Shown one piece after another: positions 1 to 64,000 of a stretch of DNA of 64,000 nt (within the stretch, counting starts at the first letter, position 1; the number at the start of each line of letters is the position of its first letter). The position numbers and the translations under genes are program-made. The DNA lies in IMG/VR virus record IMGVR_UViG_3300046511_000152; one strand, given 5' to 3'. Source of the stretch: an uncultured virus (IMG/VR IMGVR_UViG_3300046511_000152) (Duplodnaviria; Heunggongvirae; Uroviricota; Caudoviricetes). The notes beneath the pieces are model-generated. The model saw nothing but the letters and a program-made list of their open reading frames with translations, did no database searches and had not been told where the DNA came from.

Positions 1-219
1 AGGACAGAGGAGCCCTCCTTGTACGGGGAGATTATCTTGATCGCTTCGGGGTTGAGGTATGCGGTATGGGTAGTCCCGGGCTGCTCGAACCGCATGATCT
101 GCGTGACCTTGATCACGGGTACATCCTCCCTTGGTAACGAATCAGCCGCCGAAGGTGACGGTAGAGGTAGACGCATGCAGCGAACGAGTTACCTCGTGCG
201 ATGGCGCGGTAGTACTTCC

Positions 220-933
220 TCACTGTTCCCCCAGACTGCGTTCGAGGTAGGCGGCGTCCTCACCCACGGCGACCACCCGCATCTCGGGCAGCCAGATACC
301 GGCGAGGTTCTTCCCTTCCTTGCTGTTCACGTCGATGCACATCCCGCTGTCACGCACGCGGATGTCGTAGTCCCGGGTGTGGCCGAAGACTTGGAGGAAC
401 GGAGCGATGGGCTCCTGTTCCCCTCGCCAGAGGATGCCCCCAGCGGGAGCATTTCCCCCTCGGCGGGGGCTAATGTCGTCACGGAGATGGACCTCATGGT
501 GCCATGCCTGCGAGCACGTCTTGCGGATATACTCGGCGGCCTGCTCGACGGTGTTCACACCGACAGCGGGCACGTGCAGAGGGTGGAGGCCAGCGTGCGT
601 GAGAAGCACTCCATGGTGGGCGACGGCCCACTTGAGTCCTACGCGCATCATCGCGTGGCGTGTGTCCGGTAGGGGCGGGACATACCCACGGAACTGATGA
701 AACGCAGACAGGACACCGGCCTCATGGTTGCCGCAGAGGACGATGAGGTTCTCCTGCCGGAGAGCCCACTGCCAGACGGCGAGGTCCTCGACCAGCGTGG
801 CCGCCGTGTATGTTCCGAGGTCACCAAGCTGGACGACGGTGTCGTCGGAGCGGACCCCGGCCCTGTCGAGCAGGGCGATCAGGTTGTCGAGCTTGCCGTG
901 CACGTCACCGATCACGAAGGTCCTACTGCTCAT
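220..933 (-). CDS. calcineurin-like metallophosphoesterase
   Basis: Motifs GDVHG, GDLG, GNHE, THAG and GHT in the canonical order. Confidence 0.9.
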   Translation of the reverse strand: MSSRTFVIGDVHGKLDNLIALLDRAGVRSDDTVVQLGDLGTYTAATLVEDLAVWQWALRQENLIVLCGNHEAGVLSAFHQFRGYVPPLPDTRHAMMRVGLKWAVAHHGVLLTHAGLHPLHVPAVGVNTVEQAAEYIRKTCSQAWHHEVHLRDDISPRRGGNAPAGGILWRGEQEPIAPFLQVFGHTRDYDIRVRDSGMCIDVNSKEGKNLAGIWLPEMRVVAVGEDAAYLERSLGEQ

Positions 934-1942
934 AGCGTGTGCTCCTCTTGAACCAATCGAGCTTGAAGGGGCCGAACTGGCGCTGCTCCTGCTGCCGGTA
1001 GGTCCGGTAGTGCGTCCCCCGGATGACCCACTGATCGAAGGGGAGGAAGACGATCTCGAAGTTCACCGTCCAGTCCTTGAAGTGGCTGTACAGGTGGAGG
1101 TGCCAGTAGAGCTTCACCCGACCTCCACATTGAAGGAACGGCTCCAGAGGACGACGTTCAGGCGGAAGCGGTCGTCCATCTTGCCCGGGATGAAGAGGCC
1201 TATGCTGAACAGGCGGAGACCGCTGAAGTTGTAGGTGTAGAAGCGGACGCGGAAGCGCGTCTGCATGTGATGCACGAGACGCCAGAGCCACATCACCATG
1301 TGAACCTCACGTGTGCGAGGAAGTAGCGGATGCCGTAGTACTCCCACGCCATGAGGAATCGGACGTGGCCGGTTGCCATCATGCCGGAGAAGCCGATGAA
1401 GGTGTGGATCAGGCCGAAGCAGAACAGGGTGCCGTACAGGTTCTCGTGCCTGTCGAACCAGTGCACCTTCTCACCGTGGACGACCTCGTGCAGGATGCGT
1501 TCCTGCTCGGGGCTGAAGCTGGTCTTGATCTCATCCATCGTACCCTCCTTGCCCCATCTGCCGGGCTGACTCGGCCGCAGCAGCGAGGGCCTTCTTGACC
1601 TCACGGTCGATCAGTTCGGAAAGCTCGCGGGTGAAGGGCTTGACGTACGTGTTCCCACCGTAGGGGTCGTACGAGACGCGCCCATGCCGGACGTAGAACT
1701 GCTCAGCCACACCAGTGTACTCGTTCACTTTGCACCTAGCTTTCTAGCGGAGACGAGTGGGTCTTCACCGATGGGGACATGGATCAGTTCTCGGTACACG
1801 ACCGGAGGCTGCCACATCGGCACCCAATCACCCTTGAACCACCAACCTACGGTCTTCCCATTCGCATCGAGGAGACAGGTTTGACGGACGTAACCCTCGT
1901 GGTCACGCTCCATCCGGGTGGTCAGGTAGGCTTCGACGTAGA

Positions 1943-2278
1943 TCACTTCTTCACCTTGCCGATCTTCACCAACCGGGAACGCATCTCCTGAGTTGGCTCA
2001 GTGGCTTCCCACTTGTAGCCCAACTCCTTGAGCAGGGCATAGAGTGGCTCCGTCACCAGTTTCTGCACGTGCTGACGACTGGCGAGGAAGATGGTCTTGG
2101 CCCCCGGGTAACCCGGCTCGGGCCACAGCACCCAGTACAGCTTGTCTTCGATGGCCTTGATCGCTCGGTGGATGTGGCCCTCGGCATTGTTGATCGCGTT
2201 GATCTCACTCTGGAGGTGGCTGACCCAGATGATGAGGATCGTGACGAGCAGGCTGAGGAAAGCGAGGAGGAAGAGCAT
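1943..2278 (-). CDS. hypothetical protein with N-terminal transmembrane anchor
   Basis: Hydrophobic N-terminus MLFLLAFLSLLVTILIIW; RBS GAAAGGA. Confidence 0.7.
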   Translation of the reverse strand: MLFLLAFLSLLVTILIIWVSHLQSEINAINNAEGHIHRAIKAIEDKLYWVLWPEPGYPGAKTIFLASRQHVQKLVTEPLYALLKELGYKWEATEPTQEMRSRLVKIGKVKK

Positions 2279-2280
2279 GG

Positions 2281-2640
2281 TGATCCTTTCGATGAGGGGT
2301 GGGCCAACGTGGGGTTACACCACGATCCGCCTGATATTCCCCACTGATCAGGTGGGTACGCTTCAGTGGACGGCGATCCAGAGGTCGCTCCACTTAGCCC
2401 ATAGATGGGGCAGGAGTCTGGCCTTCCACCAGATGTGGGCGTTTTCGTACCCTCTCCTGCATGAAGATGGGGCAGGGGCCTCATTGCCTGCCTACACGTG
2501 TTACGGTCTGTACCAATCGATAGGCCCGAAGGCAACGACTGGAGAGGCGACCGGCCCGATGGTGTACCGTTGTGACCCTCCCCGACCACGGTACAACAGT
2601 CGGTTCGCGGGAGCAAGTGTCCCTGTTTCCTCGCTCGCTC
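2281..2640 (-). ncRNA. candidate structured non-coding RNA
   Basis: 360-nt gap in an otherwise gap-free operon with many perfect 5-8 bp inverted repeats. Confidence 0.5.
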
Positions 2641-2790
2641 GTTACTCGATGTCACCCAGCAGGAGCAGCCCACTGGTGAAGATACCGAGGATTGCGAAGA
2701 TGCCGATGATGTCTTGACTGTGAAGCCAGAGTCCGAAGCCGATGCCGACGAGGGCAGCACCGATCACGAGGCCCTGAAAGAAGCGGCGGC

Positions 2791-3108
2791 TCACTTGACC
2801 CTCACGACGTAGAGCTTGCGGGGAACGCGGCCGAAGATGGGACGCAGACCTTCGGAGCAGAACCACAGACTACCCGCACCCTGACCGATCTTGAAGGAGG
2901 TGATGGGGTTCAGGACCTTGGTGGTGCTGAAGGTGACAGCCTTGCCATCGAGGGGGCCGAGGAGTTCGGTGAGCATCTCGCTGGAGCGGAGCGTGATGTA
3001 CTGCCACTTCCGCTGCCCGGGGCCTCGCACTTCGTAGCTGATGTCGCTGTCGTAGATGCCGCTGTTGTCGCGGTCTTCGGTGTCGCGGAACTTAATCGTG
3101 ACCTGCAT
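2791..3108 (-). CDS. hypothetical protein
   Basis: ORF with RBS GAAAGGA directly downstream of a promoter. Confidence 0.7.
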   Translation of the reverse strand: MQVTIKFRDTEDRDNSGIYDSDISYEVRGPGQRKWQYITLRSSEMLTELLGPLDGKAVTFSTTKVLNPITSFKIGQGAGSLWFCSEGLRPIFGRVPRKLYVVRVK

Positions 3109-3138
3109 GTTCGTCCTTTCGTTGTTGGTGGGACTTCG

Positions 3139-3167
3139 ATGCTACACTGTTCGCGCCGCTGCGTCAA
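3139..3167 (-). promoter_or_regulatory. sigma70-type promoter TTGACG-N17-TAGCAT
   Basis: Read on minus strand; shares downstream motif TAGCATCGAAGTCC with the promoter at 52560-52588. Confidence 0.75.
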
Positions 3168-3508
3168 CCGATTTTCGCGCTCGGTGCGTCGCCAGTCGGG
3201 TCCTGCTCTGTGTTTATCCAGCCGTTGACAATCCGTGTCCCGTCCCAGTGAACTCTCCAGTCATGCCCGTGTGCAAGCATCATCAAGGAACTTGCAAGCC
3301 AGTTGGCTGTCTGACCTTTCCATGACACACGAGCGATGGTGAACCCCTTCCACCGCCCCCACTTACGCTGCCGCAGTCCTTCTCTTGCGGTACTCCAAAG
3401 TGTCCCAGCCTTGGACAGGAACAGGTTCTCGAAGGGGACGATGGCGTACAGGTTGATCTGTCCGTTATGGCGTAACTGCTGCGCCCGGGGATGATAAGCC
3501 TTCGTCAT
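3164..3508 (-). CDS. hypothetical protein
   Basis: MTKAYHPRAQ start with RBS GAAAGGCGG; AT-richer than neighbours. Confidence 0.6.
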   Translation of the reverse strand: MTKAYHPRAQQLRHNGQINLYAIVPFENLFLSKAGTLWSTAREGLRQRKWGRWKGFTIARVSWKGQTANWLASSLMMLAHGHDWRVHWDGTRIVNGWINTEQDPTGDAPSAKIG

Positions 3509-4024
3509 GAAACCGCCTTTCTGTATATAAGTGAAACGACTGGTACTACAAAACCCCAAACCCCAAGATGGAGCGGGTAAGCCGCGCTCCGGCTCCGCCC
3601 GCGCGACCCCCCTCCCACCTTGATAGGGCGCGCCTACGGCCAGAAATGCTTGGCTGCCAGCAGGAACCCCACCACCACCCCACCGACCAGCAGGGCGGCA
3701 CTGATGCAGGCACAGATCATGGCGAGGCCGACGACGAGGACAACGATCATTCGGATCACGACTTGGTCCGCAGCGTGTCGGGGTCACTACCCTCGACTTC
3801 GTGCGGGATCAGGAGGAGGGCTCCTTCGGGGAGGATGAACTGGAGGTGGGCACCAGTGCTGTCAACGACCGGGGAGAGCAGATGGAAGCCCCCCACTGGG
3901 AACTGGGTCCACTCGATGTGGTACGGGTCGGGCATCGGTGCGACGTGTGGTCCCTCGTGCTTGTGGGGCTGCGACCACCAGAAGCCACACGAGAAGATGA
4001 CCAGCCATGTGAGGAAGAAGAGCT

Positions 4025-4462
4025 TCATCGGATCGTCCGCCGCTCGGTCATCCGGAAGCGTCTCAGCACCTTGTCCACCGTCGTCGGGGGCACTCCCACC
4101 GCGAGTGCGATGTCCACGATCCGGTGCCCCTCGTTACGCAGGGTGATGATCGTGTCGATCTGGGCCTCGGTGAGGCGAGTGTTGAAGACGGGCTTTCGAC
4201 GGTTGCGGCTGCTCACTTCGGGCGTGACCCACCGGACGTTCCCCGGCTCGTACCCACGATCCCGGTCGATCCGGTCAAGGACCGTCTTCGGTGGGCGTGC
4301 CCCGATGTGTCGGTAGAAGACCTCGAAGTCCATGAACTCGGGTGCGATCCCCACACCGGCTGCTCCGTAGTAGCGGTAGTTGACCGCCCTCGGATTCAAG
4401 CACCGCTGCTTCATGTTGGTCCACGAACAGTACTCTCGGATGTGCTCCTGTCGGAATGTCAC
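4025..4462 (-). CDS. HNH-type homing endonuclease-like protein with C-terminal HTH
   Basis: W..MKQRC.NP...Y..YG and LDRID...GYEPGNVRW signature; C-terminal IVDIALAVGVPPTTV. Confidence 0.8.
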   Translation of the reverse strand: MTFRQEHIREYCSWTNMKQRCLNPRAVNYRYYGAAGVGIAPEFMDFEVFYRHIGARPPKTVLDRIDRDRGYEPGNVRWVTPEVSSRNRRKPVFNTRLTEAQIDTIITLRNEGHRIVDIALAVGVPPTTVDKVLRRFRMTERRTIR

Positions 4463-4762
4463 TTGTTACCACCCTTGGCCGCTCGGGCCTTCTTGAGTGT
4501 CTCGATCAACTGCGCCTTGCGCTCCGGGGTCCTCATGATGATGTTGAACAGCGCGTCATCGAACTCGTTCTGTGTCACTCTTCCTCCTCGGTTTCGACCA
4601 TGCTCCACACGTGGATGGAGGCGGCCCGTTCTTTGTCCTTGACAATCCGCATGTCGCGGTCGATCCGCCCAGCCCGCATCGCTGCCTTCTGGCTCGGGTA
4701 GATCGAGTGATTGAAGTAGTGCTTGGCCGACACGTCAGGCCACGACAGCGAGTACTTGAACA

Positions 4763-5170
4763 TCAGTTCCCGGCACCACGGAGCCTGCTGTGCCACGATG
4801 TAGCAGACGTGAACTTCACCGCCCACGCCCAGTACTCGATGATCTCGGTGGCCTGCTCGGGGAACATCCGGGTCAGGGCCTCGAACGCCTGCCGTGCGTG
4901 CTGGATGAAGTGATGGGACACCGTGAAGGAAGCCTCCGGTTGGACAATGTAGAAGAGGCGAGCGTTCTCCATCGTGTTCACGTAGGCTCCGTTGCTGACG
5001 TGTGAGAACTGATCCAACCCGTTTTCCCCAGCCAACGTATCGGACTTGTCCATCACGAACCCCCTGATCACCGCTGTGAACAGAGACTTGAGATTCTGGT
5101 CATCGTTGTCCGGCCCTCGCAGGGCGGTCATGATGAGGTATCCATCGCGGTCGTTTGTGTCGAGCTTCAT
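4763..5170 (-). CDS. hypothetical protein
   Basis: Coupled ORF starting MKLDTNDRDG with RBS. Confidence 0.65.
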   Translation of the reverse strand: MKLDTNDRDGYLIMTALRGPDNDDQNLKSLFTAVIRGFVMDKSDTLAGENGLDQFSHVSNGAYVNTMENARLFYIVQPEASFTVSHHFIQHARQAFEALTRMFPEQATEIIEYWAWAVKFTSATSWHSRLRGAGN

Positions 5171-5598
5171 GATTTCTTGCTCCTCGCGGCCCGTGCCTTC
5201 TTCAACGTCTCCACAAGCTGGGCCTTGCGCTCGGGTGACATGGGTTTCCGGGGCTTCTTCACCTTCGGCTCCGGTCGGGCTTCGACCGCTGCCTTCTTCT
5301 CGGCTTGCTTCTCGTGGGCGTTGGGGCAGTTGGGTGCCGTGTGCCCAGACTCGCGGCAGATGGAGCACGCACGCTGCGAGGGCGGAGACGCATCCTCGGC
5401 GAGCTTCTTGTAGTGCATCTTCCGCTTGATGACACCCCGGGCCTCCTCCTTCTCGTCGGCCGCCTCCAGCTTGAGCCCGTCACCATGCTCGACCAGCCGG
5501 TTGATCACGTCGTTCACCGGACCGGTGATCCGACGCAGTTCCACCAGCAGTTCGGCGGCGGCGTCCAGCAGCTTGTCACGATCCTCAGTTGCGCTCAT
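5167..5598 (-). CDS. basic protein with CCHC zinc knuckle
   Basis: CSICRESGHTAPNC = C-x2-C-x4-H-x4-C; Lys-rich tail. Confidence 0.75.
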   Translation of the reverse strand: MSATEDRDKLLDAAAELLVELRRITGPVNDVINRLVEHGDGLKLEAADEKEEARGVIKRKMHYKKLAEDASPPSQRACSICRESGHTAPNCPNAHEKQAEKKAAVEARPEPKVKKPRKPMSPERKAQLVETLKKARAARSKKS

Positions 5599-6029
5599 TC
5601 AACCCTCCTCGGGTCTTGAGTAACTTCCGTGCCCGCATCCGACGTGCCTGCATCCCGAAGTCGAGGCGGTCAGCGATGCCGAGGATCAACGGATCATGAT
5701 CCCCTTCGGATACGAGATGCTGTCCCGCGTCCCGCTCGTATTGCCGGGTCGTGGAGTCTTCCGGTACACCGTCCCACGGGCCATCGAATGGTGCACGCAT
5801 CGCTCGCCTGAAGTCTGGGATGTCGCCATCCTCGTTGTATTCCTCGACCCGCTTATTGTCAAGGGCCTTCATCTTCGCAATGACGTAGAGCCACAGCGTT
5901 GTGTCACTCCATCCTGTCACAGCGAGCACCCGGTCTACGATTTCTTGATGTTCCTCTTGACTCTGGATGATCAGTGTACCCTCCATCCGGAGGCTATCCA
6001 CAAGGTGGTCGAGCCAGTGAGCTTGCTCG

Positions 6030-6566
6030 TCAGTCAGTTGGCGAATAGTGCCCATCATCTTCTCCTTGGTCATCATCATCATCGAGGAACGGGACATCCG
6101 GACTGCTCCCGCTCTTGTAGATGTCATCGAGCAGCTTGTTGAAGCCCTCCGATGACATCACACCCACTACGCCCTCGCCAGCCACGTGCTGGGTCAGGAA
6201 CTTCATCTGCTTCGGCGGCGGTGTGGGCTTGGTGTGGTGTGCGGCCTTCATGTACTCGCGCACGTAGCGCCGGTTCACGCGCGTCCAGCCCACGTAGTCG
6301 AACTGGGTGGGCGTGACGTACGGCGAGTGGTCGTGCGTCGGGTCACCGCATGGCATCGGGAACACCTTGATCAGCATGATCGGTGGCGCAACCGCCAGCA
6401 CCCGGACTACGCTGCCCTCGAAGGAGCGGTCGTGCTTGGATGCGAAGCGTCCCCGCGAGTCGGTGCCCGTGATCAGCGGCCCCTTCGCACACATCAGGTA
6501 CTCACCCGGTCGGACTTCGTCGATAGATTCGATCATGTTGATGTATAGGTGCGTTGAGAAGTGCAC
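6030..6566 (-). CDS. hypothetical protein
   Basis: GTG start inferred from operon packing; acidic C-terminus. Confidence 0.6.
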   Translation of the reverse strand: MHFSTHLYINMIESIDEVRPGEYLMCAKGPLITGTDSRGRFASKHDRSFEGSVVRVLAVAPPIMLIKVFPMPCGDPTHDHSPYVTPTQFDYVGWTRVNRRYVREYMKAAHHTKPTPPPKQMKFLTQHVAGEGVVGVMSSEGFNKLLDDIYKSGSSPDVPFLDDDDDQGEDDGHYSPTD

Positions 6567-6856
6567 CTCATACCCCTCCGTTCTGGAACAGAGCTTCGTT
6601 CTCGCCGATGACCCCCACGTAGAACCACGACTTGTCGGGGACCTCGATGACTGGGAATGTCTTCGCTTCTTGGAAGAGTACCACAACCTCGGTGCCGATT
6701 GCAACCGGAACCTCGACACCGACGATTCGCTGGGCTGCGTCGTCCACGCGGTGGCCGTACAGGCGCACCGGATGAGCCTTCTCACCCTTCCGGCGCGGAC
6801 TCTTACTGTCCTCGACACCGATCAACTGGATCAGGATCGGGTCCTTGATGGGCATC

Positions 6857-7195
6857 TCAGGCCACATCGCAGCACCGCTTGTTCTTCTTCCCGCTGCCAC
6901 ACTTGCACGGCTGGTTGCGCCCTCGCGTGGCTCGGCCGATCACGTACGGCTGCGTCTTGGGCGTCATGGCCGGATGCTGCGAGAACGTCTCGATGAACCA
7001 CTTGACGCTGCGCCGGACAGGCCGGGAGCGCGACGCGAGGGCAAAGAGACGAAGGTCCCCGTCCTTGCTGTTCGTCCACTCCCACGTCCACCAGAGCACG
7101 CGGAACTTCTCGGCCTCCTCATCGACCTCGACCACGCGGCCGTTCATCGGGCCACCGACGAGCTTAACCTTGACCATCACCTTCTCTTCGTTCAT
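6857..7195 (-). CDS. SEC-C motif protein
   Basis: C-terminal GRNQPCKCGSGKKNKRCC matches the SecA zinc-binding SEC-C motif. Confidence 0.8.
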   Translation of the reverse strand: MNEEKVMVKVKLVGGPMNGRVVEVDEEAEKFRVLWWTWEWTNSKDGDLRLFALASRSRPVRRSVKWFIETFSQHPAMTPKTQPYVIGRATRGRNQPCKCGSGKKNKRCCDVA

Positions 7196-7567
7196 CGGGG
7201 GTCCTCACCTGTGATCTCGATTTCTTCCAGCGTGTCACCATCTGCACCCACGCGACGGATCACGACACCCGCGTAGTCCCGTGCTATCTCCAGAGCCACT
7301 CGCCTTGCCGTCTCACGAAACATGAACGGCACTACCACATCCCAACCGGGTCCAGCGGTCACCGCTTCACCTCCCTCTTGGCGAACTTCGCCCTGCGCCA
7401 CTCACTGTTGCGGAACGCGGACTCCCACGTGTGGCCGCGCCCGATGGTGGTCTCGATCTCACCGATCTTCCACACCATGCACGCGAACCCGGGTTCCGTG
7501 AACGCACTGATCGTGCCCATCTCCCCGAACACTTCGCGGGCCTTCAACACAGCTTCTTGTCTTGACA

Positions 7568-7873
7568 TCAGTCCTCCATGATGCGGACAACCCGAAGGCT
7601 GCGCGCGGTGAACCAGAGCCCACCCTGCGACTCTGGACGATTGTACTCGGTTACGCCCCGGATGTCAACCTCACACCAGATGCGACCACGCAGAGACAGG
7701 TGCGGTGCCTCGGGTCGGGCCGTACAGTGCCAGCCTGAGCGAACGGCGAAGCCCCGTGTCGGATGCGTCTCGGCCTTCATCCACTTGCCCATCGGCACCC
7801 GCAGTCGGCGGTTGATGAACAGCGGACCCAGCGAGCCGTCCTTGCGGAGCGTGAACAGCTTGTACGCTTTCAT
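7568..7873 (-). CDS. hypothetical phage protein
   Basis: Coupled ORF MKAYKLF...GWHC...APHL. Confidence 0.65.
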   Translation of the reverse strand: MKAYKLFTLRKDGSLGPLFINRRLRVPMGKWMKAETHPTRGFAVRSGWHCTARPEAPHLSLRGRIWCEVDIRGVTEYNRPESQGGLWFTARSLRVVRIMED

Positions 7874-8024
7874 TCCTCCTCGAACTCATCGACCGCAGCC
7901 GTGAGTTCCGTCATGTCGTGTTCCACGTCGTCCATCGCGGACCACATCTCGGTCACGCTCTTGGCGTTCTTCACACGGTTGGCGTCCGCGATCAGGTTCC
8001 CAGCCCAGCTACGAATCAGGTCGT

Positions 8025-8486
8025 TCATGGCTTCCTCCGCTCGACGGTGTACCGTCCCGGCACGTTGCACGGGATCAGTCTCAGGTGCGGTGTAGCGAGC
8101 ATGATACACGCACGGGGATTGTACATCACAACGAACTCGGGCATCTGGCCGTTCTGGTGCACGTCCAGCAGCCGTTTCAGCGTGTGACCATGGCAGATGA
8201 AGTCATCGAGGATGATGTACCCACTCGCACCGGGATTCCCATCGAACTTCTCGGAGTCCCAGTCGTACGGTCCCTCGACGTGCTGACCGTGACAGGCCTC
8301 ACGCGGCTTGCGGACGACGACCAAGTCCTTCCCGTACAGGTGGGCGAAGATGGCCCCCGGTATGATGCCCGACAAGCCAGTCACGAGCACGTACTGGAAC
8401 TGGTCCATCTTGTCCACCGTGGCGTGCTCGATGGTCCGGAGCGCGTCAGCGAGTGCAGGCGCGTGCGTGTGCGCGAGGTAGCTCAA
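8025..8486 (-). CDS. type I phosphoribosyltransferase-like protein
   Basis: PRPP-loop YIILDDFICHGHTL; upstream TGLSGII and VVVRK motifs. Confidence 0.75.
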   Translation of the reverse strand: MSYLAHTHAPALADALRTIEHATVDKMDQFQYVLVTGLSGIIPGAIFAHLYGKDLVVVRKPREACHGQHVEGPYDWDSEKFDGNPGASGYIILDDFICHGHTLKRLLDVHQNGQMPEFVVMYNPRACIMLATPHLRLIPCNVPGRYTVERRKP

Positions 8487-8805
8487 GACTCCTTGTCCTT
8501 CTTCTTCACATCCGCCCCGTTCTTCTGGGCGTAGTGGGTGGTCGGGTGGAGTGCCCTGACCACGCGGTTGCGAGTGGCCTCGATCTCGGCAGGCGTCATC
8601 GGGCGGCGGGCACGAATCACCTTGCGCTCGGTGTACGCCTCGACCATGCCCGTGTTGGGGTTGACGCGCGTGCCGTGGTTCACCTGAACCACCTCGGGCA
8701 ACATGAACACGTCCGCGAGCAGCTTGCCATGCCGCGACACGCGAGGGCGAAGCTCGATGGCTCCAACCGAACTACGCTGACTACGACTCTTGCGGTGCAT
8801 CCGGC

Positions 8806-9231
8806 TCATTGGACCCTCGGGGTGAATACTGCGTTGTCGGGCAGCTTGTCACGCAGGGCCTTCGGGATGTCCCCTTGGCACCATAGGTTCGTGGTCGTGA
8901 CCTGACGCCCATCGTTGAACGTGATGTGGAACTTCGACCCGCCGAATCCACGCATGAACGGTCCGGCCTTCTCGTCACCGACCATGTAGTGCACACCATC
9001 GATGCGTGCTGTGCGTGGGTTGTCGAAGATGCGCGGCCCCATCTTCTCCTGCCAGAACTCCAGCGCGTGGTTCAGGGACAGCATCGCCTCGGTGAAGCTG
9101 TGGCAACTCATGTTCCACTCACCGGGTCGGTCCACGTCCTCGACGTAGTAGCGGCCGTCGCTGCCTCGGTAGATGACAGTCAACTCGTTCCGCACCATGT
9201 CGGTGTATGTCACCAGCGGGTCAAACTTCAT
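8806..9231 (-). CDS. hypothetical phage protein
   Basis: Coupled ORF with GFGG..F.I.F.DG...TTNLWCQG.IP segment. Confidence 0.65.
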   Translation of the reverse strand: MKFDPLVTYTDMVRNELTVIYRGSDGRYYVEDVDRPGEWNMSCHSFTEAMLSLNHALEFWQEKMGPRIFDNPRTARIDGVHYMVGDEKAGPFMRGFGGSKFHITFNDGRQVTTTNLWCQGDIPKALRDKLPDNAVFTPRVQ

Positions 9232-9595
9232 CGTCGTCCTCCTCGTCCGGATCGGCTTCGACCAACTCCGTACCGCAGTCACCGCAGGACAGACCGTTCT
9301 GCTGGAAGTCGTCGTCGCTGTCCAGATCGTACTGGATCAGCGGCGTTAAGTCCAGATGTTTCTCGGTGACTGCGTCCACCTCGTTCTCGACATCCCTGTA
9401 GATGCGGTCGCGCGCCCACAGGCTCGGCTTCCCGTGCTCGGCTTCGTACTTGGCGAGCGCGCGGTCGGACATGGTGTCGAAGTCCATCCCCAACTCGGTG
9501 AGCGCGTCCTCCTTCAGCTTGTCGGCACAGTCTGCACAGATGATGTCACCATCCGTCATGTACGCCACGACGCGACACTGTCCAGCGGTCAGCAT
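9221..9595 (-). CDS. hypothetical protein with two CxxC pairs
   Basis: CADC and CGDC motifs; RBS AGGAG. Confidence 0.65.
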   Translation of the reverse strand: MLTAGQCRVVAYMTDGDIICADCADKLKEDALTELGMDFDTMSDRALAKYEAEHGKPSLWARDRIYRDVENEVDAVTEKHLDLTPLIQYDLDSDDDFQQNGLSCGDCGTELVEADPDEEDDDEV

Positions 9596-10088
9596 GTTAC
9601 TCCTTCCGGTTCTCGGGCTTGTCACCACCCAGTAGGATTGTCAGGATTCCCATCACGAGGAGCCAGAACATCATGCATCTTCCTTCGGCGCGTGCTTGTC
9701 CGGCCTGTACAGCATCCGATTCCTGAGATGCTTCACCATAGTGGTGAGCGCGAACTGTTCGTCCGCCCCAGTCCACTCCAGCGAGGGCAAGAGCTTGGTC
9801 AACTCGTCCAGCTTGCGGAGTGCCTGAGTCCTCACAGGCAGCTTGGTCACCCCCCACTTGAAGAACACGAACCTCCCGAACACAGTCACTTGGACACCTC
9901 CAAAATCTGCCACGACTCGATCTCGACCTCGATGGGGTCCTCGATGCTCCCCGCTGCGATAGCCAGACCAAGGTCACGCATCGGACGCCAGTCACCAGCG
10001 AACCGCACCTTGCGGTCCTGCTCGTCCAGCCCTGTTGCGAAGCCCAGTGTGCTCATGGGCGGAATCGTCACCTTCATCACACGGACCT

Positions 10089-10592
10089 TCATGACATGGC
10101 CTCCGAACCGGCACCACTGTAGTTGCCGTTGTACACCGCGTCGAAGTCATCGGTGTACCCGTAGTCGTGTGCGATGGGCTCACCGTTGACGATGAAAAAC
10201 TGGGACAGGCCGAAGTCCCGTGACAGTCCGTACTTCGAGAACAGGTCGGACATGAGCCGGTACTCAGGGCCACTCCACTCGGACAGCCGATGCCCCCCGC
10301 TGATGCGAGCTTGCATTGACCACTTGACACTGGGTGCGTTGTCCACACACCCACTGGCGATGAACGGCGCGAAGTACTTGCGGTCACACTCCTCCAACCG
10401 CTCCCACGTCACCCGCTCTCCCCGGGTCTGCTTCAGGTCACGACTCTCGAACTCCAGCTTGATGACCACCTCATCGTTGCCCCACACGCTGCGGCTCGAT
10501 GCACCGATGTGCTCCAGTGCCACACCGTCGAGCGTCACGCCATCCACGCTGTACTTGCTGTTGGCGGTGCGCGGTTCGATTTCGACCTTCAT
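10089..10592 (-). CDS. protein-kinase-fold-like protein
   Basis: IGASSRSV...VVIK...E N-lobe pattern and D-x13-DYG C-lobe pattern; degenerate. Confidence 0.5.
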   Translation of the reverse strand: MKVEIEPRTANSKYSVDGVTLDGVALEHIGASSRSVWGNDEVVIKLEFESRDLKQTRGERVTWERLEECDRKYFAPFIASGCVDNAPSVKWSMQARISGGHRLSEWSGPEYRLMSDLFSKYGLSRDFGLSQFFIVNGEPIAHDYGYTDDFDAVYNGNYSGAGSEAMS

Positions 10593-11418
10593 CTCACCCT
10601 CGTGTTGACGGTGTCGAAGTGGGCTACGGCATCTCCGTAGTCCGCCACGGTCAAGTCACCGTGGATATTCGCCGCTTCCTGCGTCTGGTGCCATGACTCC
10701 TGCACTTCACCATCCATGAAGTAGATGGTCAGCTTCCACGGGAACAGGCCACGCATGATGGTCTGGATGTTCTTCACGACTGGTCCTCAGCTTCCTCCGC
10801 GCTCGTCTCGGTGTCGTCGGAGTCCAGCATGTTCGCACACGCCTGTTCCGCATCGACAGCCCACACACGGGCGGTGTACGTGACGGTGTACCAGCGTCCG
10901 TCCTTCACTTGCGACCCCCTTGCCTGAACGTCATGCCCCAGTCGTACGGCTCACCACCAGTGGTGCTGCCGTCGAGCGCGAACGTGGTCGGTCCCTCGCT
11001 GGGGTATGGCGAGAGCCAGTAGTTCTTCGGCACCACCATGACCGGGATGCGAACCTCGACGCGGACCCACATGAGGTCCTTGATGATTGTGACGATTGTG
11101 CCGGGGTCGGTCAAGTACAAACCTTCCCACTGGTCGTCACCATCACCGAAGCTCGATGCGAACGCATCCTCCATCGCCGCCAAGAGGGTGATAGCATCCT
11201 CGACCTTCTGGACGAGGTAGCTCGCGTGATACGTGCCCTTCCGGGTCCTCATGACTTTTCCTCCATCAAGTCCTGCACAGCGCGCCGGAGCTTCTCACAA
11301 CGCTTCCGGGCCATCTCTGCCATCAACGAAGCTGTCTCAAGCTGTGAGAGCAGGCTGTCCAGCCGCTGCCGCTTCGTTGGTGCTGGTGCTGACCACGTAG
11401 CACCACCGGGTTCGTTGT

Positions 11419-11766
11419 TCATGCCCAGTACTCCTCCTCGAACGCATCCACCCGCATCGTCAGGGCATCCACGACAGGGTCGAGGTCGGTGGTGTAGTCA
11501 CTCAGCACGGTCCAGCCTTCGTTCCCCAGCACGAACCAGAACCACGAGATGTGTGGGACAGCGCCGTGTGTGAGGTACACGTGGCATTCGTCGTAGGCGA
11601 ACACAGCTTCGACAGCTTCGGTGACCGACTCCACGAGGCTCGTGCCGTCGTCGCCGTCCTCGTCATCCACGCTGTGCAGCACCCAACCCTGCTTCACGGC
11701 TTCGGTGATGTAGGCATCCACGAGGATGCGCTCGACCTCATGCCTGCGTGCGTTGGTGAAGCTCAC
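11419..11766 (-). CDS. hypothetical phage protein
   Basis: ORF with RBS GAGG and W.WFVLGNEG...LSDY segment. Confidence 0.65.
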   Translation of the reverse strand: MSFTNARRHEVERILVDAYITEAVKQGWVLHSVDDEDGDDGTSLVESVTEAVEAVFAYDECHVYLTHGAVPHISWFWFVLGNEGWTVLSDYTTDLDPVVDALTMRVDAFEEEYWA

Positions 11767-12532
11767 TTGTGACCTCGCTTCCTGTGTACGGGTGGCTGCG
11801 GCCCGGTGCTCGGGGCGTGCAGCAGGTTCAGTACCAGCACGAACATCACGACGAGTCCTGCGACCATGACAATCATGCCATCCTCATGTGGCTGCGGACC
11901 ACGCGGGGCCGACGCTCACGGGTGCGGAACTTGTAGATGCCATTGAACGCTGTGGTCATGCGCTCCGCGAACGCCTTGGCCTGTTCCATCGTCCAGAAAC
12001 TCTGCTCCAGTTGCCAGCGCCCCGTGGGCATCTGGCACTCGACAACGAACGGGTGCTTGGGGTCGCGACAGGTCACAGCCGCTCGTCCACGAGTGCACGG
12101 ATGAACCGGGCACATTCCTCGATGGTGGGCAGCGTTGCGAGGGGCCCGTTCATTTCCCGCGTGGCGAGGAACACCGCGTAGTCCTTGCCTGCACGCTCGA
12201 CCGTGAAGTCGGTCAGCTTGAACATCACACCACCTCCGTCTTGACTCGCGTGAAGTGAATCATGTCCGACTGCGCGAGCTTCTTGTTGAGTTCCATGCCG
12301 GGGGGCAGGAGCATCACGACCGTACCATCGGGGTACTGGTCGAATACGAACTGTCCCACCGGGGTGTCTATCTTGACGAACGTCGCCTCTTTCAGCGTGA
12401 CCAGCTTGCGTGCATGGTCGTGCAGCGTCCTGTTCTTGTGTGGCACCTTGTGCTCCTGCTGTTGGGGTTGTACCTCTCCATCCGCGTGTTGCGGTAGGCG
12501 TGTACCGACGCCTCGTTCGTTCTGGAGATGCG

Positions 12533-12620
12533 GGGACGCGGCGGGACTCGCACCCACCTACACCCTACTCTCGGGTCATGACTCCCTACCCTCGGGTGAC
12601 TAGTCTCTATGACACGTCCC
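12533..12620 (-). ncRNA. tRNA-like structured element (not a canonical tRNA)
   Basis: Acceptor-like stem GGGACGUG/CGCGUCCC; T-arm GUGGG-UGCGAGU-CCCGC; two CCC-GAG(G/A)GUA-GGG hairpins. Confidence 0.45.
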
Positions 12621-12621
12621 A

Positions 12622-12652
12622 AAAGTGTGCACGGGGCTGGCATCGCCCCGTG
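12622..12652 (-). terminator. possible terminator or processing hairpin after the first early gene
   Basis: CACGGGGC-N7-GCCCCGUG followed by CACACUUUU. Confidence 0.4.
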
Positions 12653-12674
12653 TCTCACGTACAGCGTGCTGGCG

Positions 12675-12863
12675 TTACGCGGCCTTGCGGACCTTGCGGT
12701 AGGCGTTGAGGCCGAGGGTCACGTCCGTGCCGGGGATGACGATGTTGCCATGCGTGCTGGCGACCATCTCGGTCTTGCCCGAGGCGGACGGCCCGAGGTT
12801 CTCGGAGAGCTTGACGAGAATCGTGGCAACGTCGCCCTTGACCGTGATGCTGACGTTCGACAT
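12675..12863 (-). CDS. small phage protein, first gene of the early operon
   Basis: MSNVSITVKGD...GPSASGKT..VASTHGN; strong AGGAG RBS. Confidence 0.8.
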   Translation of the reverse strand: MSNVSITVKGDVATILVKLSENLGPSASGKTEMVASTHGNIVIPGTDVTLGLNAYRKVRKAA

Positions 12864-12885
12864 GGTGAGGCTCCTGTCTGATGCT

Positions 12886-12940
12886 GGTGGTTTCGCCCTG
12901 CTGGGGCTCATTCAGCCAGTGGGTTGACACTGGGACCACC
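12886..12940 (-). ncRNA. type III hammerhead ribozyme (one extra core nucleotide)
   Basis: GGUGGUC^CCAGUG-UCAACC-CACUGG-CUGAAUGA-GCCC-CAGCA-GGGC-GAAACCACC; stems I, II and III perfectly paired; GUC cleavage triplet. Confidence 0.85.
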
Positions 12941-13552
12941 TGCGAGCAAGGTGCTCGGACCGTTTCCGGTGCGTGCACGATGCCCGCGAGGGTGATGGCT
13001 TGCCTGCCTTCGTCCGGGTTTAGCGGTGTGTCACTCTCTTGTCGCTGCGCTGGGCTTGACTCACCTCGTCCCTTGCGGGTTGTGGTCACTGTCGTCGTCG
13101 CGCTGACTGTAGGAGCCGCCGCGTATCGTCCCGGGCTCATATCTGCCGTGCTGCTGCCACTGAGGCGGTCCGGGTCCGCAGCACGCTTCGCATGGGGACC
13201 ACCCTACAGCCTAAGTCGGTCCCCCGGCGTGCTGGTACTACCTTTCGCCGTGGCATCTCTGGCAGTTCGCAGCGTGACCTTTGCATCCCAGTGTGGGGCC
13301 ACGACTGACTGCGTGGCATCGCTCCCATGGACCGGGTGCTCCGGCTTCGGCTGCTATGTGCGGGTGACAGGGTGTCTTTTGACCGCGCCTGCTCGGTTCT
13401 CCGTCTCGCTTGTGTCAGGAGAGAGCCGAAGCACACCTTGGGAGTGTGCGGACGACTTACGTACGCGGCACCTAACGCGGGCTCCGCCCGCCTGCCCCTT
13501 CGCTTTGCCTATCTCGACCGGCCCCTCGCGGGTCCTGCCGTGTTCCGCTGCC
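12934..13552 (-). ncRNA. candidate ~620-nt structured ncRNA / leader RNA
   Basis: Lies between promoter and hammerhead; no credible ORF; nested long-range helices and GNRA hairpins. Confidence 0.65.
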
Positions 13553-13557
13553 CTTAC

Positions 13558-13586
13558 AGCTTATGTCCGCTGTTTCGCGGTGTCAA
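13558..13586 (-). promoter_or_regulatory. sigma70 promoter TTGACA-N17-TAAGCT with A-rich upstream segment
   Basis: Perfect -35, 17-nt spacer, upstream AACGGAGAAAACGAAACGG. Confidence 0.8.
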
Positions 13587-13653
13587 GGGGTCCGTTTCGT
13601 TTTCTCCGTTGGGTTTCGTCCGCCCGGCCGTTTGCCGGGGCACCGAAGTACTG

Positions 13654-13670
13654 TGCAAGGAGCTTGCCAA
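13654..13670 (-). promoter_or_regulatory. sigma54-type -24/-12 site TTGGCAAGCTCCTTGCA
   Basis: Matches YTGGCAC-N5-TTGCW except one base; exact GG-N10-GC spacing. Confidence 0.55.
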
Positions 13671-13743
13671 CGACCGCCCCATTGTGCGGCAACGACTTAC
13701 GAGGTTGTCAAGTCCTGCGTTTGGGCCATCCGCCCCTGTTTGG

Positions 13744-13934
13744 GTGTGTCCATTTTGACACACTCGCTCGTAAGGCGCGGCGCGGCACGGGCTTGGCGGG
13801 TGGGTTGGAGCGCCCAGCGTTTGGGGCATCTGGCGCAGCGCACTGGGCGCGGTGAGAGTTCACACGCCCATTGCAATGTGCACGGTGGGGACCGTGTAGC
13901 ATGTGTCTCCTGAGACACGTGTCCGTTTTGACAC
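13744..13934. repeat. three GTGTC-N6-GACAC palindromes (13746-13761, 13903-13918, 13919-13934)
   Basis: Directly visible; two copies are immediately tandem. Confidence 0.75.
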
Positions 13935-14097
13935 ACCCACGGCGGGGCTCGCGTGTCGTCACACGCACCGGCTGGGGAGGGTGGCCCTCTCGTCACCATG
14001 GGGTGGGGAGGAGACGGGTGGGGGGCACGACCCCAACTCGCGCGCCAGAAGAAAGAGGCAGGGTCCATGTGGCCCGCAGAAAAAAAGGAGTTTCACA

Positions 14098-14724
14098 ATG
14101 GCAGACGAGCCCAAGCGGGGCGCGCCACCGACGCGCAGGGAACAGGCAGAATCGTTCCTGCTGGCGAATCAGGCTGCAAAGGACTCGGAGGTCGCCGCCA
14201 GTACTGGCATTGATAAGGTTACAGTGGGGAGGGCCAGAGCCAACCTGATCAGTCAGGGTCTCCTGCCAGAGTCCACCCGGAAGCGCGCCACGCCCGCGAG
14301 GGCGAAAGCACCCGCCCGGCCGACCGGCCCCCCGCCTGACAGCCTACTGACAGACGCCGACATGCGCGACCTCGAACTGGGCGCGATGACCGACGAGGAC
14401 ACCCGCAAGAAAATCCTCACCGCCCTCCGCAAGATCGCCTTCTCCCCCGGCATCAACACTGAGACGGCCATGAACGCGATGGCCCTGTGGGTCAAGCTCA
14501 AGGACGCCGCCGCCTCCAAGGAACTCGGCCCCGGCAAGCCCCTCACCCGCGCTGACGCCAAGGAGCGCGTCCTCTCGCTCATGAAGGCGGTCGGCTTCGA
14601 CCTGATCTTCGAGTGCTTCCAAGAACTGTTCGTCCCCAAGGAGGCGACCCCCGATGAAGGGCTCGTACCCGCTGAACACCGCGAAGCTCCACCGGGTCCT
14701 GCTGGAGCTACTGCGGCACCCTGA
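14098..14724 (+). CDS. putative terminase small subunit
   Basis: N-terminal HTH-like DSEVAASTGIDKVTVGRAR; first gene of the late block; AAGGAG RBS. Confidence 0.55.
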   Translation: MADEPKRGAPPTRREQAESFLLANQAAKDSEVAASTGIDKVTVGRARANLISQGLLPESTRKRATPARAKAPARPTGPPPDSLLTDADMRDLELGAMTDEDTRKKILTALRKIAFSPGINTETAMNAMALWVKLKDAAASKELGPGKPLTRADAKERVLSLMKAVGFDLIFECFQELFVPKEATPDEGLVPAEHREAPPGPAGATAAP

Positions 14725-15049
14725 TGTCCATCTCACCTTCCAGATGATGACGGCCCAACAGGGCCACAACCTCTGGGACGAGATCATGCCCCCCACCGAC
14801 ATCCGTATCAAGGTGGACGCCAACCAGCAGACGGGCGTTGTCGATCACATCGGCACGGTCGTCCATGAACTCCTGCACATCGTCGTCTATCCGATGTCCC
14901 TCGGACGTTTCGCGGATGATCTGGACGAGGTGATGGTGCTCGCGCTGGATGCCTACATGCTCGCCTACATTCGCAAGAGCCCGAAGCGGCTCCACGAGTG
15001 GACTGAGGCGATCAACACGAAGCTGAAGGAGAGCGACGCCGAGGCGTAG
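14654..15049 (+). CDS. small zincin-like metallopeptidase
   Basis: VVHELLH (HExxH) followed by a downstream acidic helix. Confidence 0.55.
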   Translation: MKGSYPLNTAKLHRVLLELLRHPDVHLTFQMMTAQQGHNLWDEIMPPTDIRIKVDANQQTGVVDHIGTVVHELLHIVVYPMSLGRFADDLDEVMVLALDAYMLAYIRKSPKRLHEWTEAINTKLKESDAEA

Positions 15050-15059
15050 GAAGGCTCCG

Positions 15060-16405
15060 ATGCCTGATTACAACGAGTGCCACATCTTCGGCAGCATGAG
15101 CGGTCACATCAAGAACGTGGACTGCTGGTGCGAGCCACAGGGCTACTGGATCACAGGCAACGACGGCGAGCCACTCTTCGTCGTAGAGCACACCGACAAC
15201 CACGATGAGGTCGATGAGCAGGGCAACATCCACAAGCGGTCCACGATCCTCCGCATCCGCGAAGGAGACCCGCGAGACTGGATTACCCGTCGCCTCGACC
15301 GCATCTCGTTCCACCAGCACCCGCCAGAAAGGCCACACCCCGATGATCGTCCGCGACCTGATAGCGAGACTTGAACAGACCGATCCCGACGCCCGCGTCT
15401 ACCTGATCTGCGAGCGCCGACTGGGCGAGGACAACTTCCTCGAACGTGTCGAGTTCACCCCCGGCGAGCACCCCGTCGTCAACCTCGTCAACACCAACTA
15501 CGAAGGATGGTTGCTTCCATGAGCCCAATGTCCTCAACCTGCCACAACTGCGGCGGGGCCAAGACTCCGGAGTTCTACTCCGAGCACTACTGCGCTGATT
15601 GCACCAAGGCTGTCGAGGACTCTCGCAAGTTCGGCATCGAGAAGGGTCTCGACCTCGGCACCCTCAAGCGCGAGGCCCTCGGGCAGCGTGCCTCCACGAC
15701 CCACAACAACCGCCCGAATCCTCGCACGCCGATGACGAAGGCCGACTACTGGAACGCCCAGCACCCCACGGGTGCAGAAAGCGAGCAATAACATGCGATT
15801 CTCGATCACCAAGTTCTTCCGCAACCTCGGCCTCCTCGGCCGCGTCGATCTCGGCCAGATGGTTGACTTCGAGCGCCAGATGCTCGAACGCCACAACGAC
15901 CTCGTTGACGATGTGAAGAGCCTGAACAACGCTGTCCGCATCGACGTGGGTATTCGCTCTGGCTCCTACGTTCTATTCCAGCCCACGCACGCGAGGGACT
16001 CAGTCGGCAGCCTCTGCTCCGTCCCACTCGACATCGCGGCCGAAGTCGAGGACACCCTGTCCAAGGCTGACGCCCGCACCCAGATGAAGGTGGCTCAGGC
16101 CCTCGCTCGTGAAGCGCAGGCCAAGAAGCTCACGACCCGGCGCAAACGCGCCAAGAGGTAATATGGATGGCAAGCCCGAGGACGACGAAAACGGCCCCGA
16201 GACCGACAGCGATGGGAAGGGCAAGGCGCATGTTCGCGGCGGTACTCCTCGCGCTGGCGGCTCACACTGGGGAGCGGCACACGCTGTGGTGCCCTCGTCT
16301 CTTCGCGGGGCTCGTGCGGGGAAAGCACGTGGCAAGATCAGAGAAACACTGACGGACGCGAGCTTCGAGTCACACCCTGTGGAGAATCACTTCAATCGGA
16401 GATAA
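15060..16405 (+). other. five small hypothetical ORFs (15060-15374, ~15344-15522, ~15519-15791, ~15793-16161, ~16163-16405)
   Basis: Coupled ORFs with phage-like codon use; one carries CxxC pairs. Confidence 0.6.
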
Positions 16406-16407
16406 CC

Positions 16408-18279
16408 ATGATCGGCTGGGACACAGACGCAGAGCGCGACCTTTGGCGAGCAATCTGCGCTCCCAACTGCTGGTTCGGCAAGAAGGAGGGTGTGCCAGCA
16501 ACGCACCCTCGTTCTCTCCACTACTTCATCGACCTCTGCTGGGGCACGAAGTTCTACTTCGCCTCACACCCTGAGCAGGCGGTCTGGCTCTACGAGCCGA
16601 TCCACGGTCCGTACCTGACGTGGCTCCAGCACCACATCCTCACGTGGAAGGCCCTCGCCCGCAAGCAGAACATCGCCGCGCAGCAGTACTACATCGCCGT
16701 CGTCCTCCCCCGTGACTTCGGCAAGTCGCTGACCGCTACCAAGGCCGCGATGCTCTGGAACCACCTCGATGAGCCGGACATGAGCACCCTGATCTGCTCG
16801 GCCACCGCCCCCCTCGCCGTCGCGAACGTCAAGGCCATCAAGGCCATCGTCTCCGAAGACAGCGGGCAGGCGTGGTTCACGTGGCTCTACGGCAACTGGA
16901 AGAAGGGCGCGAAGACCTTCGCTGACGAGGCCATCGTCCACGGCTACCGCAAGGAACGCTCCTTGCAGGAAGAGTCGTTCGCCTCGACGGGCGTCGGCGC
17001 TGGTATGACCGGATGGCACCACCGTGTGCACGTCTGGGATGACCCGATCTACATCAACAAGCTGCGCGAGGGCGGCAACTACATGACGGGCGTGCACGAG
17101 GCTGTCAACGCCTCCTTCAACGCCCTCCAGAAGAACGGGCTCCTCATGTTCGTCCTCACCCGTTACCTCGACGATGATGTGGCTGGCCGCCACTTCCGCG
17201 ACGAGGGTGTTGCAACGTGGACTGGGATGCCTTGTCCCAACACGATGCAGTTCGATAAGGTCCCCTTCGGTAAGGGCTCGTGGCACGTCTTCTTCTGGCA
17301 GACCGAAGACGAACTCACGGGTGAGCCGACGCACCCGATCCTGTGGACCAAGGAGAAGATCACCGAGGCCAAGCGACGCAACGCGGAGGACTTCGCGTGC
17401 CAGCAGCAGAACAACCCCGGTACCTCGAACCTCTCCCCGCTCATCGAGTCGCAGCTTCCCGACCTCTTCATCGACTACACGGACTTCTTCTTCCAGATGC
17501 AGACCCTCGGCCATATCGAGGCTGCCTCTGTCCATATCGACACCGCGTTCAAGCGCAAGGAGACCATCGGCAAGGGCGATGACAACGCCATCGGCGTTTG
17601 GCTGCACGACGCCCGCCGCAATGGTATCCTCTACCTCGACACGGACCTCCTGCGCGCCAGCAACGAGTGGCGTGAAGAGGACTTCAACGACGAACTGATC
17701 AAGGTTCTCCTCAACCTCCGCCGACGCCAGATTCGCGTCAAGTGCCTCACGGACGAGGTCGAACCCGGAGGGAAGGCTGGATCGTACAAGAACCGATTGC
17801 TCGGTGTCGTGCGCGCTTCTGGCCTTCGCCTCACAGAAGACCAGTTCATCCAGTTCAACCGCACCACCGACAAGAAGGCTCGCATCCGCACCGGCACGGG
17901 CAACTGGGCCGAGGGCTACGTCCGCATCCTCCTGCACAAGGACAAGCAGGGTCAGTGGATCATCCCGCCTGTCGTTCGCAAGCTCTTCAACCAGATACTC
18001 CGCATCGACGTTGTCACCCACGAGGACATCGCTGACGCCCTCACTGACGGATTCGCCAAAGGCATCTGGCGGCGTCCCGATGTGCGGATGCCCGACACCG
18101 ACGAGGGTGATGTCCCCCGCTACCCGGGTGACGAGGCTCTCCGTTCCTTCTCCAAGCCGCTGACCAACGCAGAAGTCTTCGCGATGATCGACGCACAGAA
18201 GGAGATGAACGAGCACTTCGGCCCGATGCACGGACCAGACGACGGCTACCTCGACGAACCCTACGACCCCAATCGGTAG
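16408..18279 (+). CDS. terL: terminase large subunit
   Basis: Walker A LPRDFGKS, Walker B VHVWDD, nuclease motifs HIDTA and HEDIADALTD. Confidence 0.9.
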   Translation: MIGWDTDAERDLWRAICAPNCWFGKKEGVPATHPRSLHYFIDLCWGTKFYFASHPEQAVWLYEPIHGPYLTWLQHHILTWKALARKQNIAAQQYYIAVVLPRDFGKSLTATKAAMLWNHLDEPDMSTLICSATAPLAVANVKAIKAIVSEDSGQAWFTWLYGNWKKGAKTFADEAIVHGYRKERSLQEESFASTGVGAGMTGWHHRVHVWDDPIYINKLREGGNYMTGVHEAVNASFNALQKNGLLMFVLTRYLDDDVAGRHFRDEGVATWTGMPCPNTMQFDKVPFGKGSWHVFFWQTEDELTGEPTHPILWTKEKITEAKRRNAEDFACQQQNNPGTSNLSPLIESQLPDLFIDYTDFFFQMQTLGHIEAASVHIDTAFKRKETIGKGDDNAIGVWLHDARRNGILYLDTDLLRASNEWREEDFNDELIKVLLNLRRRQIRVKCLTDEVEPGGKAGSYKNRLLGVVRASGLRLTEDQFIQFNRTTDKKARIRTGTGNWAEGYVRILLHKDKQGQWIIPPVVRKLFNQILRIDVVTHEDIADALTDGFAKGIWRRPDVRMPDTDEGDVPRYPGDEALRSFSKPLTNAEVFAMIDAQKEMNEHFGPMHGPDDGYLDEPYDPNR

Positions 18280-18291
18280 AAAGGGCAGCCC

Positions 18292-18873
18292 ATGCCCCGC
18301 ATCATCTTCTTCGACATCGAAACCCGCAAAGGCCCCAAGACACTCTGCCCCACGGACGAGCAGGCCGGATGGGAACGACTCCGGCGCGGCGAGGGCGGCA
18401 TCTCAGCCCTGTGCATCTACGACACGAAGCTCTCGTGGATGTACGCCTACGATGACACCCGCAAGGCCCTCGCGACGGCGGCCAAGCATCTCGAAGCGGC
18501 GGAACTGGTGGTCACTCACACCGGCTCCACATTCGATGTCCCCTGTATCGAAGGTCTGCTCGGACGGAAACTCGTCCTGCGGAACCACTACGACATCTAC
18601 GCGGAAGCGAAGAAGGCGTGCGCCCTCCGGGGCATCGTCACCTCAGTCGGTGACCTGAAGTTGGACACCCTCTGCCGGAAGAACATCGGGCGGGGCAAGA
18701 TCGAGCACGGCTCCCACGCGGAGCAACTCCTCGCAGACGGCCGCCTCGGTGACCTCTTCAACTACTGCATGGACGATGTACACCTCACCCACGACCTCTA
18801 CCGCTTCATCTGCGAGCACGGGGGCGTCCACATCAACGGGCACGGTTGGCTGCCCTTGGAGCTACCACAATGA
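18292..18873 (+). CDS. RNase H-like/DEDD 3'-5' exonuclease-fold protein
   Basis: FFDIET, H.G..FDVP and YCMDDV motifs. Confidence 0.8.
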   Translation: MPRIIFFDIETRKGPKTLCPTDEQAGWERLRRGEGGISALCIYDTKLSWMYAYDDTRKALATAAKHLEAAELVVTHTGSTFDVPCIEGLLGRKLVLRNHYDIYAEAKKACALRGIVTSVGDLKLDTLCRKNIGRGKIEHGSHAEQLLADGRLGDLFNYCMDDVHLTHDLYRFICEHGGVHINGHGWLPLELPQ

Positions 18874-20840
18874 TGAACGATCCACTGACTTCCCACGGCA
18901 GTATCGAGATCGTCCGCGCGATTGGTGACGAACCATATCGTATGCAGATGATCGACGTGGTGGTCTCGCGGATGAAACTGTCCGAGATGTACTTCACGGG
19001 CGTACGCCAGCGGTTCCCTCGGCTCTATGACCTGTGGCGCGGTACGTGGACAGGGCGCTTCCACCCGCACAAGAACAACGCGCACATCCCCCTCATCTAC
19101 TCCGCGATCTGGTCCGACGCTGCCCGCAAGGCCGCGACCTCGCTCTCGACCTACCCCATCATGGCCTTCATTGGCTACGGTCCTGACGACTCGCCCGTCT
19201 GCCGCAAGTGGGAGGGCCTGATCGCCGCGCAGATGAAGGACGACGACGCCTTCATGAAGGAAGTGGACAACATCGTGTCCGCCGACCTCTATGGTGTCTC
19301 GATCCAGCAGCACGGCTGGTGCCGCAAAGAGGAGTACCAGATTCTCGAATCCATCGACCGGATGCCGATCACGGGCAAGGTCGTGCGCTCCATCAAGAGG
19401 GGCAACGTCGTCACCTTCGACGGCCCCACGACCGAGCAGATCGACCTCCTCGACTTCTTCCCGCAGCCCGGTGTCAAGCGTCTCCGCGACATGAAGTGGG
19501 TCGTTCGCCGCTTCTTCCTCGACTGGGACGACGTGCTGTACATGGCGAAGCAGGGCATCTACGACGCCCGCGAGGTGGGACGCATCGCTCGCGAGGGCGG
19601 CGTCAACTCCCAGATCGCCGACCAGCAGTCCATGATCCGCCGCTTCGCCACCCGCGCTGGCATGGACGACGAGTCCATCCGCTGGATGGACAAGTACGCG
19701 CGGCCTATCGAAATCCTTGAGTTCTGGGGTGAGGTGCCCGGCGAACTCTCACCGGACGGCGAACTGAAGCGTGTCATCACGGTCGCCAACCGCCGCTACA
19801 TGCTCCGCAACAAGCCGAATCCGTTCTGGCACAAGAAGATTCCCTTCACGTCGTTCTCCCCCACGCCTGACCCGCACTACTTCTACGCGCCGGGCAAGGG
19901 TGAGATCATCGAGAAGCTCCAGATCATCGGCAACCGCTACCTCAACCAGTCGCTCGACGCGGCTGACCTCGTCGTGGACCCGATGTGGTTCTACGACCGT
20001 GCTGCAAACCTGAACACGAAGGCCCTGTACGCCCGCCCCGGTCGCTTCATCCCAGTGGATGGCAACCCGGCGAACGTCGTGGCCGCGATGCAGAAGGACC
20101 TCGCCGGGCTCACCGTCGCGGACCAGCGCATCTCGATGGTCAGCCAGTACGCACAGCAGGGCACGGGCATCATCGACGACGCAGTTCAGGGGCTCGGTGG
20201 CGACAGCCGCCAGACGGCTCGTGAGTTCGTCGGTCGCAGAGAGGCAGCGGGTAACCGCCTCGGCCTCGAAGCCCGTATCTACGAGGAGATGTCCCTCGAA
20301 CCGCACGCGAACATGATGGTCGCCATGGATAAGCAGTTCCTCGACACGCCCGCCGAGATCAAGATTCTCGGGGACGGCGCTCGCATCGACCCTGTGACGG
20401 GCAACCCGATCAGCGGCACGCGCGAGATCGTCACGGACGAGGACATGCTTATGAGCTACGCCGCCCGCGCGATGGGCGCGTCGATGGCCCTGTCCAAGAG
20501 CACTCAGCAGCAGAACATGATGGGCCTACTTCAGGCCCTCGGCACCCCGGTCGGTCAGTCAGTGATGGGCGCGATCAATGCGGTCAACTTCTGGCGGTCG
20601 ATCTTCCGGACGTTCGAGGTCCCGAACATGAACGAAATCTTCAACGGTGAGGGTCAGGCCGACTTTAACGGGCTCATCAACCAAGCCAACAACGGGCAGC
20701 CGGGTGGACTCGCGGCCGTTCCTACTTCCGGTCAGGTTGTCGCTGGCGGTGCGGGCGCTCTGCCCCTGCCGGGCGCACCGGGCACGAGTGGTCCGGGCGC
20801 TGTCCAGAACACGCTTCCTCCAATGCAGGGAGCGGCGTAA
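18870..20840 (+). CDS. portal protein
   Basis: ~656 aa; position after terL; IEILEFW and NPFWH...PF segments; Gln/Gly-rich tail typical of podovirus portals. Confidence 0.85.
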   Translation: MMNDPLTSHGSIEIVRAIGDEPYRMQMIDVVVSRMKLSEMYFTGVRQRFPRLYDLWRGTWTGRFHPHKNNAHIPLIYSAIWSDAARKAATSLSTYPIMAFIGYGPDDSPVCRKWEGLIAAQMKDDDAFMKEVDNIVSADLYGVSIQQHGWCRKEEYQILESIDRMPITGKVVRSIKRGNVVTFDGPTTEQIDLLDFFPQPGVKRLRDMKWVVRRFFLDWDDVLYMAKQGIYDAREVGRIAREGGVNSQIADQQSMIRRFATRAGMDDESIRWMDKYARPIEILEFWGEVPGELSPDGELKRVITVANRRYMLRNKPNPFWHKKIPFTSFSPTPDPHYFYAPGKGEIIEKLQIIGNRYLNQSLDAADLVVDPMWFYDRAANLNTKALYARPGRFIPVDGNPANVVAAMQKDLAGLTVADQRISMVSQYAQQGTGIIDDAVQGLGGDSRQTAREFVGRREAAGNRLGLEARIYEEMSLEPHANMMVAMDKQFLDTPAEIKILGDGARIDPVTGNPISGTREIVTDEDMLMSYAARAMGASMALSKSTQQQNMMGLLQALGTPVGQSVMGAINAVNFWRSIFRTFEVPNMNEIFNGEGQADFNGLINQANNGQPGGLAAVPTSGQVVAGGAGALPLPGAPGTSGPGAVQNTLPPMQGAA

Positions 20841-20852
20841 CAGAAAGGCGAC

Positions 20853-21254
20853 ATGGCTGACTTCAGGGAAGTGCTCGACATCGGGGTGCTGGATGACCAC
20901 GAGATCGGGCACATCGAATACATCCTCAACTCTCCGGCGTACGGCGATCACTTCGAGCCGTACCTGAAGCGTATGAGGGATCGACTCAACCAGTTGCTGC
21001 TGGACCCCTCGGAGGAGCGGGAGAAGATGTACCCGTACAAGTTCCTCATCGGCGGAATCTGCATGATCGATGGCCTGCTCGAACTCTTCGGCAAGCTGAT
21101 CAGCGAGACCCGCATCGAGCGGATGGCGCGTGCTGTCACCGAGAAGACGCCCAACCAGCAGTACCAGCAGATGCGGGAGCAGGGCCTCGTGAAGCCATCT
21201 GGCATGACGGCCCAACCCGCAGAGCCGGGTTACGATCCGGCTGAGGACTACTAG
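20853..21254 (+). CDS. hypothetical head-module protein
   Basis: ORF with RBS directly after the portal. Confidence 0.7.
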   Translation: MADFREVLDIGVLDDHEIGHIEYILNSPAYGDHFEPYLKRMRDRLNQLLLDPSEEREKMYPYKFLIGGICMIDGLLELFGKLISETRIERMARAVTEKTPNQQYQQMREQGLVKPSGMTAQPAEPGYDPAEDY

Positions 21255-21255
21255 C

Positions 21256-21450
21256 ATGGCAGGACGTAGATCACCCGTCAAGGTCGGCCCCGGCCGCGTT
21301 GACAAGGTAGCTCGTGCGATGCACGAGTTGAAGCACGGAGAACTTCACTCCGGCAGCAAGACTGGTCCCAAGGTGACGAGCCGCAAGCAGGCTATCGCCA
21401 TCGGTATCTCCGAACAAAAGAAGGAGAACGCTGGGGGCTACGACAAGTAG
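21256..21450 (+). CDS. small basic protein (DUF6496-like)
   Basis: MHE.K.GELHSGS..GPKVTSRKQAIAI.ISE motif. Confidence 0.75.
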   Translation: MAGRRSPVKVGPGRVDKVARAMHELKHGELHSGSKTGPKVTSRKQAIAIGISEQKKENAGGYDK

Positions 21451-21509
21451 TGCCAACCCTCGTGACGTGACAACCACCACGAGGAGCCCGCGAGGGCGAA
21501 GGGACACAC

Positions 21510-22664
21510 ATGAGCACGTTCGGTAGCTCGGAAGCAGACCAGAAGCTCCTGCGTAGCATCGCAGACAACATCGTTGGACCCGAAGTCGTGGACGTAATGG
21601 AGAGTCACGGCTGGCAGCAGGGAACTCCTCCACCGTTGGCCCCGAAGGCGGACAACCCGTCTCCCGAGGCTGCACCAAAGCCCGAGGCAGTAGTAGCGGC
21701 GGGGACTACCCCCGTGCCCGCTCCTGCTCCGAAGGGTGAGGCAGTTGCGGACCCGCTCACGGCAGCCGGGATCGACTTGGAGTCGCTCAAGGATGCCAAT
21801 GGGAAGTATCTTGGGAAGTACAACACTCCCCAAGAGTTCCTGAAGGGCGTCGGCAACGTCGTCAACATGGCGAAGACTGCGTTCTCGCGTAGTGAGGGAC
21901 TCCAGAGGGAACTGGACGAACTTCGTGCGAAGCCAGCCGTCGTCACATCGCCCGCCCCAACCCCCGGGGTGGCCCAGACCGCTGTAACGGATGCGTCGGC
22001 TTCGCTGGCCGCTGCACCCGTGAAGAGCGAGAAGCTCGCGAAGGTGCTCGCGAAGATCGCCGAGGAGGGTGGCCTCCTCGACGCTGAGAATCTTGTTGGC
22101 CTGATGGACGGTATCAGCGACCAGTCCAGACTACAGGCCGAACAGATTGCTGATGCAAAGCTCGAAGCTCGCGATACCGCGAAGACCGAGCAGGACAAAA
22201 TCTGGGAGGGTGTGGACGCCTACATGACGAAGACGTACCCTCGCTCCGTGGATTTTGTTGACGAGATGGGACTGCATGTCAGCACCCATCCCGTGCTCGC
22301 GAAGGCTGTCAAAGCCTTGTCCGCTCAGGGGGATCACATCGGCGCTACGGCCCTCGCGTGGGAGTCGTTCGAGAGAACGCTTCCGCCCGTGCAAGCCATG
22401 ACGCCCGAAGAGCGGGCTGCTGCTGAACGCATCGAAGCGAAAGGCGCAGCACAGGAGCAAGTTCGCAAGGAAGTCGTGGATGCCGCGCGGAAAGATGCGG
22501 GCGTCTCCGGCTCCTCCGTTTCCGGAGCACATGAGTCCATCGATGCTGGCGCATCAGCCGACGAGATCGCTGCTGCCGCCCGTGAGATGAACGCAACGGG
22601 ACTCGGCACCAAGTGGCGCATGTTGACCTTCGGAAAGGACCTCACCGGCCCGTACTTCGACTGA
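21510..22664 (+). CDS. putative capsid scaffolding protein
   Basis: Ala/Pro-rich helical protein with GKYNT..E motif, immediately before the capsid gene. Confidence 0.7.
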   Translation: MSTFGSSEADQKLLRSIADNIVGPEVVDVMESHGWQQGTPPPLAPKADNPSPEAAPKPEAVVAAGTTPVPAPAPKGEAVADPLTAAGIDLESLKDANGKYLGKYNTPQEFLKGVGNVVNMAKTAFSRSEGLQRELDELRAKPAVVTSPAPTPGVAQTAVTDASASLAAAPVKSEKLAKVLAKIAEEGGLLDAENLVGLMDGISDQSRLQAEQIADAKLEARDTAKTEQDKIWEGVDAYMTKTYPRSVDFVDEMGLHVSTHPVLAKAVKALSAQGDHIGATALAWESFERTLPPVQAMTPEERAAAERIEAKGAAQEQVRKEVVDAARKDAGVSGSSVSGAHESIDAGASADEIAAAAREMNATGLGTKWRMLTFGKDLTGPYFD

Positions 22665-22777
22665 AGTCCGGCCACAAGTTCAACCCTTACAGACCCCCTC
22701 GCTCTTATGTCTACACCCGGACCCCTACCCGCGTAGGCGCGTGTACATAACCGAGGTACGGTAGGAGGATCAAACCG

Positions 22778-23806
22778 ATGCCCGGTTCGACCCCTATTGG
22801 CAATGCAGGCGTCTACAAGTTCGGCATCTCGCCGGGCTCTGGCGTCAACAAGGAAGACCTTCTCGATCAGATCGTGAACGTCGATCCTTGGGATACTCCG
22901 TGGGTTTCTCAGGCCCCCAAGGTCGCGTGCCAGCACGTGTACCACCAGTGGCTTCAGGACACCCTCGGCTCGGTGGACACCACGTCCGCCGTGGAAGGTG
23001 CCGACTACACGTACGACACCTCCAGCACGCCGTCGCGTGAGTTCAACGTCACGATGATCCTCCGTCAGGACATCGGTGTTTCCGAGACGCAGCGCGCGGT
23101 GGATAGCGCGGGCTTCAAGGACGCCTATGCCTACGAAATCCAGAAGGCCACCAAGCGGCTCGCGATCAAGCTGGAGAAGGCTGTCTTCGCGGTCCTCACG
23201 ACCGCGACCGGCGCTTCCGGCACCGCGCGCGTGATGAAGGGCTTCCAGTCCTTCATCGTCACCAACACCGCCTTCGCAGGCGCGAACGCTGGCACCACGG
23301 TCGGTACGACCGCTGCTGACGGTCAGTTGGCGGCCGGTGACTTCAACGACATGCTCGAACTGATCTACCGCTCTGGCGGTAACCCCGAGCAGGTCTACGT
23401 TTCGCCCAAGATCAAGCGCCAGATTTCGGCGTTCACGGTCCCGGGTGCAGCGGCTGGTCAGCCGCACGCGCGTAACATCGCGGCGGTGGACAAGAAGCTC
23501 GTGTCGGCCATCGACTTCTATGACTCGGACTTCGGTCTGATTCAGGTCGTGCTCGACCGTTGGGTGGTGGAGTCTGCCAACACCGTGACTGCTCTCGCTT
23601 CGGCGACGGCGACGGGCGGCCAGATGTTCTTCCTCCAGCGCAACATGAACCGTCTGGCTTGGCTGCGTCCGATGACGCACCAGCTCGTCGGGAAGCGTGG
23701 CGACTCGGTTGCCGGTATCGTGGTCGGCGAGGTTACCCTCGAAGTCCTCAACGAGAAGGCGAACGGTCGTATGCTGGCTGTGAACAACAAGTCCAGCATC
23801 ACGTAA
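22778..23806 (+). CDS. major capsid protein (SU10/DUF5309-like)
   Basis: EDL.D.I.NVDP.DTP, H.W..D.L, Y.SDFG and GE.TLEV.NEKA motifs; strong RBS; terminator follows. Confidence 0.9.
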   Translation: MPGSTPIGNAGVYKFGISPGSGVNKEDLLDQIVNVDPWDTPWVSQAPKVACQHVYHQWLQDTLGSVDTTSAVEGADYTYDTSSTPSREFNVTMILRQDIGVSETQRAVDSAGFKDAYAYEIQKATKRLAIKLEKAVFAVLTTATGASGTARVMKGFQSFIVTNTAFAGANAGTTVGTTAADGQLAAGDFNDMLELIYRSGGNPEQVYVSPKIKRQISAFTVPGAAAGQPHARNIAAVDKKLVSAIDFYDSDFGLIQVVLDRWVVESANTVTALASATATGGQMFFLQRNMNRLAWLRPMTHQLVGKRGDSVAGIVVGEVTLEVLNEKANGRMLAVNNKSSIT

Positions 23807-23814
23807 GCAACTGA

Positions 23815-23844
23815 GTGAGGGGGGCTTCGGCCCCCCTCGCTTTG
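23815..23844 (+). terminator. intrinsic terminator-like hairpin with UUCG loop
   Basis: GAGGGGGGC-TTCG-GCCCCCCTC then CTTTG. Confidence 0.75.
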
Positions 23845-23858
23845 TCTAGGAGGTAGCA

Positions 23859-24957
23859 ATGGGAAGTGGCGGGTACGCCAAGAAAGCCCGTCCAGTCGCT
23901 GGTGGCCCCGAGCCGCCCATCGACGGGATCGAGGTGAGCAGCAATCCGGTCGAGTTTGTCGAAGCGGATACGTTCCAGACGAAAGAAGCCGCGAACAACG
24001 CGCAGGCCGATGGTGACAGCCCGTCATTCACGATGCCTCCATTCGCGGACGGGAAGGACTTGAGAGTTCGCGGGTAACCCCGCAAGGAGCAACCATGGGA
24101 ATGTTCGAGCAGCCAATCGGAAAGTGGAGTCAGCAGGACGTGATCCACACCCCCGGCAGCGAGGGCTCCGTCGCGAAGGAGAGTGGTAGCGAGTCGCTTC
24201 CCTCACCCGCGCACGATCAGATTCAGCCGGTTCTCGGCACGGTGACCAACGAAAACGCTTGGCCCTGTGGTGACAACCCCAGTATGTCCTTTGACGTGAG
24301 CCTCCCCGATCAGGGTGATCTGCGGGTCAAGGGCAGCAAGGGTGCGGACCCCTATCCGCAGATGCCCGGCGCGAAGTAATGGCCCGGAAGAACGCAGCGA
24401 AGCAGAGGTCGTTGGACGTGTCGGTGCCCAAGGTAAAGTTGCCGCCTGACATCGGAGCCGCCCTCGGCCGCAGGGCCGCGAACGCCTTTGTCTCAACGAA
24501 CGCGCGCACGGTCCCGAAGGCGTCGAAGATGAACACATCTGTTCCGGCACTCAAGCCGGGCAGCGGAGGTGTGTAATGGCTCGGAAGAAGATCAAGGAGC
24601 GGGGTGAGGTTTCTCCCGACTCAGCGATGGAAGAGGCTGGAGAGTCCAAGGCCGAGGAGGCTGCGGAGGACGCGGCCACCAAGAAGGACAACGCCAAGGC
24701 CAAGCCGAAGAAGGTCGGGGGTAAGTAACATGGCACGCAAGAACATCGCCCTCGCGCGCGCCGGTAACTACATCGCCCCGGTTGACACTGTGGGTATGGA
24801 CGATGCGATGAAGTTAACCCTCGGAGGCGGGAAGTCCGCCCCGATGGACAAGACGGAATCGGCATACGTCGGCCAAGCCAAGAACAAGGCCAGTGCGACG
24901 CAGGCAGTCCGCAACGCCCGCAAGGCCAACAAGGCTGCACCACTACCCGGCGAGTAA
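23859..24957 (+). other. five small low-complexity ORFs (23859-24077, 24095-24379, 24379-24576, 24576-24728, 24730-24957)
   Basis: Coupled ORFs with shared MARK(K/N) starts and DLRV(R/K)G motifs. Confidence 0.7.
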
Positions 24958-24958
24958 C

Positions 24959-24985
24959 CTCGTGGGGGCTTCGGCCCCCGACGAG
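24959..24985 (+). terminator. UUCG hairpin similar to the post-capsid hairpin
   Basis: CTCGT-GGGGGC-TTCG-GCCCCC-G-ACGAG; no U-tract. Confidence 0.5.
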
Positions 24986-25005
24986 TCCCTAGAAAGAGAG
25001 ACACC

Positions 25006-25431
25006 ATGTCCGAATCTGCTGACATCAAGATGTCCCGCATCCGGCGTGACAACAACGCCGAACTCAAGGTGCTCGCCAGCATCCTCCAGCCCGAGGTGCT
25101 CAAGCAGCACGTCCCGCGCCTGATGGATGTTCAGGAAGCCCGCGTCGCCCAGCGCAACATCGAGCGGCAGATGGCGGCCTTCCGCGACTTCGAGAAGGGC
25201 ACCCAGTTCCAGCACGTGGCCCAGATCGACCCCTCTGTCTGGTCGGCCATCCTCGAAATCTTCGCGAAGATCGACCCCGTGACGAACGAGCCGATGCACG
25301 ACGGACTGCTGTACAAGGAGGACTCGCGCGGGAACGTCGTCATCAACCGCCCGTTTTTCTACACCCTACTCGCCTACCTCCAAGCACATGGTTACGAGTG
25401 CGACATGCGTACCAAGAAGCGGCTCGTCTAA
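25006..25431 (+). CDS. hypothetical protein
   Basis: ORF with RBS; HVAQID segment. Confidence 0.7.
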   Translation: MSESADIKMSRIRRDNNAELKVLASILQPEVLKQHVPRLMDVQEARVAQRNIERQMAAFRDFEKGTQFQHVAQIDPSVWSAILEIFAKIDPVTNEPMHDGLLYKEDSRGNVVINRPFFYTLLAYLQAHGYECDMRTKKRLV

Positions 25432-25446
25432 GAAAGGCGGCACACA

Positions 25447-26748
25447 GTGGCTGATCACAGGCTCAACATCTGGACTACGAACCAAGTGCGGAACCCCGGC
25501 GCGTGCCAGTACTTCCGCATCAACACCCCCCTTAACTGCCTGTACGACCAGTTCGGCGTCGAGAGCTACGAGGACACGGGTGGCAACCCCGAGATGGACC
25601 TCGCAGCCATGTATCACGCCGACGTGATCCAGTACTACTCGCTGAACGGCCCCGGCACGCTGCACAAGATCAAGTCCGTGAACGCCATGGCTCCGGCCGA
25701 ACGTGACGGTGAACTCAAGGTTCCCCCCGCGTTCATCTACGACACCGATGACAACGCTGACTTCGTCCACCCGTTCAACTCGACCTTCGTGCACATGGGC
25801 GTGCGCGCGTATCCCGACGCCCACCTGCTGAAGCCGGGTGAGCAACTCATGTGGAAGGACTACCTCGGCAACGAGAACGGCTGCTGGATCGACCAAGAGA
25901 CGACCTCCGGACCGCTCACCTTCGACATCGCCCGCAACCTCTGGCTCATGAAGGTCCGGCACGAGATCATCCGCCAGTGCGACGGAGCGACCGTCTCCTC
26001 GCCTGCGCTCGCGTCCTACTTCAAGGACGTGATCGGGCAGCGGTTCGTCCACGTCTACCCGAACACGATCATCCCTGAGCACTACAAGTTCCCGTTCCGC
26101 TCAGTCCGGCAGAACCCGGACGAGATTCGCATCATCTGGCAGGGCTCCGCGTCCCACATCGTGGACTGGTATCCGCTCCGGAACGCAATCCGCGAGGTCG
26201 CCCTCAAGTACCCGAAGGTCAAGTGGGTCATCTTCGGCGAGTGGTTCCCCTTCGTCCACGACTCGATCCCCGACACACAGGTCGAACACCATGACTGGGT
26301 GGACTACAAGACGTACAAGCTCTACCGCTCGCTGCTCGACTGTGACATCAACCTCTGCCCGCTCGTCAACAACGCCTTCAACGTCTGCAAGTCAGCCATC
26401 AAGTGGTACGAGGCGGCAATGATGCCGGTCCCCGAGGCCACGCTGGCGCAGAACAGCGGTCCGTACCACGAGATCAAGGACGGCGAGACCGGCCTGCTCT
26501 TCGACACCCCCACTGAGTTCGTGGAGAAGCTGTCACTCCTGATCGAGGACGCGCAGCTTCGTCGTCGTCTCGGTGAGGCGTCCCATGAGTGGGTCATGAA
26601 CAACCGCCTCCCGCAGCACACGACCCCGGGCCTCTTGGAGTTCTACGAGGACACGCGGCTCCGGCAGAAGCGCAACCGCACCGGACAGAGCAAAATCATC
26701 CGGGCGACCGACAAAGACATCCAGACGCTCGCGAGGGCACGGAGATAA
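25447..26748 (+). CDS. GT-B fold glycosyltransferase (GT4-like)
   Basis: YDTDD, I.WQGSASH..D, DI.LCPL..NAFN.CKS.IKWYE and GETGLL motifs. Confidence 0.85.
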   Translation: MADHRLNIWTTNQVRNPGACQYFRINTPLNCLYDQFGVESYEDTGGNPEMDLAAMYHADVIQYYSLNGPGTLHKIKSVNAMAPAERDGELKVPPAFIYDTDDNADFVHPFNSTFVHMGVRAYPDAHLLKPGEQLMWKDYLGNENGCWIDQETTSGPLTFDIARNLWLMKVRHEIIRQCDGATVSSPALASYFKDVIGQRFVHVYPNTIIPEHYKFPFRSVRQNPDEIRIIWQGSASHIVDWYPLRNAIREVALKYPKVKWVIFGEWFPFVHDSIPDTQVEHHDWVDYKTYKLYRSLLDCDINLCPLVNNAFNVCKSAIKWYEAAMMPVPEATLAQNSGPYHEIKDGETGLLFDTPTEFVEKLSLLIEDAQLRRRLGEASHEWVMNNRLPQHTTPGLLEFYEDTRLRQKRNRTGQSKIIRATDKDIQTLARARR

Positions 26749-26751
26749 TCC

Positions 26752-27720
26752 ATGAGCATCAGCCGTAGTGACGCACGCACGTACATCGCCCGGATCATCG
26801 GCGGTGCCAACGACCCGAAGGTCCTCGACATGGCCGAGGAGGCCCTCGTTCGGGGCTTCTCGGACTGGCAGACAGCCAAGGACTGGGAGGACACGCTCAA
26901 GGACACGTCCTCGCTGGCGGGTGTGACCCTCACAGGGCACACGCACTTGGGCCAAGCGTACATCCACGAGGCGGGTGATCCGACGCCCGCGACAGGACTC
27001 CTGAACGCGATCAACGTCGGGGACACCTTCACGGCGGCCAGTGGCTTCACCGGGACCCTCACGGTCATCAGTTACACGCGCGACACGAACGGCAATATCA
27101 ACCTCGTCACCTTCGACCAGAACTCCACCGGCTCGGGCAACGTCGTGTTCACCAAGGTGGGCACCACGATCCCGATCCTCGTCGGCGTGCAGGACTACAA
27201 CGTCCCGCTCGACTTCTGGAAGCCCTACATGGCCCGGCTCACCTCGAAGGCCCAGTGGCCCATCGAGTACATCCGGCCCCGCTTTTGGAACCGGCGCACC
27301 CTGTCGAGTACGGTGCAGGGTCTCGTGGAGGCGTACACCATCTTCAACTCGATCAGCCCAAACACGCAGAACTTCGGGACCAAGCGGCTGCGCGTGTACC
27401 GTGTGCCCTCGGCTGTGGACACGCTGGAACTGACGTACTACCGGAAACTGAACGCCCTGTCCGATCCACTCGACATGAACGACGTGTACCTGTACAAGTT
27501 CCTCGATGACTGCCGCGCAATCCTCCTGAAGACGAAGCGCGCGCAGGACAACCCCGAGGCGTACATCAAGGACGCAGCGTCTGGGATCGAGAACGCGATG
27601 GTGTCCGACGAGGAAATCTCCGAGGACGAGGACAAGCGCATGATCTCCCAGATGGAGGTCGGCGACGCCCAGCGTCCGCTCTGGACCAACGGCCCCTTCA
27701 ACCCGGACTACGGCTTCTAA
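26752..27720 (+). CDS. putative head-tail adaptor with inserted Thr/Gly-rich beta module
   Basis: Position; G..DY..P.DF and LRVYRVP...TL.LTYY segments. Confidence 0.6.
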   Translation: MSISRSDARTYIARIIGGANDPKVLDMAEEALVRGFSDWQTAKDWEDTLKDTSSLAGVTLTGHTHLGQAYIHEAGDPTPATGLLNAINVGDTFTAASGFTGTLTVISYTRDTNGNINLVTFDQNSTGSGNVVFTKVGTTIPILVGVQDYNVPLDFWKPYMARLTSKAQWPIEYIRPRFWNRRTLSSTVQGLVEAYTIFNSISPNTQNFGTKRLRVYRVPSAVDTLELTYYRKLNALSDPLDMNDVYLYKFLDDCRAILLKTKRAQDNPEAYIKDAASGIENAMVSDEEISEDEDKRMISQMEVGDAQRPLWTNGPFNPDYGF

Positions 27721-27729
27721 GGAGTACTC

Positions 27730-30700
27730 ATGAACCAGCAGATGCCTGAACTCTTCAACGGCGGCCTCGTCACGGCCCGGCACCCCTCGCTCTTGGAGCC
27801 GGGGGAGCTTCAACGTGCGGACGAGTGCATCTACCGGATCAACGACCCCAGCATCGAGGGTGCCCCGGGTCGGGCAGCGTACTCCTCGGCCTTCGCGTCG
27901 AAGGTGAAGGGTGTTGCCCACTTCACGTTCGATGACCAGACTGACCAGATAGTGGCCTACGTGGGCACCGCCCTGTATCGGCACGACTTCACCGCCCTCA
28001 CGGCGGGCTCGGCGTTCACTGAACTGAGCACCAGCGGCCCCGTCCGTGCAGTCGCGACCGGGACGAGCATCATCGCGGCCTTTGTCATCGCCTCGTGCAC
28101 CATCTCGGGTACGGCCGTGTCGTCCTCGGCAGCCTTCGGGGACGTGCTCGCGGGCATGGTCGTGACCGGAACAGGCGTTTCGGCGGGCACCACGGTGTCC
28201 TCTGTCACGGACACCTCGAACCTCGTGCTCTCACAGTCAGCGACCAGCGGGACGGTCACCCTGACGTTCACCCTGTACCCGTTCCTCGCCGATGTCGTCG
28301 GCACGCGCGTCTACGGTGTCGATTCGGCCTCAGCCCCGATGCCCGTCAACAGTGTCGTGACTGCCGTCTCAGGCCAGAACGGCTCAACCGGCCACTACTC
28401 GACCATCACCGTCAGCGTCGCCCCGACGAACAACGGCACCGCGAACCTCGCCTTTGCGTGGGGGATCGTCGGCTCCCTTCCTGACGTGGGCACCGAGGTG
28501 ATGGAGCACCTGAACATCGGCAACCAGTACTACCTCGCGTGTGGTAGCTCGTTGCCTCAGCGCGTGACGTGGCGGGCACCGGGCGTCGGTGGCTCACAGA
28601 TCATGGCATGGCGGCCGACTGGCCTGAACGAGATCACGACCCCACCGATCTCCATCGCCACGACCGCTGGCAAGTGGAACACTTCGACCGCCTTCGGCAA
28701 CGGCTTCTATTGGTTCATCGTCACTGAGGCGTACTGCCCCAGCAGCAGCATCGAGGATGCGGAGAAGGACGAGAACCTCGCCTCCGAGATCATCGAGGCC
28801 ATCTACACCGGCACCTACGCCGACCCGACGAATACCGCGCAGAATCCGGTGGCGAACAAGGGACGGCCACTCCCGGTCCAGATCACAGATGCGACCACGC
28901 AGGGTGTTCTCATCACCCTCGCCAACGTGACCAACAACGGGCTCGACGGCCGTCTCGCGACCCACTGGGTCGTGTACATGGCGGGGCCGACCCTCGACGC
29001 CCGCTCAGTGCCCTCGCTGGCGGCGTTCCGGCGTGTCCGGACGGCGGCGATGACGACCTTCGTCAACGGTGCGACGATCAAGGTCACAGAGCCCGACCTC
29101 GCGGCCCAGCGGGTTCACCCTACGGTGCAAGCCGCAGGTAAGGACGCCGGGGGAACCACCCGTGCGGACTTCAGCAATCCGGCTGGTGCACTTGGCGAGC
29201 CGGACAACGTCTTCGCGACAGCGGACTCGGGAGCCAGCTTCCCGAACCCCGCCTGCATCGAACTCAGCACATGGTTCGACAACAACAACCAAGCCATTGT
29301 CACGAGTGGGCTCTACGCTTCTGCCGTGATCGTGGGTATCCAGCTTGACATTAGGGGACTCCCCGACCTCACCCTCGGCTCAAAGACTGGCGTCTACTCA
29401 CACCTCGACACAGCCTCCAAGCACTCGGTCGTATCAGACCAGATTGTGTTCGATGGCTATAAGTCCATCACACAGGGTGGACCAACTGACACGATGGGTG
29501 CCGCGTGGGTTCCTTCGGACCTCACGTCCCTCAAGGTCACCATCTGCAAGTCTGGCTCGAACAGCCACCAGCGGTTCAAGCTCGACTCGGTCATCATGAC
29601 CGTGTACTTCACGGGTGGTACGGTCAACCTCGATGGGCCGCCCTACCGGGTGGTCACCTATCGCAGCCAGATCGGCACCACCGTCAGCGACCCGTCGAGT
29701 CGTGCGGGCAGTCCGTACTCGACCTCGGCTGTCTTTCAGGGGATGCTCGTCACCGACGACCTCGCCATTCATGGGACGCTCCGTTACTCGCTCCCGAACT
29801 ACCCTGAGTACTTCCCGAAGCCATACTTCATGCGGCTCTTCACACGCAAGAAGGACATCATCACCTGTATTCGCACAGTGGGCCAGGTCCTCGTGGTCGG
29901 GCTCCGAGACAACATCCGGCGCGTCAACTACCTGCCGACCGAGACTGACACGGACTTCGGCATCTCAGGGTCCGCGCAGGAGCCACTGGCAGAAGATCAT
30001 GGCATCGCCGGACCACAGGCGGCTGGCCTGTTCGACATGCCGGGCGGGGGATCGGTGCTTTTCTACCTCTCCACCGTTGGTCCGAGACTCACGGACGGGA
30101 TCACCACCCGGGCTGCGAACATCGACCTCAACTGGCGCACCACGGTGAACCTCGACTACCTCGCCAACGCGGTCGTCCGGGTCTACCCACGTGAGCAGTG
30201 GATCGAAGTCTACTACTCCCCGGCCGGAACCAGCCATGGGCTCAACACCAAGAAGCTGGTCTTCCACTACGCCGAGGACAAGATGAAGAACGGGACGATG
30301 CCCGTCACAGGACCGATCACGGTCTCTGGGCGTGCAGCCGCTTCCGCCAACCTCACCGGGACGCCACTGAGCGTGACGGCCAACGAGAACGACAAGATCA
30401 TCTACATCGAGGACCAAGGCTTCGCGGTCCCGGCGTCGGCGACCGTTGCCGATTCGAACGGCACCCCGCAGATCGTCCTGAACTGCCCGCTCGTGCGGAC
30501 ACGCCGGGGCTACGCTGCTGGGCACGCCCACCTCGCGAGGGAAGAGAAGGTGTACGTCATGCGCTCCACGGCTGGAGCCACTGTCACTGCCACTGGCACC
30601 ACGACTGCCGCGAGCACCACTGTCACCTCGTCTGCCGCTTTCGGCAGCGTCGTGAAGGGTATGCGCGTGGTTGGTGTGGGCATCAAGCCCGGCACTGTCG

Positions 30701-31035
30701 TGACCCTCGTCACGTCGTCCAGCAACATCACGATCTCGCAACCTGCCCTCGCGGCGGGTACGGTATCGCTGGTCTTCGACAGGGGGACGTTCACAGTCAC
30801 AGTACGCGGATCGAACATCGATGAGGACATCGCAGTCCTCGACACATCATACGCTTCATCGCTCTCCGGGGACCTGACGGTTGTGCAGAACGACAACTCG
30901 AAGCAGGCTCTGGAGTACCAGTTCGAGAAGGTCCTCATGCCCGATACCAGCCATGCTGATCTCGGAACGCTGTTCAAGCTGCACAGCATGACGGCCCTGA
31001 TGTCGGACATGGGCATGGAGCAGAACAGGGCGTAA
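27730..31035 (+). CDS. putative tail nozzle/tubular protein with inserted accessory domains
   Basis: N-terminal F.GGLVT; LRYS.P..PEYFP propeller-like segments; internal repeats. Confidence 0.65.
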   Translation: MNQQMPELFNGGLVTARHPSLLEPGELQRADECIYRINDPSIEGAPGRAAYSSAFASKVKGVAHFTFDDQTDQIVAYVGTALYRHDFTALTAGSAFTELSTSGPVRAVATGTSIIAAFVIASCTISGTAVSSSAAFGDVLAGMVVTGTGVSAGTTVSSVTDTSNLVLSQSATSGTVTLTFTLYPFLADVVGTRVYGVDSASAPMPVNSVVTAVSGQNGSTGHYSTITVSVAPTNNGTANLAFAWGIVGSLPDVGTEVMEHLNIGNQYYLACGSSLPQRVTWRAPGVGGSQIMAWRPTGLNEITTPPISIATTAGKWNTSTAFGNGFYWFIVTEAYCPSSSIEDAEKDENLASEIIEAIYTGTYADPTNTAQNPVANKGRPLPVQITDATTQGVLITLANVTNNGLDGRLATHWVVYMAGPTLDARSVPSLAAFRRVRTAAMTTFVNGATIKVTEPDLAAQRVHPTVQAAGKDAGGTTRADFSNPAGALGEPDNVFATADSGASFPNPACIELSTWFDNNNQAIVTSGLYASAVIVGIQLDIRGLPDLTLGSKTGVYSHLDTASKHSVVSDQIVFDGYKSITQGGPTDTMGAAWVPSDLTSLKVTICKSGSNSHQRFKLDSVIMTVYFTGGTVNLDGPPYRVVTYRSQIGTTVSDPSSRAGSPYSTSAVFQGMLVTDDLAIHGTLRYSLPNYPEYFPKPYFMRLFTRKKDIITCIRTVGQVLVVGLRDNIRRVNYLPTETDTDFGISGSAQEPLAEDHGIAGPQAAGLFDMPGGGSVLFYLSTVGPRLTDGITTRAANIDLNWRTTVNLDYLANAVVRVYPREQWIEVYYSPAGTSHGLNTKKLVFHYAEDKMKNGTMPVTGPITVSGRAAASANLTGTPLSVTANENDKIIYIEDQGFAVPASATVADSNGTPQIVLNCPLVRTRRGYAAGHAHLAREEKVYVMRSTAGATVTATGTTTAASTTVTSSAAFGSVVKGMRVVGVGIKPGTVVTLVTSSSNITISQPALAAGTVSLVFDRGTFTVTVRGSNIDEDIAVLDTSYASSLSGDLTVVQNDNSKQALEYQFEKVLMPDTSHADLGTLFKLHSMTALMSDMGMEQNRA

Positions 31036-31044
31036 GGAGAACCA

Positions 31045-32961
31045 ATGCAGCCACGGATCGTAGTAGTTCCAAAGAAGGGGATGGACCGGAACCTCTATGA
31101 GACCTTGCGGCACTTGCTCCAGAGTGCCGGGGCCGCGCAGGCGGGACTGAACGCCATCGTTCGCAACGAAACACCAGACGGTTCGGGGGGCACTCTCGTC
31201 CCCCCGACCGATCTGTCGGGCTACTTCAAGCTGCTCGGCCGGTCCCCCGGTCAGGTAGCTGACGGCTCCTCGGACTCAGCGGGCACCCTGACGCTGGGCT
31301 CCACGAGCCATGCAACCAAAGGCTTCATCTACTTCGGCACTGTCGCGAACTCGCGCATGGCCTACGACGAGACGCAGCACTTCCTCGGCATCGGCACTGA
31401 CCTCCCGGCTGCTCTGCTCGATGTCACGGGCTCGGCGGGCCTCGTCCGACTGTCCACGACGGGTGTCACTCACACGGTCAATGGCACCAGCGGTGACATG
31501 AAGCTGACCTCGACCGACGCGGGCTTCATCGCTTCCGGTGGGACCGCTCAGGTCACGGCCGGTATGCTTGTGACGGGCACCAACGTCGCGGCCAACACCT
31601 ACGTTCGCCACGTCAATAGCAACACTGACCTCTCGCTCACGGTCGCCCTCACGGGTACGATTACGGGCGGGACGGTTACCTTTACCGACGTGGGCCTCTT
31701 CAAGCGCACGAACGACGAATCGGGAACGGACGTGGACCTCGTCCTGAACGGTGCCCTCCGTATCTCGGCGGGTGTCGCGGCTCCGCTCCGCATCCTGTCC
31801 GACCAGTTGGATGACTCAGCCATCGGGCTCGTCATCGCCAGTTGCTCGGCAGTCAACGGGACCCGCACGCTTACCGCACCCGGCACGCCCTTCGGCAACG
31901 TCCTCGACAACGCAGGCGCGGCCTCACTCGGCTACGCCTCGGGTGACATCGTCACGGGCTCAGGCATCCCGGCAGGCACCTACGTCGTCACGAAGGTGAC
32001 GAACGGTCAGTTGACACTCTCGAACACACTCGGCACGATCACGACGCAGACGATGACGTTCAAGCGGCAGACTGCCTTCTCGATCTTCGAGGCGGGCACT
32101 GTCGTGAGTGGCAACGCCATCGGAGCCCACCTTCAGTTCGGCGGCCCGAACCGTGGTGAACTGAACTTCCTCACCATCGCGACCAACAAGGGCTGGATTC
32201 GCCGCCAGTCTTCAGCCGGTGCGACGCAGATCGGGTGGGGCTTCAACGCGAACCCACAGGACTTCACGTCCGCATGGACCGGGCTTCTGATGAACGAGCC
32301 CCTCTCTGTCACCGGGGCTGACTTCACGGTCTTCACTTCCCCGACTGGTACGGCTCCGAACAAGACAGTCGGACAGCAGAACTTCGCTGTGCTGACCGCC
32401 AACGGACACGTCGTCATCGGACAGACCAGCGCCGGTTGCTACTTCGCTGGCGCAAGCGATGCCCTTCAGTGCCTCCAGACGACGAGTGACCTGAACCTGT
32501 TCAACGTCAGCCACGTCGCCGCATGGTCCGACTCGCTCGCAGTTGCGAACAGCTTCCGCTGCCTCATCGGTGATCTGGCCTCGACCCATCGCTCGGTCTT
32601 CCTCTCCTCGGCGGGTAACGGCGTCTTCACCCGCTTTGGCGTCTCGTCACTCTACCACCTCATCACGAACGCGCAGGCTGGTGCTGCTGGCTTCGCGGCT
32701 CCCGAGGCAAGCCCGACCACCGTCCTCCGCGTCATCGCGGACGACACGAACGGTGCCAACGGCTGCGTCCTCCTCAAACTCCAGACTCGCCGGTCAGGTC
32801 AGACGGGCGACATCGTACAGGTCCTCGACAGCATCCCGTCTGTTCGAGCCAGCATCTCCGCAACTGGAGTCTTCACGGGCACCAGCGCCGACGTGTTCTA
32901 CGAGGACGACAAGGTCTCGTGGGAAGACGAGAACATCTACTACAGTGCAGTCAACCAGTAA
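31045..32961 (+). CDS. tail fibre / receptor-binding-like protein
   Basis: LGIGTDLPAALLDV fibre motif; Gly/Thr-rich; repeated beta modules. Confidence 0.7.
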   Translation: MQPRIVVVPKKGMDRNLYETLRHLLQSAGAAQAGLNAIVRNETPDGSGGTLVPPTDLSGYFKLLGRSPGQVADGSSDSAGTLTLGSTSHATKGFIYFGTVANSRMAYDETQHFLGIGTDLPAALLDVTGSAGLVRLSTTGVTHTVNGTSGDMKLTSTDAGFIASGGTAQVTAGMLVTGTNVAANTYVRHVNSNTDLSLTVALTGTITGGTVTFTDVGLFKRTNDESGTDVDLVLNGALRISAGVAAPLRILSDQLDDSAIGLVIASCSAVNGTRTLTAPGTPFGNVLDNAGAASLGYASGDIVTGSGIPAGTYVVTKVTNGQLTLSNTLGTITTQTMTFKRQTAFSIFEAGTVVSGNAIGAHLQFGGPNRGELNFLTIATNKGWIRRQSSAGATQIGWGFNANPQDFTSAWTGLLMNEPLSVTGADFTVFTSPTGTAPNKTVGQQNFAVLTANGHVVIGQTSAGCYFAGASDALQCLQTTSDLNLFNVSHVAAWSDSLAVANSFRCLIGDLASTHRSVFLSSAGNGVFTRFGVSSLYHLITNAQAGAAGFAAPEASPTTVLRVIADDTNGANGCVLLKLQTRRSGQTGDIVQVLDSIPSVRASISATGVFTGTSADVFYEDDKVSWEDENIYYSAVNQ

Positions 32962-32972
32962 AGGAGTAGCCC

Positions 32973-33359
32973 ATGGCTTCGTTGAAGCAGAAGGGCCTCG
33001 CCCTCCTCGGTAGCGCGACTATCGATATGAAGACGGCCGCGACCACGACGATCTTCACGGCCCCGACCCTGTCGGGTACACAGAAGGTCCGTGTCATGTT
33101 CGTGGTCTTCCACAGTCCGACAGCCTCGCTGGCTGGTGGCACGAGCTATAGCCTCACGGGCTTCGTGCAGACGTTCTCCCTCGCATCGCTGACCGCAACC
33201 ACGGGCTACGCCGCCATCGGCCCGATCTTCCAGATCACCACCACGTCACCCTCGCAGTACACCGAACTTGCGAGCGGTGCCAACTTCCAGCTTACCGTCA
33301 CGACGGGAAGCACACTCGCGGCCAACGCCACCATCGAAGTCTGGGGCTACATCGCCTAA
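32973..33359 (+). CDS. small virion-associated beta-rich protein
   Basis: Thr-rich ORF with AAGGAG RBS. Confidence 0.6.
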   Translation: MASLKQKGLALLGSATIDMKTAATTTIFTAPTLSGTQKVRVMFVVFHSPTASLAGGTSYSLTGFVQTFSLASLTATTGYAAIGPIFQITTTSPSQYTELASGANFQLTVTTGSTLAANATIEVWGYIA

Positions 33360-33369
33360 GAGGTATCAC

Positions 33370-34125
33370 ATGGACCCAATCACTGCCATCCTCTCTGCCG
33401 CTGCCCTCGCTGGTGCGATCAAGGGAGGTCAACGCAAGTACCTCGACCCCGAATGGCTCAAGGCCAACTACGGGACCCACGCGGTCACGCAGGAAGCACA
33501 GGACCTTTTCAGCCGTATGATCCACAGCCCGCAGGGACAGCAGATCATCAACAGCGCGTCCGAGGCCGGACAGTCATTCGGTCGGGGCACGCAGGCGCAG
33601 GCCGCAGCGGCTGGGATGACTCCGGCTGGTGGGGCCGCGACAGGCACGGGCATCTTCTCCACGGCTGCCGGGGATAGCGCGGCGAACACGGCCACCGCAC
33701 AGACCAAGGCTTCGATGTACGAGCAGGCTCTTCCGGTTGCAGCCGACATCGTCGGTCAGCGTCGGGATGCGGCCATCAACGACTTCTATCGCAACGGTGC
33801 ACCGACCAACAGTGCCCTCCAGTGGCAGAAGATTGGCAACGCAGCGGGTATCGGACTCTCGGCAGCCAGCACCGCCCGGTCATTCGCACCCGGCACACAG
33901 GCTCCGCTCACGGTCGGTCCGCAGGGCAACGCATCCGTCCGGATGGGTCCCGCGATGGTCGGTGGCCCGATGGCGGGCGTCCAGATTCCGCGCGTGGTCC
34001 CGAGACAGCCAAGCTGGATGCAGAAGTCCCAGCGACTCTTCTCCGGCTTCACGAGCCGCTTTGCCCAACCGCAGCCGAACCGCTTCAACGACTACAGCTA
34101 CAGCGGCCCGTACGGAGGGCAATAA
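33370..34125 (+). CDS. putative internal virion/ejection protein
   Basis: MDPITAILSAAALAG start; Ala/Gly/Gln-rich. Confidence 0.6.
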   Translation: MDPITAILSAAALAGAIKGGQRKYLDPEWLKANYGTHAVTQEAQDLFSRMIHSPQGQQIINSASEAGQSFGRGTQAQAAAAGMTPAGGAATGTGIFSTAAGDSAANTATAQTKASMYEQALPVAADIVGQRRDAAINDFYRNGAPTNSALQWQKIGNAAGIGLSAASTARSFAPGTQAPLTVGPQGNASVRMGPAMVGGPMAGVQIPRVVPRQPSWMQKSQRLFSGFTSRFAQPQPNRFNDYSYSGPYGGQ

Positions 34126-34126
34126 C

Positions 34127-35254
34127 ATGGCGAAGGTCAGGGACATCGCGGCCAACCCCGTGCTTGCACAGCGGTACGGACTCGGCCCCCGCAAGAACTT
34201 CAAGAGCGTGAGTGACGCGGCGAATAACCCCACGAGCCTCGCGTCAAGCACCACGGGCATCGACATCAACGCCCCCGCCGTCGAGGGTAACGGTGCAATC
34301 CCGAATCCAACTGGACAGGCTGTCGTGCCTGCGACCCCCGCACCCCCAATGGCACAGGCTCCGGCTGGTGCATCACAGGACGCTAGCGGTAACATCACGA
34401 TGGCCCCCGTCGAGGCTTCGGCTGCGGCCCCAGCGGGTGCACAGACCATCGCACAGGGTGACGCGGACATCGACGCCACACATGCACGCCTGCTCCAGAT
34501 CATGAACAGCGTGCCCGGTATCGACTACGAGGGCAAGTACAAGCAACTACTCAACCAGACGCAGAACGCCCCGATCCCGCAGGCTCCCGGCAAGATGCAG
34601 TCGTTCTTCGCGGCACTCGGCTCCCCGAGCGAGGCCCCGAACGCGCTGATGCAGGCGCACGGCGAGGCCGCGAGGGCCGCAGCCGACAAGATGGACCGCG
34701 TCCTGTCACTCAAGGAAGCGATCCTCCACGGTGACATCCAGCAGCAGATCGCGAAGGGTGACATGAAGAAGGCCCTCGCACAGAGCGCCGAACTGGAGAA
34801 ACTCCACGCACATCAGTTGATCGCGGGCCAGTCGCGGGCGTACGAGATGTTCAAGAAGCAGCAGGACGTGCTTCAGGGCAACCGTGTCGAGCTTGCGAAC
34901 ATGGGCCACGACGCTGCCCTCGCTCGCGTGCGTGAGATGATTCAGGGCCGTGCCGACCTTGCGGCTCTGTCCCCGAAGGACAAGAGTGCGATGGAGCACG
35001 AGTTCGTCACCCAGTACGGGATGGCGCGCTCCACGATGGGCATGGACGACGTACAGGCGACCGACTGGGCCAAGAGTGCTGTGATGCGGGGTCGCAACCT
35101 CGCGCAGCAGTTCTCGGGCGGTGGCAACGGTGGGGCGACTCCCCACGCACGTGCGGACGGAAAGGTCTACGTCAAGCGCGCGAACGGTGCCGAGGGCTGG
35201 CTCGATCCCAGCAAGCGGCTCCCGACTGACACCGACGCTACACCCGGGCAGTAA
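34127..35254 (+). CDS. putative internal virion/ejection protein
   Basis: Ala/Gln-rich helical protein in the ejection cluster. Confidence 0.6.
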   Translation: MAKVRDIAANPVLAQRYGLGPRKNFKSVSDAANNPTSLASSTTGIDINAPAVEGNGAIPNPTGQAVVPATPAPPMAQAPAGASQDASGNITMAPVEASAAAPAGAQTIAQGDADIDATHARLLQIMNSVPGIDYEGKYKQLLNQTQNAPIPQAPGKMQSFFAALGSPSEAPNALMQAHGEAARAAADKMDRVLSLKEAILHGDIQQQIAKGDMKKALAQSAELEKLHAHQLIAGQSRAYEMFKKQQDVLQGNRVELANMGHDAALARVREMIQGRADLAALSPKDKSAMEHEFVTQYGMARSTMGMDDVQATDWAKSAVMRGRNLAQQFSGGGNGGATPHARADGKVYVKRANGAEGWLDPSKRLPTDTDATPGQ

Positions 35255-35273
35255 TCACACTGAGAGGTAAGCC

Positions 35274-38200
35274 ATGGCTTCTAACGACGGTTTCGAGCAG
35301 GTTGTTCCGCCGCCTGCTCCGGCACAAGCGTCTGCTCCTGCCCCCTCCGAGGACGGCTTCGAGCAAGTCAAGCCCGGAGACTCGGATGGCTTCGAGGTCG
35401 TGAAGCCCGCAGCGGAGGGTCTGATCCCCCGTGTGGGCAAAGCTATCGGTCATGGTGTCATGGGTGTCGCTCGTGGACTCTCCGAGGCTGCTGCATCGCC
35501 GGTCACGGCGTTTCAGGCCAGCCAACAGGGCAGTCAGCTTGAGAAGACGATGAACGCTCTGCCCGAACCCGACATCAACAAGATGGTGGAGAAGGGCTAC
35601 AGCGAGCAGCAGATTCACAACGTCCTCAAGGGGCACGCGGACACACAGGCGAGCCTCGCGCAGGACGTGGAGGAGATGGGCAAGACCGGGGTGAAGTCCA
35701 CGGCTGAAGCCCTCGCGACCTACGGCACGCTCCCACTCGGTGGTATGGGTGCAGAGGGTGCGATTGCGAAGACTGGGCTCGCCAAGGTCGGTGAGCACAT
35801 CGCTGAGGGCGCGGCCTTCGGTGGTGCCTACGGCACGGCCCACGGTGGCATCCAAGCGGGTGCTGACGCGGCTGCACGTGGCGAGGGTGCAGGCCACATC
35901 TTCGGGGCGATCCTCGGTGGAGCGGCAAAGGAAGGTGCTCTCAACGCTGCCCTCGGTGGTGTCATCAGCCCCGTGCTCCACGGGGTCATCGGTCCGGGGT
36001 GGGACATCCTCAGTGGCAAGGCTTCACGCAACGCGGCTGCTGCTGCACAGGAGACCGCCGCGAGGGCAGCGACTTCCACGGCAGCGGTGCAGGCGTTCGA
36101 CAAGAACTTCCAGCCGTTCATGCTCGGTGACCGCTTCGCGGCGGACATCGAGGCCGCGACCGCGTCCAAGATTCCGGACTCGCAGTTGGCGGCCCAGATC
36201 ATGAGCAAGCTCCAGAACATCCCGCCCGAGGAGATCGACCCGGGCATGATCGACATCATGACCAAGAAGATCGGTCAGTACCGTGCACAGGCTCACGTGG
36301 CTGTGGCGGGTGGAAACGCCGGTCTGTACCCCGAGGTGGAACTGCCGCCTGTGGCTGAGGGTGTTCCCCCGGCTGGTGCGCGTGTCCCGCTCGCGACTGA
36401 CATCACCGAACCCACTGGTGGCCCGGCCCCGGACCAGACGCCCCCCGGCGTCGCGGAGCCCGTGCAGCCTGCGGCCCCCGGTGCGAACATCCCTGTAGCC
36501 CCGCCTGAAGGCTTCGAGCCGGGACAACCGTCTGTTGGGGCACCACCCCCGGGCATCCCACTGGCGGGGGTTGAACCACAAGCACCGACGCAGCAGATGA
36601 CACAGGCCCCGGGCCTGAGCCAGCCGCTGGGTACACAGGCCGGACCTTCCAGTGAGCCACGGCCACTGGAACCTGAACCCCGTCCGGTGCCTGCTCCCAC
36701 CGAACCACCCACTGCGAACATCACTCGTGGTGTGCCCTATACTGAGGTGCAGCCGGGAGCCGCTCCCCAACAGGGTGCGACCCCGACGACCAGTCAGGTG
36801 TCGAAGGCTAAGCTGCCGGGCGGCCCCTCACACGATCCGGCGCGGGCGTCACAGGCGATGAACGACCTCGGTGTGCCTACCGGCAACCCCGGCTGGCAGA
36901 CCATCGGTGACGTGGCGTACCGCACCAGTCCGTACGAGGGGCGGAACGTCGTTGAACTGAACTATATCGAGAACCTCGGTGACGAGAAGGGCGCAGGGGC
37001 AGCGGTCCTCAAGAAGCTGACCAAGGTGGCCGACGAGCACCAAGTGCCGATGACACTCAACGCCCTGCCACTCCCGCGAGGGAATGGTAAGGGTCGCATC
37101 CCCATCGATAAGTTGGTCGAGTTCTACAAGAAGCATGGCTTCAGCGTTGTGGACGAGGGTGATGGCTGGGCGAACATGCGGCGTGAGCCAGTGCTCCCAG
37201 TCAAGGCTGACCCCGAAGTACTGACGGGCCTCAAGGCGGCGGCTGGCGACGCGAAGGTCGTGGCCGAACGCATCGAGGGCCTGACCACCGACCGCGCACA
37301 CATGGCGGCTGGTAACGTGGTCGAGGGCAAGCCCCTCGTCTCACCGAAGGCCGGGTTCTTCACACGGCTGGACGAGCACCTCGGGCGCATCGGTGATGCT
37401 GCCGACGCCCGCATCAAGGCACGGCTGTCGCAGCCCTCGCTGGGCGCGGCTGGCGGAAGCGAGCTACTGTCCGCGAAGGACCTCGCAATCAGCGCAGCGG
37501 CGAAGATGTTCCAGATGGGCATCCGGGGCACCAAGGCCTTGACCGAGGCACTGATCAAGGTGCACGGTGACGTGATCAAGCCGATGGTGGCGAAGGCCAT
37601 CGAGGACGGGCGTAAGCTCCTCTCGCGGCTCATCGCGAATGACACACCCACCGCGAAGCAGTTGGCGGCGATCAAGGAGACCTATCAGTCCGGCGCGGGT
37701 GGCAAGGACTGGTACAATGAGACGTGGGGCTGGCTCCAACAGCACTTCGGCGACGACGCTGAGATGGTGGGGCGGTTCATCAGCGCAACCTCGCTCGGCA
37801 ACTCGACGGAGGGGGGCGCGACCCAGACCCTGAAGGCGTACGCCCAGTGGAAGCTCGGGCTACCGTTCGACGGGCACCTCAACAAGGTCCACGCATCCTC
37901 ATTGCTCAAGGCTACACGCGGTGAGGTCTTCGGCGATGGCAAGGCGCAGGGCTTCCTCGGGGCCATCACTGGCGACCCGAACGCCGTGGCGCTCGACCGG
38001 CACGTGATGCGGACGCTCGGCTTCAAGAACGCGGGCAAGGCCACGGGCAAGTCGGCCCTCTCGAACTCGACCTACCGGCTCTACTCCTCGATCATCCGCG
38101 ACCTCGCGGCTGGCGAGGGCGTGACTCCTCGTGAGTACCAGAGCGGGCTGTGGGTTGGCAAGAAGATCGGTGACGAACAGATGGCAGAGCAGACCGGCGT

Positions 38201-39665
38201 CACCACACGCGGCGGTTCGTTCCGCCCGATGGAGTACCTGATCGGCAAGCGGCTCGGTGGGCTCACCCCTGCTGAGTGGGTCGAGCAGAACAAGATCAAC
38301 GTCACGAGCCTCCGCAATGCCACCGATGGTGTGCAGCAGGCGCGGTCGGCTGGTGGCTATTCCTTCAACAACTCGGACTTCAGTGAGTTCAAGAAGCCCG
38401 GCTTCATAGTAACGATGGACCACAAGGTTCTCCCGACAGGTGAGGCTTCCGGCACAAAGGTGCTGGAGTTCGCCAAGCGGTACAAGGACCTGACTGGCAA
38501 GTATCCCGGCACCCTCACCGGGCTGTACTCACGCTCCGATGATCCGGGGAACATGCACATGGACTTCAACATCCATCTGCCTGACCATCCCGGGAACGAG
38601 GAGTTCGCGAAGCGGCTCGGCCTCGAAGGTCGCCAGTACGCAGTCGGCTACGTGGACAAGGCAGGCCAGTACCACGACATCTCTACGGGCTACGATCCCG
38701 CCATACACGGACCGCAGTTCCCGCAGCGGAAGGTCGCGGACATCGAGGCCCAGTTGGACGCCATGAAGTTCCCGACGTTCGATACGCCGGGGACCGACGC
38801 CAAGTTCCTTCCGCCGACGATGAGTCAGCACGCGAAGCTCCAGTTCGACCCGGAGATTCACCAGTACGCCATCGACAATCCCGCCATGGCTCTCAGCAAG
38901 TACGCTGAGGTTGCAGGCAAGACCCCGGAAGAGATCAAGCAGATGATCAACGACGGGAACTTCAAGCCGATGACGGACGCGGGTGTGGCTGGCGCGGTAG
39001 TCGTGAACAAGGACGGCATCGTCTGGCAGTATCAGGACCCTGTTGCCCCGTCGTACAACACGATGACCGCTATCGGCTCACTCCGCAAGAACCCTATGGC
39101 GATGCTCGACAAGCTGAAGGGGCTGGACATCCTGCGGGGACACGACGTGATCGAGCAGTACCGCAACGAAGCTGGCGCTGTCTCCCTCGGCAAGAGAGGT
39201 GAGCCTGCGCCGGATGCAGAGGTGAACAAGGTCTTCGCCAAGATGACGCAGACTGGTGGTCGTGTAGTTCCGGAGACGGCACTCTCGGAATCCCGTGGTG
39301 TTGGGAGCTTCTGGCTCCTGCCCAACGGACGGATCGTGCGGAGTCCGATGACTCATTCCGGTCAGGCTCGGGCGATGAAGATTCCGGGTGTGCGTGACTA
39401 CGCAGGGGCTGAGGGCCGGGGCAGTGCAGGGGTGCAGAGGCTCCTGAACATGGGGATCATCCGGGTCCAGTCGTCCTACGGCGCTGTCGCCTTCGATGTC
39501 GCGGCTGCACCAACCGACATCCAGCGGTCCATCCTCAAGCGTGCTGCAACGACCCAGAAGTTCTGGGCGGGGCAGGCGTTGGATGAGCGTGGCCGTCCGC
39601 TTCACTACGCACACAGCGACTCAGGTACACCGATCCATCACTTCCTCGCTTCACTCAACAAGTAG
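35274..39665 (+). CDS. large polyvalent ejection protein with GNAT-like and HhH-glycosylase-like domains
   Basis: Gly/Ala hydrophobic N-region; KGAG..VLKKL..AD...LVEFYKKHGF; WY...ATS...VALDRH..R...YQSGLW. Confidence 0.7.
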   Translation: MASNDGFEQVVPPPAPAQASAPAPSEDGFEQVKPGDSDGFEVVKPAAEGLIPRVGKAIGHGVMGVARGLSEAAASPVTAFQASQQGSQLEKTMNALPEPDINKMVEKGYSEQQIHNVLKGHADTQASLAQDVEEMGKTGVKSTAEALATYGTLPLGGMGAEGAIAKTGLAKVGEHIAEGAAFGGAYGTAHGGIQAGADAAARGEGAGHIFGAILGGAAKEGALNAALGGVISPVLHGVIGPGWDILSGKASRNAAAAAQETAARAATSTAAVQAFDKNFQPFMLGDRFAADIEAATASKIPDSQLAAQIMSKLQNIPPEEIDPGMIDIMTKKIGQYRAQAHVAVAGGNAGLYPEVELPPVAEGVPPAGARVPLATDITEPTGGPAPDQTPPGVAEPVQPAAPGANIPVAPPEGFEPGQPSVGAPPPGIPLAGVEPQAPTQQMTQAPGLSQPLGTQAGPSSEPRPLEPEPRPVPAPTEPPTANITRGVPYTEVQPGAAPQQGATPTTSQVSKAKLPGGPSHDPARASQAMNDLGVPTGNPGWQTIGDVAYRTSPYEGRNVVELNYIENLGDEKGAGAAVLKKLTKVADEHQVPMTLNALPLPRGNGKGRIPIDKLVEFYKKHGFSVVDEGDGWANMRREPVLPVKADPEVLTGLKAAAGDAKVVAERIEGLTTDRAHMAAGNVVEGKPLVSPKAGFFTRLDEHLGRIGDAADARIKARLSQPSLGAAGGSELLSAKDLAISAAAKMFQMGIRGTKALTEALIKVHGDVIKPMVAKAIEDGRKLLSRLIANDTPTAKQLAAIKETYQSGAGGKDWYNETWGWLQQHFGDDAEMVGRFISATSLGNSTEGGATQTLKAYAQWKLGLPFDGHLNKVHASSLLKATRGEVFGDGKAQGFLGAITGDPNAVALDRHVMRTLGFKNAGKATGKSALSNSTYRLYSSIIRDLAAGEGVTPREYQSGLWVGKKIGDEQMAEQTGVTTRGGSFRPMEYLIGKRLGGLTPAEWVEQNKINVTSLRNATDGVQQARSAGGYSFNNSDFSEFKKPGFIVTMDHKVLPTGEASGTKVLEFAKRYKDLTGKYPGTLTGLYSRSDDPGNMHMDFNIHLPDHPGNEEFAKRLGLEGRQYAVGYVDKAGQYHDISTGYDPAIHGPQFPQRKVADIEAQLDAMKFPTFDTPGTDAKFLPPTMSQHAKLQFDPEIHQYAIDNPAMALSKYAEVAGKTPEEIKQMINDGNFKPMTDAGVAGAVVVNKDGIVWQYQDPVAPSYNTMTAIGSLRKNPMAMLDKLKGLDILRGHDVIEQYRNEAGAVSLGKRGEPAPDAEVNKVFAKMTQTGGRVVPETALSESRGVGSFWLLPNGRIVRSPMTHSGQARAMKIPGVRDYAGAEGRGSAGVQRLLNMGIIRVQSSYGAVAFDVAAAPTDIQRSILKRAATTQKFWAGQALDERGRPLHYAHSDSGTPIHHFLASLNK

Positions 39666-39674
39666 GAGGCCACC

Positions 39675-42221
39675 GTGCCCGGTTTCGGTCCATTCCTCGA
39701 ACAGATCGGTAAGACGCTTCCCGAGATCGGGGAGGCGATGTTCAAGCCGTCTATCCCCGAAGCAGTAGAGCGTACGCCGACATCGCTCATCGAGGCCGGG
39801 AAGCAGTTGCCTTCGCCGATTGCACAGCGTCAAGTCGGGGTTCCCTATCACGGGGACCCCGGCCTTCAGGGTGCGACACGCACCACTGAGGGGATGCCCA
39901 ACTCGGTCGGTGACTGGGTGCGCTCGAAGAAGGATGCACTCATGGGCTTCATCCAGTCCGACCCGGGGATGCCGCAAGACATCGCCGACAAGCTGGTGAA
40001 CCACCGTGCGTCAGTCGAGGAGTCAAACTACCTCGCATCGAAAGCTCTCCAGCCCATCTACGGTGGCCTGACGCGCGCCCCGATGGAGCAGGCAGCGGCC
40101 ATGTGGGACTACGCAACATCGGCTGACGATCTCGCGCAAGCACAGCGCGAGGGCTACAGCCACATCTTGAAGGTCGGCTCGAACGGCGATGTCATGCACG
40201 TTCCCGTTGACCGCTGGGCCGACCACACGCAGAAGCTGAAGGACTACGTGGACGCGGACCCGCAGATCAGCGACGCGCTCGCCAAGCGCACAGATATGTG
40301 GAAGTCTGTCTTCCAGAGCATGGTGGACGAAGGTGCCATCGTGCCGGAGCGGGAGTTGCAGGACTACACCCCCATGCGGCACCTCACGGGGATTGCGCGT
40401 GGGCTTGCGACTGCAACTGGGGACGAGACGCTTGTGCGTCGTCTCTCTTCTGTCCAGCGCCGAGGTGTAGCTGGCGGAGCCCGCGAAACTAACCTCGCCG
40501 TGCTAGAGCATGACGTGATCCGGCGCTTCCTCAAGTGGAAGGCGGACCGGGCACTTTTCTCTAGCCTGATGGCCGACAAGACCATCAACCTCACCGATCA
40601 GTTCAAGTTCGGTGAGCCCCTCCCGGCGAACCTCACCCGGTACGATCCGGGCAAGGGACAGATCGGTTACATGAATCGGCCACCGGAGATGGACTTCATG
40701 TCCGGCGCGGCTGACGTACTCCACAAGGACAAGTACGCGAGCGGTGGCTTCGTGATCCCCAAGGCACTGAAGGGTGCACTGGAGAACATCTCACCGAAAG
40801 ACTCACAGGCTGAGGACGTGTGGCGGCAGGCAGGCAAGGGTGCTGCGCGGTGGCTCACCGTGTACAACCCGAAGAACCTCTCGCTGAACATCGGCTCGGA
40901 CCTCGCGACAGCCCTCATGGGGATGCCCGGGGAGAAGGCGCACCCCATCGGCATCCTCCGCATGTACGGCAAGGTCGTGCAGGGTGTCGTGCAGGCTGCG
41001 ATCAAGGGTACGGGTTACACCGTGGACACGATCCATGGCCCCATCGACGTGATGGACCAAGCCAACCAGCAGGGACTGATGGGCTCAACCTTCATGAGTC
41101 AGGTGAAGGGTGGAGGCTCCATCGCCCCGGAACTGGAGCACCTGATGCCACCGGGAGAGGTCAACCAGACCAACCCGGCAGCCCGGTTCGCCGGGAACCT
41201 CCGGCAGGGCTTCGAGCTTGCACCCCGCATTGCTGCGGGGCTGGAAGCGTTCGAGCGCACCGGGGACATCAAGGAGTTCGGCCGCGTGGGCCGCGAGATC
41301 ACACTCAACTACGGTGGTGGTGCACCCGCTGCATCACGCCAGCCAATGTGGAAGCTGCTCGCCCCATTCATCAAGTACACGGGCCTCGCCACCCGGCGCT
41401 TCGCGAACCTTGCGATGACCCCCGGCTCGCGAGGGCGGACCATCGCAGCGGTCGTGGGTGTGCCGTTTGCAGCCATGATGTGGAACCGGCAGAACGAGGC
41501 GTTCAAGAAGGTGGAGGATGCTCTCCCCGACTATGAGCGCACGGGGATGCACATCACTGTGCCCAACCCTGCGAACCCGGCTGTACCGTTGGTGGACCGT
41601 CAGGGCAAGCCTGTCGTGCTCCGCTTCCGGTACATGATCACGGAGGAGATGATGAAGCAAGCTGGGCTGGGCAATCTGCCCGCCCGGATTGGTCGTCTCG
41701 CTTCTGGTCAGGACACGCCGATACAGGCTCTGGAGCAGACGGCGAAGGCTGTCGGTGGGAACATCGGATCGATGATCACGATGCCCTCGCTGGCGCTCGA
41801 TGCGCTGTCCGACACGGACCGTATGGGCAAGCACAGGGACATTGGTGAGAAGCTCACCCGCATGATCCCGATGGCGAAGATCATCAACGAGGGCTGGTCG
41901 AACACGAAGGACTATGGTCCGCTCGCGGGTGCCCAGCGCACGGCTGAGGAACTGGCGGGGGCGAGCTTCGCGAACGTGGTCCGCAAGGGTCCGAACGTGA
42001 TGGACGCTACCTTGATGGACCACATCAGAGAACTGAAGGACGCGCGGTCAGCCCTCCGGTTGTCTAACCGCAACGACAAGTCCCCGACTGAGAAGGCGAA
42101 GCAGATGAAACGGCTACAGGATGCGGCGAAGGAACTCCAACGCTACGTACGAGCCAAGGGTGCAATGTCAGCCGCCGAGAAGCAGGCGGTACAAGGAGAG
42201 TCCGATGGCTCTACAGAGTAA
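39675..42221 (+). CDS. large internal virion/ejection protein
   Basis: 848-aa helical protein; R.ITLNY...PFIKY and LPDYER segments resembling LPD38-type ejection proteins. Confidence 0.6.
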   Translation: MPGFGPFLEQIGKTLPEIGEAMFKPSIPEAVERTPTSLIEAGKQLPSPIAQRQVGVPYHGDPGLQGATRTTEGMPNSVGDWVRSKKDALMGFIQSDPGMPQDIADKLVNHRASVEESNYLASKALQPIYGGLTRAPMEQAAAMWDYATSADDLAQAQREGYSHILKVGSNGDVMHVPVDRWADHTQKLKDYVDADPQISDALAKRTDMWKSVFQSMVDEGAIVPERELQDYTPMRHLTGIARGLATATGDETLVRRLSSVQRRGVAGGARETNLAVLEHDVIRRFLKWKADRALFSSLMADKTINLTDQFKFGEPLPANLTRYDPGKGQIGYMNRPPEMDFMSGAADVLHKDKYASGGFVIPKALKGALENISPKDSQAEDVWRQAGKGAARWLTVYNPKNLSLNIGSDLATALMGMPGEKAHPIGILRMYGKVVQGVVQAAIKGTGYTVDTIHGPIDVMDQANQQGLMGSTFMSQVKGGGSIAPELEHLMPPGEVNQTNPAARFAGNLRQGFELAPRIAAGLEAFERTGDIKEFGRVGREITLNYGGGAPAASRQPMWKLLAPFIKYTGLATRRFANLAMTPGSRGRTIAAVVGVPFAAMMWNRQNEAFKKVEDALPDYERTGMHITVPNPANPAVPLVDRQGKPVVLRFRYMITEEMMKQAGLGNLPARIGRLASGQDTPIQALEQTAKAVGGNIGSMITMPSLALDALSDTDRMGKHRDIGEKLTRMIPMAKIINEGWSNTKDYGPLAGAQRTAEELAGASFANVVRKGPNVMDATLMDHIRELKDARSALRLSNRNDKSPTEKAKQMKRLQDAAKELQRYVRAKGAMSAAEKQAVQGESDGSTE

Positions 42222-42420
42222 CGGCAGCGGGTGGTTGAACGGCATCATCGGCACAGCGTTCGCCGCAGTAGTCGCGTGGGTCGGTACAGTAACCCGGCAG
42301 ACCTTTGCTAGCAAGGGAAGGCTCGACGTAGTGGACACCCGGTTGGGGAACGTAGAGGGGATGATGAACAAGATGGACGCGAAGATCGACCGGCTGGTTG
42401 ACTTCCTCCTGAAGGAGTAA
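42205..42420 (+). CDS. single-TM holin-like/lysis protein
   Basis: One TM segment plus coiled-coil MDAKIDRL tail. Confidence 0.55.
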   Translation: MALQSNGSGWLNGIIGTAFAAVVAWVGTVTRQTFASKGRLDVVDTRLGNVEGMMNKMDAKIDRLVDFLLKE

Positions 42421-42422
42421 CC

Positions 42423-42845
42423 ATGGGTTTCGACATCGTCAGCAGCGTAGCAGACCTCGCCAAGTCCCTCGTGGAGCGGCTGCTCCCCGATCCGAAGATG
42501 AAGGCCGACGCGCTCCAGAAGCTGGCCGAGCTACAGCAGAACGGCGACCTCGCTGCGATGGCGCAGCAGGCCGACATCAACAAGGTCGAGGCCGCGAGCC
42601 CCAATGCGTTCATCGCAGGTTGGCGACCCGGTGTGGGTTGGGTCTGCGGTGGTGGGCTCGCGATGGCGTACGTCGTCGGCCCGTTCGTCCAGATGATCAT
42701 CGCTCTCGTGGCGGTATTCCACGGGAAGCCTTTCGTTGCGCCTGAAGTGGACATGAGCACGCTCTCACCGATCCTCATGGCGATGCTCGGCATGGCCGGG
42801 CTCCGCACGTATGAGAAGGTGCAGGGCAAGCAGGGGAACCACTAA
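42423..42845 (+). CDS. holin (3TM/GTA-holin-like)
   Basis: INKVEA.S..F.AGWRP..GWVC and L.MLG..GLRTYEK motifs. Confidence 0.85.
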   Translation: MGFDIVSSVADLAKSLVERLLPDPKMKADALQKLAELQQNGDLAAMAQQADINKVEAASPNAFIAGWRPGVGWVCGGGLAMAYVVGPFVQMIIALVAVFHGKPFVAPEVDMSTLSPILMAMLGMAGLRTYEKVQGKQGNH

Positions 42846-42970
42846 TGATCGTACAGATGTTGGCACAGATCGTGGGGGGCGCTGTCATGGCGGTCCTGAA
42901 CGGTGCGCTCTTCGGAGCGGGCTTCGCACTCGGCTACTTGCTGGTCGAGAAGCGGATGGACAAGAAGTAG
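42845..42970 (+). CDS. small membrane peptide
   Basis: 41-aa hydrophobic ORF coupled to the holin stop. Confidence 0.5.
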   Translation: MIVQMLAQIVGGAVMAVLNGALFGAGFALGYLLVEKRMDKK

Positions 42971-42980
42971 GTCACACAAC

Positions 42981-43030
42981 GCAAAAAAGCCCCCACCAGA
43001 CCGACAAGGTCCGATGGGGGCTTTTTGCTT
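42981..43030. terminator. bidirectional intrinsic terminator
   Basis: GCAAAAAAGCCCCCA...TGGGGGCTTTTTGC at the convergence of two gene blocks. Confidence 0.85.
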
Positions 43031-43278
43031 TCTACCACGAGTCGAACACCCCGAGGTTCATGTTCCCGAACAACTGCTCGAACGTCTTGTCGGACTTCGA
43101 CGGACGCCACTCGTTCGGAAGAGCCTCGGATGGGATGTCCTTCTTGATCATCGGGTGGAGGGGCGCTGGGTCAACCGTCCCACCCGGGACCATCTGCTTC
43201 GCTTGAGTCGGGGGCTTCAGTTGAAATGGCACAGCCGCTTCCCAGTACCACTCGTACTTGGGCCACTTCTTCCCCGCC

Positions 43279-43518
43279 TCAAAAGGGCTTGGTCACCAGC
43301 ACTTCGCAGCGGTCCGGGTCCGGGGCAGTCGAGCCCTGACCAGCCACAGCCGCCAGCATGATCGCCTTGTTACTCGCGGCCTGTGCGTCGTCGGCCAGCA
43401 CGAACTGCGGGGCCACGAGAACCGTCTTCTTCGCACCGCCAATGCGCTCGGCCTCGGTCGGGATGTACAGCACCGCGATGAGGTAGACACTGCCGACAGA
43501 CAGGGTGTTGATCGCCAT
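43279..43518 (-). CDS. hypothetical phage protein
   Basis: ORF with GAGGAG RBS, ending EVLVTKPF. Confidence 0.65.
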   Translation of the reverse strand: MAINTLSVGSVYLIAVLYIPTEAERIGGAKKTVLVAPQFVLADDAQAASNKAIMLAAVAGQGSTAPDPDRCEVLVTKPF

Positions 43519-43521
43519 GGG

Positions 43522-44115
43522 TTACTCCTCTACTGGGGGTACTACGATGTGTGGATCACGGACCATGTCGAGCAACCGGGTCAACAGCTTCGCGGTCGCC
43601 CTTGCGTCCTCCAGTGCGTTGTGCACCGAACCTGTGCGGATGGTGATACCGAACCTCTGGCACAGCCCGTCGAGCCCTCGCGAGCGCAGGCCGGGCAAGC
43701 GACCGACAGTGTCGAGCGCAGCCGCCAGTGTCATCGTGTCGAGCATCTTGTAGCTGAGTGTCTTGTTGACATCCTCACCAGCCAGCCGGTAGAGCCTCTT
43801 GATGAAGCCCCAGTCGAACGACGCGATGTTGTGCCCAGCCATGGGCGCGACCTTGAAGAAGCCGTTCTTCAACAGGAACGCCTTCAGCTTCTGCGTGGCC
43901 GTGAGCGGATCGTCGCCCACCCACGTCATCGGATCGATGCCGTTCACCTTCAGGGCACCGACAGTGTAGACCATCGGGGCCTCCCGGATGTTGATCAGGA
44001 GTTCGTCCGCGATGCTCCCGTCTTGCCACACCACCGCACCGAGGGAGAAGATCGATTCCCGCTCCGGGTCCAAGCCACCAGTCTCCGTGTCAACCACGAG
44101 GATTTTGTGGCTCAT
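43522..44115 (-). CDS. DEDDh 3'-5' exonuclease (DnaQ-like)
   Basis: VDTETGGLD, GHNIASFD and HNALEDA motifs. Confidence 0.9.
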   Translation of the reverse strand: MSHKILVVDTETGGLDPERESIFSLGAVVWQDGSIADELLINIREAPMVYTVGALKVNGIDPMTWVGDDPLTATQKLKAFLLKNGFFKVAPMAGHNIASFDWGFIKRLYRLAGEDVNKTLSYKMLDTMTLAAALDTVGRLPGLRSRGLDGLCQRFGITIRTGSVHNALEDARATAKLLTRLLDMVRDPHIVVPPVEE

Positions 44116-44543
44116 TGGACGTGCAGCAACGTCACGTTGCCGTCCATGCAGGGCATCATCTTCATGTAGGTCTCGCTGTCATCGAAGAACAGGTCGAGGC
44201 CCAGCTTCTGGCTCAGGGCACCCTTGCGGAGGCCGAGGTCGCGGAGCCGGTAGTCGAGCGGGAACGTCTCCTTCACTGCGTACAGCGTATGCAGGATCGC
44301 CCGGGGACCCTCCGGTCCGTAGAGCATCACGATACTCTCACCACCGATGTTATCGTGGACCTCATGGGCGATGCCCAGTGCGTCCAGCTTGTCGTGCTTC
44401 GCGCCCGAGGACTGCCAGTCACCAGCTTCCCTGAAGATGCCGGTGATGATGTGAACCTCGTGCCCCGCCTTGAGGAGTGCGTTGCACAGGTTCCGCAGTG
44501 CTGGCTTGTCGAGCGTGCCGTCGAGATCGAATCCGACCGTCAT
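44112..44543 (-). CDS. HAD-superfamily phosphatase-like protein
   Basis: GFDLDGTL, IITG, K and FFDDS motifs. Confidence 0.8.
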   Translation of the reverse strand: MTVGFDLDGTLDKPALRNLCNALLKAGHEVHIITGIFREAGDWQSSGAKHDKLDALGIAHEVHDNIGGESIVMLYGPEGPRAILHTLYAVKETFPLDYRLRDLGLRKGALSQKLGLDLFFDDSETYMKMMPCMDGNVTLLHVQ

Positions 44544-44691
44544 TCCCACACCCCGAACTCGTTGCGCTCGATGCCGAACGCCTTGATGACGGCCCGCCAC
44601 ATGGCAGCCTGCTCCGCTGTGGTCTTCCGGCCGCTGTTGTCTTCCCAGTACGCCGCGTTGCACAGCATCACTACCATTTTACGTTGCTCGG

Positions 44692-45165
44692 TCATGAGAA
44701 CCTCTCTCCTGTCTCGATCATGTGCCGCAGCCGCACGGCACGATCACCCACCTGCTTGAACCACAGACTGTCAGCCATCTCACGGCCCGCATCCGCCCAC
44801 GCCACGTCCTCACCACCGAAGGAGAGGTTGTGCGCCCTGTTCACCGCCGCGAGGAACTTGCTGAACGCCCCCAGCTTGTTGCCAAGATTGAAGGCCATGT
44901 TGATCAGGGCATCCTGACGAACAGAGTCGAGGAGGACCCAGTTGTTGACGTACATCCGGGCACGGTTCTCGGCGGTCTGCACATCGAAGTTGTACAGGGC
45001 CGTCATCTCCTCGTCCGTGATACTCGACATGCGAGGAATCGTACCAGCACCGAGGAGGTGGCCGATGCCGATGGTCCAGTTGCCCATCTTGTCCCGGTAG
45101 GCGTCGTACCGCACGCCCTCGTCGCGCATCAGGTCCTTCTTGAGGTCACTGGGCATCGGGCTCAC
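44692..45165 (-). CDS. endolysin (T4-lysozyme/GH24-like)
   Basis: DEG...AY.D..G.WTIGIGH, L.NMAFNLG and S.W..QV..RA.RL motifs. Confidence 0.9.
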   Translation of the reverse strand: MSPMPSDLKKDLMRDEGVRYDAYRDKMGNWTIGIGHLLGAGTIPRMSSITDEEMTALYNFDVQTAENRARMYVNNWVLLDSVRQDALINMAFNLGNKLGAFSKFLAAVNRAHNLSFGGEDVAWADAGREMADSLWFKQVGDRAVRLRHMIETGERFS

Positions 45166-45705
45166 TGACAGTGATGTTGACCGACACCTCGGTGCCCTCG
45201 TTGCGGTTCACGTCGAGGAGCGCGAACATCACGTGGTTCACGACGACAGCCAAGCTATCGTACGGTGCCCCTTGGAACGCCCGCATGAACCTACCGTCCT
45301 GCACCAACGCGGCCTCCCACTTGTCACCCGTCTTGCGGGCCGCCACCGTCATCTGTGTGTTCGCCATCGAGGTTTCCTTTCGCGCGACGGTCTGCCGTCG
45401 CAATGAGTTTGAACAACATCGCCTTCACAGTCCCACGTGCCTTCGCTCCCCGGTGGGGAGTGTAGTACCCGTGGTAGAACACGTCCACCAGTTCATCGGC
45501 TGGTCCCGGCTCCAGCCCCGCCTTGATCGCTGCCACCCGTGCCGAGAGGAGTTGCTCGAACTCAGTCCTGCGGAATCGCCACCACTTGCGCGAGCAAAGG
45601 TAGATCGGTGGGTTCAAGTTGATGTTCGCCGCCTCACGGGTGATGAAGCAATGTACACACATCCGCCCCACGCTGCGAGGGCGATGACCACAGACAGCGC
45701 ACGGA

Positions 45706-46821
45706 TCAGAAGTGGTTCCGGGGGTCTTCGCCGGGGTGGGCATCCCTCCACTCCTTGATCATTTGCAATGTGAGCGCGTACCCGGCCGTGTCGGTCAGGT
45801 TGTCACGCTTGGCCGCGTTCCGGTGCCGGGACTGCTTCACGCAGATCATCGTCTGCCCGATGTCCTCGGCCTCCAGTCGCGCACCCGGCTTCAGCTTGTC
45901 CCGCAGCAACGCGGTCAGCATGTCGGCAGAGCGGGTCATGTCGAAGATCGGATGGCCGTAGCTCGCGCCACGGTCGCCCAGCACGAGGCGGTGCGCTTCC
46001 TGCGCGACGCTCTCAGTCGGTGTCGTGTGGTAGATCGGATCGATCTTGATGTCGATGCAGTCCAGCTTCGACGTAGACGGGTTACCCGTGACAGGGATGA
46101 ATCGGCCCGGTCGTGAGTAGAGTCCCTCCACATCCAACGTCCCCGGCTGCTTAGGAAACAGTTCCATCTGCTCCAACGTAGCATCCTTCATCTGTGCTGA
46201 GACGATCTCTTCATTCCGCTCTTTCCGCTCCTCAATCGCCTGCCGCACGTACATCACCGCGTCGAGCAGTTCCTGATAGAGGTCCACGAGTGCCTTGCGG
46301 CCGTTCTGGGTCTTCAGTTCCGTGCCGTACTTGGCGATGCCCTGCTCCCTGCGCTCCTTGATGTCGGCGAGCACGAGGTCGGTCACGCTGGTCTTGCCCT
46401 CGCTGGGGTCTTGCTGTGGTCTGGTTGTGTCACCCATGGCTTTCTCCTTCTGGCATGTTTCACACCACATCTCATGCCACGCGAGCATCGCGGCTTCTTT
46501 CGGACGAGGCTTCGGCAGCGGGGGAACACACGAGTGCCCGGTGTCCCCCGGCTTGAACTTGTACCCGCACACTGTGCACGGGGGGAACGTGTTCACGGTA
46601 CAGTACGGGCAGACCGTGCTACCGGGTCGCCCACACACCTGACACCGCATCACGTTCATCGGCTCTTCAACGATAGTGATCGGTTTGTTCCAAGCGATCC
46701 CACCCCCCGAGGGCCACAACGAAAGTGTCCCCACTGGTTTGTACTTGGTGAACCGTCCCTCGAACAGTCCCCGGAACTTGTCGTACGCCCCGAGGATCGG
46801 GTGCTTCTTCCGGAGGCCCAT
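45706..46821 (-). CDS. MazG-like nucleotide pyrophosphohydrolase / DUF6378-like fusion with Cys-rich N-terminus; possible internal start at 46437
   Basis: R...G..KYG..L...DLYQELLDA.MY; GDR...YGHP and K.SR...DN..D.AGYA; strong RBS before M at 46437. Confidence 0.7.
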   Translation of the reverse strand: MGLRKKHPILGAYDKFRGLFEGRFTKYKPVGTLSLWPSGGGIAWNKPITIVEEPMNVMRCQVCGRPGSTVCPYCTVNTFPPCTVCGYKFKPGDTGHSCVPPLPKPRPKEAAMLAWHEMWCETCQKEKAMGDTTRPQQDPSEGKTSVTDLVLADIKERREQGIAKYGTELKTQNGRKALVDLYQELLDAVMYVRQAIEERKERNEEIVSAQMKDATLEQMELFPKQPGTLDVEGLYSRPGRFIPVTGNPSTSKLDCIDIKIDPIYHTTPTESVAQEAHRLVLGDRGASYGHPIFDMTRSADMLTALLRDKLKPGARLEAEDIGQTMICVKQSRHRNAAKRDNLTDTAGYALTLQMIKEWRDAHPGEDPRNHF

Positions 46822-49328
46822 CAGGCCGCCATCTCGAAGGGTGCAACGTCACCCCACGACTTACCCGGGGCAGCAACTTCAACTTCAACAGGGATGTAGA
46901 AGCCCGGCTTGACGATGTCGAACCGCTGCTCCATGATCGCCTTCATCTCGGCGGCGGCTGCTGCCACGTTCGCACTCGGCACCTGAATCATGATCGAGTC
47001 GTGGACGGTCGTGGTCATGCGCCCTCCGAAGCGTCGCGCCATCGCCGCAACGCGGCTAAGTACGCACCAGAGGACATCAGCGACCGTTGACTGAGGTATG
47101 AAATCCACCGCTGCTGGTGCGTTGCCAGCATGGAAGAAACGGATTCGACCAAAGGCGTTCTTGATGTACTTCTTCGACTCGCAAAGCTGGACGAGGTGCA
47201 TCTTGTAGGCGTGGGTCTTGTAGTAGTACTTGGCGAGTTCCCCGAGGATTCGCTTACACTCCTCCACAGGCACATACTGGTGCTCCTGTTCTAGCAGCAT
47301 CTCGCTCACCTTCTGTGCTCCAGCGAGGTACTGACCGGCGTAGGTGATGTTCTTCGCGGTCTTGCGGCTCGTGTTGAACCGGACCGCGTTGCGCGAGTGC
47401 ATGTCACCGGAGCGCAAGTCTTCGAGCAGCCGGTCGTCGCCAGCCATGTAGGCCATCACGTACAACTCGGCGGACTTGTAGTCGGCCTGAATGAACGTCA
47501 TGTCCAGCGTGTCCGGCACGTACATGAACCGGACCGTCTTCGGCTGGTTCTGGATGTTCGGCCCGTAGGTCGCGAGCCGCCCGGTGCACGTGGTGCCCTT
47601 CGCGGTCTCCAAACCCAGGCCCGTGTCCTTCACCTCATGCTCCTGATCCTTGGAGACAGGCATGTAGGACGGGTGCACCCACGCCTCTTCGTTCATCGCG
47701 GCGGGCTGCACGTAGGTGCTGATGGTCTTGGCGCAGCCGCGCAGCTTCAACACGAGGTCGAAGAAGCGGGGTGTGCACCGGGAGTCTTCGGTCCAGCCAC
47801 CCGGGTGCTGCTTGCGGGCGTAGTCGTTGCCGACGTAGTACTGGAGCCGCACGAGGGCAAGCTCGTTCGTCGTCGCCCCGGCCTCCTTGCTCTTGGTCCG
47901 CTGCACCGGCAGGCCCCACTCACCGTACATGAGGTCCTGAAGCTGCTGCGTCGAGGCGGGGTTGGTGCCCGGGAAGTGCTGACCCCATATCTTCTCCAGC
48001 CGCAACTGCTTGCGCTCCAGCCGGGCCACGTGGCGCTCGGCAGCGGGGCGGTCCAACCTGATGCCCTCGCGGTTCATGGTGGTGAGTTCGCGGATCGTGG
48101 CGCACACGCCGGGTCCCGGGTGGTCGCCTTCGCCCATGAACAGGTTCCACGTGCCGAGGTTCTTCATCACGGTGATGATGCTGATCGCTAGCCATGCGGT
48201 GACGAAGGCATCCTTAGCAGAGTAGAAGCGCGGGTCGGCCTTGCTGAGTTCCGACCACATCGAGCCACGCTGGCCCTTCCACGGCTTTAGATCGTGGTAG
48301 ATTGTGATCGCACGGGCGAGGGACTTGTGAAGATCAGGTTGCAGGACAACTGCACCGAACATCGTATCAACGAGCCGGTGGTCGAGGACATGGTCCGAAA
48401 TCGAAACTCCATTCGCGATAAGGCGAGGGATGTCGAAGGGACTGTTATGAACAGCAAAGTACCTCCCCGGCAGGGCGAACAGGTAGTCCATGAAGTGGCG
48501 GGCATCGGTACTCCACTCCAGCGAGGCGGTGTGCTTGCCGTCGCTGAAGGAGACGAGGTCGATCACCTCGTTGCCCACGCCGTGGGTCTCGATGTCAACC
48601 GCGATCACGTCACCCCACTCCACGTTGGTGATGGAGCCGACGTGCAACTCAGTCAGGTCCCGGCCGAATCGCTTGGTGCAGAAGTCGGTGTAGAACCCAT
48701 CCTGCTCCAGCCGGTTGTCCAGCATGTGAAGCTCGCCGTCGATGGCCCTCTTGCACCGTCTCACGTCCTCCTTGAAGGCGGGGCGCACCGCGAACTGCTC
48801 CATGCGGATGTGGTCGAGCCCATAGCTGGGGATCACGACACCGTCGAACTGCTGGCCGAGGAGCCCACCCATCAGGGTAGTCTTCTGCCAGCCATAGCGC
48901 GGGTCACCCTTCTGGTGGCCGTTGCCCTTGTTCTTGTACTCACCGATCTTCTCCCATGACTCGGTCGTAACGGAGTGGAAGAAGTCCTTGTCGAGCACGT
49001 AACCGCGCGCGTCAAGGATGGTCTGCGTGATGCCGGTGAGCGGGTACAGCGTGTCGCCTTGCAGAGCCAGCACCGCCGAGGGACTCGACTCCCGAATCTC
49101 CTGACTGAAGCGGGGCCACGCTGCGCGGACCTGTGCCTTAGAGGGACGGCCACCACTGTTCGCAGGGGGCTCATCGATCAGGAACACGATCCGTACGTCA
49201 GTCTTCTGGATGTGGCACTCGTCCTGCACGATCTTCCAGAACCACGCGCGCATCCCGTCCGAAGGAGGGCTGATCATCGTGACCAGTAGGGGTGCGTCAA
49301 CTCTACCTTCGGCCTTTGAGTTTTCCAC
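46821..49328 (-). CDS. family A DNA polymerase with N-terminal UDG-like domain
   Basis: Exo motifs DIET, HNSPFD, YSAKD; Pol motifs ADYKSAEL, RKTAKNITYAGQY, VHDS; GTG start after GAGGAGG. Confidence 0.92.
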   Translation of the reverse strand: MENSKAEGRVDAPLLVTMISPPSDGMRAWFWKIVQDECHIQKTDVRIVFLIDEPPANSGGRPSKAQVRAAWPRFSQEIRESSPSAVLALQGDTLYPLTGITQTILDARGYVLDKDFFHSVTTESWEKIGEYKNKGNGHQKGDPRYGWQKTTLMGGLLGQQFDGVVIPSYGLDHIRMEQFAVRPAFKEDVRRCKRAIDGELHMLDNRLEQDGFYTDFCTKRFGRDLTELHVGSITNVEWGDVIAVDIETHGVGNEVIDLVSFSDGKHTASLEWSTDARHFMDYLFALPGRYFAVHNSPFDIPRLIANGVSISDHVLDHRLVDTMFGAVVLQPDLHKSLARAITIYHDLKPWKGQRGSMWSELSKADPRFYSAKDAFVTAWLAISIITVMKNLGTWNLFMGEGDHPGPGVCATIRELTTMNREGIRLDRPAAERHVARLERKQLRLEKIWGQHFPGTNPASTQQLQDLMYGEWGLPVQRTKSKEAGATTNELALVRLQYYVGNDYARKQHPGGWTEDSRCTPRFFDLVLKLRGCAKTISTYVQPAAMNEEAWVHPSYMPVSKDQEHEVKDTGLGLETAKGTTCTGRLATYGPNIQNQPKTVRFMYVPDTLDMTFIQADYKSAELYVMAYMAGDDRLLEDLRSGDMHSRNAVRFNTSRKTAKNITYAGQYLAGAQKVSEMLLEQEHQYVPVEECKRILGELAKYYYKTHAYKMHLVQLCESKKYIKNAFGRIRFFHAGNAPAAVDFIPQSTVADVLWCVLSRVAAMARRFGGRMTTTVHDSIMIQVPSANVAAAAAEMKAIMEQRFDIVKPGFYIPVEVEVAAPGKSWGDVAPFEMAA

Positions 49329-49695
49329 GAGCCCTCCTCGTCGTCCGGATTCGATGACAGTTTGAACAGACCAGTTCACATTTCTTCATCTCGCGTTCGA
49401 TCTGTGTGCGGGACCGTGAACCTGTAGAGGTGATCCCAAGACAGAACAGTTTACGGCCGCGTACATGATCCCAATCCATGCACTCCGGAGGGAAAGAGCC
49501 GCCGCAATCCACACACGGTTGGGACTTCAAAGAGTTCAACCATTCACGGTTCTCTGCTCTCCGAAGGACGGCCCGTCGATGATTCGCGCGCTTCGCGGCT
49601 TCCGGGTTCCGTGCTTCCCACCGGCCGTGCCGTTTGCGAAAATCTTTCTGGACCTTGAGCGCCTGACTTCGGTTACGGAGATACCAAGATTTCAT
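49303..49695 (-). CDS. HNH endonuclease
   Basis: PCVDCG...WDHV...CELVCSNCHRIRT. Confidence 0.85.
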   Translation of the reverse strand: MKSWYLRNRSQALKVQKDFRKRHGRWEARNPEAAKRANHRRAVLRRAENREWLNSLKSQPCVDCGGSFPPECMDWDHVRGRKLFCLGITSTGSRSRTQIEREMKKCELVCSNCHRIRTTRRARGKLKGRR

Positions 49696-49784
49696 TGCGG
49701 GTCTCCTGTGGGGTGGGCGGGGCGGTCCAGCGGGGACGAACCGTCTCGTAGACGGTCGTGATGTTCCAACGGAGAACCGCCCCT

Positions 49785-50315
49785 TTACGGGGCCTTACGG
49801 GCGATACCCACTTGTCGCAGTGCTACCAGCTTGGCATGGCGCTTCGCCATCCGATCACTACGCCACAGGCGACCTCCCACACCGGGGGTCCTGTTGAGCC
49901 ACCACAGGAACCGCAAGGGCAGGATGAACCTCCACATATTCCTGATCCAGACCATCACCTCTTCGTCCGTGAAGGCCGCGTCCCCACGCTTCGCGTTGCA
50001 GCCGGGGCACAGCGGTCTGTAGTTCCCATCGTTCACACCGGGGGTGATGTGGTCCAGTTGAAGGCGGCGGCCGTTCTGCCGTCGCCCGAGGAACTTGAAC
50101 CATGGGCCGTCGCGGAAGTACTTCCGCAGGATGTAGTTCGGTATCCCGCAGATGTCACACCGTGTCTCCTCAGCCATGAGGATCGGCCCCCACTTCTGGG
50201 CCTCGTCGTTACTCAGCCCGTGGTGATCCCTCAGCCGCTTGATCGCCCCCGTCAGGCTGGCGTTCCGCGCCAGCATCCGAAGACGTTCCTTCTCCCGGTC
50301 CGGTGCTCGTCTCAT
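49785..50315 (-). CDS. HNH endonuclease
   Basis: CDICG...LQLDHITP...N.RPLCPGCNAKRG. Confidence 0.8.
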   Translation of the reverse strand: MRRAPDREKERLRMLARNASLTGAIKRLRDHHGLSNDEAQKWGPILMAEETRCDICGIPNYILRKYFRDGPWFKFLGRRQNGRRLQLDHITPGVNDGNYRPLCPGCNAKRGDAAFTDEEVMVWIRNMWRFILPLRFLWWLNRTPGVGGRLWRSDRMAKRHAKLVALRQVGIARKAP

Positions 50316-50967
50316 GGACACTCCCGCGAACTGAGTCCGCTGTCTGGTTCGCGAGTTCCGGTGGAACACCGAACTCCACGAGTGCCGCCGCCAACTGCTT
50401 GACGACATGATCGAGAGCCAAGTCCACCGCGTACTGCTTCATCCCGCGAACGTCAGCCTCGGGGATGGCGAACTCCAGACCATCGATGTACAGCACGTTG
50501 CGGAAGAAGTCGAAGCCCTCGACCTTACGGAAGTCGGGGAGCTTCACCATGGGGCCTGTTGCCGGTGGCTGCGACGGGGGTGCACTCAGCCGCACCACCC
50601 GCTGCGGAGCCAACAGACCGAAGTCTGCACCGTTATGTGCATCAAGCTCGGCCTGTGTCGGCCTCGGCTGGTCGGGCATCCCGGCCGCCTGCGCCTCCGC
50701 GAGTGAACCATACGGCCCATCCTCGTCGGGGGTGGGTGGGAGGATGCCAAGCTCTCTCGCCCTCGCGTCCCGGGCTGCGACCTCTTCCGGAGACAGGGGT
50801 GTTGGGTTGTTCATGGCAGCAGACCGAACCGTAGTCCCCTGACCAACCGTCACTGGCTGGTCAGTGAGACTACGTCCGGCAGGCATACCACTCTCCGCGT
50901 TGATCCGCTGTGCTCTGCGAATCATCTGCGTCATTGCATTGTCCTTCTCGAACGCTGGTGAAGGCAT
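50209..50967 (-). CDS. hypothetical protein
   Basis: ORF with AGGAGG RBS; disordered N-terminal half. Confidence 0.7.
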   Translation of the reverse strand: MPSPAFEKDNAMTQMIRRAQRINAESGMPAGRSLTDQPVTVGQGTTVRSAAMNNPTPLSPEEVAARDARARELGILPPTPDEDGPYGSLAEAQAAGMPDQPRPTQAELDAHNGADFGLLAPQRVVRLSAPPSQPPATGPMVKLPDFRKVEGFDFFRNVLYIDGLEFAIPEADVRGMKQYAVDLALDHVVKQLAAALVEFGVPPELANQTADSVRGSVHETSTGPGEGTSSDAGAERQPDGGDQAAEGSPRAE

Positions 50968-51085
50968 CGATCCTCCTAAAGTGGTGGAGCATTGTTCACG
51001 CGGATTAGCCCCGGTCCCGCTGGGTTCGGCCTACGGTGAACTCGTTATGCGGTTATGAACCGCGTCCCGTCCCAGAACCTTTCGA

Positions 51086-51700
51086 CTAGGCCGCAGGCGC
51101 GTCGGGCAGGTAGCTCTCGACGTTCGTGCGACGGTCGTGCTTGCGCTTCTCGCTCTTGTTCGGGGCGTCCTTCAGGTTCATGATGACCGACTTGCCAACC
51201 AGCGGCGAGTCCGTACCATTCAGCGTACCCTTCGGCGGGAAGACACTGTTGAGCAGGCTGGCCTTCAGGCCCGGGGTCTTCTTCGGGGTGAAGCCAGTCG
51301 CCGCGAACAGCGACGTGAGGGCCTGAACCGCGAGGTTGTGCGGGAACGCGGATTTCATGGCCGCATCCTCGGCCGTACCCTGACCCAGCAGGAGGCGGAT
51401 GTTGAGCGTGTGACGCGCCCACGTACGCTTCTCCTCGTTGGGGAAGCCAGCGCGGACCTTCATCTGGACGACGGCGTTGATCTTGTTGGTATCCTCGCCA
51501 GCGCCCTCACGCCACGCAGCCTCGATGACCGCACCCTCGGACCACGAGTAGAACACATCGTCGTTCTTCTTGGACGTGTTCTTCTCCGCGTCTGCCGGGA
51601 CGACGAACGGAGCGCCCTGATCGAGGGCAGCAGCCGCAGCCTTCTGGGCACCGTCGCTGATGTCTACGAAGTCTGGGGTCGGGATGTTCTGGTCAGCCAT
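51086..51700 (-). CDS. putative single-stranded DNA-binding protein
   Basis: Position after the Sak4-like ATPase; LVGKSV...K...TNV ending; function inferred from context. Confidence 0.5.
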   Translation of the reverse strand: MADQNIPTPDFVDISDGAQKAAAAALDQGAPFVVPADAEKNTSKKNDDVFYSWSEGAVIEAAWREGAGEDTNKINAVVQMKVRAGFPNEEKRTWARHTLNIRLLLGQGTAEDAAMKSAFPHNLAVQALTSLFAATGFTPKKTPGLKASLLNSVFPPKGTLNGTDSPLVGKSVIMNLKDAPNKSEKRKHDRRTNVESYLPDAPAA

Positions 51701-52529
51701 TGGTGTTCTCCTTGTTGAGCTTGTTCACTTCGGACACGTACTTCACCCAGTAACTGGACGGATTCCTGTCGAGGTAGACCTTCGCGAGCTTGTTCTCGCC
51801 TTCCTCGTCGGAGGTCCTGATCTTGCTGATGAACTTGCCGTCGTTCTCGGTGATGGCAACCACCACGTCGGACGGGGCATCGTCACCCGGCACGAGGATC
51901 GTCTCGCGGATCAGGCGGATGACGGTGTTGAACTGCGCGGGAATGTACTCGGTCATCGCACGTCCCGGGTGAGCCGGACCGCCGACGCTGTGCACGTTCT
52001 CGATGATCTTCACATCCTCGTGCATGACGAAGATGATGTGCATGTTGCGCTGGTTCTTGAACAGCATGTCCAAGTACCCACGCGACAGTGACTCGATGGC
52101 CTGATAGTCACCACGGTTGGGGATCGCCTGACCACCCTTCTTCGGGTCGCCGATCACGTAGTGCTTCTCGCGGTCCATCGTCTGCGCGTTGGCCGCGTAG
52201 CTGATGGTGTCGAGGGCGACCTTGGTGTAGGTGTCCACGACGAGAACGCCGATCTCAGGATCGACAGCCTTCCAGTCCTGCATACAGAACTGCATGAAGT
52301 TGACGGTCGGATCGTCACCCTCGGGGATGATGGGGATGATACGCGCCCGCTTCGCGAGGCCCGTGGAGCCCAGTGACTCGGAGTTGGTGTCGGCCGCGTA
52401 GTACGCGATCTTGCCCCACTCCTCGGGGACGGAGAGCGCGAGCCGGGTCTTCCCGATGCCCGCCCTACCGTACACGATGATCCGCTCCTTCGTCGCCGGA
52501 GCCGCGTCCTTCAGGATTCGCAAACCCAT
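51693..52529 (-). CDS. Sak4-like AAA ATPase (recombinase)
   Basis: IIVYGRAGIGKT Walker A, LVVDT Walker B, IIFVMHE. Confidence 0.85.
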   Translation of the reverse strand: MGLRILKDAAPATKERIIVYGRAGIGKTRLALSVPEEWGKIAYYAADTNSESLGSTGLAKRARIIPIIPEGDDPTVNFMQFCMQDWKAVDPEIGVLVVDTYTKVALDTISYAANAQTMDREKHYVIGDPKKGGQAIPNRGDYQAIESLSRGYLDMLFKNQRNMHIIFVMHEDVKIIENVHSVGGPAHPGRAMTEYIPAQFNTVIRLIRETILVPGDDAPSDVVVAITENDGKFISKIRTSDEEGENKLAKVYLDRNPSSYWVKYVSEVNKLNKENTNG

Positions 52530-52559
52530 TGGTGTTCCTTTCGTTAGGGGTGGACTTCG

Positions 52560-52588
52560 ATGCTACCGGAAATCGAACGCCATGTCAA
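52560..52588 (-). promoter_or_regulatory. sigma70 promoter TTGACA-N17-TAGCAT
   Basis: Perfect -35 and 17-nt spacer; twin of 3139-3167. Confidence 0.8.
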
Positions 52589-53577
52589 GCCTTTCCGTAC
52601 GACGAGTCCATCACGCCGTCGATTTCCTTCTCTGTCATGGCTTGGTCAGGCCCACAGATGGTGTTCGCGTACGCGACTGCTGCCCTCGCCTGCGCGCGTT
52701 CGATCCCGCACTCCTTGAGCTTGGTGGCTGTGTGCCACGCCGTCTCATGACGGCCCGGAGCCTCGCGGCCCTGTGTCAGGTACTCCTGCGCCTTCCGGGT
52801 CAGCTTACTGAAGACCTTCTGCCACGGTGTACCGGGTGGCATCTCGCCGGGCTCGGGCTCGGCATACACGCTATCAGGTGTCCCGGTAACCATGACACTC
52901 GCGAGCCCACTGAACATCTCTTGCGAGGGCTCAAGGATGCGAGCCTCGATCCCGGTCTTCATGTTCCGCGTCCCGGGCATCCGCATGACACGTGGGAGGT
53001 CCGAGGTGCACGAGTCGAGGCGGCAGCCGTGCACCGTCCCGATCTTGTCAGCCACACGCTTCAGCCAGTAACCCATAGCCTTGCGTGCCGTCTTCCGATC
53101 CATCCCGGGTACATCCTTGATCAACCCGACATCACTCATTGGAAGGTCTTCAAGCCTGATCCACGCCTGCGCCCCTCGGCCGCTGTGGATGATGAGGGGT
53201 CTGCGCTTGCTGAAGTCCCGGCCGTTCCATTCACCCAGCCACAGGAGAGCTTCCTCCAGTGCCTTGAGTGGCTGACAGTCTTCCTCGATTGGGTCCATGT
53301 CGAGCAGGACGTACGACCAGTGGGTCACGTCAGCAGCAGCGTGGCGGGCTCCCACCGTCGAGGTCGTCGGGTTCGGGGCGACATACACATTCAAGCCCTT
53401 GGCCTCCGCACTTGAAACAAAGCGTTCCATCTCGGCTGGGCTCCTCGCGAAGTCCCCCATCCGCTTGTCCGGACCCCGGGCGAACATCCTCACCACATGG
53501 GCTGAACTGGGATGGGGAAGTAAGCTCCACAACTCCGACACTTGGGGCCTGATCGACAGCATCGATTCTCCAGTCAT
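52585..53577 (-). CDS. AEP-type (RepB-like) primase
   Basis: NVY.APNP, LLDMD, SGRG.Q.W and D..RVMRMPGT.N.K motifs; helical C-terminal domain. Confidence 0.8.
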   Translation of the reverse strand: MTGESMLSIRPQVSELWSLLPHPSSAHVVRMFARGPDKRMGDFARSPAEMERFVSSAEAKGLNVYVAPNPTTSTVGARHAAADVTHWSYVLLDMDPIEEDCQPLKALEEALLWLGEWNGRDFSKRRPLIIHSGRGAQAWIRLEDLPMSDVGLIKDVPGMDRKTARKAMGYWLKRVADKIGTVHGCRLDSCTSDLPRVMRMPGTRNMKTGIEARILEPSQEMFSGLASVMVTGTPDSVYAEPEPGEMPPGTPWQKVFSKLTRKAQEYLTQGREAPGRHETAWHTATKLKECGIERAQARAAVAYANTICGPDQAMTEKEIDGVMDSSYGKA

Positions 53578-53965
53578 AGATGAGCCCGTTGGCTCGGGTG
53601 GTCTTGTGCATATCGAGGAAGGGGGTGCTCATGGGGTTGGGGATGCCTGCCCAGAACGACTCCCAGAACTGATAGTACCAGAACCGGGTCAACCGCTGGT
53701 AGACTGCGGGCCGTGTGACCCGCAGCCACCAGAGGAAGAGGCGTCTACCGATGGAGCGCAAGAGGCTCACCAGCCGCCTGACGGATGGCCCGCGTGATGG
53801 CCTTGCGTGCAGCGGACCGCGAGCCGAACAGGCGGACCGTGCCTTCGAGATTGCGGAGGTACGCCGAGGAGTACGTGCCGGTCGTGTGAACCTCGACCTC
53901 GAACTTGCCATCATCGAACATCGCGGGGACAACCTTGTAGCTCGTAACGACGGGGGTGGTGGTGT

Positions 53966-54904
53966 TCATTCTTCGCTCCCTTCAGGAGTCTCGTACGTGT
54001 CTTCCCGCTGCTTGAAGTAGCGGTCATCTCCCAGTTCGTACTCACCCGTGAGGACACGGAAGTACTCGTCTGGACTGTTACCGAACATCCCACCGTTCAT
54101 GTTCTCGTTGGGGGCGGGGATGAAGCCTCCAGCGCACAGCTTGCGGCACGCCCGCATCTCTTGAGCGTGCTGTCGGATCGAGTCCATGACATGCTGGTGC
54201 AGCGGACCGTCGAGGTCGATGGACAGCGGAATCTGCTGGAACATCTCCTCGTACCGCTTGCACTCACCAAGGGGATTGGCCTTGGTGATCTTGGTCCGGT
54301 ACTTCAGCTTCCGGATCAGGTCGAACTGCGTGCCACCGTAGCCCCTCACCATAGTACGGTACTTCCTGAAGAGGGCTTCGGCGTAGAGGTGCTCGTGGTA
54401 ACTGCGCTTGGCGAGGTCGGTGAAGACCGCGAAGTGCGTGCCCGCCGCCAGTGCCTTGTGCTGAACATGCCATAGAAGCCCGTCACGTACAGCCACACGG
54501 TCAGGGCGACCGCGCCCAACGATACCGTCTCCCAACTCCACCTCAAAGGGAACCTCCGCTTCGAGGCACGGGTTGTCGAATGTGTAGATGTCCTGCCACT
54601 GGACCAGTGCCTCCGTCAGGTCATCCAACTGCTTCAGCACCTTCGTACCCACAGCGACATCCACCTCGTCGGTGGACGTTGCCATCATACCCAGCCAGTG
54701 ACCACGGTGGAGTGTGATGCACTCCGATATCTTGTACTCACCACTGTGGTACGTCTCGAAGATTCGATGGATCAGCTTGCCGAAGCCCAGCGGCTGGGCC
54801 TCATGCTTGGGTACGTAGTTCATCACCCACTTGGCCCACCAGCGGAAGCGACACTTCGTGAAGTCCTGCATCTCACTGACGTTGAAGACGAACGGCTCAG
54901 GCAC
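53966..54904 (-). CDS. PD-(D/E)XK (Cas4/RecB-like) nuclease
   Basis: S...F.KC..RW, FG.LIH..FE, E..F and GRPD...VQHK motifs. Confidence 0.8.
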   Translation of the reverse strand: MPEPFVFNVSEMQDFTKCRFRWWAKWVMNYVPKHEAQPLGFGKLIHRIFETYHSGEYKISECITLHRGHWLGMMATSTDEVDVAVGTKVLKQLDDLTEALVQWQDIYTFDNPCLEAEVPFEVELGDGIVGRGRPDRVAVRDGLLWHVQHKALAAGTHFAVFTDLAKRSYHEHLYAEALFRKYRTMVRGYGGTQFDLIRKLKYRTKITKANPLGECKRYEEMFQQIPLSIDLDGPLHQHVMDSIRQHAQEMRACRKLCAGGFIPAPNENMNGGMFGNSPDEYFRVLTGEYELGDDRYFKQREDTYETPEGSEE

Positions 54905-55613
54905 TCGGCACCTCGAACTTGTGCATCGCGTCGTTGTCCACGGTGGCCTTGAACATGGTGCCCGTGGCGTAGTGGAACACGACGATGCCCTCGGCGGGCT
55001 GGTCCGGGGCGGCGACTGAGCCATCCTTGTGTAGCCAGTCGATGAAGAAGTCCGGAGCGAACCACCGCCTGAAGGAGTTCGCCACGTCAACGTACCCGAG
55101 GTTGTTCACCCACGGCCCCTCGTACAGGACGGGGACGACGGAGATAGCGACACCGTTCTTCCGGATGTCTTCCAGTTCCGGGGTCAACCGCCACGGGTGC
55201 CCAGCCTCCTTGACGAACCACTTGTCGGTGTTGAAGAGCGAGAACGTCTTGCCCGACTGACCGTACCCGCGCTGGATGCCCTTACCCCACCACTCACCGA
55301 AGTGAGTGCCGATGCCGAGGGCGTAGCGCAGGGCCTCCGCGTTCGCGTCAACCCACGCGCGGAAGCCGAAGTTGTCCTTCTGGGGCGTGAGCACCCGGGT
55401 GCGCGACTGTGCGTACACCTGAGTCTCGGTGATGACGACGGCCGCGTTGGTGCCATCGATCTTCTCGGTGATGACGATGTCCCGGTTCAGGCGGCCGATC
55501 TTCGGCCATGGCTTGAACTCCGGAGCAGCCGCGAGGAACCGCTCCTCGGCCTCAGCCGCGAGCCTCCGCGTCTCGGCACGCACTGCCAGTTCTTCAGGCG
55601 TCAGCTTGGACAT
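54897..55613 (-). CDS. ATP-dependent RNA ligase (Rnl2-like nucleotidyltransferase domain)
   Basis: Motif I TEKIDGTNA; QSR, DNFGF, FGEWWG.GIQ, VPVLY and EGIVV...K. Confidence 0.85.
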   Translation of the reverse strand: MSKLTPEELAVRAETRRLAAEAEERFLAAAPEFKPWPKIGRLNRDIVITEKIDGTNAAVVITETQVYAQSRTRVLTPQKDNFGFRAWVDANAEALRYALGIGTHFGEWWGKGIQRGYGQSGKTFSLFNTDKWFVKEAGHPWRLTPELEDIRKNGVAISVVPVLYEGPWVNNLGYVDVANSFRRWFAPDFFIDWLHKDGSVAAPDQPAEGIVVFHYATGTMFKATVDNDAMHKFEVPSA

Positions 55614-56295
55614 CTGCACCCTCCACGCTTCCGAAGTCCTCACGACCCGCCGCCTGCAACTCAGCCTCGGCCGCGATCTTGTCGAGCACCGCCTGCTTCT
55701 CGGGCGACACCGCACCAGCCCACGCGAGGGCATCACCTTCGACCTGATTCAACTCCTCGTCCACCGGAGCATCGACCTTCGTCTCGGTCTCCAACAGGAT
55801 CGGCTGGGGCAGCTTCACGCGAACCTGCCGCATGAGCACCACGACCATCAGGCCACTGCCGTTGGGCAGGAGCGCCGACAACTGCCACTGCTCCGGACCG
55901 TTCACCTTCTGCGTGATGTAGCCACCCGCAGCCTTGGTGCTGAGGGACTCAGTGTGGAAGATCACCTGCGGGGCGACGAGCACCATGCCCTCGCCGGTCT
56001 CGACCAACTGGGACTTCGGGTAGTAGTGCGCGATGTTCGGGTCGAGGTCGTACTTGGTCCAGTCTTCCTTCGCCGGGTCGAACGCCTCCTCGGCCGCCGC
56101 TGCCCCTGCCGCATCCTGCGCGGCCGTCTCGGCCGTGCCATCCGACGGGGTGCCACTCTCGACAGCCTCCTCGGTGGTGGGCTTGTTCAGGCCCAGCCGC
56201 TCCATCAGGGCCTCGACGCTGGTCTTCAGCGGACCGGCTTCGAGATTGTACTCGGACTCTGCGGGGGTCTCGGGGGTGTTCTGCTCGTCACTCAT
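55594..56295 (-). CDS. hypothetical acidic protein
   Basis: ORF with AAAGGAG RBS. Confidence 0.7.
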   Translation of the reverse strand: MSDEQNTPETPAESEYNLEAGPLKTSVEALMERLGLNKPTTEEAVESGTPSDGTAETAAQDAAGAAAAEEAFDPAKEDWTKYDLDPNIAHYYPKSQLVETGEGMVLVAPQVIFHTESLSTKAAGGYITQKVNGPEQWQLSALLPNGSGLMVVVLMRQVRVKLPQPILLETETKVDAPVDEELNQVEGDALAWAGAVSPEKQAVLDKIAAEAELQAAGREDFGSVEGADVQADA

Positions 56296-56599
56296 GGTGA
56301 CTCCTTTCAAACTTCGATGATGGTTACAGACAGGTACTTCGATGGGTGGTGTGTCTCGGTGTCGTCGGTCTCTTCAGCCGGGAGCCCATACCCGAGGACG
56401 GTGCGGAGGGCGACGCGCCCTGCCTCGCCTTCCACGTAGATGCGGAAGTCGGCCGGGACAACGGCGCTGGTGTCATCGGTGAGTTCGACGCTCCACTGTA
56501 GCTCGGGTGGCATCCCCTCGATCAGCGTGTGGAGGATGGGGAGGATACCCGGGAAGAACTGGTGCTTGAAGCGGGCGAGTTGTCCCTTCTTGGATTTCA

Positions 56600-57223
56600 T
56601 CAGCACCCCTTCGGCAACTGATCCGTCCGGGGGCGGATGATGGACAACACCTTGCGGACGAAGATCGGCTCGGGGAGCATCCGCATCACCGCGCGTGCCC
56701 ACAGGAAGTCGTGGATGTTCTTGTCCTTGTCGAACTGCTCCCACGTCGGAAGCCCCTCGATGTTGGGCATGACGAGCATCGGGGTCCCAGTGTTGCAGAG
56801 CCTGATCTCAGGGTCAGCCCACAGCAAGCGGCCATCACCGTACTCCATCTGGAAGACGAGGAGTTTGTCCGGGTAGCGAACGATTCGATCCCTCGCTGCG
56901 GCGAGTGCGTCGGCAACGAAGATGTCATCGTCGTCACAGAACATCAGGTGTGTCCCCTTCGAGATGGCGATACCGTGGTCTCGCTGTGAGGCCCCGCTGT
57001 TGCGCGTGCGCTCCTCAGTGCGTGAGAAGATCAGGTTCGCTCCGGTGGGGATGCCATCGAGTGGGATGGCAGGCCAGTAGTCACCCAGCCCATCATGCAC
57101 CACGATCAGTTCGTCCCCGGCCCGAAGCTGGCCGAGGATGCTCATGACGGTGGCCTTCAGGCTCAGGCGTCCCTTCGTCGGGACGATGACACTAATGCGG
57201 ATGTCCTTGTCATCGAAGTCCAT
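56600..57223 (-). CDS. GT2 glycosyltransferase
   Basis: ISVIVPT..R, ELIVVHDG and HLMFCDDDD motifs. Confidence 0.85.
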   Translation of the reverse strand: MDFDDKDIRISVIVPTKGRLSLKATVMSILGQLRAGDELIVVHDGLGDYWPAIPLDGIPTGANLIFSRTEERTRNSGASQRDHGIAISKGTHLMFCDDDDIFVADALAAARDRIVRYPDKLLVFQMEYGDGRLLWADPEIRLCNTGTPMLVMPNIEGLPTWEQFDKDKNIHDFLWARAVMRMLPEPIFVRKVLSIIRPRTDQLPKGC

Positions 57224-57436
57224 TCTTGTCCTCCCTGCTCTGTGCCTCCATCATGATCTCGTGGAACATCCGGCTGATGGCCTGCATGTACATGCTGGTG
57301 GTTGCCGGTTCCTCCTCGTGATCGGTGACGATGGCTTGTCGGTAGAACGTCATGCCCTGAACCTCGGCCCGGACCTCGACGCGGCGGGTGTCACCAGTGT
57401 ACCGGGTGATGCGCTCGACTGCAACGAAGAAGCGGC

Positions 57437-58165
57437 TCATTGAGGCACCCCGTCCCACAGTTGGAACTGGCGAGCATACCGCAACTCGGGTACGTCAACC
57501 CCGATGATGTTCATGATCTGCTCCCGTGTGGGCTTGATGATCGAGATGATCTCGGGGTGCCAGACGACCGGACAACCTGTCGCTTGATGGTAGTTGTGCA
57601 TCACCCAGAAGTCCTCACTGATGTTCGCTACCCCGTTCGAGGCAGAGCGGTCCCACTTCAGGAGGGGGCTATTCGGCATGACGTACATCGAGCCACCGAT
57701 GTTGCCCAACCGGATCAGGCCCTCATGGCCCCACATGACGCGCTCGTTGTTGACCACGACTGAGTCGGGGCTGGTCCACTGGCCCTTCACACCGTACTGC
57801 ATCCGGAAGATGTGCCATGCGGTGGGGTTCTCAGCCGCTGCCAGTCTCCCTCGCGAGAGTGCGTCAGGAAGGAACAGGTCGTCGTCATCGATGCACATGA
57901 GATGCGTGCCCTTCGCCACGGCCCGGCCTGCATCACGCTCGGGTCCACCGCTCGGGTAGCCGGGCTGGGTGCTCAGGGTCGCACCTGTCGTTGGGTCACA
58001 CCCACCGTTGTCGAACGGCACCCACACGAACTCCCGGTCGGCCTCGGGTTTCCGGGGACTCACCACGATCAGTTCGTCTTCGGGTGATAGCTGCGAGAGG
58101 ATACCCTTCACCACACGCTCTAGCGACGGCCGCCCACACGAGGGCACGATCACACTGAGACTCAT
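57437..58165 (-). CDS. GT2 glycosyltransferase (paralog of 56600-57223)
   Basis: LSVIVPS.GR, DELIVV, GTHLMCIDDDD and ED motifs. Confidence 0.85.
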   Translation of the reverse strand: MSLSVIVPSCGRPSLERVVKGILSQLSPEDELIVVSPRKPEADREFVWVPFDNGGCDPTTGATLSTQPGYPSGGPERDAGRAVAKGTHLMCIDDDDLFLPDALSRGRLAAAENPTAWHIFRMQYGVKGQWTSPDSVVVNNERVMWGHEGLIRLGNIGGSMYVMPNSPLLKWDRSASNGVANISEDFWVMHNYHQATGCPVVWHPEIISIIKPTREQIMNIIGVDVPELRYARQFQLWDGVPQ

Positions 58166-58872
58166 AGTTCCCCCCAGAGGCGGTCGAGGTTTCGGACCAC
58201 GCCGATCTCGCCCGTGCTCATCTGTGCCATCTTCATGTAGTGAATCTGTCTCATCCGCTCCATCTCAGCCCCGAGGTTGTGGCGCTCGTGAGGCATGTGG
58301 ACAGCGGTGATATCCGGGTGGTGGAAGAACTTGACGCCCATCATGTTCAGGCGGAAGGCAAGGTCATCATCCTCGTAACCGTACTCGGTGAAGTCCTCGT
58401 CGTACCCTCGGAGGAAGCGGAGGGCCTTGGTGTCCATGCCACCGAAGAGGAAGTAGGGGCGCTGGCTGCCGGGAACCTCGACACCGTTCTCGGTGATGCG
58501 GGCGAGGTGTGCGTGGTTGTCCTGAGCGACCATGTGGTCGTACAGCTTAGACAGCGCGTCGTGCGAGGGCACGATCCCAGTGTGACACATCACGGTGAAC
58601 CGCCCCTTGGAGCGGAGGATACCGGCGTTGAGGGGCCGCGCCGGGTTGAGCCACCGCGTACCACCGCGCTCGATCCGGAAGTACTCCACGTCGTACGGAA
58701 GTTCCTCCAGCACGGCGGGCACGTTCTCGATGCTGGAGTCATCCACCACGATGAACTGGTGGCTCACATCGATGCGCGGTCCGTACATGAACGCCGCCAT
58801 CGTCTGGCGGAAGTGCTCGACCCGGTTGTGCACCGGGACGACCACGGTCAGGTCATAGGTTGCTGCTGACAT
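58162..58872 (-). CDS. GT2/GT7-like glycosyltransferase
   Basis: VVVPVHNR, IVVDDSS, LNAG and GYDEDF..YGYEDDDL motifs. Confidence 0.85.
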   Translation of the reverse strand: MSAATYDLTVVVPVHNRVEHFRQTMAAFMYGPRIDVSHQFIVVDDSSIENVPAVLEELPYDVEYFRIERGGTRWLNPARPLNAGILRSKGRFTVMCHTGIVPSHDALSKLYDHMVAQDNHAHLARITENGVEVPGSQRPYFLFGGMDTKALRFLRGYDEDFTEYGYEDDDLAFRLNMMGVKFFHHPDITAVHMPHERHNLGAEMERMRQIHYMKMAQMSTGEIGVVRNLDRLWGEL

Positions 58873-60650
58873 ATGAACTCCTTGATGGCCGTGAGGACCT
58901 CGTCCTTGGTCATGACGTAGCCCGTGGGGTCGTAGACATCGTAGTTGTGCCACATGCGGTACGTGCTGCGCCAGTCAGGGATGTGGAACAGGTCCACAAG
59001 TTCCCGCACCGTCACTGCCTCGGTCACGATGTTGCGCTCCATGATGTCCTGATCCCGGGTCCACTGGATGTCGGACCACAGCCGGGTCAGCGGATACCAC
59101 TGGAACTTGGAGTTGATCGACTCCTCGTGAATCTTCGTCGGGTAGTGCAGGAGATCGTAGATCAGGTTCTTCTTCAGGCCGGGGCCGAACAGGCCGGGCA
59201 GGCGGATGACGCGGCACTTCGGGAAGTGGTCCTTGGCCCACCGCTCCAAGTCCTTCCGGTGCCGACCGTAGTCGGTGGACGGGAGGTTGTAGTACGGATG
59301 ATCGAGGGCATCGATGGTGCTGAGGAGGATGAACTCATCAGCCGTCGTCTTGCCCAGCATCTCCTTCAGCCGTTCGACTGCCTTCCAGTCTTCGTTCGGA
59401 TGCAGGTTCGCCTCCCACTTCGTTCCACTGGGGGCAGCACACACGATCTGATCGTAGTGGCCGGGAGCCAGAGGGCGGGTGGAGTTAGACAAGTCTGTCC
59501 AGCGCCCTTCCGCCATGAGCGAGTTACCGACAAGCCCAGTGAACCCCACCAAGGCTCTCCGTCCACGCCGGAGTACGCCAGTCTTGCCCTCCTGCATCCA
59601 CTCCCCTCGCTCGATCTCATCGACGGCATCGTAGAACGAGTTGAACTTGGAACCCAGTATTGAAATGACCCGAGGAGACTCGTTCGCATACTCCCACAAG
59701 ATCGGTCGTCCATCGTTCTCCTCGTTCTGCGCCAGTACGACGCGGGTGGTCCACAGCGAGCGGAGGTACTTGGCCTCGGCCATGATGGGGACGAAGCGGG
59801 CAGCGTCGGTCTGCATCTCTGCCCACTTGGTGAGCTTGTCCAATGGAGGGTGAGCCTCGTCGTTGAACCACTCGAAGTGCGGGGTGTGCGTGACATGCGT
59901 GAGTGCGTGCAGTCCGTTGGGCGGGTACTTCATGACCGACCAGTACGGCCCGTCCATCACGGTGATGTCCGTATCCTGAAGCTCGCGAGGGATCGAGCAC
60001 AGCGCGACCTCGACCCACTCCTTCTTCAGCTTGGTCTTGAGGTCCACGGTCTTGTCGAGGTTGGCGTACGTGCAGTTGAAGACGTAGCGCCCGTGCATCA
60101 GATACCAGTACTTGTCCATCGTGACCTGAACCTCGACGTACTTGCCGGTGTCCACGAGCGGGAGGCCCGTCCCCTTGATGACAGGGATGCGAGCGATGTG
60201 AATCTGCTCACGGATCATCTCACGGAGGATGTTCACGTTGAAGCTGATCTCCTCGACCTGATACACAGCCTCGATCAGCTTGGGATCGAACAGGCTCGGG
60301 ACAGTGGGCACGCGGTCCACCGGGGCACCGATCTCCCTCGCGACGCGCTCGAACTCGTCCGGGCTCGTCTTGCTGTCCTTCGCGATGGCGTACAGGTGCT
60401 CGACGTTGGGCACCATGGCCGCAGCGTGGTCCACGAGGAAGCGACGGTAGTGCTTGGCCGCTGACAGGGCGGTGGCTGCGAAGCGGGGGTAGTGCATCCC
60501 GCTGTGCACCCGGGCCTGATTCACCTCGGTTGCACCGTGCATGAGACTGTCGGGCTCGATGATGCAGACCTTGAGGCCCACGTTGTGGAGGGCCAGAGCG
60601 ACCTTGCATCCGTAGAATCCCCCTCCCAACACAATCGCGTCGTAGTTCAC
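58848..60650 (-). CDS. FAD-dependent oxidoreductase fused to an NAD-dependent epimerase/SDR-like domain
   Basis: N-terminal GGGFYG and NQARVH.G.HYPR; C-terminal GFTGLVG, LSTID, YG.HR..LE and RLPGLFG. Confidence 0.85.
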   Translation of the reverse strand: MNYDAIVLGGGFYGCKVALALHNVGLKVCIIEPDSLMHGATEVNQARVHSGMHYPRFAATALSAAKHYRRFLVDHAAAMVPNVEHLYAIAKDSKTSPDEFERVAREIGAPVDRVPTVPSLFDPKLIEAVYQVEEISFNVNILREMIREQIHIARIPVIKGTGLPLVDTGKYVEVQVTMDKYWYLMHGRYVFNCTYANLDKTVDLKTKLKKEWVEVALCSIPRELQDTDITVMDGPYWSVMKYPPNGLHALTHVTHTPHFEWFNDEAHPPLDKLTKWAEMQTDAARFVPIMAEAKYLRSLWTTRVVLAQNEENDGRPILWEYANESPRVISILGSKFNSFYDAVDEIERGEWMQEGKTGVLRRGRRALVGFTGLVGNSLMAEGRWTDLSNSTRPLAPGHYDQIVCAAPSGTKWEANLHPNEDWKAVERLKEMLGKTTADEFILLSTIDALDHPYYNLPSTDYGRHRKDLERWAKDHFPKCRVIRLPGLFGPGLKKNLIYDLLHYPTKIHEESINSKFQWYPLTRLWSDIQWTRDQDIMERNIVTEAVTVRELVDLFHIPDWRSTYRMWHNYDVYDPTGYVMTKDEVLTAIKEFICQQQPMT

Positions 60651-60927
60651 TTGTTCAACTCCTTGATCTTGTTCCAGATGTCAGTGAGCATCATGATCCG
60701 TTCCTCGGTCATCTCAGGAACGATCTCATCAACATCAGACGGGGTGATCATGATGTCCACCCCGTTCGTCGGACCGTACACCGACCACACACCAGCGCGA
60801 CGCTCGATGCGGAGGGTGCCGAAGACCCGGGACGTGGCTTCCTCGTTGGTGTTGAGCATGGCGGTGAGGAAGTACGCGAGCAACTGAAGCTGCGGGTTGC
60901 CAGCGTTGACGAAGACGGGGCGGTAGG

Positions 60928-61101
60928 TCACTTGTCGTTCCAGTGGATCATCAGCCAACCGAGGCCGATGAGCAGGAGACTGCCGAGGAAGACGACGCCG
61001 GGAATCCAGAGGGGGGCGGTGACGATCCACCACGACCAGCCGATGACGTGCGTGAGCTTGAGGACGAGGAACACGAGGAACAGCGCGACAGGTAGGCTCA
61101 T
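60928..61101 (-). CDS. small membrane protein
   Basis: LFLVFLVLKLTHVIGWSWWIVTAPLW motif; not in the ORF track (57 aa). Confidence 0.7.
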   Translation of the reverse strand: MSLPVALFLVFLVLKLTHVIGWSWWIVTAPLWIPGVVFLGSLLLIGLGWLMIHWNDK

Positions 61102-61385
61102 GACCGGAACACTCCGAGGAGATCGCCTTCCATGACGAGGTAGAACGTCTCTTTCACTCCCGTGCCCGCCACATCGAGTGCAACAGGAGTGCCTGAGTAC
61201 TTGGTAGTGACAACAGTCTCAAGAGGTCGGACACTGCTGCACTTTGGGCCAACGGCGATGACAAGAGCGAACTGAGACTCTTTCGTCTCGTCAAGGTGCA
61301 CAACCTCAATGAGGGTGGACTTGAGCAGGTCTTCATCGAGCCTCTTGATCAGGACCCGAGAGCCCTGCGGTGTGAGTGTGGTCAT
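61098..61385 (-). CDS. groES: GroES-like co-chaperonin
   Basis: LTPQGSRVLIK, VIAVGP, KYSGT and EGDLLGV motifs. Confidence 0.85.
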   Translation of the reverse strand: MTTLTPQGSRVLIKRLDEDLLKSTLIEVVHLDETKESQFALVIAVGPKCSSVRPLETVVTTKYSGTPVALDVAGTGVKETFYLVMEGDLLGVFRS

Positions 61386-62760
61386 CTGCGATCTCTCCAT
61401 TCGTAGCTCATCGAGGCGAGGCACCAACCGATGCCCGCGTCGTTGATGAAGTCGAGGACCTGTGCAACTGTCCCTGTGTGTGGAGGCAGGAGCCGGGACA
61501 GCGTGAACAGCGCAAGCGGAAGCAGGTAGCGGGGCATCAGCCCTCCACGGTGAGGAAGACGATCTTCTGCGTATCCCGACGGCGGCGGAAGATGCGGATG
61601 GTGTTGGAGAGCATGTCGGCCTCGATGGCAACGACAGCATCCACACCAGCAGCAGCACCATCCACGTAGAGCTTGTCAGCACCCAGCATGAAGCGGTTCT
61701 CCATCTTCAACTCAGGTGCGGCTGAACTCTTTGGCTTCGGCTTCTGTAACGAGGACACGGATCATACCTCCGGTGGTCTTGGCGACACGAGCCGCCGAGG
61801 GAAGGTTCTGGAAGATCAGGGCGTACTCCTTGTTGCTGGAGAACTCCATGGGTGTACCATCAGACAGGAGCGATGGCGAGTACTCGGACTGCCAGTAGTC
61901 GAGGCTGCCGAACTCCTTGCAGACGACGTACCACGGGGCGAGGGTGCTGGGCGCGCTCACTTCTGCACCGTCACGAGGCGGGGCTTGGCGGTGGCGACGG
62001 GCCACTTCTTCCCGTTGACCACGGTCCAGTGCAGGACCTGCACGTACAGCTTGCCGTGCTTCATGGTGTAGACCACGTCGTCGGTGTCGTTCTCTCGGTA
62101 GACTTGGAAGCTCATTCGGTTTCCCTCCATACTGTTTGAACTACCGACGCGATCACGCCGGGTGAAACGATGAGAAGCAGCATGATCGTGGTGAGGACGC
62201 GGACGGGGATGACCCACAGGGCTCTCATGATTCCTCGAACGGTGGTAGTGCTCCGGGTTGGTGACGCCTGACGCCCTCGTTGGGCGGGCGGTACTTCTTC
62301 TCACGGCGCATCTTGCGGGGCTGGCGGCGTTCCTGCTCTGCCTGCTCCAGCGCATCCTCAAGCTGCTCGGGTGAGAGTGAGACGTGCTTCAGTGGATCGT
62401 ACTTCATCGGGTCTCCGGTGGTTCGGTCGGCCATGGGCAGTGCTCTTGCGCGTAACCCAGCGCACGCGGCGGCACCCACTCGTAGCGGAGATCGTCCGGG
62501 CCGAGGGAGTGACCACACTTCGAGCAGTACGGAATGCCTTCCATCATGGATCGGCAGTGAGTCAGGGCAGAGCAGCAGCGGGAGAACTCCTCGAAGTAAC
62601 CACGGAGCCAGCCGGTGAAGATGGTGGTATCCATGATCCGAGACATCTCCGCGAGCGCCGACCGCAACTGGTTGACGTAGTCGGAGTTGAAGCTCATCGG
62701 TAGAACTTCGGCGTCGTCATTTCCGCCGCTCCTTTGTCCTGATACAGTGACAGTTGGCAC
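61382..62760 (-). other. several small hypothetical ORFs
   Basis: Coupled short ORFs, e.g. 61382-61537, 61537-~61704, 61712-~61960, 62225-~62407, 62404-~62697. Confidence 0.55.
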
Positions 62761-63073
62761 AGACGAGGTCGCACTTGATGATCTCCTTCAACACTGTAGC
62801 CCACCGATAATGTCCGGCACGATCACCGATCTCGAAGCGTTTACGGCCACGGACATGATCGAACTGCATACACTCGACTGGGTATGAAAACCCACAATCG
62901 GTGCACGGGTTGTCCTTCAACTCGTTCACGGCATCCCGTCGAATCCGGTCACGGACTTTCCGAAGAGCCTCGGCTCGGCGGTTGAAGAGCTTCCTATGGG
63001 TGAGTCGCCACTGCTTCGAGCGAGCGATCACGGCGCTCCGATTCCGCTCGTAGTACCGACGTTGGGGTGTCAT
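62717..63073 (-). CDS. HNH endonuclease (paralog of 49303-49695)
   Basis: PCTDCG..YP.ECMQFDHVRGRK...KCDLVCANCH. Confidence 0.85.
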   Translation of the reverse strand: MTPQRRYYERNRSAVIARSKQWRLTHRKLFNRRAEALRKVRDRIRRDAVNELKDNPCTDCGFSYPVECMQFDHVRGRKRFEIGDRAGHYRWATVLKEIIKCDLVCANCHCIRTKERRK

Positions 63074-63246
63074 CTGTAAAAGCGTGGAGTCGGTCCACCC
63101 TGCGGTGGGCCGGGCATGGAAGGCACGAGCACCATGTCACCACCGCACGTGGGGCACGTCATCATGTCCCGCCGTGTGTCCACACTACGCATCTCCTCGA
63201 TGACCCGGTGACAGTCACCCTGACATTCGTAGCTATACAGCGGCAT
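63070..63246 (-). CDS. FmdB-like zinc ribbon protein
   Basis: MPLYSYEC...C...CPTCGG. Confidence 0.8.
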   Translation of the reverse strand: MPLYSYECQGDCHRVIEEMRSVDTRRDMMTCPTCGGDMVLVPSMPGPPQGGPTPRFYR

Positions 63247-63405
63247 CAGTGTCTCCCGAACACAATCGCCATGTCGGCGTCGTGAGCTAGGCATCCGGGG
63301 CAGCCCTCATGAGCATCCCGTTCACCCTCGTGTACGTTGCAGTAGTAGTGGTTGTACGAACCCCTCCGAAGAAGTCGTCGGGCCGCAGCGAGTTGACCCT
63401 CCAAC

Positions 63406-64000
63406 CTACTGATCTTTCGTTGTTGTACCGTGATCATCGGCAACCTCCAGAGCATGGAACAGGACACGGCCGCGAGGCTGCTTCTCCTTCACGACCCGGG
63501 GCTTGACCTTCAGCAACTCGGCAGCGAGCCGGGTGTAGACGGCGGACTGGAGAGCCTTGACGGTGGGGAACACAGCGGTCATCGACGGGTGCAGCCCGGT
63601 CGCGATTTGCTGGGCCGAGACTTGCTGCCCTCGTGCGGCTGTGCTCATCCAGCCGATGATGTCGTCGGTGAGACTGTCGGACAGGGCACCCTGCTTCTCG
63701 GCGGGGGGCTGGCAGTACACAAGGCTGGCCTCAGCTTCGGTCCCGGCCCCGACGTTCATCTCGTAGTGGAAGGGCTCCGGTGTGATGCCCCGGAACTTCT
63801 TGAACTTGGCCTCGATGATGTACTGCTCCTTCTTCGTCTGGTTCAACTGGATGCGGTTGTCGAGCGCAGCCGGGGCAGCGTCAGCACCGCGCCAGCCCTC
63901 GCCGTCGTTGAACTCACCGATCTTGCCGTTATGGTGGAGGATGAGAACGGCGGCTCCGGTCTGCTCGGTGATGAAGCGGATGTTGCGGAAGCACTCCTCG
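63406..64000 (-). CDS. RepA/AAA_25-like helicase, C-terminal part (runs off window)
   Basis: Frame open to the window edge: TGAAVLILHHNGK...WRGADA..AALD. Confidence 0.75.
   Translation of the reverse strand, partial: EECFRNIRFITEQTGAAVLILHHNGKIGEFNDGEGWRGADAAPAALDNRIQLNQTKKEQYIIEAKFKKFRGITPEPFHYEMNVGAGTEAEASLVYCQPPAEKQGALSDSLTDDIIGWMSTAARGQQVSAQQIATGLHPSMTAVFPTVKALQSAVYTRLAAELLKVKPRVVKEKQPRGRVLFHALEVADDHGTTTKDQ

Follow-up and report, generated by a model that had tools for sequence, protein, structure and literature searches.

A type III hammerhead ribozyme, real, conserved in related phages and probably active, lies just ahead of the first of a run of small phage genes and carries one extra adenosine (A6a) in its catalytic core. 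We consider it fairly probable that its role is to give the early mRNA a defined 5′ end and to free a leader RNA. The window (the whole stretch of 64,000 nt analyzed here) covers the greater part of the genome of a tailed phage: it includes a terminase gene, and the longest contig bearing the protein of its first small gene, ORF1, is 64,806 nt. From position 12863 the small genes run leftward, and the packaging genes run rightward. The first-pass annotation had placed the hammerhead before the first early ribosome-binding site: the Shine–Dalgarno (SD) sequence and the ATG are there, and "early" is a designation that we take from the layout of the genes. That annotation is supported in outline, but it overlooked a conserved, structured leader and the promoter ahead of it. 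Both the variant core and the placement before a first early phage gene are already known from the literature.

Table 1. Positions of the ribozyme, its parts and the neighboring features in the window
Feature	Position	Strand	Basis
Type III hammerhead ribozyme, A6a core CUGAAUGA	12886..12940	minus	sequence, fold, shuffles, RF00008 score
Stem III, 6 bp, GGUGGU / ACCACC	12940-12935 / 12891-12886	minus	sequence
C17; GUC triplet	12934; 12936-12934	minus	sequence
Stem I, 6 bp, CCAGUG / CACUGG; loop UCAACC	12933-12928 / 12921-12916	minus	sequence
Core C3-U4-G5-A6-A6a-U7-G8-A9 = CUGAAUGA, 8 nt	12908..12915	minus	sequence
Stem II, 4 bp, GCCC / GGGC; loop CAGCA	12907-12904 / 12898-12895	minus	sequence
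GAA, then A15.1 (GAAA block)	12894-12892, then 12891	minus	sequence
SD AGGAG (12875-12871) and ATG (12863) of ORF1	12861..12875	minus	sequence
ORF1, 62-aa all-beta protein, first gene past the ribozyme	12675..12863	minus	model, pLDDT 93.7
Predicted leader RNA freed by the cut	12934..13643	minus	inferred starts
Structured leader domain, ~100 nt, multi-helix, possible pseudoknot	13372..13471	minus	covariation in five sequences
Sigma-70-like promoter, TTGACA, 17 nt, TAAGCT (weak -10)	13558..13586	minus	by reading the sequence
Sigma-54-type promoter box, GG-N10-GC	13654..13669	minus	consensus match
Terminase large subunit	16408-18279		phrog_38

Anatomy and detection of the ribozyme

Sequence, fold and shuffles all confirm the complete type III hammerhead, with stems of 6, 6 and 4 bp, that had been described at this site, and it lies on the minus strand (Table 1). 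Three helices surround the core, and stem III is the open one, carrying the 5′ and 3′ ends. The cleavage triplet is of the NUH type, with an A15.1–U16.1 pair (A12891 with U12935) and an unpaired H17, and the GAAA block and the G10.1–C11.1 pair are both present. The core does depart from the strict 7-nt CUGANGA, having 8 nt, CUGAAUGA, as the first-pass annotation had noticed; only the strict consensus is barred by this, because the core equals the published active variant A6a. The predicted cut after GUC, between 12934 and 12933, also checks out, and the distance of about 70 nt given from there to the ATG at 12863 is exact. The first base of loop 1 is U and the last base of loop 2 is A, as also in the related phage loci L002 and L125, which would fit a U–A contact between the two loops; no multi-pair pseudoknot between them is visible by eye.

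The minimum free energy and centroid folds are both the hammerhead (-25.5 kcal/mol, z -2.73, with 3 of 200 shuffles equally stable). It is the sole descriptor match in the 64-kb window (12940-12886), and when the window was dinucleotide-shuffled 300 times and searched on both strands, there was no match at its own stem lengths and one at looser lengths. An Rfam scan of the window returned no family at gathering score, and an all-family scan of 12500-14300 at E ≤ 10 returned two chance-level matches and no hammerhead. In the comparison with Rfam hammerhead models that had been proposed as a check, RF00008 alone, run on contig G001, which is 100% identical to the window over 12600-13700, gave a full-model match of 28.2 bits (E 4.3e-6), below the gathering score of 48.5 bits. 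Of four records so searched one, L002, clears this cut-off (49.1 bits), and L250 also falls short (23.3 bits) with a canonical core. A model made from three distant canonical-core relatives alone scores the window element at 25.4 bits (E 1.6e-4, a rough value). A6a hammerheads can thus score below the Rfam cut-off, and scans therefore miss such ribozymes. Annotated phage records contained one chance-level match of 27 nt.

Two minor features may be recorded here. A weak model match on the plus strand at 21455-21507 (16.5 bits, E 0.082) is a GCCC-GCGA-GGGC hairpin that lacks a CUGA core and is probably not a ribozyme. The ribozyme core also contains an AUG (12911, minus strand) that shares the reading frame of ORF1 (giving a 78-aa ORF) and has no SD; this is probably a coincidence.

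In transcripts that begin at 13643 and run into ORF1, the folding model forms all three stems with probabilities of 0.85-0.97. For 6 of 12 choices of start and end with at least 150 nt of leader, the probability of stem III is 0.42-0.61, and for a seventh it is 0.02, because of predicted competing pairing with 13082-13109. Such competition would suit a slow or conditional switch, in which A6a and the competing segment leave the ribozyme partly inactive until it is refolded by some signal or protein, so timing the early genes. A6a is indeed slow, slower phage variants have been suggested to be triggered perhaps by conditions or signals (PMC3088659, in the part of the paper available), and a conserved domain of riboswitch size is present in the leader. 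Nevertheless, we regard a switch as quite unlikely: some orthologues have the canonical core and others A6a, before the same ORF1 and beside either type of leader, and the competing segment is poorly kept in L002. We know of no ligand. Unmasking of the ribosome-binding site by cleavage is not supported, since predicted SD–AUG accessibility barely shifts (0.34-0.59 versus 0.37-0.60 on cleavage).

Conservation in related phages

In L002 and L003, which carry ORF1 orthologues, the hammerhead in this position has the canonical core CUGACGA. Before the same ORF1, the core is CUGAAUGA in L125/L126 and canonical in L250. The stem I sequence differs among L002, L003, L125/L126 and L250, yet its pairing is kept in each, and the SD and its spacing are retained in L002, L003 and L125/L126. 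The wider comparison drew on 49 terminase-linked loci. The scan covered the 25 whose upstream sequence reaches 3.4 kb or more; 19 of them extend to at least 4.9 kb, and 13 of these 19 have a same-strand type III match lying 3.4-4.6 kb away from the start of the terminase. After addition of L231, recovered by the model at 45.1 bits, and removal of L228, which ends before the region, a type III hammerhead occupies the syntenic site in 14 of 18 loci, counting as positive L233, L241 and L247/254, which depend on a permissive span (stem I of 104-150 nt). Merging three identical pairs makes this 11 of 15 distinct loci, the window's own copy being among the 11. The gene downstream of the ribozyme varies between relatives, and it is therefore the position that is conserved and not the gene.

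The stems covary. Across 20 distinct model matches, in an alignment fitted to the model and including weak matches, 95.9% of cells are paired and 11 of 14 pairs show two-sided change, a level reached in none of 500 shuffles. Compensatory change thus maintains the stems among homologues.

At four of the 18 loci (L213, L225, L229 and L248) both descriptor and model find no type III match at the syntenic site. L225 and L229 have a long leader all the same, and the ribozyme is therefore dispensable in the clade. Rfam found nothing in eight relatives that have no strict descriptor match, and in 11 other relatives it found tRNAs in L231 and the L002 hammerhead, nothing else. Ahead of the gene at 78 more distant loci with ORF1 homologues, there was no convincing type III match.

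Several relatives are unusual in structure. The type III hammerheads that precede the first leftward gene of L247/L254, L233 and L241 (minus strand) have 104-150 nt within stem I, and the L247 insert includes a T-loop-like hairpin. Irregular cores are tolerated in the clade: the core reads CUGAACGA in L253 and has an extra A in L231, and L237 combines U4C with an extra A on either side of stem II. In L003 (2946-2974, plus strand) stem II seems to be duplicated as tandem GCCC/GGGC hairpins with two possible folds, and the cut triplet is GUU. L231 also has eight tRNA genes upstream of the terminase (5883-7302, plus strand).

The extra adenosine in the core

An insertion after A6, named A6a, has been described as active at a low rate and is expected to cost one hydrogen bond (Perreault et al. 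2011, PMC3088659, available in part). One row in the text layer of its Fig. S6, reversed, resembles the window core and stands under the heading "marine metagenome"; the core itself is absent from the searchable text of the supplement, the remainder of which may hold similar sequences and a rate for A6a. The accessible portions of PMC10085705 and PMC13725137 do not mention the variant.

A scan of viral contigs for the 8-nt core gave 37 matches, 29 of them distinct, and nine of these 29 are complete hammerheads (the window's copy and the L253 record included). All nine read A–U (seven) or A–C (two) at the insertion, compared with 4 of the 20 other matches (Fisher p = 7e-5, with kinship ignored), and inspection by eye makes three of these four hammerheads as well, their stem I being bulged. 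Among the matches listed at 127 loci in a scan for the canonical core, 122 of 132 distinct ones are complete hammerheads, and 116 of these 122 have a pyrimidine (U or C) as N7; the A is therefore the added base. The A6a form is in the minority (9 complete versus at least 122 canonical), and in genome contigs none of the 121 8-nt-core matches listed is a complete hammerhead. The core of the window itself recurs at the orthologous site of L125/L126 and in unrelated viral contigs.

These patterns bear on whether the window holds a decayed, inactive copy in which the extra A is a damaging mutation. The score below the Rfam cut-off, the low activity of A6a and the rarity of complete 8-nt cores would all fit decay. 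Against it, the same A occurs at the orthologous site in L125/L126, where stem I differs, in L253 and in unrelated phages, and is never another base; all three stems are perfect; and L264 uses A6a three times. Decay thus seems very improbable. Rather, because the insertion is invariably A and then a pyrimidine in the complete copies, A6a recurs too specifically for decay and looks selected. It is likely a tolerated natural form of the core that slows the cut without stopping it.

In L264, the three A6a copies have a bulged stem I and stand ahead of three genes. Repeated A6a hammerheads before successive genes were also noted in phages L269, L286, L288, L028 and L008, with two A6a copies beside canonical ones in L028 and one beside a canonical one in L008. 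A shorter stem I that would offset the extra A was considered and rejected, as stem I and its loop span 17-19 nt with A6a and mostly 18-19 nt with canonical cores.

The window ribozyme is 87% like that of L125, whose ORF1 is 94% like that of canonical-core L002 and 83% like that of the window. Core state thus does not simply track ancestry, which suggests that modules have been exchanged or the base has been gained or lost repeatedly.

ORF1 and the region beyond it

ORF1 has 540 homologues and matches nothing in Pfam or PHROG, and only hypothetical clusters in the Atlas. Its best E-value against PDB sequences is 0.78, and comparison of the modeled fold found no match. ARAGORN called no tRNA or tmRNA in the window. 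Just past the ORF1 stop, at 12610-12657 (minus strand), a hairpin with an internal loop is followed by U4; the L003 version has a longer loop. It may be a weak terminator, in the place that a type II hammerhead takes in other relatives. A conserved non-coding block follows ORF1 at 12470-12620 (minus strand) and comprises two hairpins, one of them T-arm-like; it is 74-76% like L126 and L250/251 and 91% like L003 over 89 nt. Neither ARAGORN nor Rfam called this block, which we consider a candidate tRNA-like RNA.

In L125, L126, L245 and L250/251 a second, type II hammerhead lies just past the first gene. Across L125, L126, L245, L250/251, L213 and L241 the type II hammerheads have stem III loops of 28-113 nt, and the core in L125 is CUGAACGA. 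A ribozyme after the first gene raises the thought that the cut in our system is one of two that excise ORF1 RNA, which might be circularizable, or else that cleavage destabilizes the early mRNA through a 5′-OH-tolerant exonuclease, as with glmS, where cleavage reduces expression (PMC6765202, seen in excerpt). Such outcomes have, we believe, a low probability. The descriptor finds no second hammerhead in the window, which has the hairpin and U4 after ORF1 instead, and tandem hammerheads gave no spliced or circular products in the work of Perreault et al. (PMC3088659, available sections).

A trans arrangement, with one hammerhead serving many half-sites, was also rejected: the 13-nt substrate matches only itself at one mismatch, and shorter substrate matches are scattered in the window and not placed ahead of early ribosome-binding sites.

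Predicted leader RNA and candidate promoters

The putative leader would measure ~710 nt if transcription begins at the sigma-54-like site and ~620 nt if it begins at the sigma-70-like one; both starts are predictions. It is 75.7% identical to that of L003 over 571 nt. No conserved ORF led by an SD is found in it, the lone SD-led ATG (13328) being missing in L003, and it has no match in Rfam. It bears some resemblance to raiA (RF03072) and ROOL (RF03087); covariance models of these families matched none of three records at E ≤ 10 in either case, a result that is weak for ROOL, where the controls were also unmatched.

Within the leader, a domain of ~100 nt appears to be structured. Over five sequences and 28 hand-drawn pairs, 97.1% of 139 cells are paired and no shuffle of 500 reaches as high, a comparison to be read with the facts that the structure was drawn from the same five sequences and that their kinship alone can beat shuffles. 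Two-sided change occurs in 8 of the 28 pairs, and in the pseudoknot helix a single pair varies. A model of the domain applied to 30 sources matched the five training sequences and none of 25 other loci.

GG-N10-GC is the sigma-54 promoter consensus, and the box ahead of the leader is the sole strict match in the window, with 0.11 expected by chance. Of the 25 terminase loci, 23 have a looser pattern upstream, as do L002, L125 and L126. Such boxes are grouped between the divergent genes in L219-L254, with as many as seven in one phage and either strand used. Because they occupy both strands in several relatives, they may instead mark a phage-specific DNA site; if they are true sigma-54 promoters, such clusters are unusual for a phage. 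The TTGACA of the sigma-70-like site (13586-13558), which a promoter scanner did not call, is present in L003 and L237 and missing in L002. Farther upstream, at ~13690-13710 and ~13745-13765 (minus strand), are two motifs resembling DNA sites, an imperfect inverted repeat, oppositely oriented in L125/L126, and a palindrome, also in L002 and L003; they are possibly packaging or regulator sites.

Discussion

How might this element act? The anatomy, conservation and covariation are our observations, and the chemistry of cleavage and the activity of A6a come from the literature. Expression, cleavage in vivo, use of the promoters, any effect on stability and any job of the leader we infer. Transcription would start near 13643, driven by the sigma-54-like box, and perhaps also near 13551, at the sigma-70-like site, producing in order a folded leader of 0.6-0.7 kb, the ribozyme, ORF1 and the series of small genes. 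With stem III closed, the RNA would be cut after C12934, while it is being transcribed or shortly afterwards. The leader would depart as a free non-coding RNA with a 2′,3′-cyclic phosphate, and the mRNA would begin with a 5′-OH immediately at the stem I hairpin, 70 nt upstream of the AUG. The message would thus acquire a uniform 5′ end, independent of promoter choice and of the fold of the leader, and this 5′-OH end would probably resist decay that depends on a 5′-monophosphate. The basis of the stability argument is the behavior of 5′-OH ends toward RNase E and in insulator ribozymes. That the ribozyme separates leader from mRNA had been proposed at the outset; conservation in relatives supports the proposal. 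A precedent is halovirus HF2, in which a transcript 5′ end maps within 3 nt of the cut site of its hammerhead (PMC3088659, in the text available).

The same cut could matter mainly for the other product, maturing the leader into a non-coding RNA with a defined 3′ end and leaving the new mRNA end as a by-product. The covarying domain in five sequences and the 76% identity with L003 over 571 nt speak for this, as does the fact that two of the four loci without the type III ribozyme, L213 and L248, appear by eye to have no long leader either. On the other hand, the domain is missing (0 of 25 other loci) in distant relatives that keep the ribozyme, L225/L229 have the leader without the ribozyme, and an SD and start codon lie within 60 nt downstream of seven of the eight type III A6a hammerheads, a position that favors the mRNA as the product that matters. 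It is therefore unlikely, in our view, that the cut serves mainly to mature the leader, and we retain the reading in which the cut sets the mRNA end and frees the leader.

The element can be placed among known systems as follows. With RF00008 type III hammerheads it shares topology, the G-U-C triplet, C3–G8, G10.1–C11.1, A15.1–U16.1 and GAAA, but it differs in the extra A after A6, in its score under gathering, and in its setting in the 5′ leader of a DNA phage rather than a viroid or satellite RNA. With the A6a variant of Perreault et al. (PMC3088659, as far as available) it shares the insertion after A6. There it was a rare case; here we count nine distinct complete viral hammerheads as well as the copies with bulged stems, always A–Y, and the form alternates with canonical cores among orthologues. 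The HHphage of haloviruses HF1/HF2 is likewise a variant-core hammerhead, just upstream of the ORF that opens an early polycistronic transcript, but there the insertion is near C3, the host is archaeal and the start codon is 13 nt away; the available text mentions neither a long structured leader nor a sigma-54 box (PMC3088659). Finally, polycistronic prophage RNAs with clustered hammerheads flanking genes (PMC3088659, PMC6765202, both seen in part) resemble L125, L126, L245 and L250, which have type III and type II together, whereas the window has the first one only. In the literature we searched, which covered few subscription papers, we did not find phage leaders driven by sigma-54 and ending in a hammerhead.

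What the hammerhead does in bacteria and phages is still regarded as open (PMC6765202, as available). The ribozyme alone is ordinary; a released leader and a sigma-54-like early promoter are of more interest. Added here are the A–Y specificity of the insertion, the clade-wide layout of promoter, leader and ribozyme, and the unclassified leader domain. Tentatively, and with less conviction than we attach to the role of the cut, we suggest that the clade may share an early cassette: a sigma-54-type promoter, a structured leader of 0.3-0.7 kb that would be a functional RNA of an undescribed family and would in the window include a pseudoknotted domain of ~100 nt, and a hammerhead that would release it, with CUGAAYGA as a selected second core that sets the release rate and is interchangeable with the canonical one. 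The clade is a natural comparison set for such ideas, offering at the same site a canonical or an A6a core, with or without a second ribozyme and with or without the leader.

Follow-up and report, generated by a model that had tools for sequence, protein, structure and literature searches.

A lineage-specific, structured leader ahead of a hammerhead ribozyme in a soil phage genome

What does a phage carry in several hundred nucleotides of DNA that lie between a promoter-like site and a hammerhead ribozyme and hold no evident gene? The question arises in the stretch of uncultured-virus DNA that was analysed here at its full length of 64,000 nt (the window), which represents a ~64-kb soil phage genome or most of one. 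The original prediction had read positions 12934-13586 as a unit running from a sigma-70 promoter to a ribozyme and specifying a highly structured non-coding RNA (ncRNA) of ~620 nt, possibly of a new large class. Our analysis leads to the view that the leader is real, structured and lineage-specific, being restricted to one clade, and is not a demonstrated new giant RNA class.

Genome setting and non-coding nature of the leader

The window encodes a terminase large subunit (16408-18279), a DNA polymerase (46821-49379), portal, major head and holin proteins and further replication genes. Some 25 small genes, among which family matches are almost absent, run leftward from ~12863 to 220, and rightward genes run from 14098 to ~42845. 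These arms are separated by a divergent control region of ~1.2 kb (12864-14097) that contains neither genes nor a third-position GC signal; lying between the two arms, the leader sits in this region, on the side feeding the leftward genes. Every gene block of the window is T-poor on its sense strand, and the A/T skew reverses near 13950 and again near 43000, in both cases at an operon boundary. In the replication arm, three family-2 glycosyltransferase-like genes are clustered with an FAD-dependent oxidoreductase-like gene (56603-60650, (-)). An RNA ligase (PF09414, 58.3 bits) and a calcineurin-like metallophosphoesterase are encoded at 54897-55736 and 220-933, both (-). Enzymes of these types act on 5′-OH and 2′,3′-cyclic phosphate ends such as hammerheads leave, and are usually read as tRNA repair functions.

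Searches of annotated phage records with the DNA of 12600-14100 (blastn) or with the terminase (tblastn) returned nothing. The viral contigs yielded an identical one as well as the relatives L002 and L003, whose flanking proteins are 61-77% identical, and a metagenome fragment, L011, extends to a part of the leader that we call the island. Searches with neighbouring proteins returned three viral contigs each and three short metagenome contigs; an alignment search with the protein of the first leftward gene returned seven viral contigs, and the protein search of genome contigs none. DNA-pattern scans recovered at most the same three viral contigs and nothing in genome contigs, nhmmer with the intergenic region matched six of 54 loci, all of them close relatives, and the protein and pattern scans gave no further leader homologue beyond L002, L003 and L011. 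A terminase search delineated a wider family of 49 loci with conserved gene order, on contigs of 57-66 kb. The elements of the locus are listed in order along the window.

12675..12863 (-), first leftward gene, 62 aa, all-beta, no known family
12886..12940 (-), type III hammerhead, predicted cleavage after C12934; three-stem shape in the minimum free energy (MFE) fold, z -2.25
12942..12987 (-), GAAA-capped hairpin directly 5′ of the hammerhead; z -4.02, 0/200 shuffles
13000..13130 (-), 3′ block, the most conserved part between window and L002 (88.5%), unalignable in L003
13143..13265 (-), mid domain III, with UGCCAC/GUGGCA and stems 13234-27/13186-79 and 13224-18/13200-194
13269..13354 (-), mid domain II, nested stems, with terminal hairpin GCCACG/CGUGGC and conserved loop CAGUCAGU
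13372..13471 (-), island, a four-way-junction RNA module of ~100 nt with covarying pairs in a four-sequence alignment
13515..13540 (-), 5′ hairpin with GCGA-type loop; 9 pairs, none varying between window and L002, loop changes
13558..13586 (-), sigma-70-like promoter TTGACA-N17-TAAGCT, predicted start near 13551
13654..13669 (-), sigma-54-type -24/-12 element TGGCA-N7-TGCA, predicted start near 13643
13681..13701 (-), DNA motif copy A, CGTAAGTCGT then TGCCGCACAAT, just upstream of the sigma-54-type site

The first leftward gene has an AGGAG ribosome-binding site 3′ of the hammerhead, and its start codon follows the hammerhead end by 22 nt. The 62-aa product matched no Pfam family; its AlphaFold model, built from just five sequences, is all-beta (pLDDT 72.9). 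An RNA-binding role for this protein was considered and dropped, Foldseek against the PDB having returned nothing better than E 2.1.

A non-coding stretch between a promoter-like site and a hammerhead, as had been proposed, was found with all of its elements. Positions 12912-14097 show no GC3 periodicity and contain stops in all three sense frames, and the leader has stops in every frame in all three phages (window, L002 and L003). Mismatches between window and L002 fall evenly on the codon phases (52/46/62), the gaps in their alignment measure 9, 4, 2, 1, 1, 1, 1 and 16 nt, mostly not multiples of three, and no open reading frame of the stretch matched a PHROG family. A coding function or a leader peptide is ruled out by this absence of periodicity, the even mismatch phases, the frame-breaking gaps and the lack of a PHROG match, and the predicted ~620 nt without a credible reading frame stand.

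The leader is nonetheless conserved. Its identity to L002 is 71.0% overall, 79.0% in the island and 88.5% in the 13000-13130 block, against 59-77% for the flanking genes and 51.7% for the spacer 13721-14020. In L003 the island is retained (88.8% over 107 nt) together with parts of the mid region, and the 3′ block is not. Across the wider family the leader sequences form unrelated groups and the layout recurs: in each of the 11 members measured, 300-730 nt of leader containing 6-15% U separate the hammerhead from the last sigma-54-type site. L046, L050 and L052 have another leader module, unrelated in sequence and 87-92% identical among these otherwise distant members, which lies ~45-130 nt past the last sigma-54-type site and holds a GGGACC-GCAA-GGUCCC hairpin.

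Rfam 15 gave no match at the gathering score anywhere in the 64-kb window, ROOL and GOLLD included; within the leader, with E up to 10, only chance-level rows appeared apart from the weak hammerhead, and 17 loci of relatives gave tRNAs only. The leader hence lies outside the Rfam families, as had been thought possible. A new large ncRNA class does not follow: homologues were found in only three contigs and one fragment, and a covariance model of the island finds no distant members.

Promoter-like elements and DNA motifs

The sigma-70-like site comprises TTGACA at 13586-13581 (6/6 matches), a 17-nt spacer and TAAGCT at 13563-13558 (3/6). It is kept in L002 and, as an identical 29-nt version, in the distant relative L042, both with a -10 of CATACT (4/6), and is deleted in L003. 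Our consensus scanner, which takes at least 4/6 per hexamer at 16-18 nt spacing, did not call the window site because its -10 matches at only three of six positions. The promoter of the original prediction is thus present in its hexamers and spacer and is kept in L002, but its -10 is poor and L003 is without it.

The sigma-54-type element lies 85 nt further upstream, has GG and GC 12 nt apart in a TGGCAC-N5-TTGCW context, is the sole exact match to TGGCANNNNNNTTGCW in the 64-kb window and is invariant across the window, L002 and L003. Equivalent regions of family members contained one to five same-strand sites of this type in 16 of 17 cases, up to five in tandem; such sites in relatives lie, among other loci, in L055 2513-4247 and L042 2629-3909. 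Among the 59 window proteins scanned with Pfam, none matched a sigma-54 activator family. With this second promoter element upstream, the leader 5′ end is uncertain and the length would be ~618 or ~710 nt; the 5′ hairpin forms the 5′ end of the leader if it starts at the sigma-70-like site. The idea of an earliest transcript from a unique promoter finds no support, since the better conserved element is the upstream one (13669-13654).

The window has two copies of a ~20-nt motif, CGTAAGTCGT with GCCGCACA-like bases after it, at 13681-13701 and 13444-13461 (-), the second copy (B) lying inside the island. In relatives it adjoins a sigma-54-type site in either orientation (L042 ~3298; L055 ~3115 and ~3205; L050 ~3451), which points to a protein-binding DNA site and suggests that the motif is a candidate for one. 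Because the invariant 16-nt run of the island repeats this upstream motif, some of the island's conservation may be conservation of DNA. Two near-identical 18-nt palindromes (GTGTCC.TTTTGACACAC, 94% alike), 173 nt apart and each with a plus-strand TTGACA, are found in the control region's rightward half at 13746-13763 and 13919-13936 (+); they may be operators.

Such elements raise the alternative that the whole region acts mainly as DNA, through promoters, sites for activators or repressors and perhaps an origin, the RNA being a discarded by-product whose helices are incidental to GC-rich sequence. The sigma-54-type and sigma-70-like elements, the two palindromes, the motif found in either orientation in relatives and the motif copy within the island are what this reading would lead one to expect. 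We nevertheless hold it to be improbable: most of the DNA elements that can be recognised are found upstream of 13550 rather than in 12941-13440, and the comparisons described in the following section bear on it further.

Conserved structure within the leader

Single-sequence folding and helix counts were at chance, in keeping with a DNA-level role. The 618-nt leader had an MFE z of -1.15 on the sense strand, where 3/20 shuffles folded as well, the antisense strand giving -0.65. There were 15, 5 and 2 perfect helices with a minimum length of 7, 8 and 9 bp, against 11.9, 3.1 and 0.8 in dinucleotide shuffles, and these counts were equalled by 49-65 of 300 shuffles; GNRA-type words numbered 31, with 25.1 expected and 28/500 shuffles doing as well. 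As the sequence is 62-64% GC, helices picked by eye are not evidence alone. Taken singly, the island (z -1.09), domain II (-0.03) and the 5′ hairpin (-0.61) did not stand out, whereas domain III (-1.86, 7/200 shuffles), the hairpin preceding the ribozyme (-3.13 to -4.02) and the hammerhead (-2.25) did. Two words recur, CAGUCAG (2 copies, 0.12 expected) and GGACGA (3 copies, 0.31 expected), both chosen after looking.

Comparison with relatives gave a different picture. The fold was predicted from the window alone and then applied to L002 and L003, with slid and shuffled alignments as controls. On this fold 90.3% of L002 cells are paired, and 16 pairs are changed on both sides yet remain paired; six slid controls gave 0-2 such pairs, and shuffled ones 8.1 ± 2.0 (0/500). 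With L003 added, such double-changed pairs number 25, against 5-10 slid and 10.9 ± 2.5 shuffled. In RNAalifold shuffles of alignment columns, the sense strand reached z -1.99 overall (1/60), -2.15 in the island and -2.84 in the mid part (columns 205-440; 0/60), compared with -0.32, -1.23 and -1.19 on the antisense strand; in the 3′ third, where L003 is not alignable, the three-way alignment gave z +0.9. The sequences in this set (window, L002, L003 and fragment L011) are all closely related and the shuffle control ignores kinship, so that the covariation counts rest on few events, and tests on three to four related sequences give a consistent signal, not proof. The comparisons support the conclusion that the leader carries RNA structure under selection on the sense strand. 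Compensatory double changes far above slid controls, conserved-structure scores that differ between strands and conserved G-U pairs, which are unexpected for DNA sites, all stand against a purely DNA-level function. Structure is thus supported in local modules that covary in relatives, the single-sequence folding being ordinary (z -1.15).

The five helices named in the original prediction are all perfectly complementary in the window, and they fared differently in relatives. A long-range helix was to close a domain of ~340 nt. Its first part, 13469-62/13125-18, keeps 8/8, 7/8 and 5/8 pairs in the window, L002 and L003, and its continuation, 13455-50/13131-26, keeps 6/6, 4/6 and 1/6; a 9-bp stem, 13432-24/13352-44, keeps 9/9, 7/9 and 3/9. 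The 5′ arms of these three unconserved helices are taken up by covarying island helices, with which they clash, and the three find no support. In L002, pairing is complete in helices 13234-27/13186-79 (8/8) and 13224-18/13200-194 (7/7), GCCACG/CGUGGC and UGCCAC/GUGGCA are also kept, and all four show double-sided changes. The evidence favours a leader RNA built as a chain of local modules rather than as a closed 340-nt domain.

Among these modules, the island is built from P1, two hairpins, one of 3 bp and the other of 7 bp and capped by a CCCAA loop, and a bulged arm of 10 bp whose 15-nt loop is conserved. When four sequences are aligned, 97.4% of cells across 29 pairs are paired and seven pairs show double-sided changes, against 0-1 when slid, which supports P1, the 7-bp hairpin and the bulged arm; the conserved G-U pairs are compatible with the minus strand only. 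A covariance model of the island (R1) found four true matches in 37 sources, namely the window, L002, L003 and L011, with one chance row at E 5.8 and nothing in more distant family members. The start of the 15-nt loop (YGAC) and a junction GUCR could form a 4-bp pseudoknot (13408-13405/13383-13380, (-)), whose variable pair is U-A, C.A, U-G and C-G in the four sequences, three of which pair. In domain II the terminal hairpin is 95-100% paired, with two to three pairs double-changed in L002 and L003; domain III has six double-changed pairs in L002. The 3′ block includes a hairpin (13057-13088) whose inner stem is GNRA-capped; one of its pairs is double-changed, and its GCAA loop becomes GCGA in L002.

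The position of the island, 80-170 nt past the candidate starts, its compact junction fold with invariant unpaired nucleotides, and the unrelated 87-92% conserved module at an equivalent 5′-proximal place in L046, L050 and L052 would suit a cis-acting transcription-elongation element, put-like or riboswitch-like, that would modify RNA polymerase or sense a ligand and so let it traverse the 13-kb operon. On the minus strand of 12400-15000, however, no intrinsic terminator-like site was called, the leader is U-poor, and no Rfam riboswitch matched. In work on HK022 put RNA, severing the tether between RNA and polymerase reportedly lowers antitermination, and a downstream ribozyme would accordingly work against a put-like role. 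We regard an elongation element as most improbable.

The hammerhead and the fate of the leader

The MFE fold of the hammerhead is a three-way junction with stems of 6, 4 and 6 bp, stems I and II being loop-closed and stem III open. GUC and CGAAAC are present in the core, and the first core strand, CUGAAUGA, is 8 nt long with one extra A after A6 (A6a), which the Rfam alignment places behind CUGA; L058 has the same kind of 8-nt core. Rfam Hammerhead_3 (RF00008) has a gathering score of 48.5 bits, which the L003 orthologue passes at 49.1 bits and the window copy, at 28.2 bits (E 8.9e-4), does not reach. Between the window, L002 and L003 stems I and II diverge and the core is kept. Our own shape scanner, which may miss variants, located the hammerhead shape in 13 of the 20 family contigs with at least 2.3 kb upstream of the 208-aa gene, each time at this position and in this orientation, and nowhere else in ~667 kb on both strands. 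Intact cores with stem I inserts of ~85-125 nt are found in L038 (2537-2714), L046 (2941-3107) and L052 (2342-2478), all (-), and the L052 insert holds a T-loop-like GGTTCGAAGCC hairpin; the notion that these inserts are tRNA-like was dropped, as ARAGORN finds none. In L042 (~2655-2715, (-)) the orthologous site holds a degenerate hammerhead with CCGAUGA for CUGANGA and an extra A before GAAA, which may be a ribozyme decaying in that lineage.

The A6a insertion is described as a natural hammerhead core variant of low activity in the part of PMC3088659 drawn on here, and cutting in the window is on that account probably slow and partial. Taken together with the degenerate L042 copy, the A6a core indicates that cleavage may be weak or dispensable. 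With a core of this kind, the clean, ribozyme-defined 3′ end of the original prediction finds no support.

The hammerhead could serve instead to mature the 3′ end of a stand-alone ncRNA of ~620-710 nt, which, capped by a terminal hairpin and a cyclic phosphate, would accumulate and bind a host or phage factor in trans as a decoy, sponge or scaffold; this is the view of the original prediction. Several observations would fit: loops and junctions are conserved besides stems (the 15-nt loop and CCCAA of the island; CAGUCAGU), conservation of the leader equals or exceeds that of the neighbouring genes, the window, L003 and L050 each have a very stable hairpin where the released RNA would end, the CAGUCAG and GGACGA words recur (post hoc choices), and the phage encodes an RNA ligase (PF09414, 58.3 bits). 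The hairpin at this end in the window is the GAAA-capped one, which would form the 3′ terminus of a released leader; those in L003 and L050 are similarly strong but non-homologous. Such a hairpin is prominent in just 3/10 members tested, however, and was dropped as a family rule. From one sub-clade to the next, moreover, the leader is wholly replaced, with the ribozyme and the first gene retained, the window ribozyme is a low-activity variant, and the GGA word of a CsrA/RsmA-type sponge is not enriched in the leader (14 vs 13.3), so that a sponge of this type was rejected. A trans-acting RNA is therefore a possibility that we rate as unlikely.

We consider it fairly probable, though well short of assured, that the region is a processed, structured 5′ leader of the leftward, presumed early, operon, in which the ribozyme fixes the 5′ end of the message and the modules act in cis. 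What the data establish is the anatomy, the absence of coding, the conservation and the covariation; transcription itself, cleavage in vivo and every functional role are what we infer, and the sequence of events would be as follows. Transcription would start at the sigma-70-like site (~13551), the sigma-54-type site (~13643) or both, giving a leader of ~618 or ~710 nt, which would fold into the 5′ hairpin, the four-way-junction island, the two mid domains, the 3′ block with its hairpin and the stable terminal hairpin. The type III hammerhead would cut after C12934, splitting from the message a leader with a 2′,3′-cyclic phosphate end and leaving on the message the ribozyme body and a 5′-OH, 22 nt ahead of the first start codon. 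Whichever promoter fired, the ribozyme would thereby give the message one defined, structured 5′ end, in the manner of an engineered insulator. The U-poor folded leader would persist as a long untranslated RNA, and its conserved modules, the island above all, would act in cis on early transcription or on the fate of the message, probably as protein-binding sites.

A bolder variant would have this family of soil phages run its leftward operon from sigma-54-type promoters that drive a U-depleted, modular, lineage-specific RNA that a hammerhead releases and that, stable and trans-acting, captures or blocks a host factor, the island being a new protein-binding or catalytic fold. We think it rather doubtful that the locus is such an undescribed RNA system.

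Comparison with known systems

Hammerheads in phage transcripts have been known since 2011, and the RNA upstream of them has been little studied. Here the upstream RNA is long, covaries, lies outside catalogued families and matches or exceeds the neighbouring genes in conservation, within a family layout of interchangeable leaders that runs from the sigma-54-type promoter or promoters through a long U-poor leader and a hammerhead to the first gene. Sigma-54-type promoters heading a phage operon would be unusual in themselves. If the modules are functional, phages use elaborate leader RNAs together with ribozymes to set up early expression, and the locus would offer a concrete system in which to test why phages retain self-cleaving ribozymes.

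ROOL and GOLLD are large phage-associated ncRNAs of several hundred nucleotides with multiple domains and unknown function. The leader resembles them in being several hundred nucleotides long, phage-borne and multi-domain, and differs in that it matches no Rfam family, is fused to an operon, is made of local modules and was found in only three contigs and one fragment. RiboJ-type insulators place a hammerhead-type ribozyme upstream of a ribosome-binding site, where it removes a variable 5′ leader and fixes the 5′ end of the message. The hammerhead here likewise lies just upstream of a ribosome-binding site, but the element is natural, and insulation alone would not account for an upstream leader that is itself conserved and structured. 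The antiterminator RNA put of HK022 is compact, structured and encoded shortly after phage early promoters; the likeness, by description and position, is that of a compact structured RNA soon after candidate promoters. No obvious terminators are seen here, and the downstream ribozyme would cut the tether.

Among the matches listed by a literature search on hammerheads with sigma-54 in phages, none mentions a hammerhead. The sections of Perreault et al. 2011 (PMC3088659) on which we draw include the A6a insertion seen here among their natural core variants and describe no conserved structured leaders ahead of hammerheads. In haloviruses HF1/HF2, according to the same sections, a hammerhead stands before the first open reading frame of a polycistronic early transcript, and the 5′ end mapped for that transcript is no more than 3 nt from the cleavage site (PMC3088659). 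The present ribozyme shares with the halovirus one its place between untranslated upstream RNA and the first gene of such a transcript, here a presumed one; as far as those sections describe the HF1/HF2 locus, the phage differs from it in having a type III ribozyme, a conserved, structured leader of 600-700 nt and a sigma-54-type element upstream.

What the first reader, a model, noticed from the sequence alone, without database searches (positions are those of the whole stretch)
46078..46122. A portal-protein peptide is duplicated inside an unrelated nucleotide-metabolism protein
Seen: portal (20025-20069, +) encodes LYARPGRFIPVDGNP. The linker between the MazG-like and DUF6378-like parts of ORF 45706-46821 (-) encodes LYSRPGRFIPVTGNP, 13/15 identical, with weaker similarity upstream (LNTKA versus LDVEG). 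Eight of the 13 identical residues use different codons, so the peptide is conserved rather than the DNA. Established: the Avs4 STAND defence protein senses phage portals. Inference: this segment is probably in the portal clip region, and the copy may be an earlier-expressed decoy against a portal sensor or a docking motif for terminase or portal.
Basis: partly seen in the sequence, partly recalled or inferred. Interest (0 to 1): 0.75.

Follow-up and report, generated by a model that had tools for sequence, protein, structure and literature searches.

The report
Portal-peptide mosaic in phage accessory proteins
A group of uncultured soil phages carries short copies of the most conserved pieces of the portal (DNA-packaging gate) protein, shuffled into floppy regions of several unrelated proteins and kept by selection, which may be bait for a host factor that recognises portals, although the purpose is untested.

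Summary
The 13/15 match is real and is one of four portal-like pieces in this ORF. Among homologues, 28 of 39 linkers hold portal-like segments above the 99th-percentile shuffle null, from at least six portal regions in varying order. 19 of 39 match the window's portal, against at most 1 of 39 for each of 31 other proteins. Such pieces also sit in-frame in unrelated genes of related phages, including a 50-aa mini-gene; terminase and polymerase donate none. Three linker words are 24/24 identical between two phages whose synonymous sites are saturated, so the peptides are under selection. The piece maps to the portal clip strand. Best reading: a swappable cassette of captured portal epitopes acting as bait for a host portal-binding factor (0.45). 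My searches found nothing like it in print. This scan noted similar mosaics in giant T4-like phages (unchecked notes).

The parts
45706..46821 (-). Host ORF, 371 aa: variable N-terminal extension, helical hairpin domain, disordered linker, DUF6378. Its start overlaps the PolA stop by one base; a second start with a good ribosome-binding site at 46437 would give a 243-aa form
   Evidence: both lengths are in the protein collection
46738..46785 (-). Portal-like piece 1 in the N-terminal extension (ORF aa 13-28, like portal aa 61-76)
   Evidence: score 45 against a 99th-percentile null of 42.6; homologues score 48, 59 and 71
46222..46410 (-).
   Evidence: PHROG hits of unknown function and phrog_139 C-terminal part; helices H18-37 and H49-84 of the 243-aa model
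46183..46212 (-). Portal-like piece 2 (ORF aa 204-213, like portal aa 123-132, end of a helix); closer to the family consensus than to the own portal
   Evidence: score 51; own-portal rank 30 of 55
46156..46170 (-). Five residues fitting the beta-clamp-binding pattern Q-aliphatic-x-[L/M]-[F/L]; binding not tested; could also be a shortened portal aa 197-209 piece
   Evidence: 8 of 39 linkers carry such a motif; pattern from PMC11139829 passages
46078..46122 (-). Portal-like piece 3, the finding: clip strand copy (ORF aa 234-248, like portal aa 394-408)
   Evidence: (score 105)
46036..46065 (-). Portal-like piece 4 (ORF aa 253-262, like portal aa 370-379, stem-to-clip junction), out of portal order; weak alone (score 36, below the 95th percentile) but recurrent in homologues
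45775..46005 (-). DUF6378 domain (PF19905), function unknown
   Evidence: E 4.9e-12; 38 of 38 members
18846..20840 (+). Portal gene (SU10/P22-like podovirus type), the donor family
20025..20069 (+). Clip segment of the portal, the piece most often copied
19026..19073 (+). Portal aa 61-76, counterpart of piece 1
19212..19241 (+). Portal aa 123-132, counterpart of piece 2
19953..19982 (+). Portal aa 370-379, counterpart of piece 4
20208..20240 (+). Portal aa 455-465, start of the long helix after the low-confidence (tunnel) loop; the second most copied piece in relatives, not copied in this window's linker
19842..19877 (+). Portal aa 333-344, copied in linkers of relatives (P0003, P0006, P0007, P0011)
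50209..50967 (-). Unnamed 252-aa ORF whose homologues carry portal pieces in their variable middle (G002, G005, G006, G013, G020); the window's own copy has no significant piece

Best explanation
The linker is a hypervariable, disordered cassette of short linear motifs. Most are 8-26-residue in-frame pieces of the portal's conserved motifs, picked up from portal genes of this phage group, reshuffled, swapped between phages, and kept by selection on the peptide. Shown: origin from the portal family, in-frame bias, shuffling, fast turnover, spread to unrelated genes, peptide-level conservation in one trio of phages. Inferred: capture by recombination, expression with the replication genes before the portal is made, and the function. 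Most likely the pieces are bait. They occupy a host protein that binds unfolded or monomeric portal (a defence sensor or a sensing chaperone) without fully triggering it, and different hosts or receptor alleles favour different pieces, which would explain the turnover. The descriptive part I put at about 0.85; the confidence given is for the bait function.
For: 19 of 39 linkers hit the portal at E<0.005 against at most 1 of 39 for 31 other proteins. 28 of 39 exceed the 99th-percentile shuffle null. 11 of 14 linker DNAs hit in the coding frame against 2 of 70 other frames. Six-frame scan of 11 genomes: 7 hits at score 65 or more against 0 with the reversed profile; all 11 hits at 60 or more are the clip or the TAREF piece. 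Same-depth profiles of TerL, PolA, exonuclease, GT1 and three others give 0 non-family frames at 65 or more, portal gives 7. A 50-aa gene in G012 is mostly portal aa 370-404. Window vs L002: 24/24 residues identical over three words, 13/22 same codons against 11.8 expected at saturation, with spacers of different length, while the flanking domains keep 46/53 and 55/81 codons. Cores a few hundredths of a substitution per site apart carry different words. Portals are triggers of Avs4, Avs11 and RAZR, and peptide-level sensing of structural proteins exists (HigC-gpV; Lit and CapRel as cited).
Against: No binding or function was shown and the host is unknown. Avs sensors bind core folds through extended interfaces and RAZR assembles on rings, so short peptides may be poor decoys. 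In the TAC case a fragment triggers defence rather than blocking it. The gene is in only 7 of 38 records with a related portal (4 of 9 near-complete); 11 of 39 linkers have no significant piece; close relatives lack the clip piece. The selection test rests on three phages and on words delimited after seeing them. Linkers are phylogenetically non-independent. An exact clip 8-mer also occurs in 6 loci of one unrelated protein family, and RMTAREF in 4 unrelated proteins, so short hits alone can be chance. The single-sequence own-portal test was noisy (reversed scores up to 82).
Confidence: 0.45

Rival explanations
1. Near-neutral relic. The linkers tolerate anything and repeatedly take up portal DNA by homeologous recombination (the phage encodes a Sak4-like annealing protein); once one piece is there, homology keeps later exchanges in frame. 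The apparent conservation is inherited from the conserved source genes.
For: Two of 12 words are closer in DNA to another phage's portal than a recoding null gives (L006 48/54, p=0.002; window 40/45, p=0.043). Patchy presence. Sak4-like gene at 51693-52529. Some pieces are long and colinear with the portal (P0026, 44-48 aa).
Against: The three-word arrangement exists in no portal yet is 24/24 identical at synonymous saturation. Capture is concentrated on two of many equally conserved portal stretches. Other conserved genes are not donors. A stand-alone mini-gene exists.
Confidence: 0.2
2. The pieces dock on the phage's own portal or its partners (terminase, adaptor), for instance by adding a strand to the clip sheet, and so bring these proteins to the packaging motor or pace portal ring assembly.
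For: The two commonest pieces are a clip strand and the helix after the tunnel loop; that these form subunit contacts in portal rings is recalled, not tested. The linker also holds a clamp-binding-like motif, so it looks like a docking platform. One host gene lies next to TerL.
Against: The pieces do not track the own portal. They come from distant parts of the fold in changing order and sit in unrelated proteins. Close relatives do without them.
Confidence: 0.15
3. Weapon or exclusion device against related phages: the peptides poison assembly of a competitor's portal ring in co-infected cells.
For: Pieces often resemble other phages' portals more than the own one.
Against: The own portal carries nearly the same motifs (13/15), so self-poisoning is expected. 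Resemblance to the consensus may simply be ancestral.
Confidence: 0.1
4. Shared short motifs for a common phage or host partner (chaperone, protease), partly arising by convergence rather than by capture.
For: 10 of 12 words are no closer in DNA to any of 55 portals than random recoding. M before TAREF in 8 of 17 linker copies and 0 of 122 portal copies; RMTAREF starts unrelated proteins.
Against: Matches of 15-26 residues, and a 35-44-residue colinear match in two genes, are too long for convergence. At least six different pieces all map to one protein.
Confidence: 0.1

Closest known systems
Portal-sensing defences Avs4, Avs11 (bioRxiv 10.64898/2026.01.04.697583, passages and section 11) and RAZR (PMC13017515, passages)
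   Same: They make the portal a recognised trigger and give a reason for portal decoys; Avs recognition appears to target monomers.
   Different: They are host receptors that read folds or rings. No portal-fragment decoy is described in the passages read. The primary Avs4 paper was not held; that Avs4 contacts the clip is recalled only.
TAC systems, HigBAC: ChAD element and lambda gpV peptide compete for the HigC chaperone (bioRxiv 10.1101/2024.02.24.581848, passages)
   Same: A disordered extension with short motifs and an unfolded piece of a phage structural protein bind the same partner.
   Different: Host-encoded; the likeness is a pattern of aromatic residues, not copied sequence; the fragment activates defence.
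Fused phage anti-defence sponges Tad2/Acb4/Sequestin (bioRxiv 10.1101/2025.07.12.664507, passages) and MazG-like Atd1 (bioRxiv 10.1101/2022.06.09.495361, abstract)
   Same: Small helical phage domains fused by linkers into multi-purpose anti-defence proteins; DUF6378 gave a weak structural match to Tad1 (Z 5.3, 51 residues).
   Different: Neither domain is shown to be a sponge or a MazG enzyme; Z 5.3 is within background; those papers' passages mention no portal pieces.
Beta-clamp-binding motif (PMC11139829, passages)
   Same: The linker's QMELF and the QLDLF, QLELPL, QLELDF of homologues fit the published pentameric or hexameric patterns.
   Different: Only a pattern match in 8 of 39 linkers; no binding test.
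Motif-mosaic proteins noted by this scan in giant T4-like phages (e1-5726281, e1-6424097; unchecked AI notes)
   Same: In-frame copies of conserved pieces of the phage's own structural proteins in accessory proteins.
   Different: Different phage group; many donor proteins there, almost only the portal here; not a published family and not tested by me.

Membership tests
DUF6378 (PF19905) | Profile match above the curated cut-off | tested here: met
   46.4 bits vs 27.1; 38 of 38 members
MazG-like all-alpha NTP pyrophosphatase | Profile match to a MazG-type family | tested here: not met
   no MazG-type family among hits for 38 members in Pfam or NCBIfam at E<=1; no PDB sequence hit
MazG-like all-alpha NTP pyrophosphatase | Fold and acidic metal-binding site | tested here: inconclusive
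   two helices with invariant D52, E56, D59; structure searches were dominated by the C-terminal domain and gave nothing above Z 5.5
MazG-like all-alpha NTP pyrophosphatase | Pyrophosphatase activity | not testable with these tools
   needs an assay
Podovirus portal protein (donor) | Profile and fold match | tested here: met
   PF23899 E 9e-24; Foldseek to VP1, A4, N4, SU10, T7 portals
Anti-Avs / anti-RAZR inhibitor | Binds a portal sensor and blocks its activation | not testable with these tools
   host unknown; no sensor was folded with the peptide
Anti-Avs / anti-RAZR inhibitor | Presents the folded portal core that Avs sensors are described to read | tested here: not met
   linker is coil with pLDDT about 50; pieces are 8-26 aa and out of order
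Nucleotide-signal sponge (Tad1-like) | Structural match clearly above background | tested here: inconclusive
   Tad1 at Z 5.3 and 4.8, tied with unrelated helical hits
Beta-clamp-binding motif | Q-aliphatic-x-[L/M]-(x)-[F/L] in a disordered region | tested here: met
   8 of 39 linkers; pattern
Beta-clamp-binding motif | Binding to DnaN | not tested

The most novel reading that the evidence does not exclude
A phage clade runs a distributed epitope-decoy strategy: it copies the portal's immutable motifs into disordered regions of several earlier-made proteins and into mini-genes, and keeps reshuffling them. This would imply hosts with a diversified set of receptors that read short linear portal epitopes, and the copied words would directly map what those receptors see.
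Probability: 0.35. Interest if true: 0.9.

Novelty: categorically new. Interest (0 to 1): 0.72.

Why it matters
Conserved structural proteins are good immune triggers because phages cannot change them. If a phage answers by scattering copies of exactly those motifs as bait, this is an undescribed counter-defence, and the copied pieces are a ready list of the epitopes under host surveillance and baits for fishing out unknown portal receptors. Even without that function, repeated in-frame capture of pieces of one essential gene into unrelated genes is an unusual route by which short linear motifs arise in phage proteins.

Tried and rejected
Complex prediction of portal aa 20-560 with linker aa 92-140: no answer, score 0.00, not evidence either way. 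No RNA holder listed among sequencing runs; contigs of four DNA runs showed no linker variants, and three may be the source of this DNA. Own-portal tracking: rejected. DNA- or RNA-level function of the repeat: rejected as main reading, since copies differ at synonymous sites and keep the portal's frame. One ancient portal fragment decaying in place: does not explain changed order or unrelated host genes. Chance: rejected for the long pieces; not for isolated 7-8-mers (of 36 viral loci with the clip pattern, 33 translated to the motif: 15 portals, 5 this family, 4 a second clade gene, 6 one unrelated family, 3 stray frames). One search was spoiled by fragments of true homologues and was redone. 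The first all-against-all BLAST was swamped by low-complexity shadow frames. Capsid protein as second donor: inconclusive (3 vs 0 at score 65, but 7 vs 6 at 60). Own portal against own genome, single sequence: six other podoviruses gave 42-54 (reversed 45-56); the 11 clade genomes gave 44-83 with the clip or TAREF piece as best hit in 7, but reversed scores reached 73, 78 and 82 in three, so this control is weak. No named family for the N-terminal domain in the ESM Atlas and no other named cluster for DUF6378; no PDB fold at E<=0.001. No cultured phage has the whole two-domain protein (0 of 226 records cover 80%). Paper searches; none listed a description of portal-fragment mosaics. The library lacks most subscription papers, and no supplements were read.

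Full report
OBSERVATION. The window is a podovirus-like phage genome with SU10-type portal, capsid and adaptor genes and a family A polymerase. The portal at 20025-20069 (+) and ORF 45706-46821 (-) at 46078-46122 share 13 of 15 residues; 5 of the 13 use the same codon; DNA identity is 32 of 45. About 3e-6 such pairs are expected by chance. On an AlphaFold model of the portal (mean pLDDT 69.9, 73 sequences) the segment holds strand E393-396 between the two long stem helices, which is the clip position; the model matches solved podovirus portals. The host ORF has DUF6378 at aa 273-349. Its other domain is a two-helix unit of no named family: no MazG-type profile matched any of 38 members and structure searches were uninformative. 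The linker is predicted as coil with pLDDT near 50. The ORF start overlaps the polymerase stop, and a second start with a ribosome-binding site lies at 46437.

IT IS A MOSAIC, NOT ONE DUPLICATION. A homologue search gave 43 proteins; linkers could be cut from 39. Compared with 32 window proteins, 19 of 39 hit the portal at E<0.005 and at most 1 of 39 hit any other protein. With a profile of 120 portals, 28 of 39 hold a segment above the 99th percentile of 585 shuffles. The segments come from portal aa 121-136, 327-345, 351-359, 369-381, 386-413 and 446-480, with weaker ones at 511-522 and 534-542. The six motifs checked lie in the 78th to 99th percentile of portal conservation. Their order varies: colinear in P0026 and P0038, inverted in the window, P0009, P0010 and P0006. 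The window ORF has four: aa 13-28 (score 45, null 99th percentile 42.6), 204-213, 234-248 and a weak one at 253-262. Eight of 39 linkers also carry a five- or six-residue motif that fits the published beta-clamp-binding pattern. Eleven of 39 linkers have no significant piece.

IT IS CLADE-WIDE AND PORTAL-SPECIFIC. A six-frame scan of the window and ten near-complete related genomes found 7 non-portal hits at score 65 or more against 0 with the reversed profile, and 11 against 3 at 60; all 11 are the clip piece (7) or the TAREF helix-start piece (4). Below 55 real and null counts are alike. Besides this family, hosts include the family of window ORF 50209-50967, a Cys-rich gene in G010, two other unnamed genes, and a 50-aa gene in G012 that overlaps its neighbours' stop and start codons and is mostly portal aa 370-404. 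An N-terminal portal piece precedes a GroES domain in G009. With profiles of similar depth, TerL, PolA, exonuclease, ORF 20853, GT1, primase-like ORF 52585 and the PD-(D/E)XK nuclease gave 0 non-family frames at 65; Sak4 gave 1, a fragment at a locus end; the adaptor gave low-complexity hits matched by its null; the capsid protein was inconclusive. A single-sequence test found nothing in six other podoviruses but was noisy in the clade.

SELECTION AND ORIGIN. In 14 linker DNAs, 11 hit the portal profile in the coding frame against 2 of 70 other frames. The window and L002 share three words at 24 of 24 residues with 13 of 22 identical codons, where 11.8 is expected at saturation; the spacers differ in length and sequence; L004 differs at 3 of 24 residues. 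The flanking domains of the window and L002 keep 46 of 53 and 55 of 81 codons. So the cassette, an arrangement found in no portal, is older than or exchanged between its flanks, and its peptides have been preserved. This rests on three phages and on words delimited after inspection. In a tree of the two conserved domains (50 rows, linker removed, bootstrap not converged) near-identical cores carry different words, for example P0021, P0023/P0024, P0030 and P0032. The pieces do not track the own portal: it was best in 0 of 8 word-portal pairs, two of which were paired only by sample. The window piece is 40/45 identical in DNA to the portal of L263, and L006 48/54; only these 2 of 12 words beat a recoding null (p=0.043 and 0.002), which gives modest support for DNA capture. 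The gene is accessory (7 of 38 records, 4 of 9 near-complete), and two phages with 90% identical portals lack the clip piece. Short matches need care: the clip 8-mer occurs in one unrelated family and RMTAREF in four unrelated proteins.

MECHANISM. Shown: portal origin, frame bias, shuffling, turnover, spread, peptide conservation. Inferred: capture by homeologous recombination (a Sak4-like gene is present), expression with the replication genes, and function. I favour bait for a host factor that binds unfolded or monomeric portal (0.45). The choice of donor fits, because portals trigger Avs4, Avs11 and RAZR, and fast turnover fits frequency-dependent conflict. Against it, Avs sensors read folds, RAZR reads rings, and in the one well-studied peptide-level case read here the fragment activates defence. 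Rivals are a near-neutral recombination relic (0.2), docking on the own portal or its partners (0.15), poisoning of competitors' portals (0.1) and convergent motifs for a shared partner (0.1). The host is unknown; the DNA occurs in soil and rhizosphere metagenomes, of which three of four may be its source.

KNOWN VERSUS NEW. It works, if at all, like a decoy or mimic; it is not shown to be a member of any anti-defence family. Ten paper searches listed no description of such mosaics; I read passages, one section or abstracts as stated under Closest known systems, plus passages of 10.1101/2024.12.17.629029, 10.1101/2025.06.06.658234, 10.1101/2023.04.06.535777, 10.1101/2024.01.31.578182 and 10.64898/2026.08.25.746987 and the abstract of 10.64898/2026.06.04.730250; no supplements. 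The primary Avs4 paper was not available. This scan's notes hold no record of this family but two unchecked notes describe similar mosaics in giant T4-like phages; I reached the mosaic reading before seeing them and did not test them.

VERDICT. Real, larger than reported and apparently undescribed as an architecture; function unproven. Interest 0.72; if the epitope-decoy reading holds (0.35), 0.9.

Noticed in passing
window 4462-4734 (-) and 5167-5598 (-): Two small early-region frames share a 20-residue C-terminal stretch (17/20 identical); the second also has a zinc knuckle.
   Followed up: no
window 6030-6818 (-); L300:12637-13620 (-); L351: Stretches resembling capsid protein aa 182-207 (scores 59 and 64); the G010 gene carries both a portal clip piece and this capsid-like piece. 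Not above null overall.
   Followed up: partly
window 25006-25431 (+), around 25264: Conserved head-module gene contains a stretch like portal aa 500-522 (score 53-59, also in G011); may be a shared structural motif.
   Followed up: no
L284:8684-8836 (+) (G012): 50-aa translationally coupled mini-gene made mostly of portal stem-end and clip sequence, two genes upstream of TerL; the gene next to TerL has a clamp-binding-like motif and a capsid-like stretch.
   Followed up: partly
L309:2619-3167 (+) (G009): Phage GroES-like gene with an upstream in-frame piece like portal aa 70-82.
   Followed up: no
window 25447-26748 (+), 56600-58953 (-), 58848-60650 (-): One GT1 gene inside the head module, three tandem GT2 genes and an FAD-dependent oxidoreductase: possible DNA or virion glycosylation pathway.
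   Followed up: no
L179:947-1911 (+) (G016); L180 (G018): The two domains are separate adjacent genes in these phages; in G016 the DUF6378 gene's N-terminal extension still carries the clip and stem-end pieces.
   Followed up: partly
linkers P0030, P0032, P0036, P0038 and L273:5155-5916: Methionine before TAREF in 8 of 17 linker copies and none of 122 portal copies; could be a derived shared form or an internal start.
   Followed up: no
L280:496-1233 (-) (G014), L272:15596-16402 (+) (G006): Frames with distant similarity to the capsid N-terminus, perhaps a second capsid-like gene.
   Followed up: no
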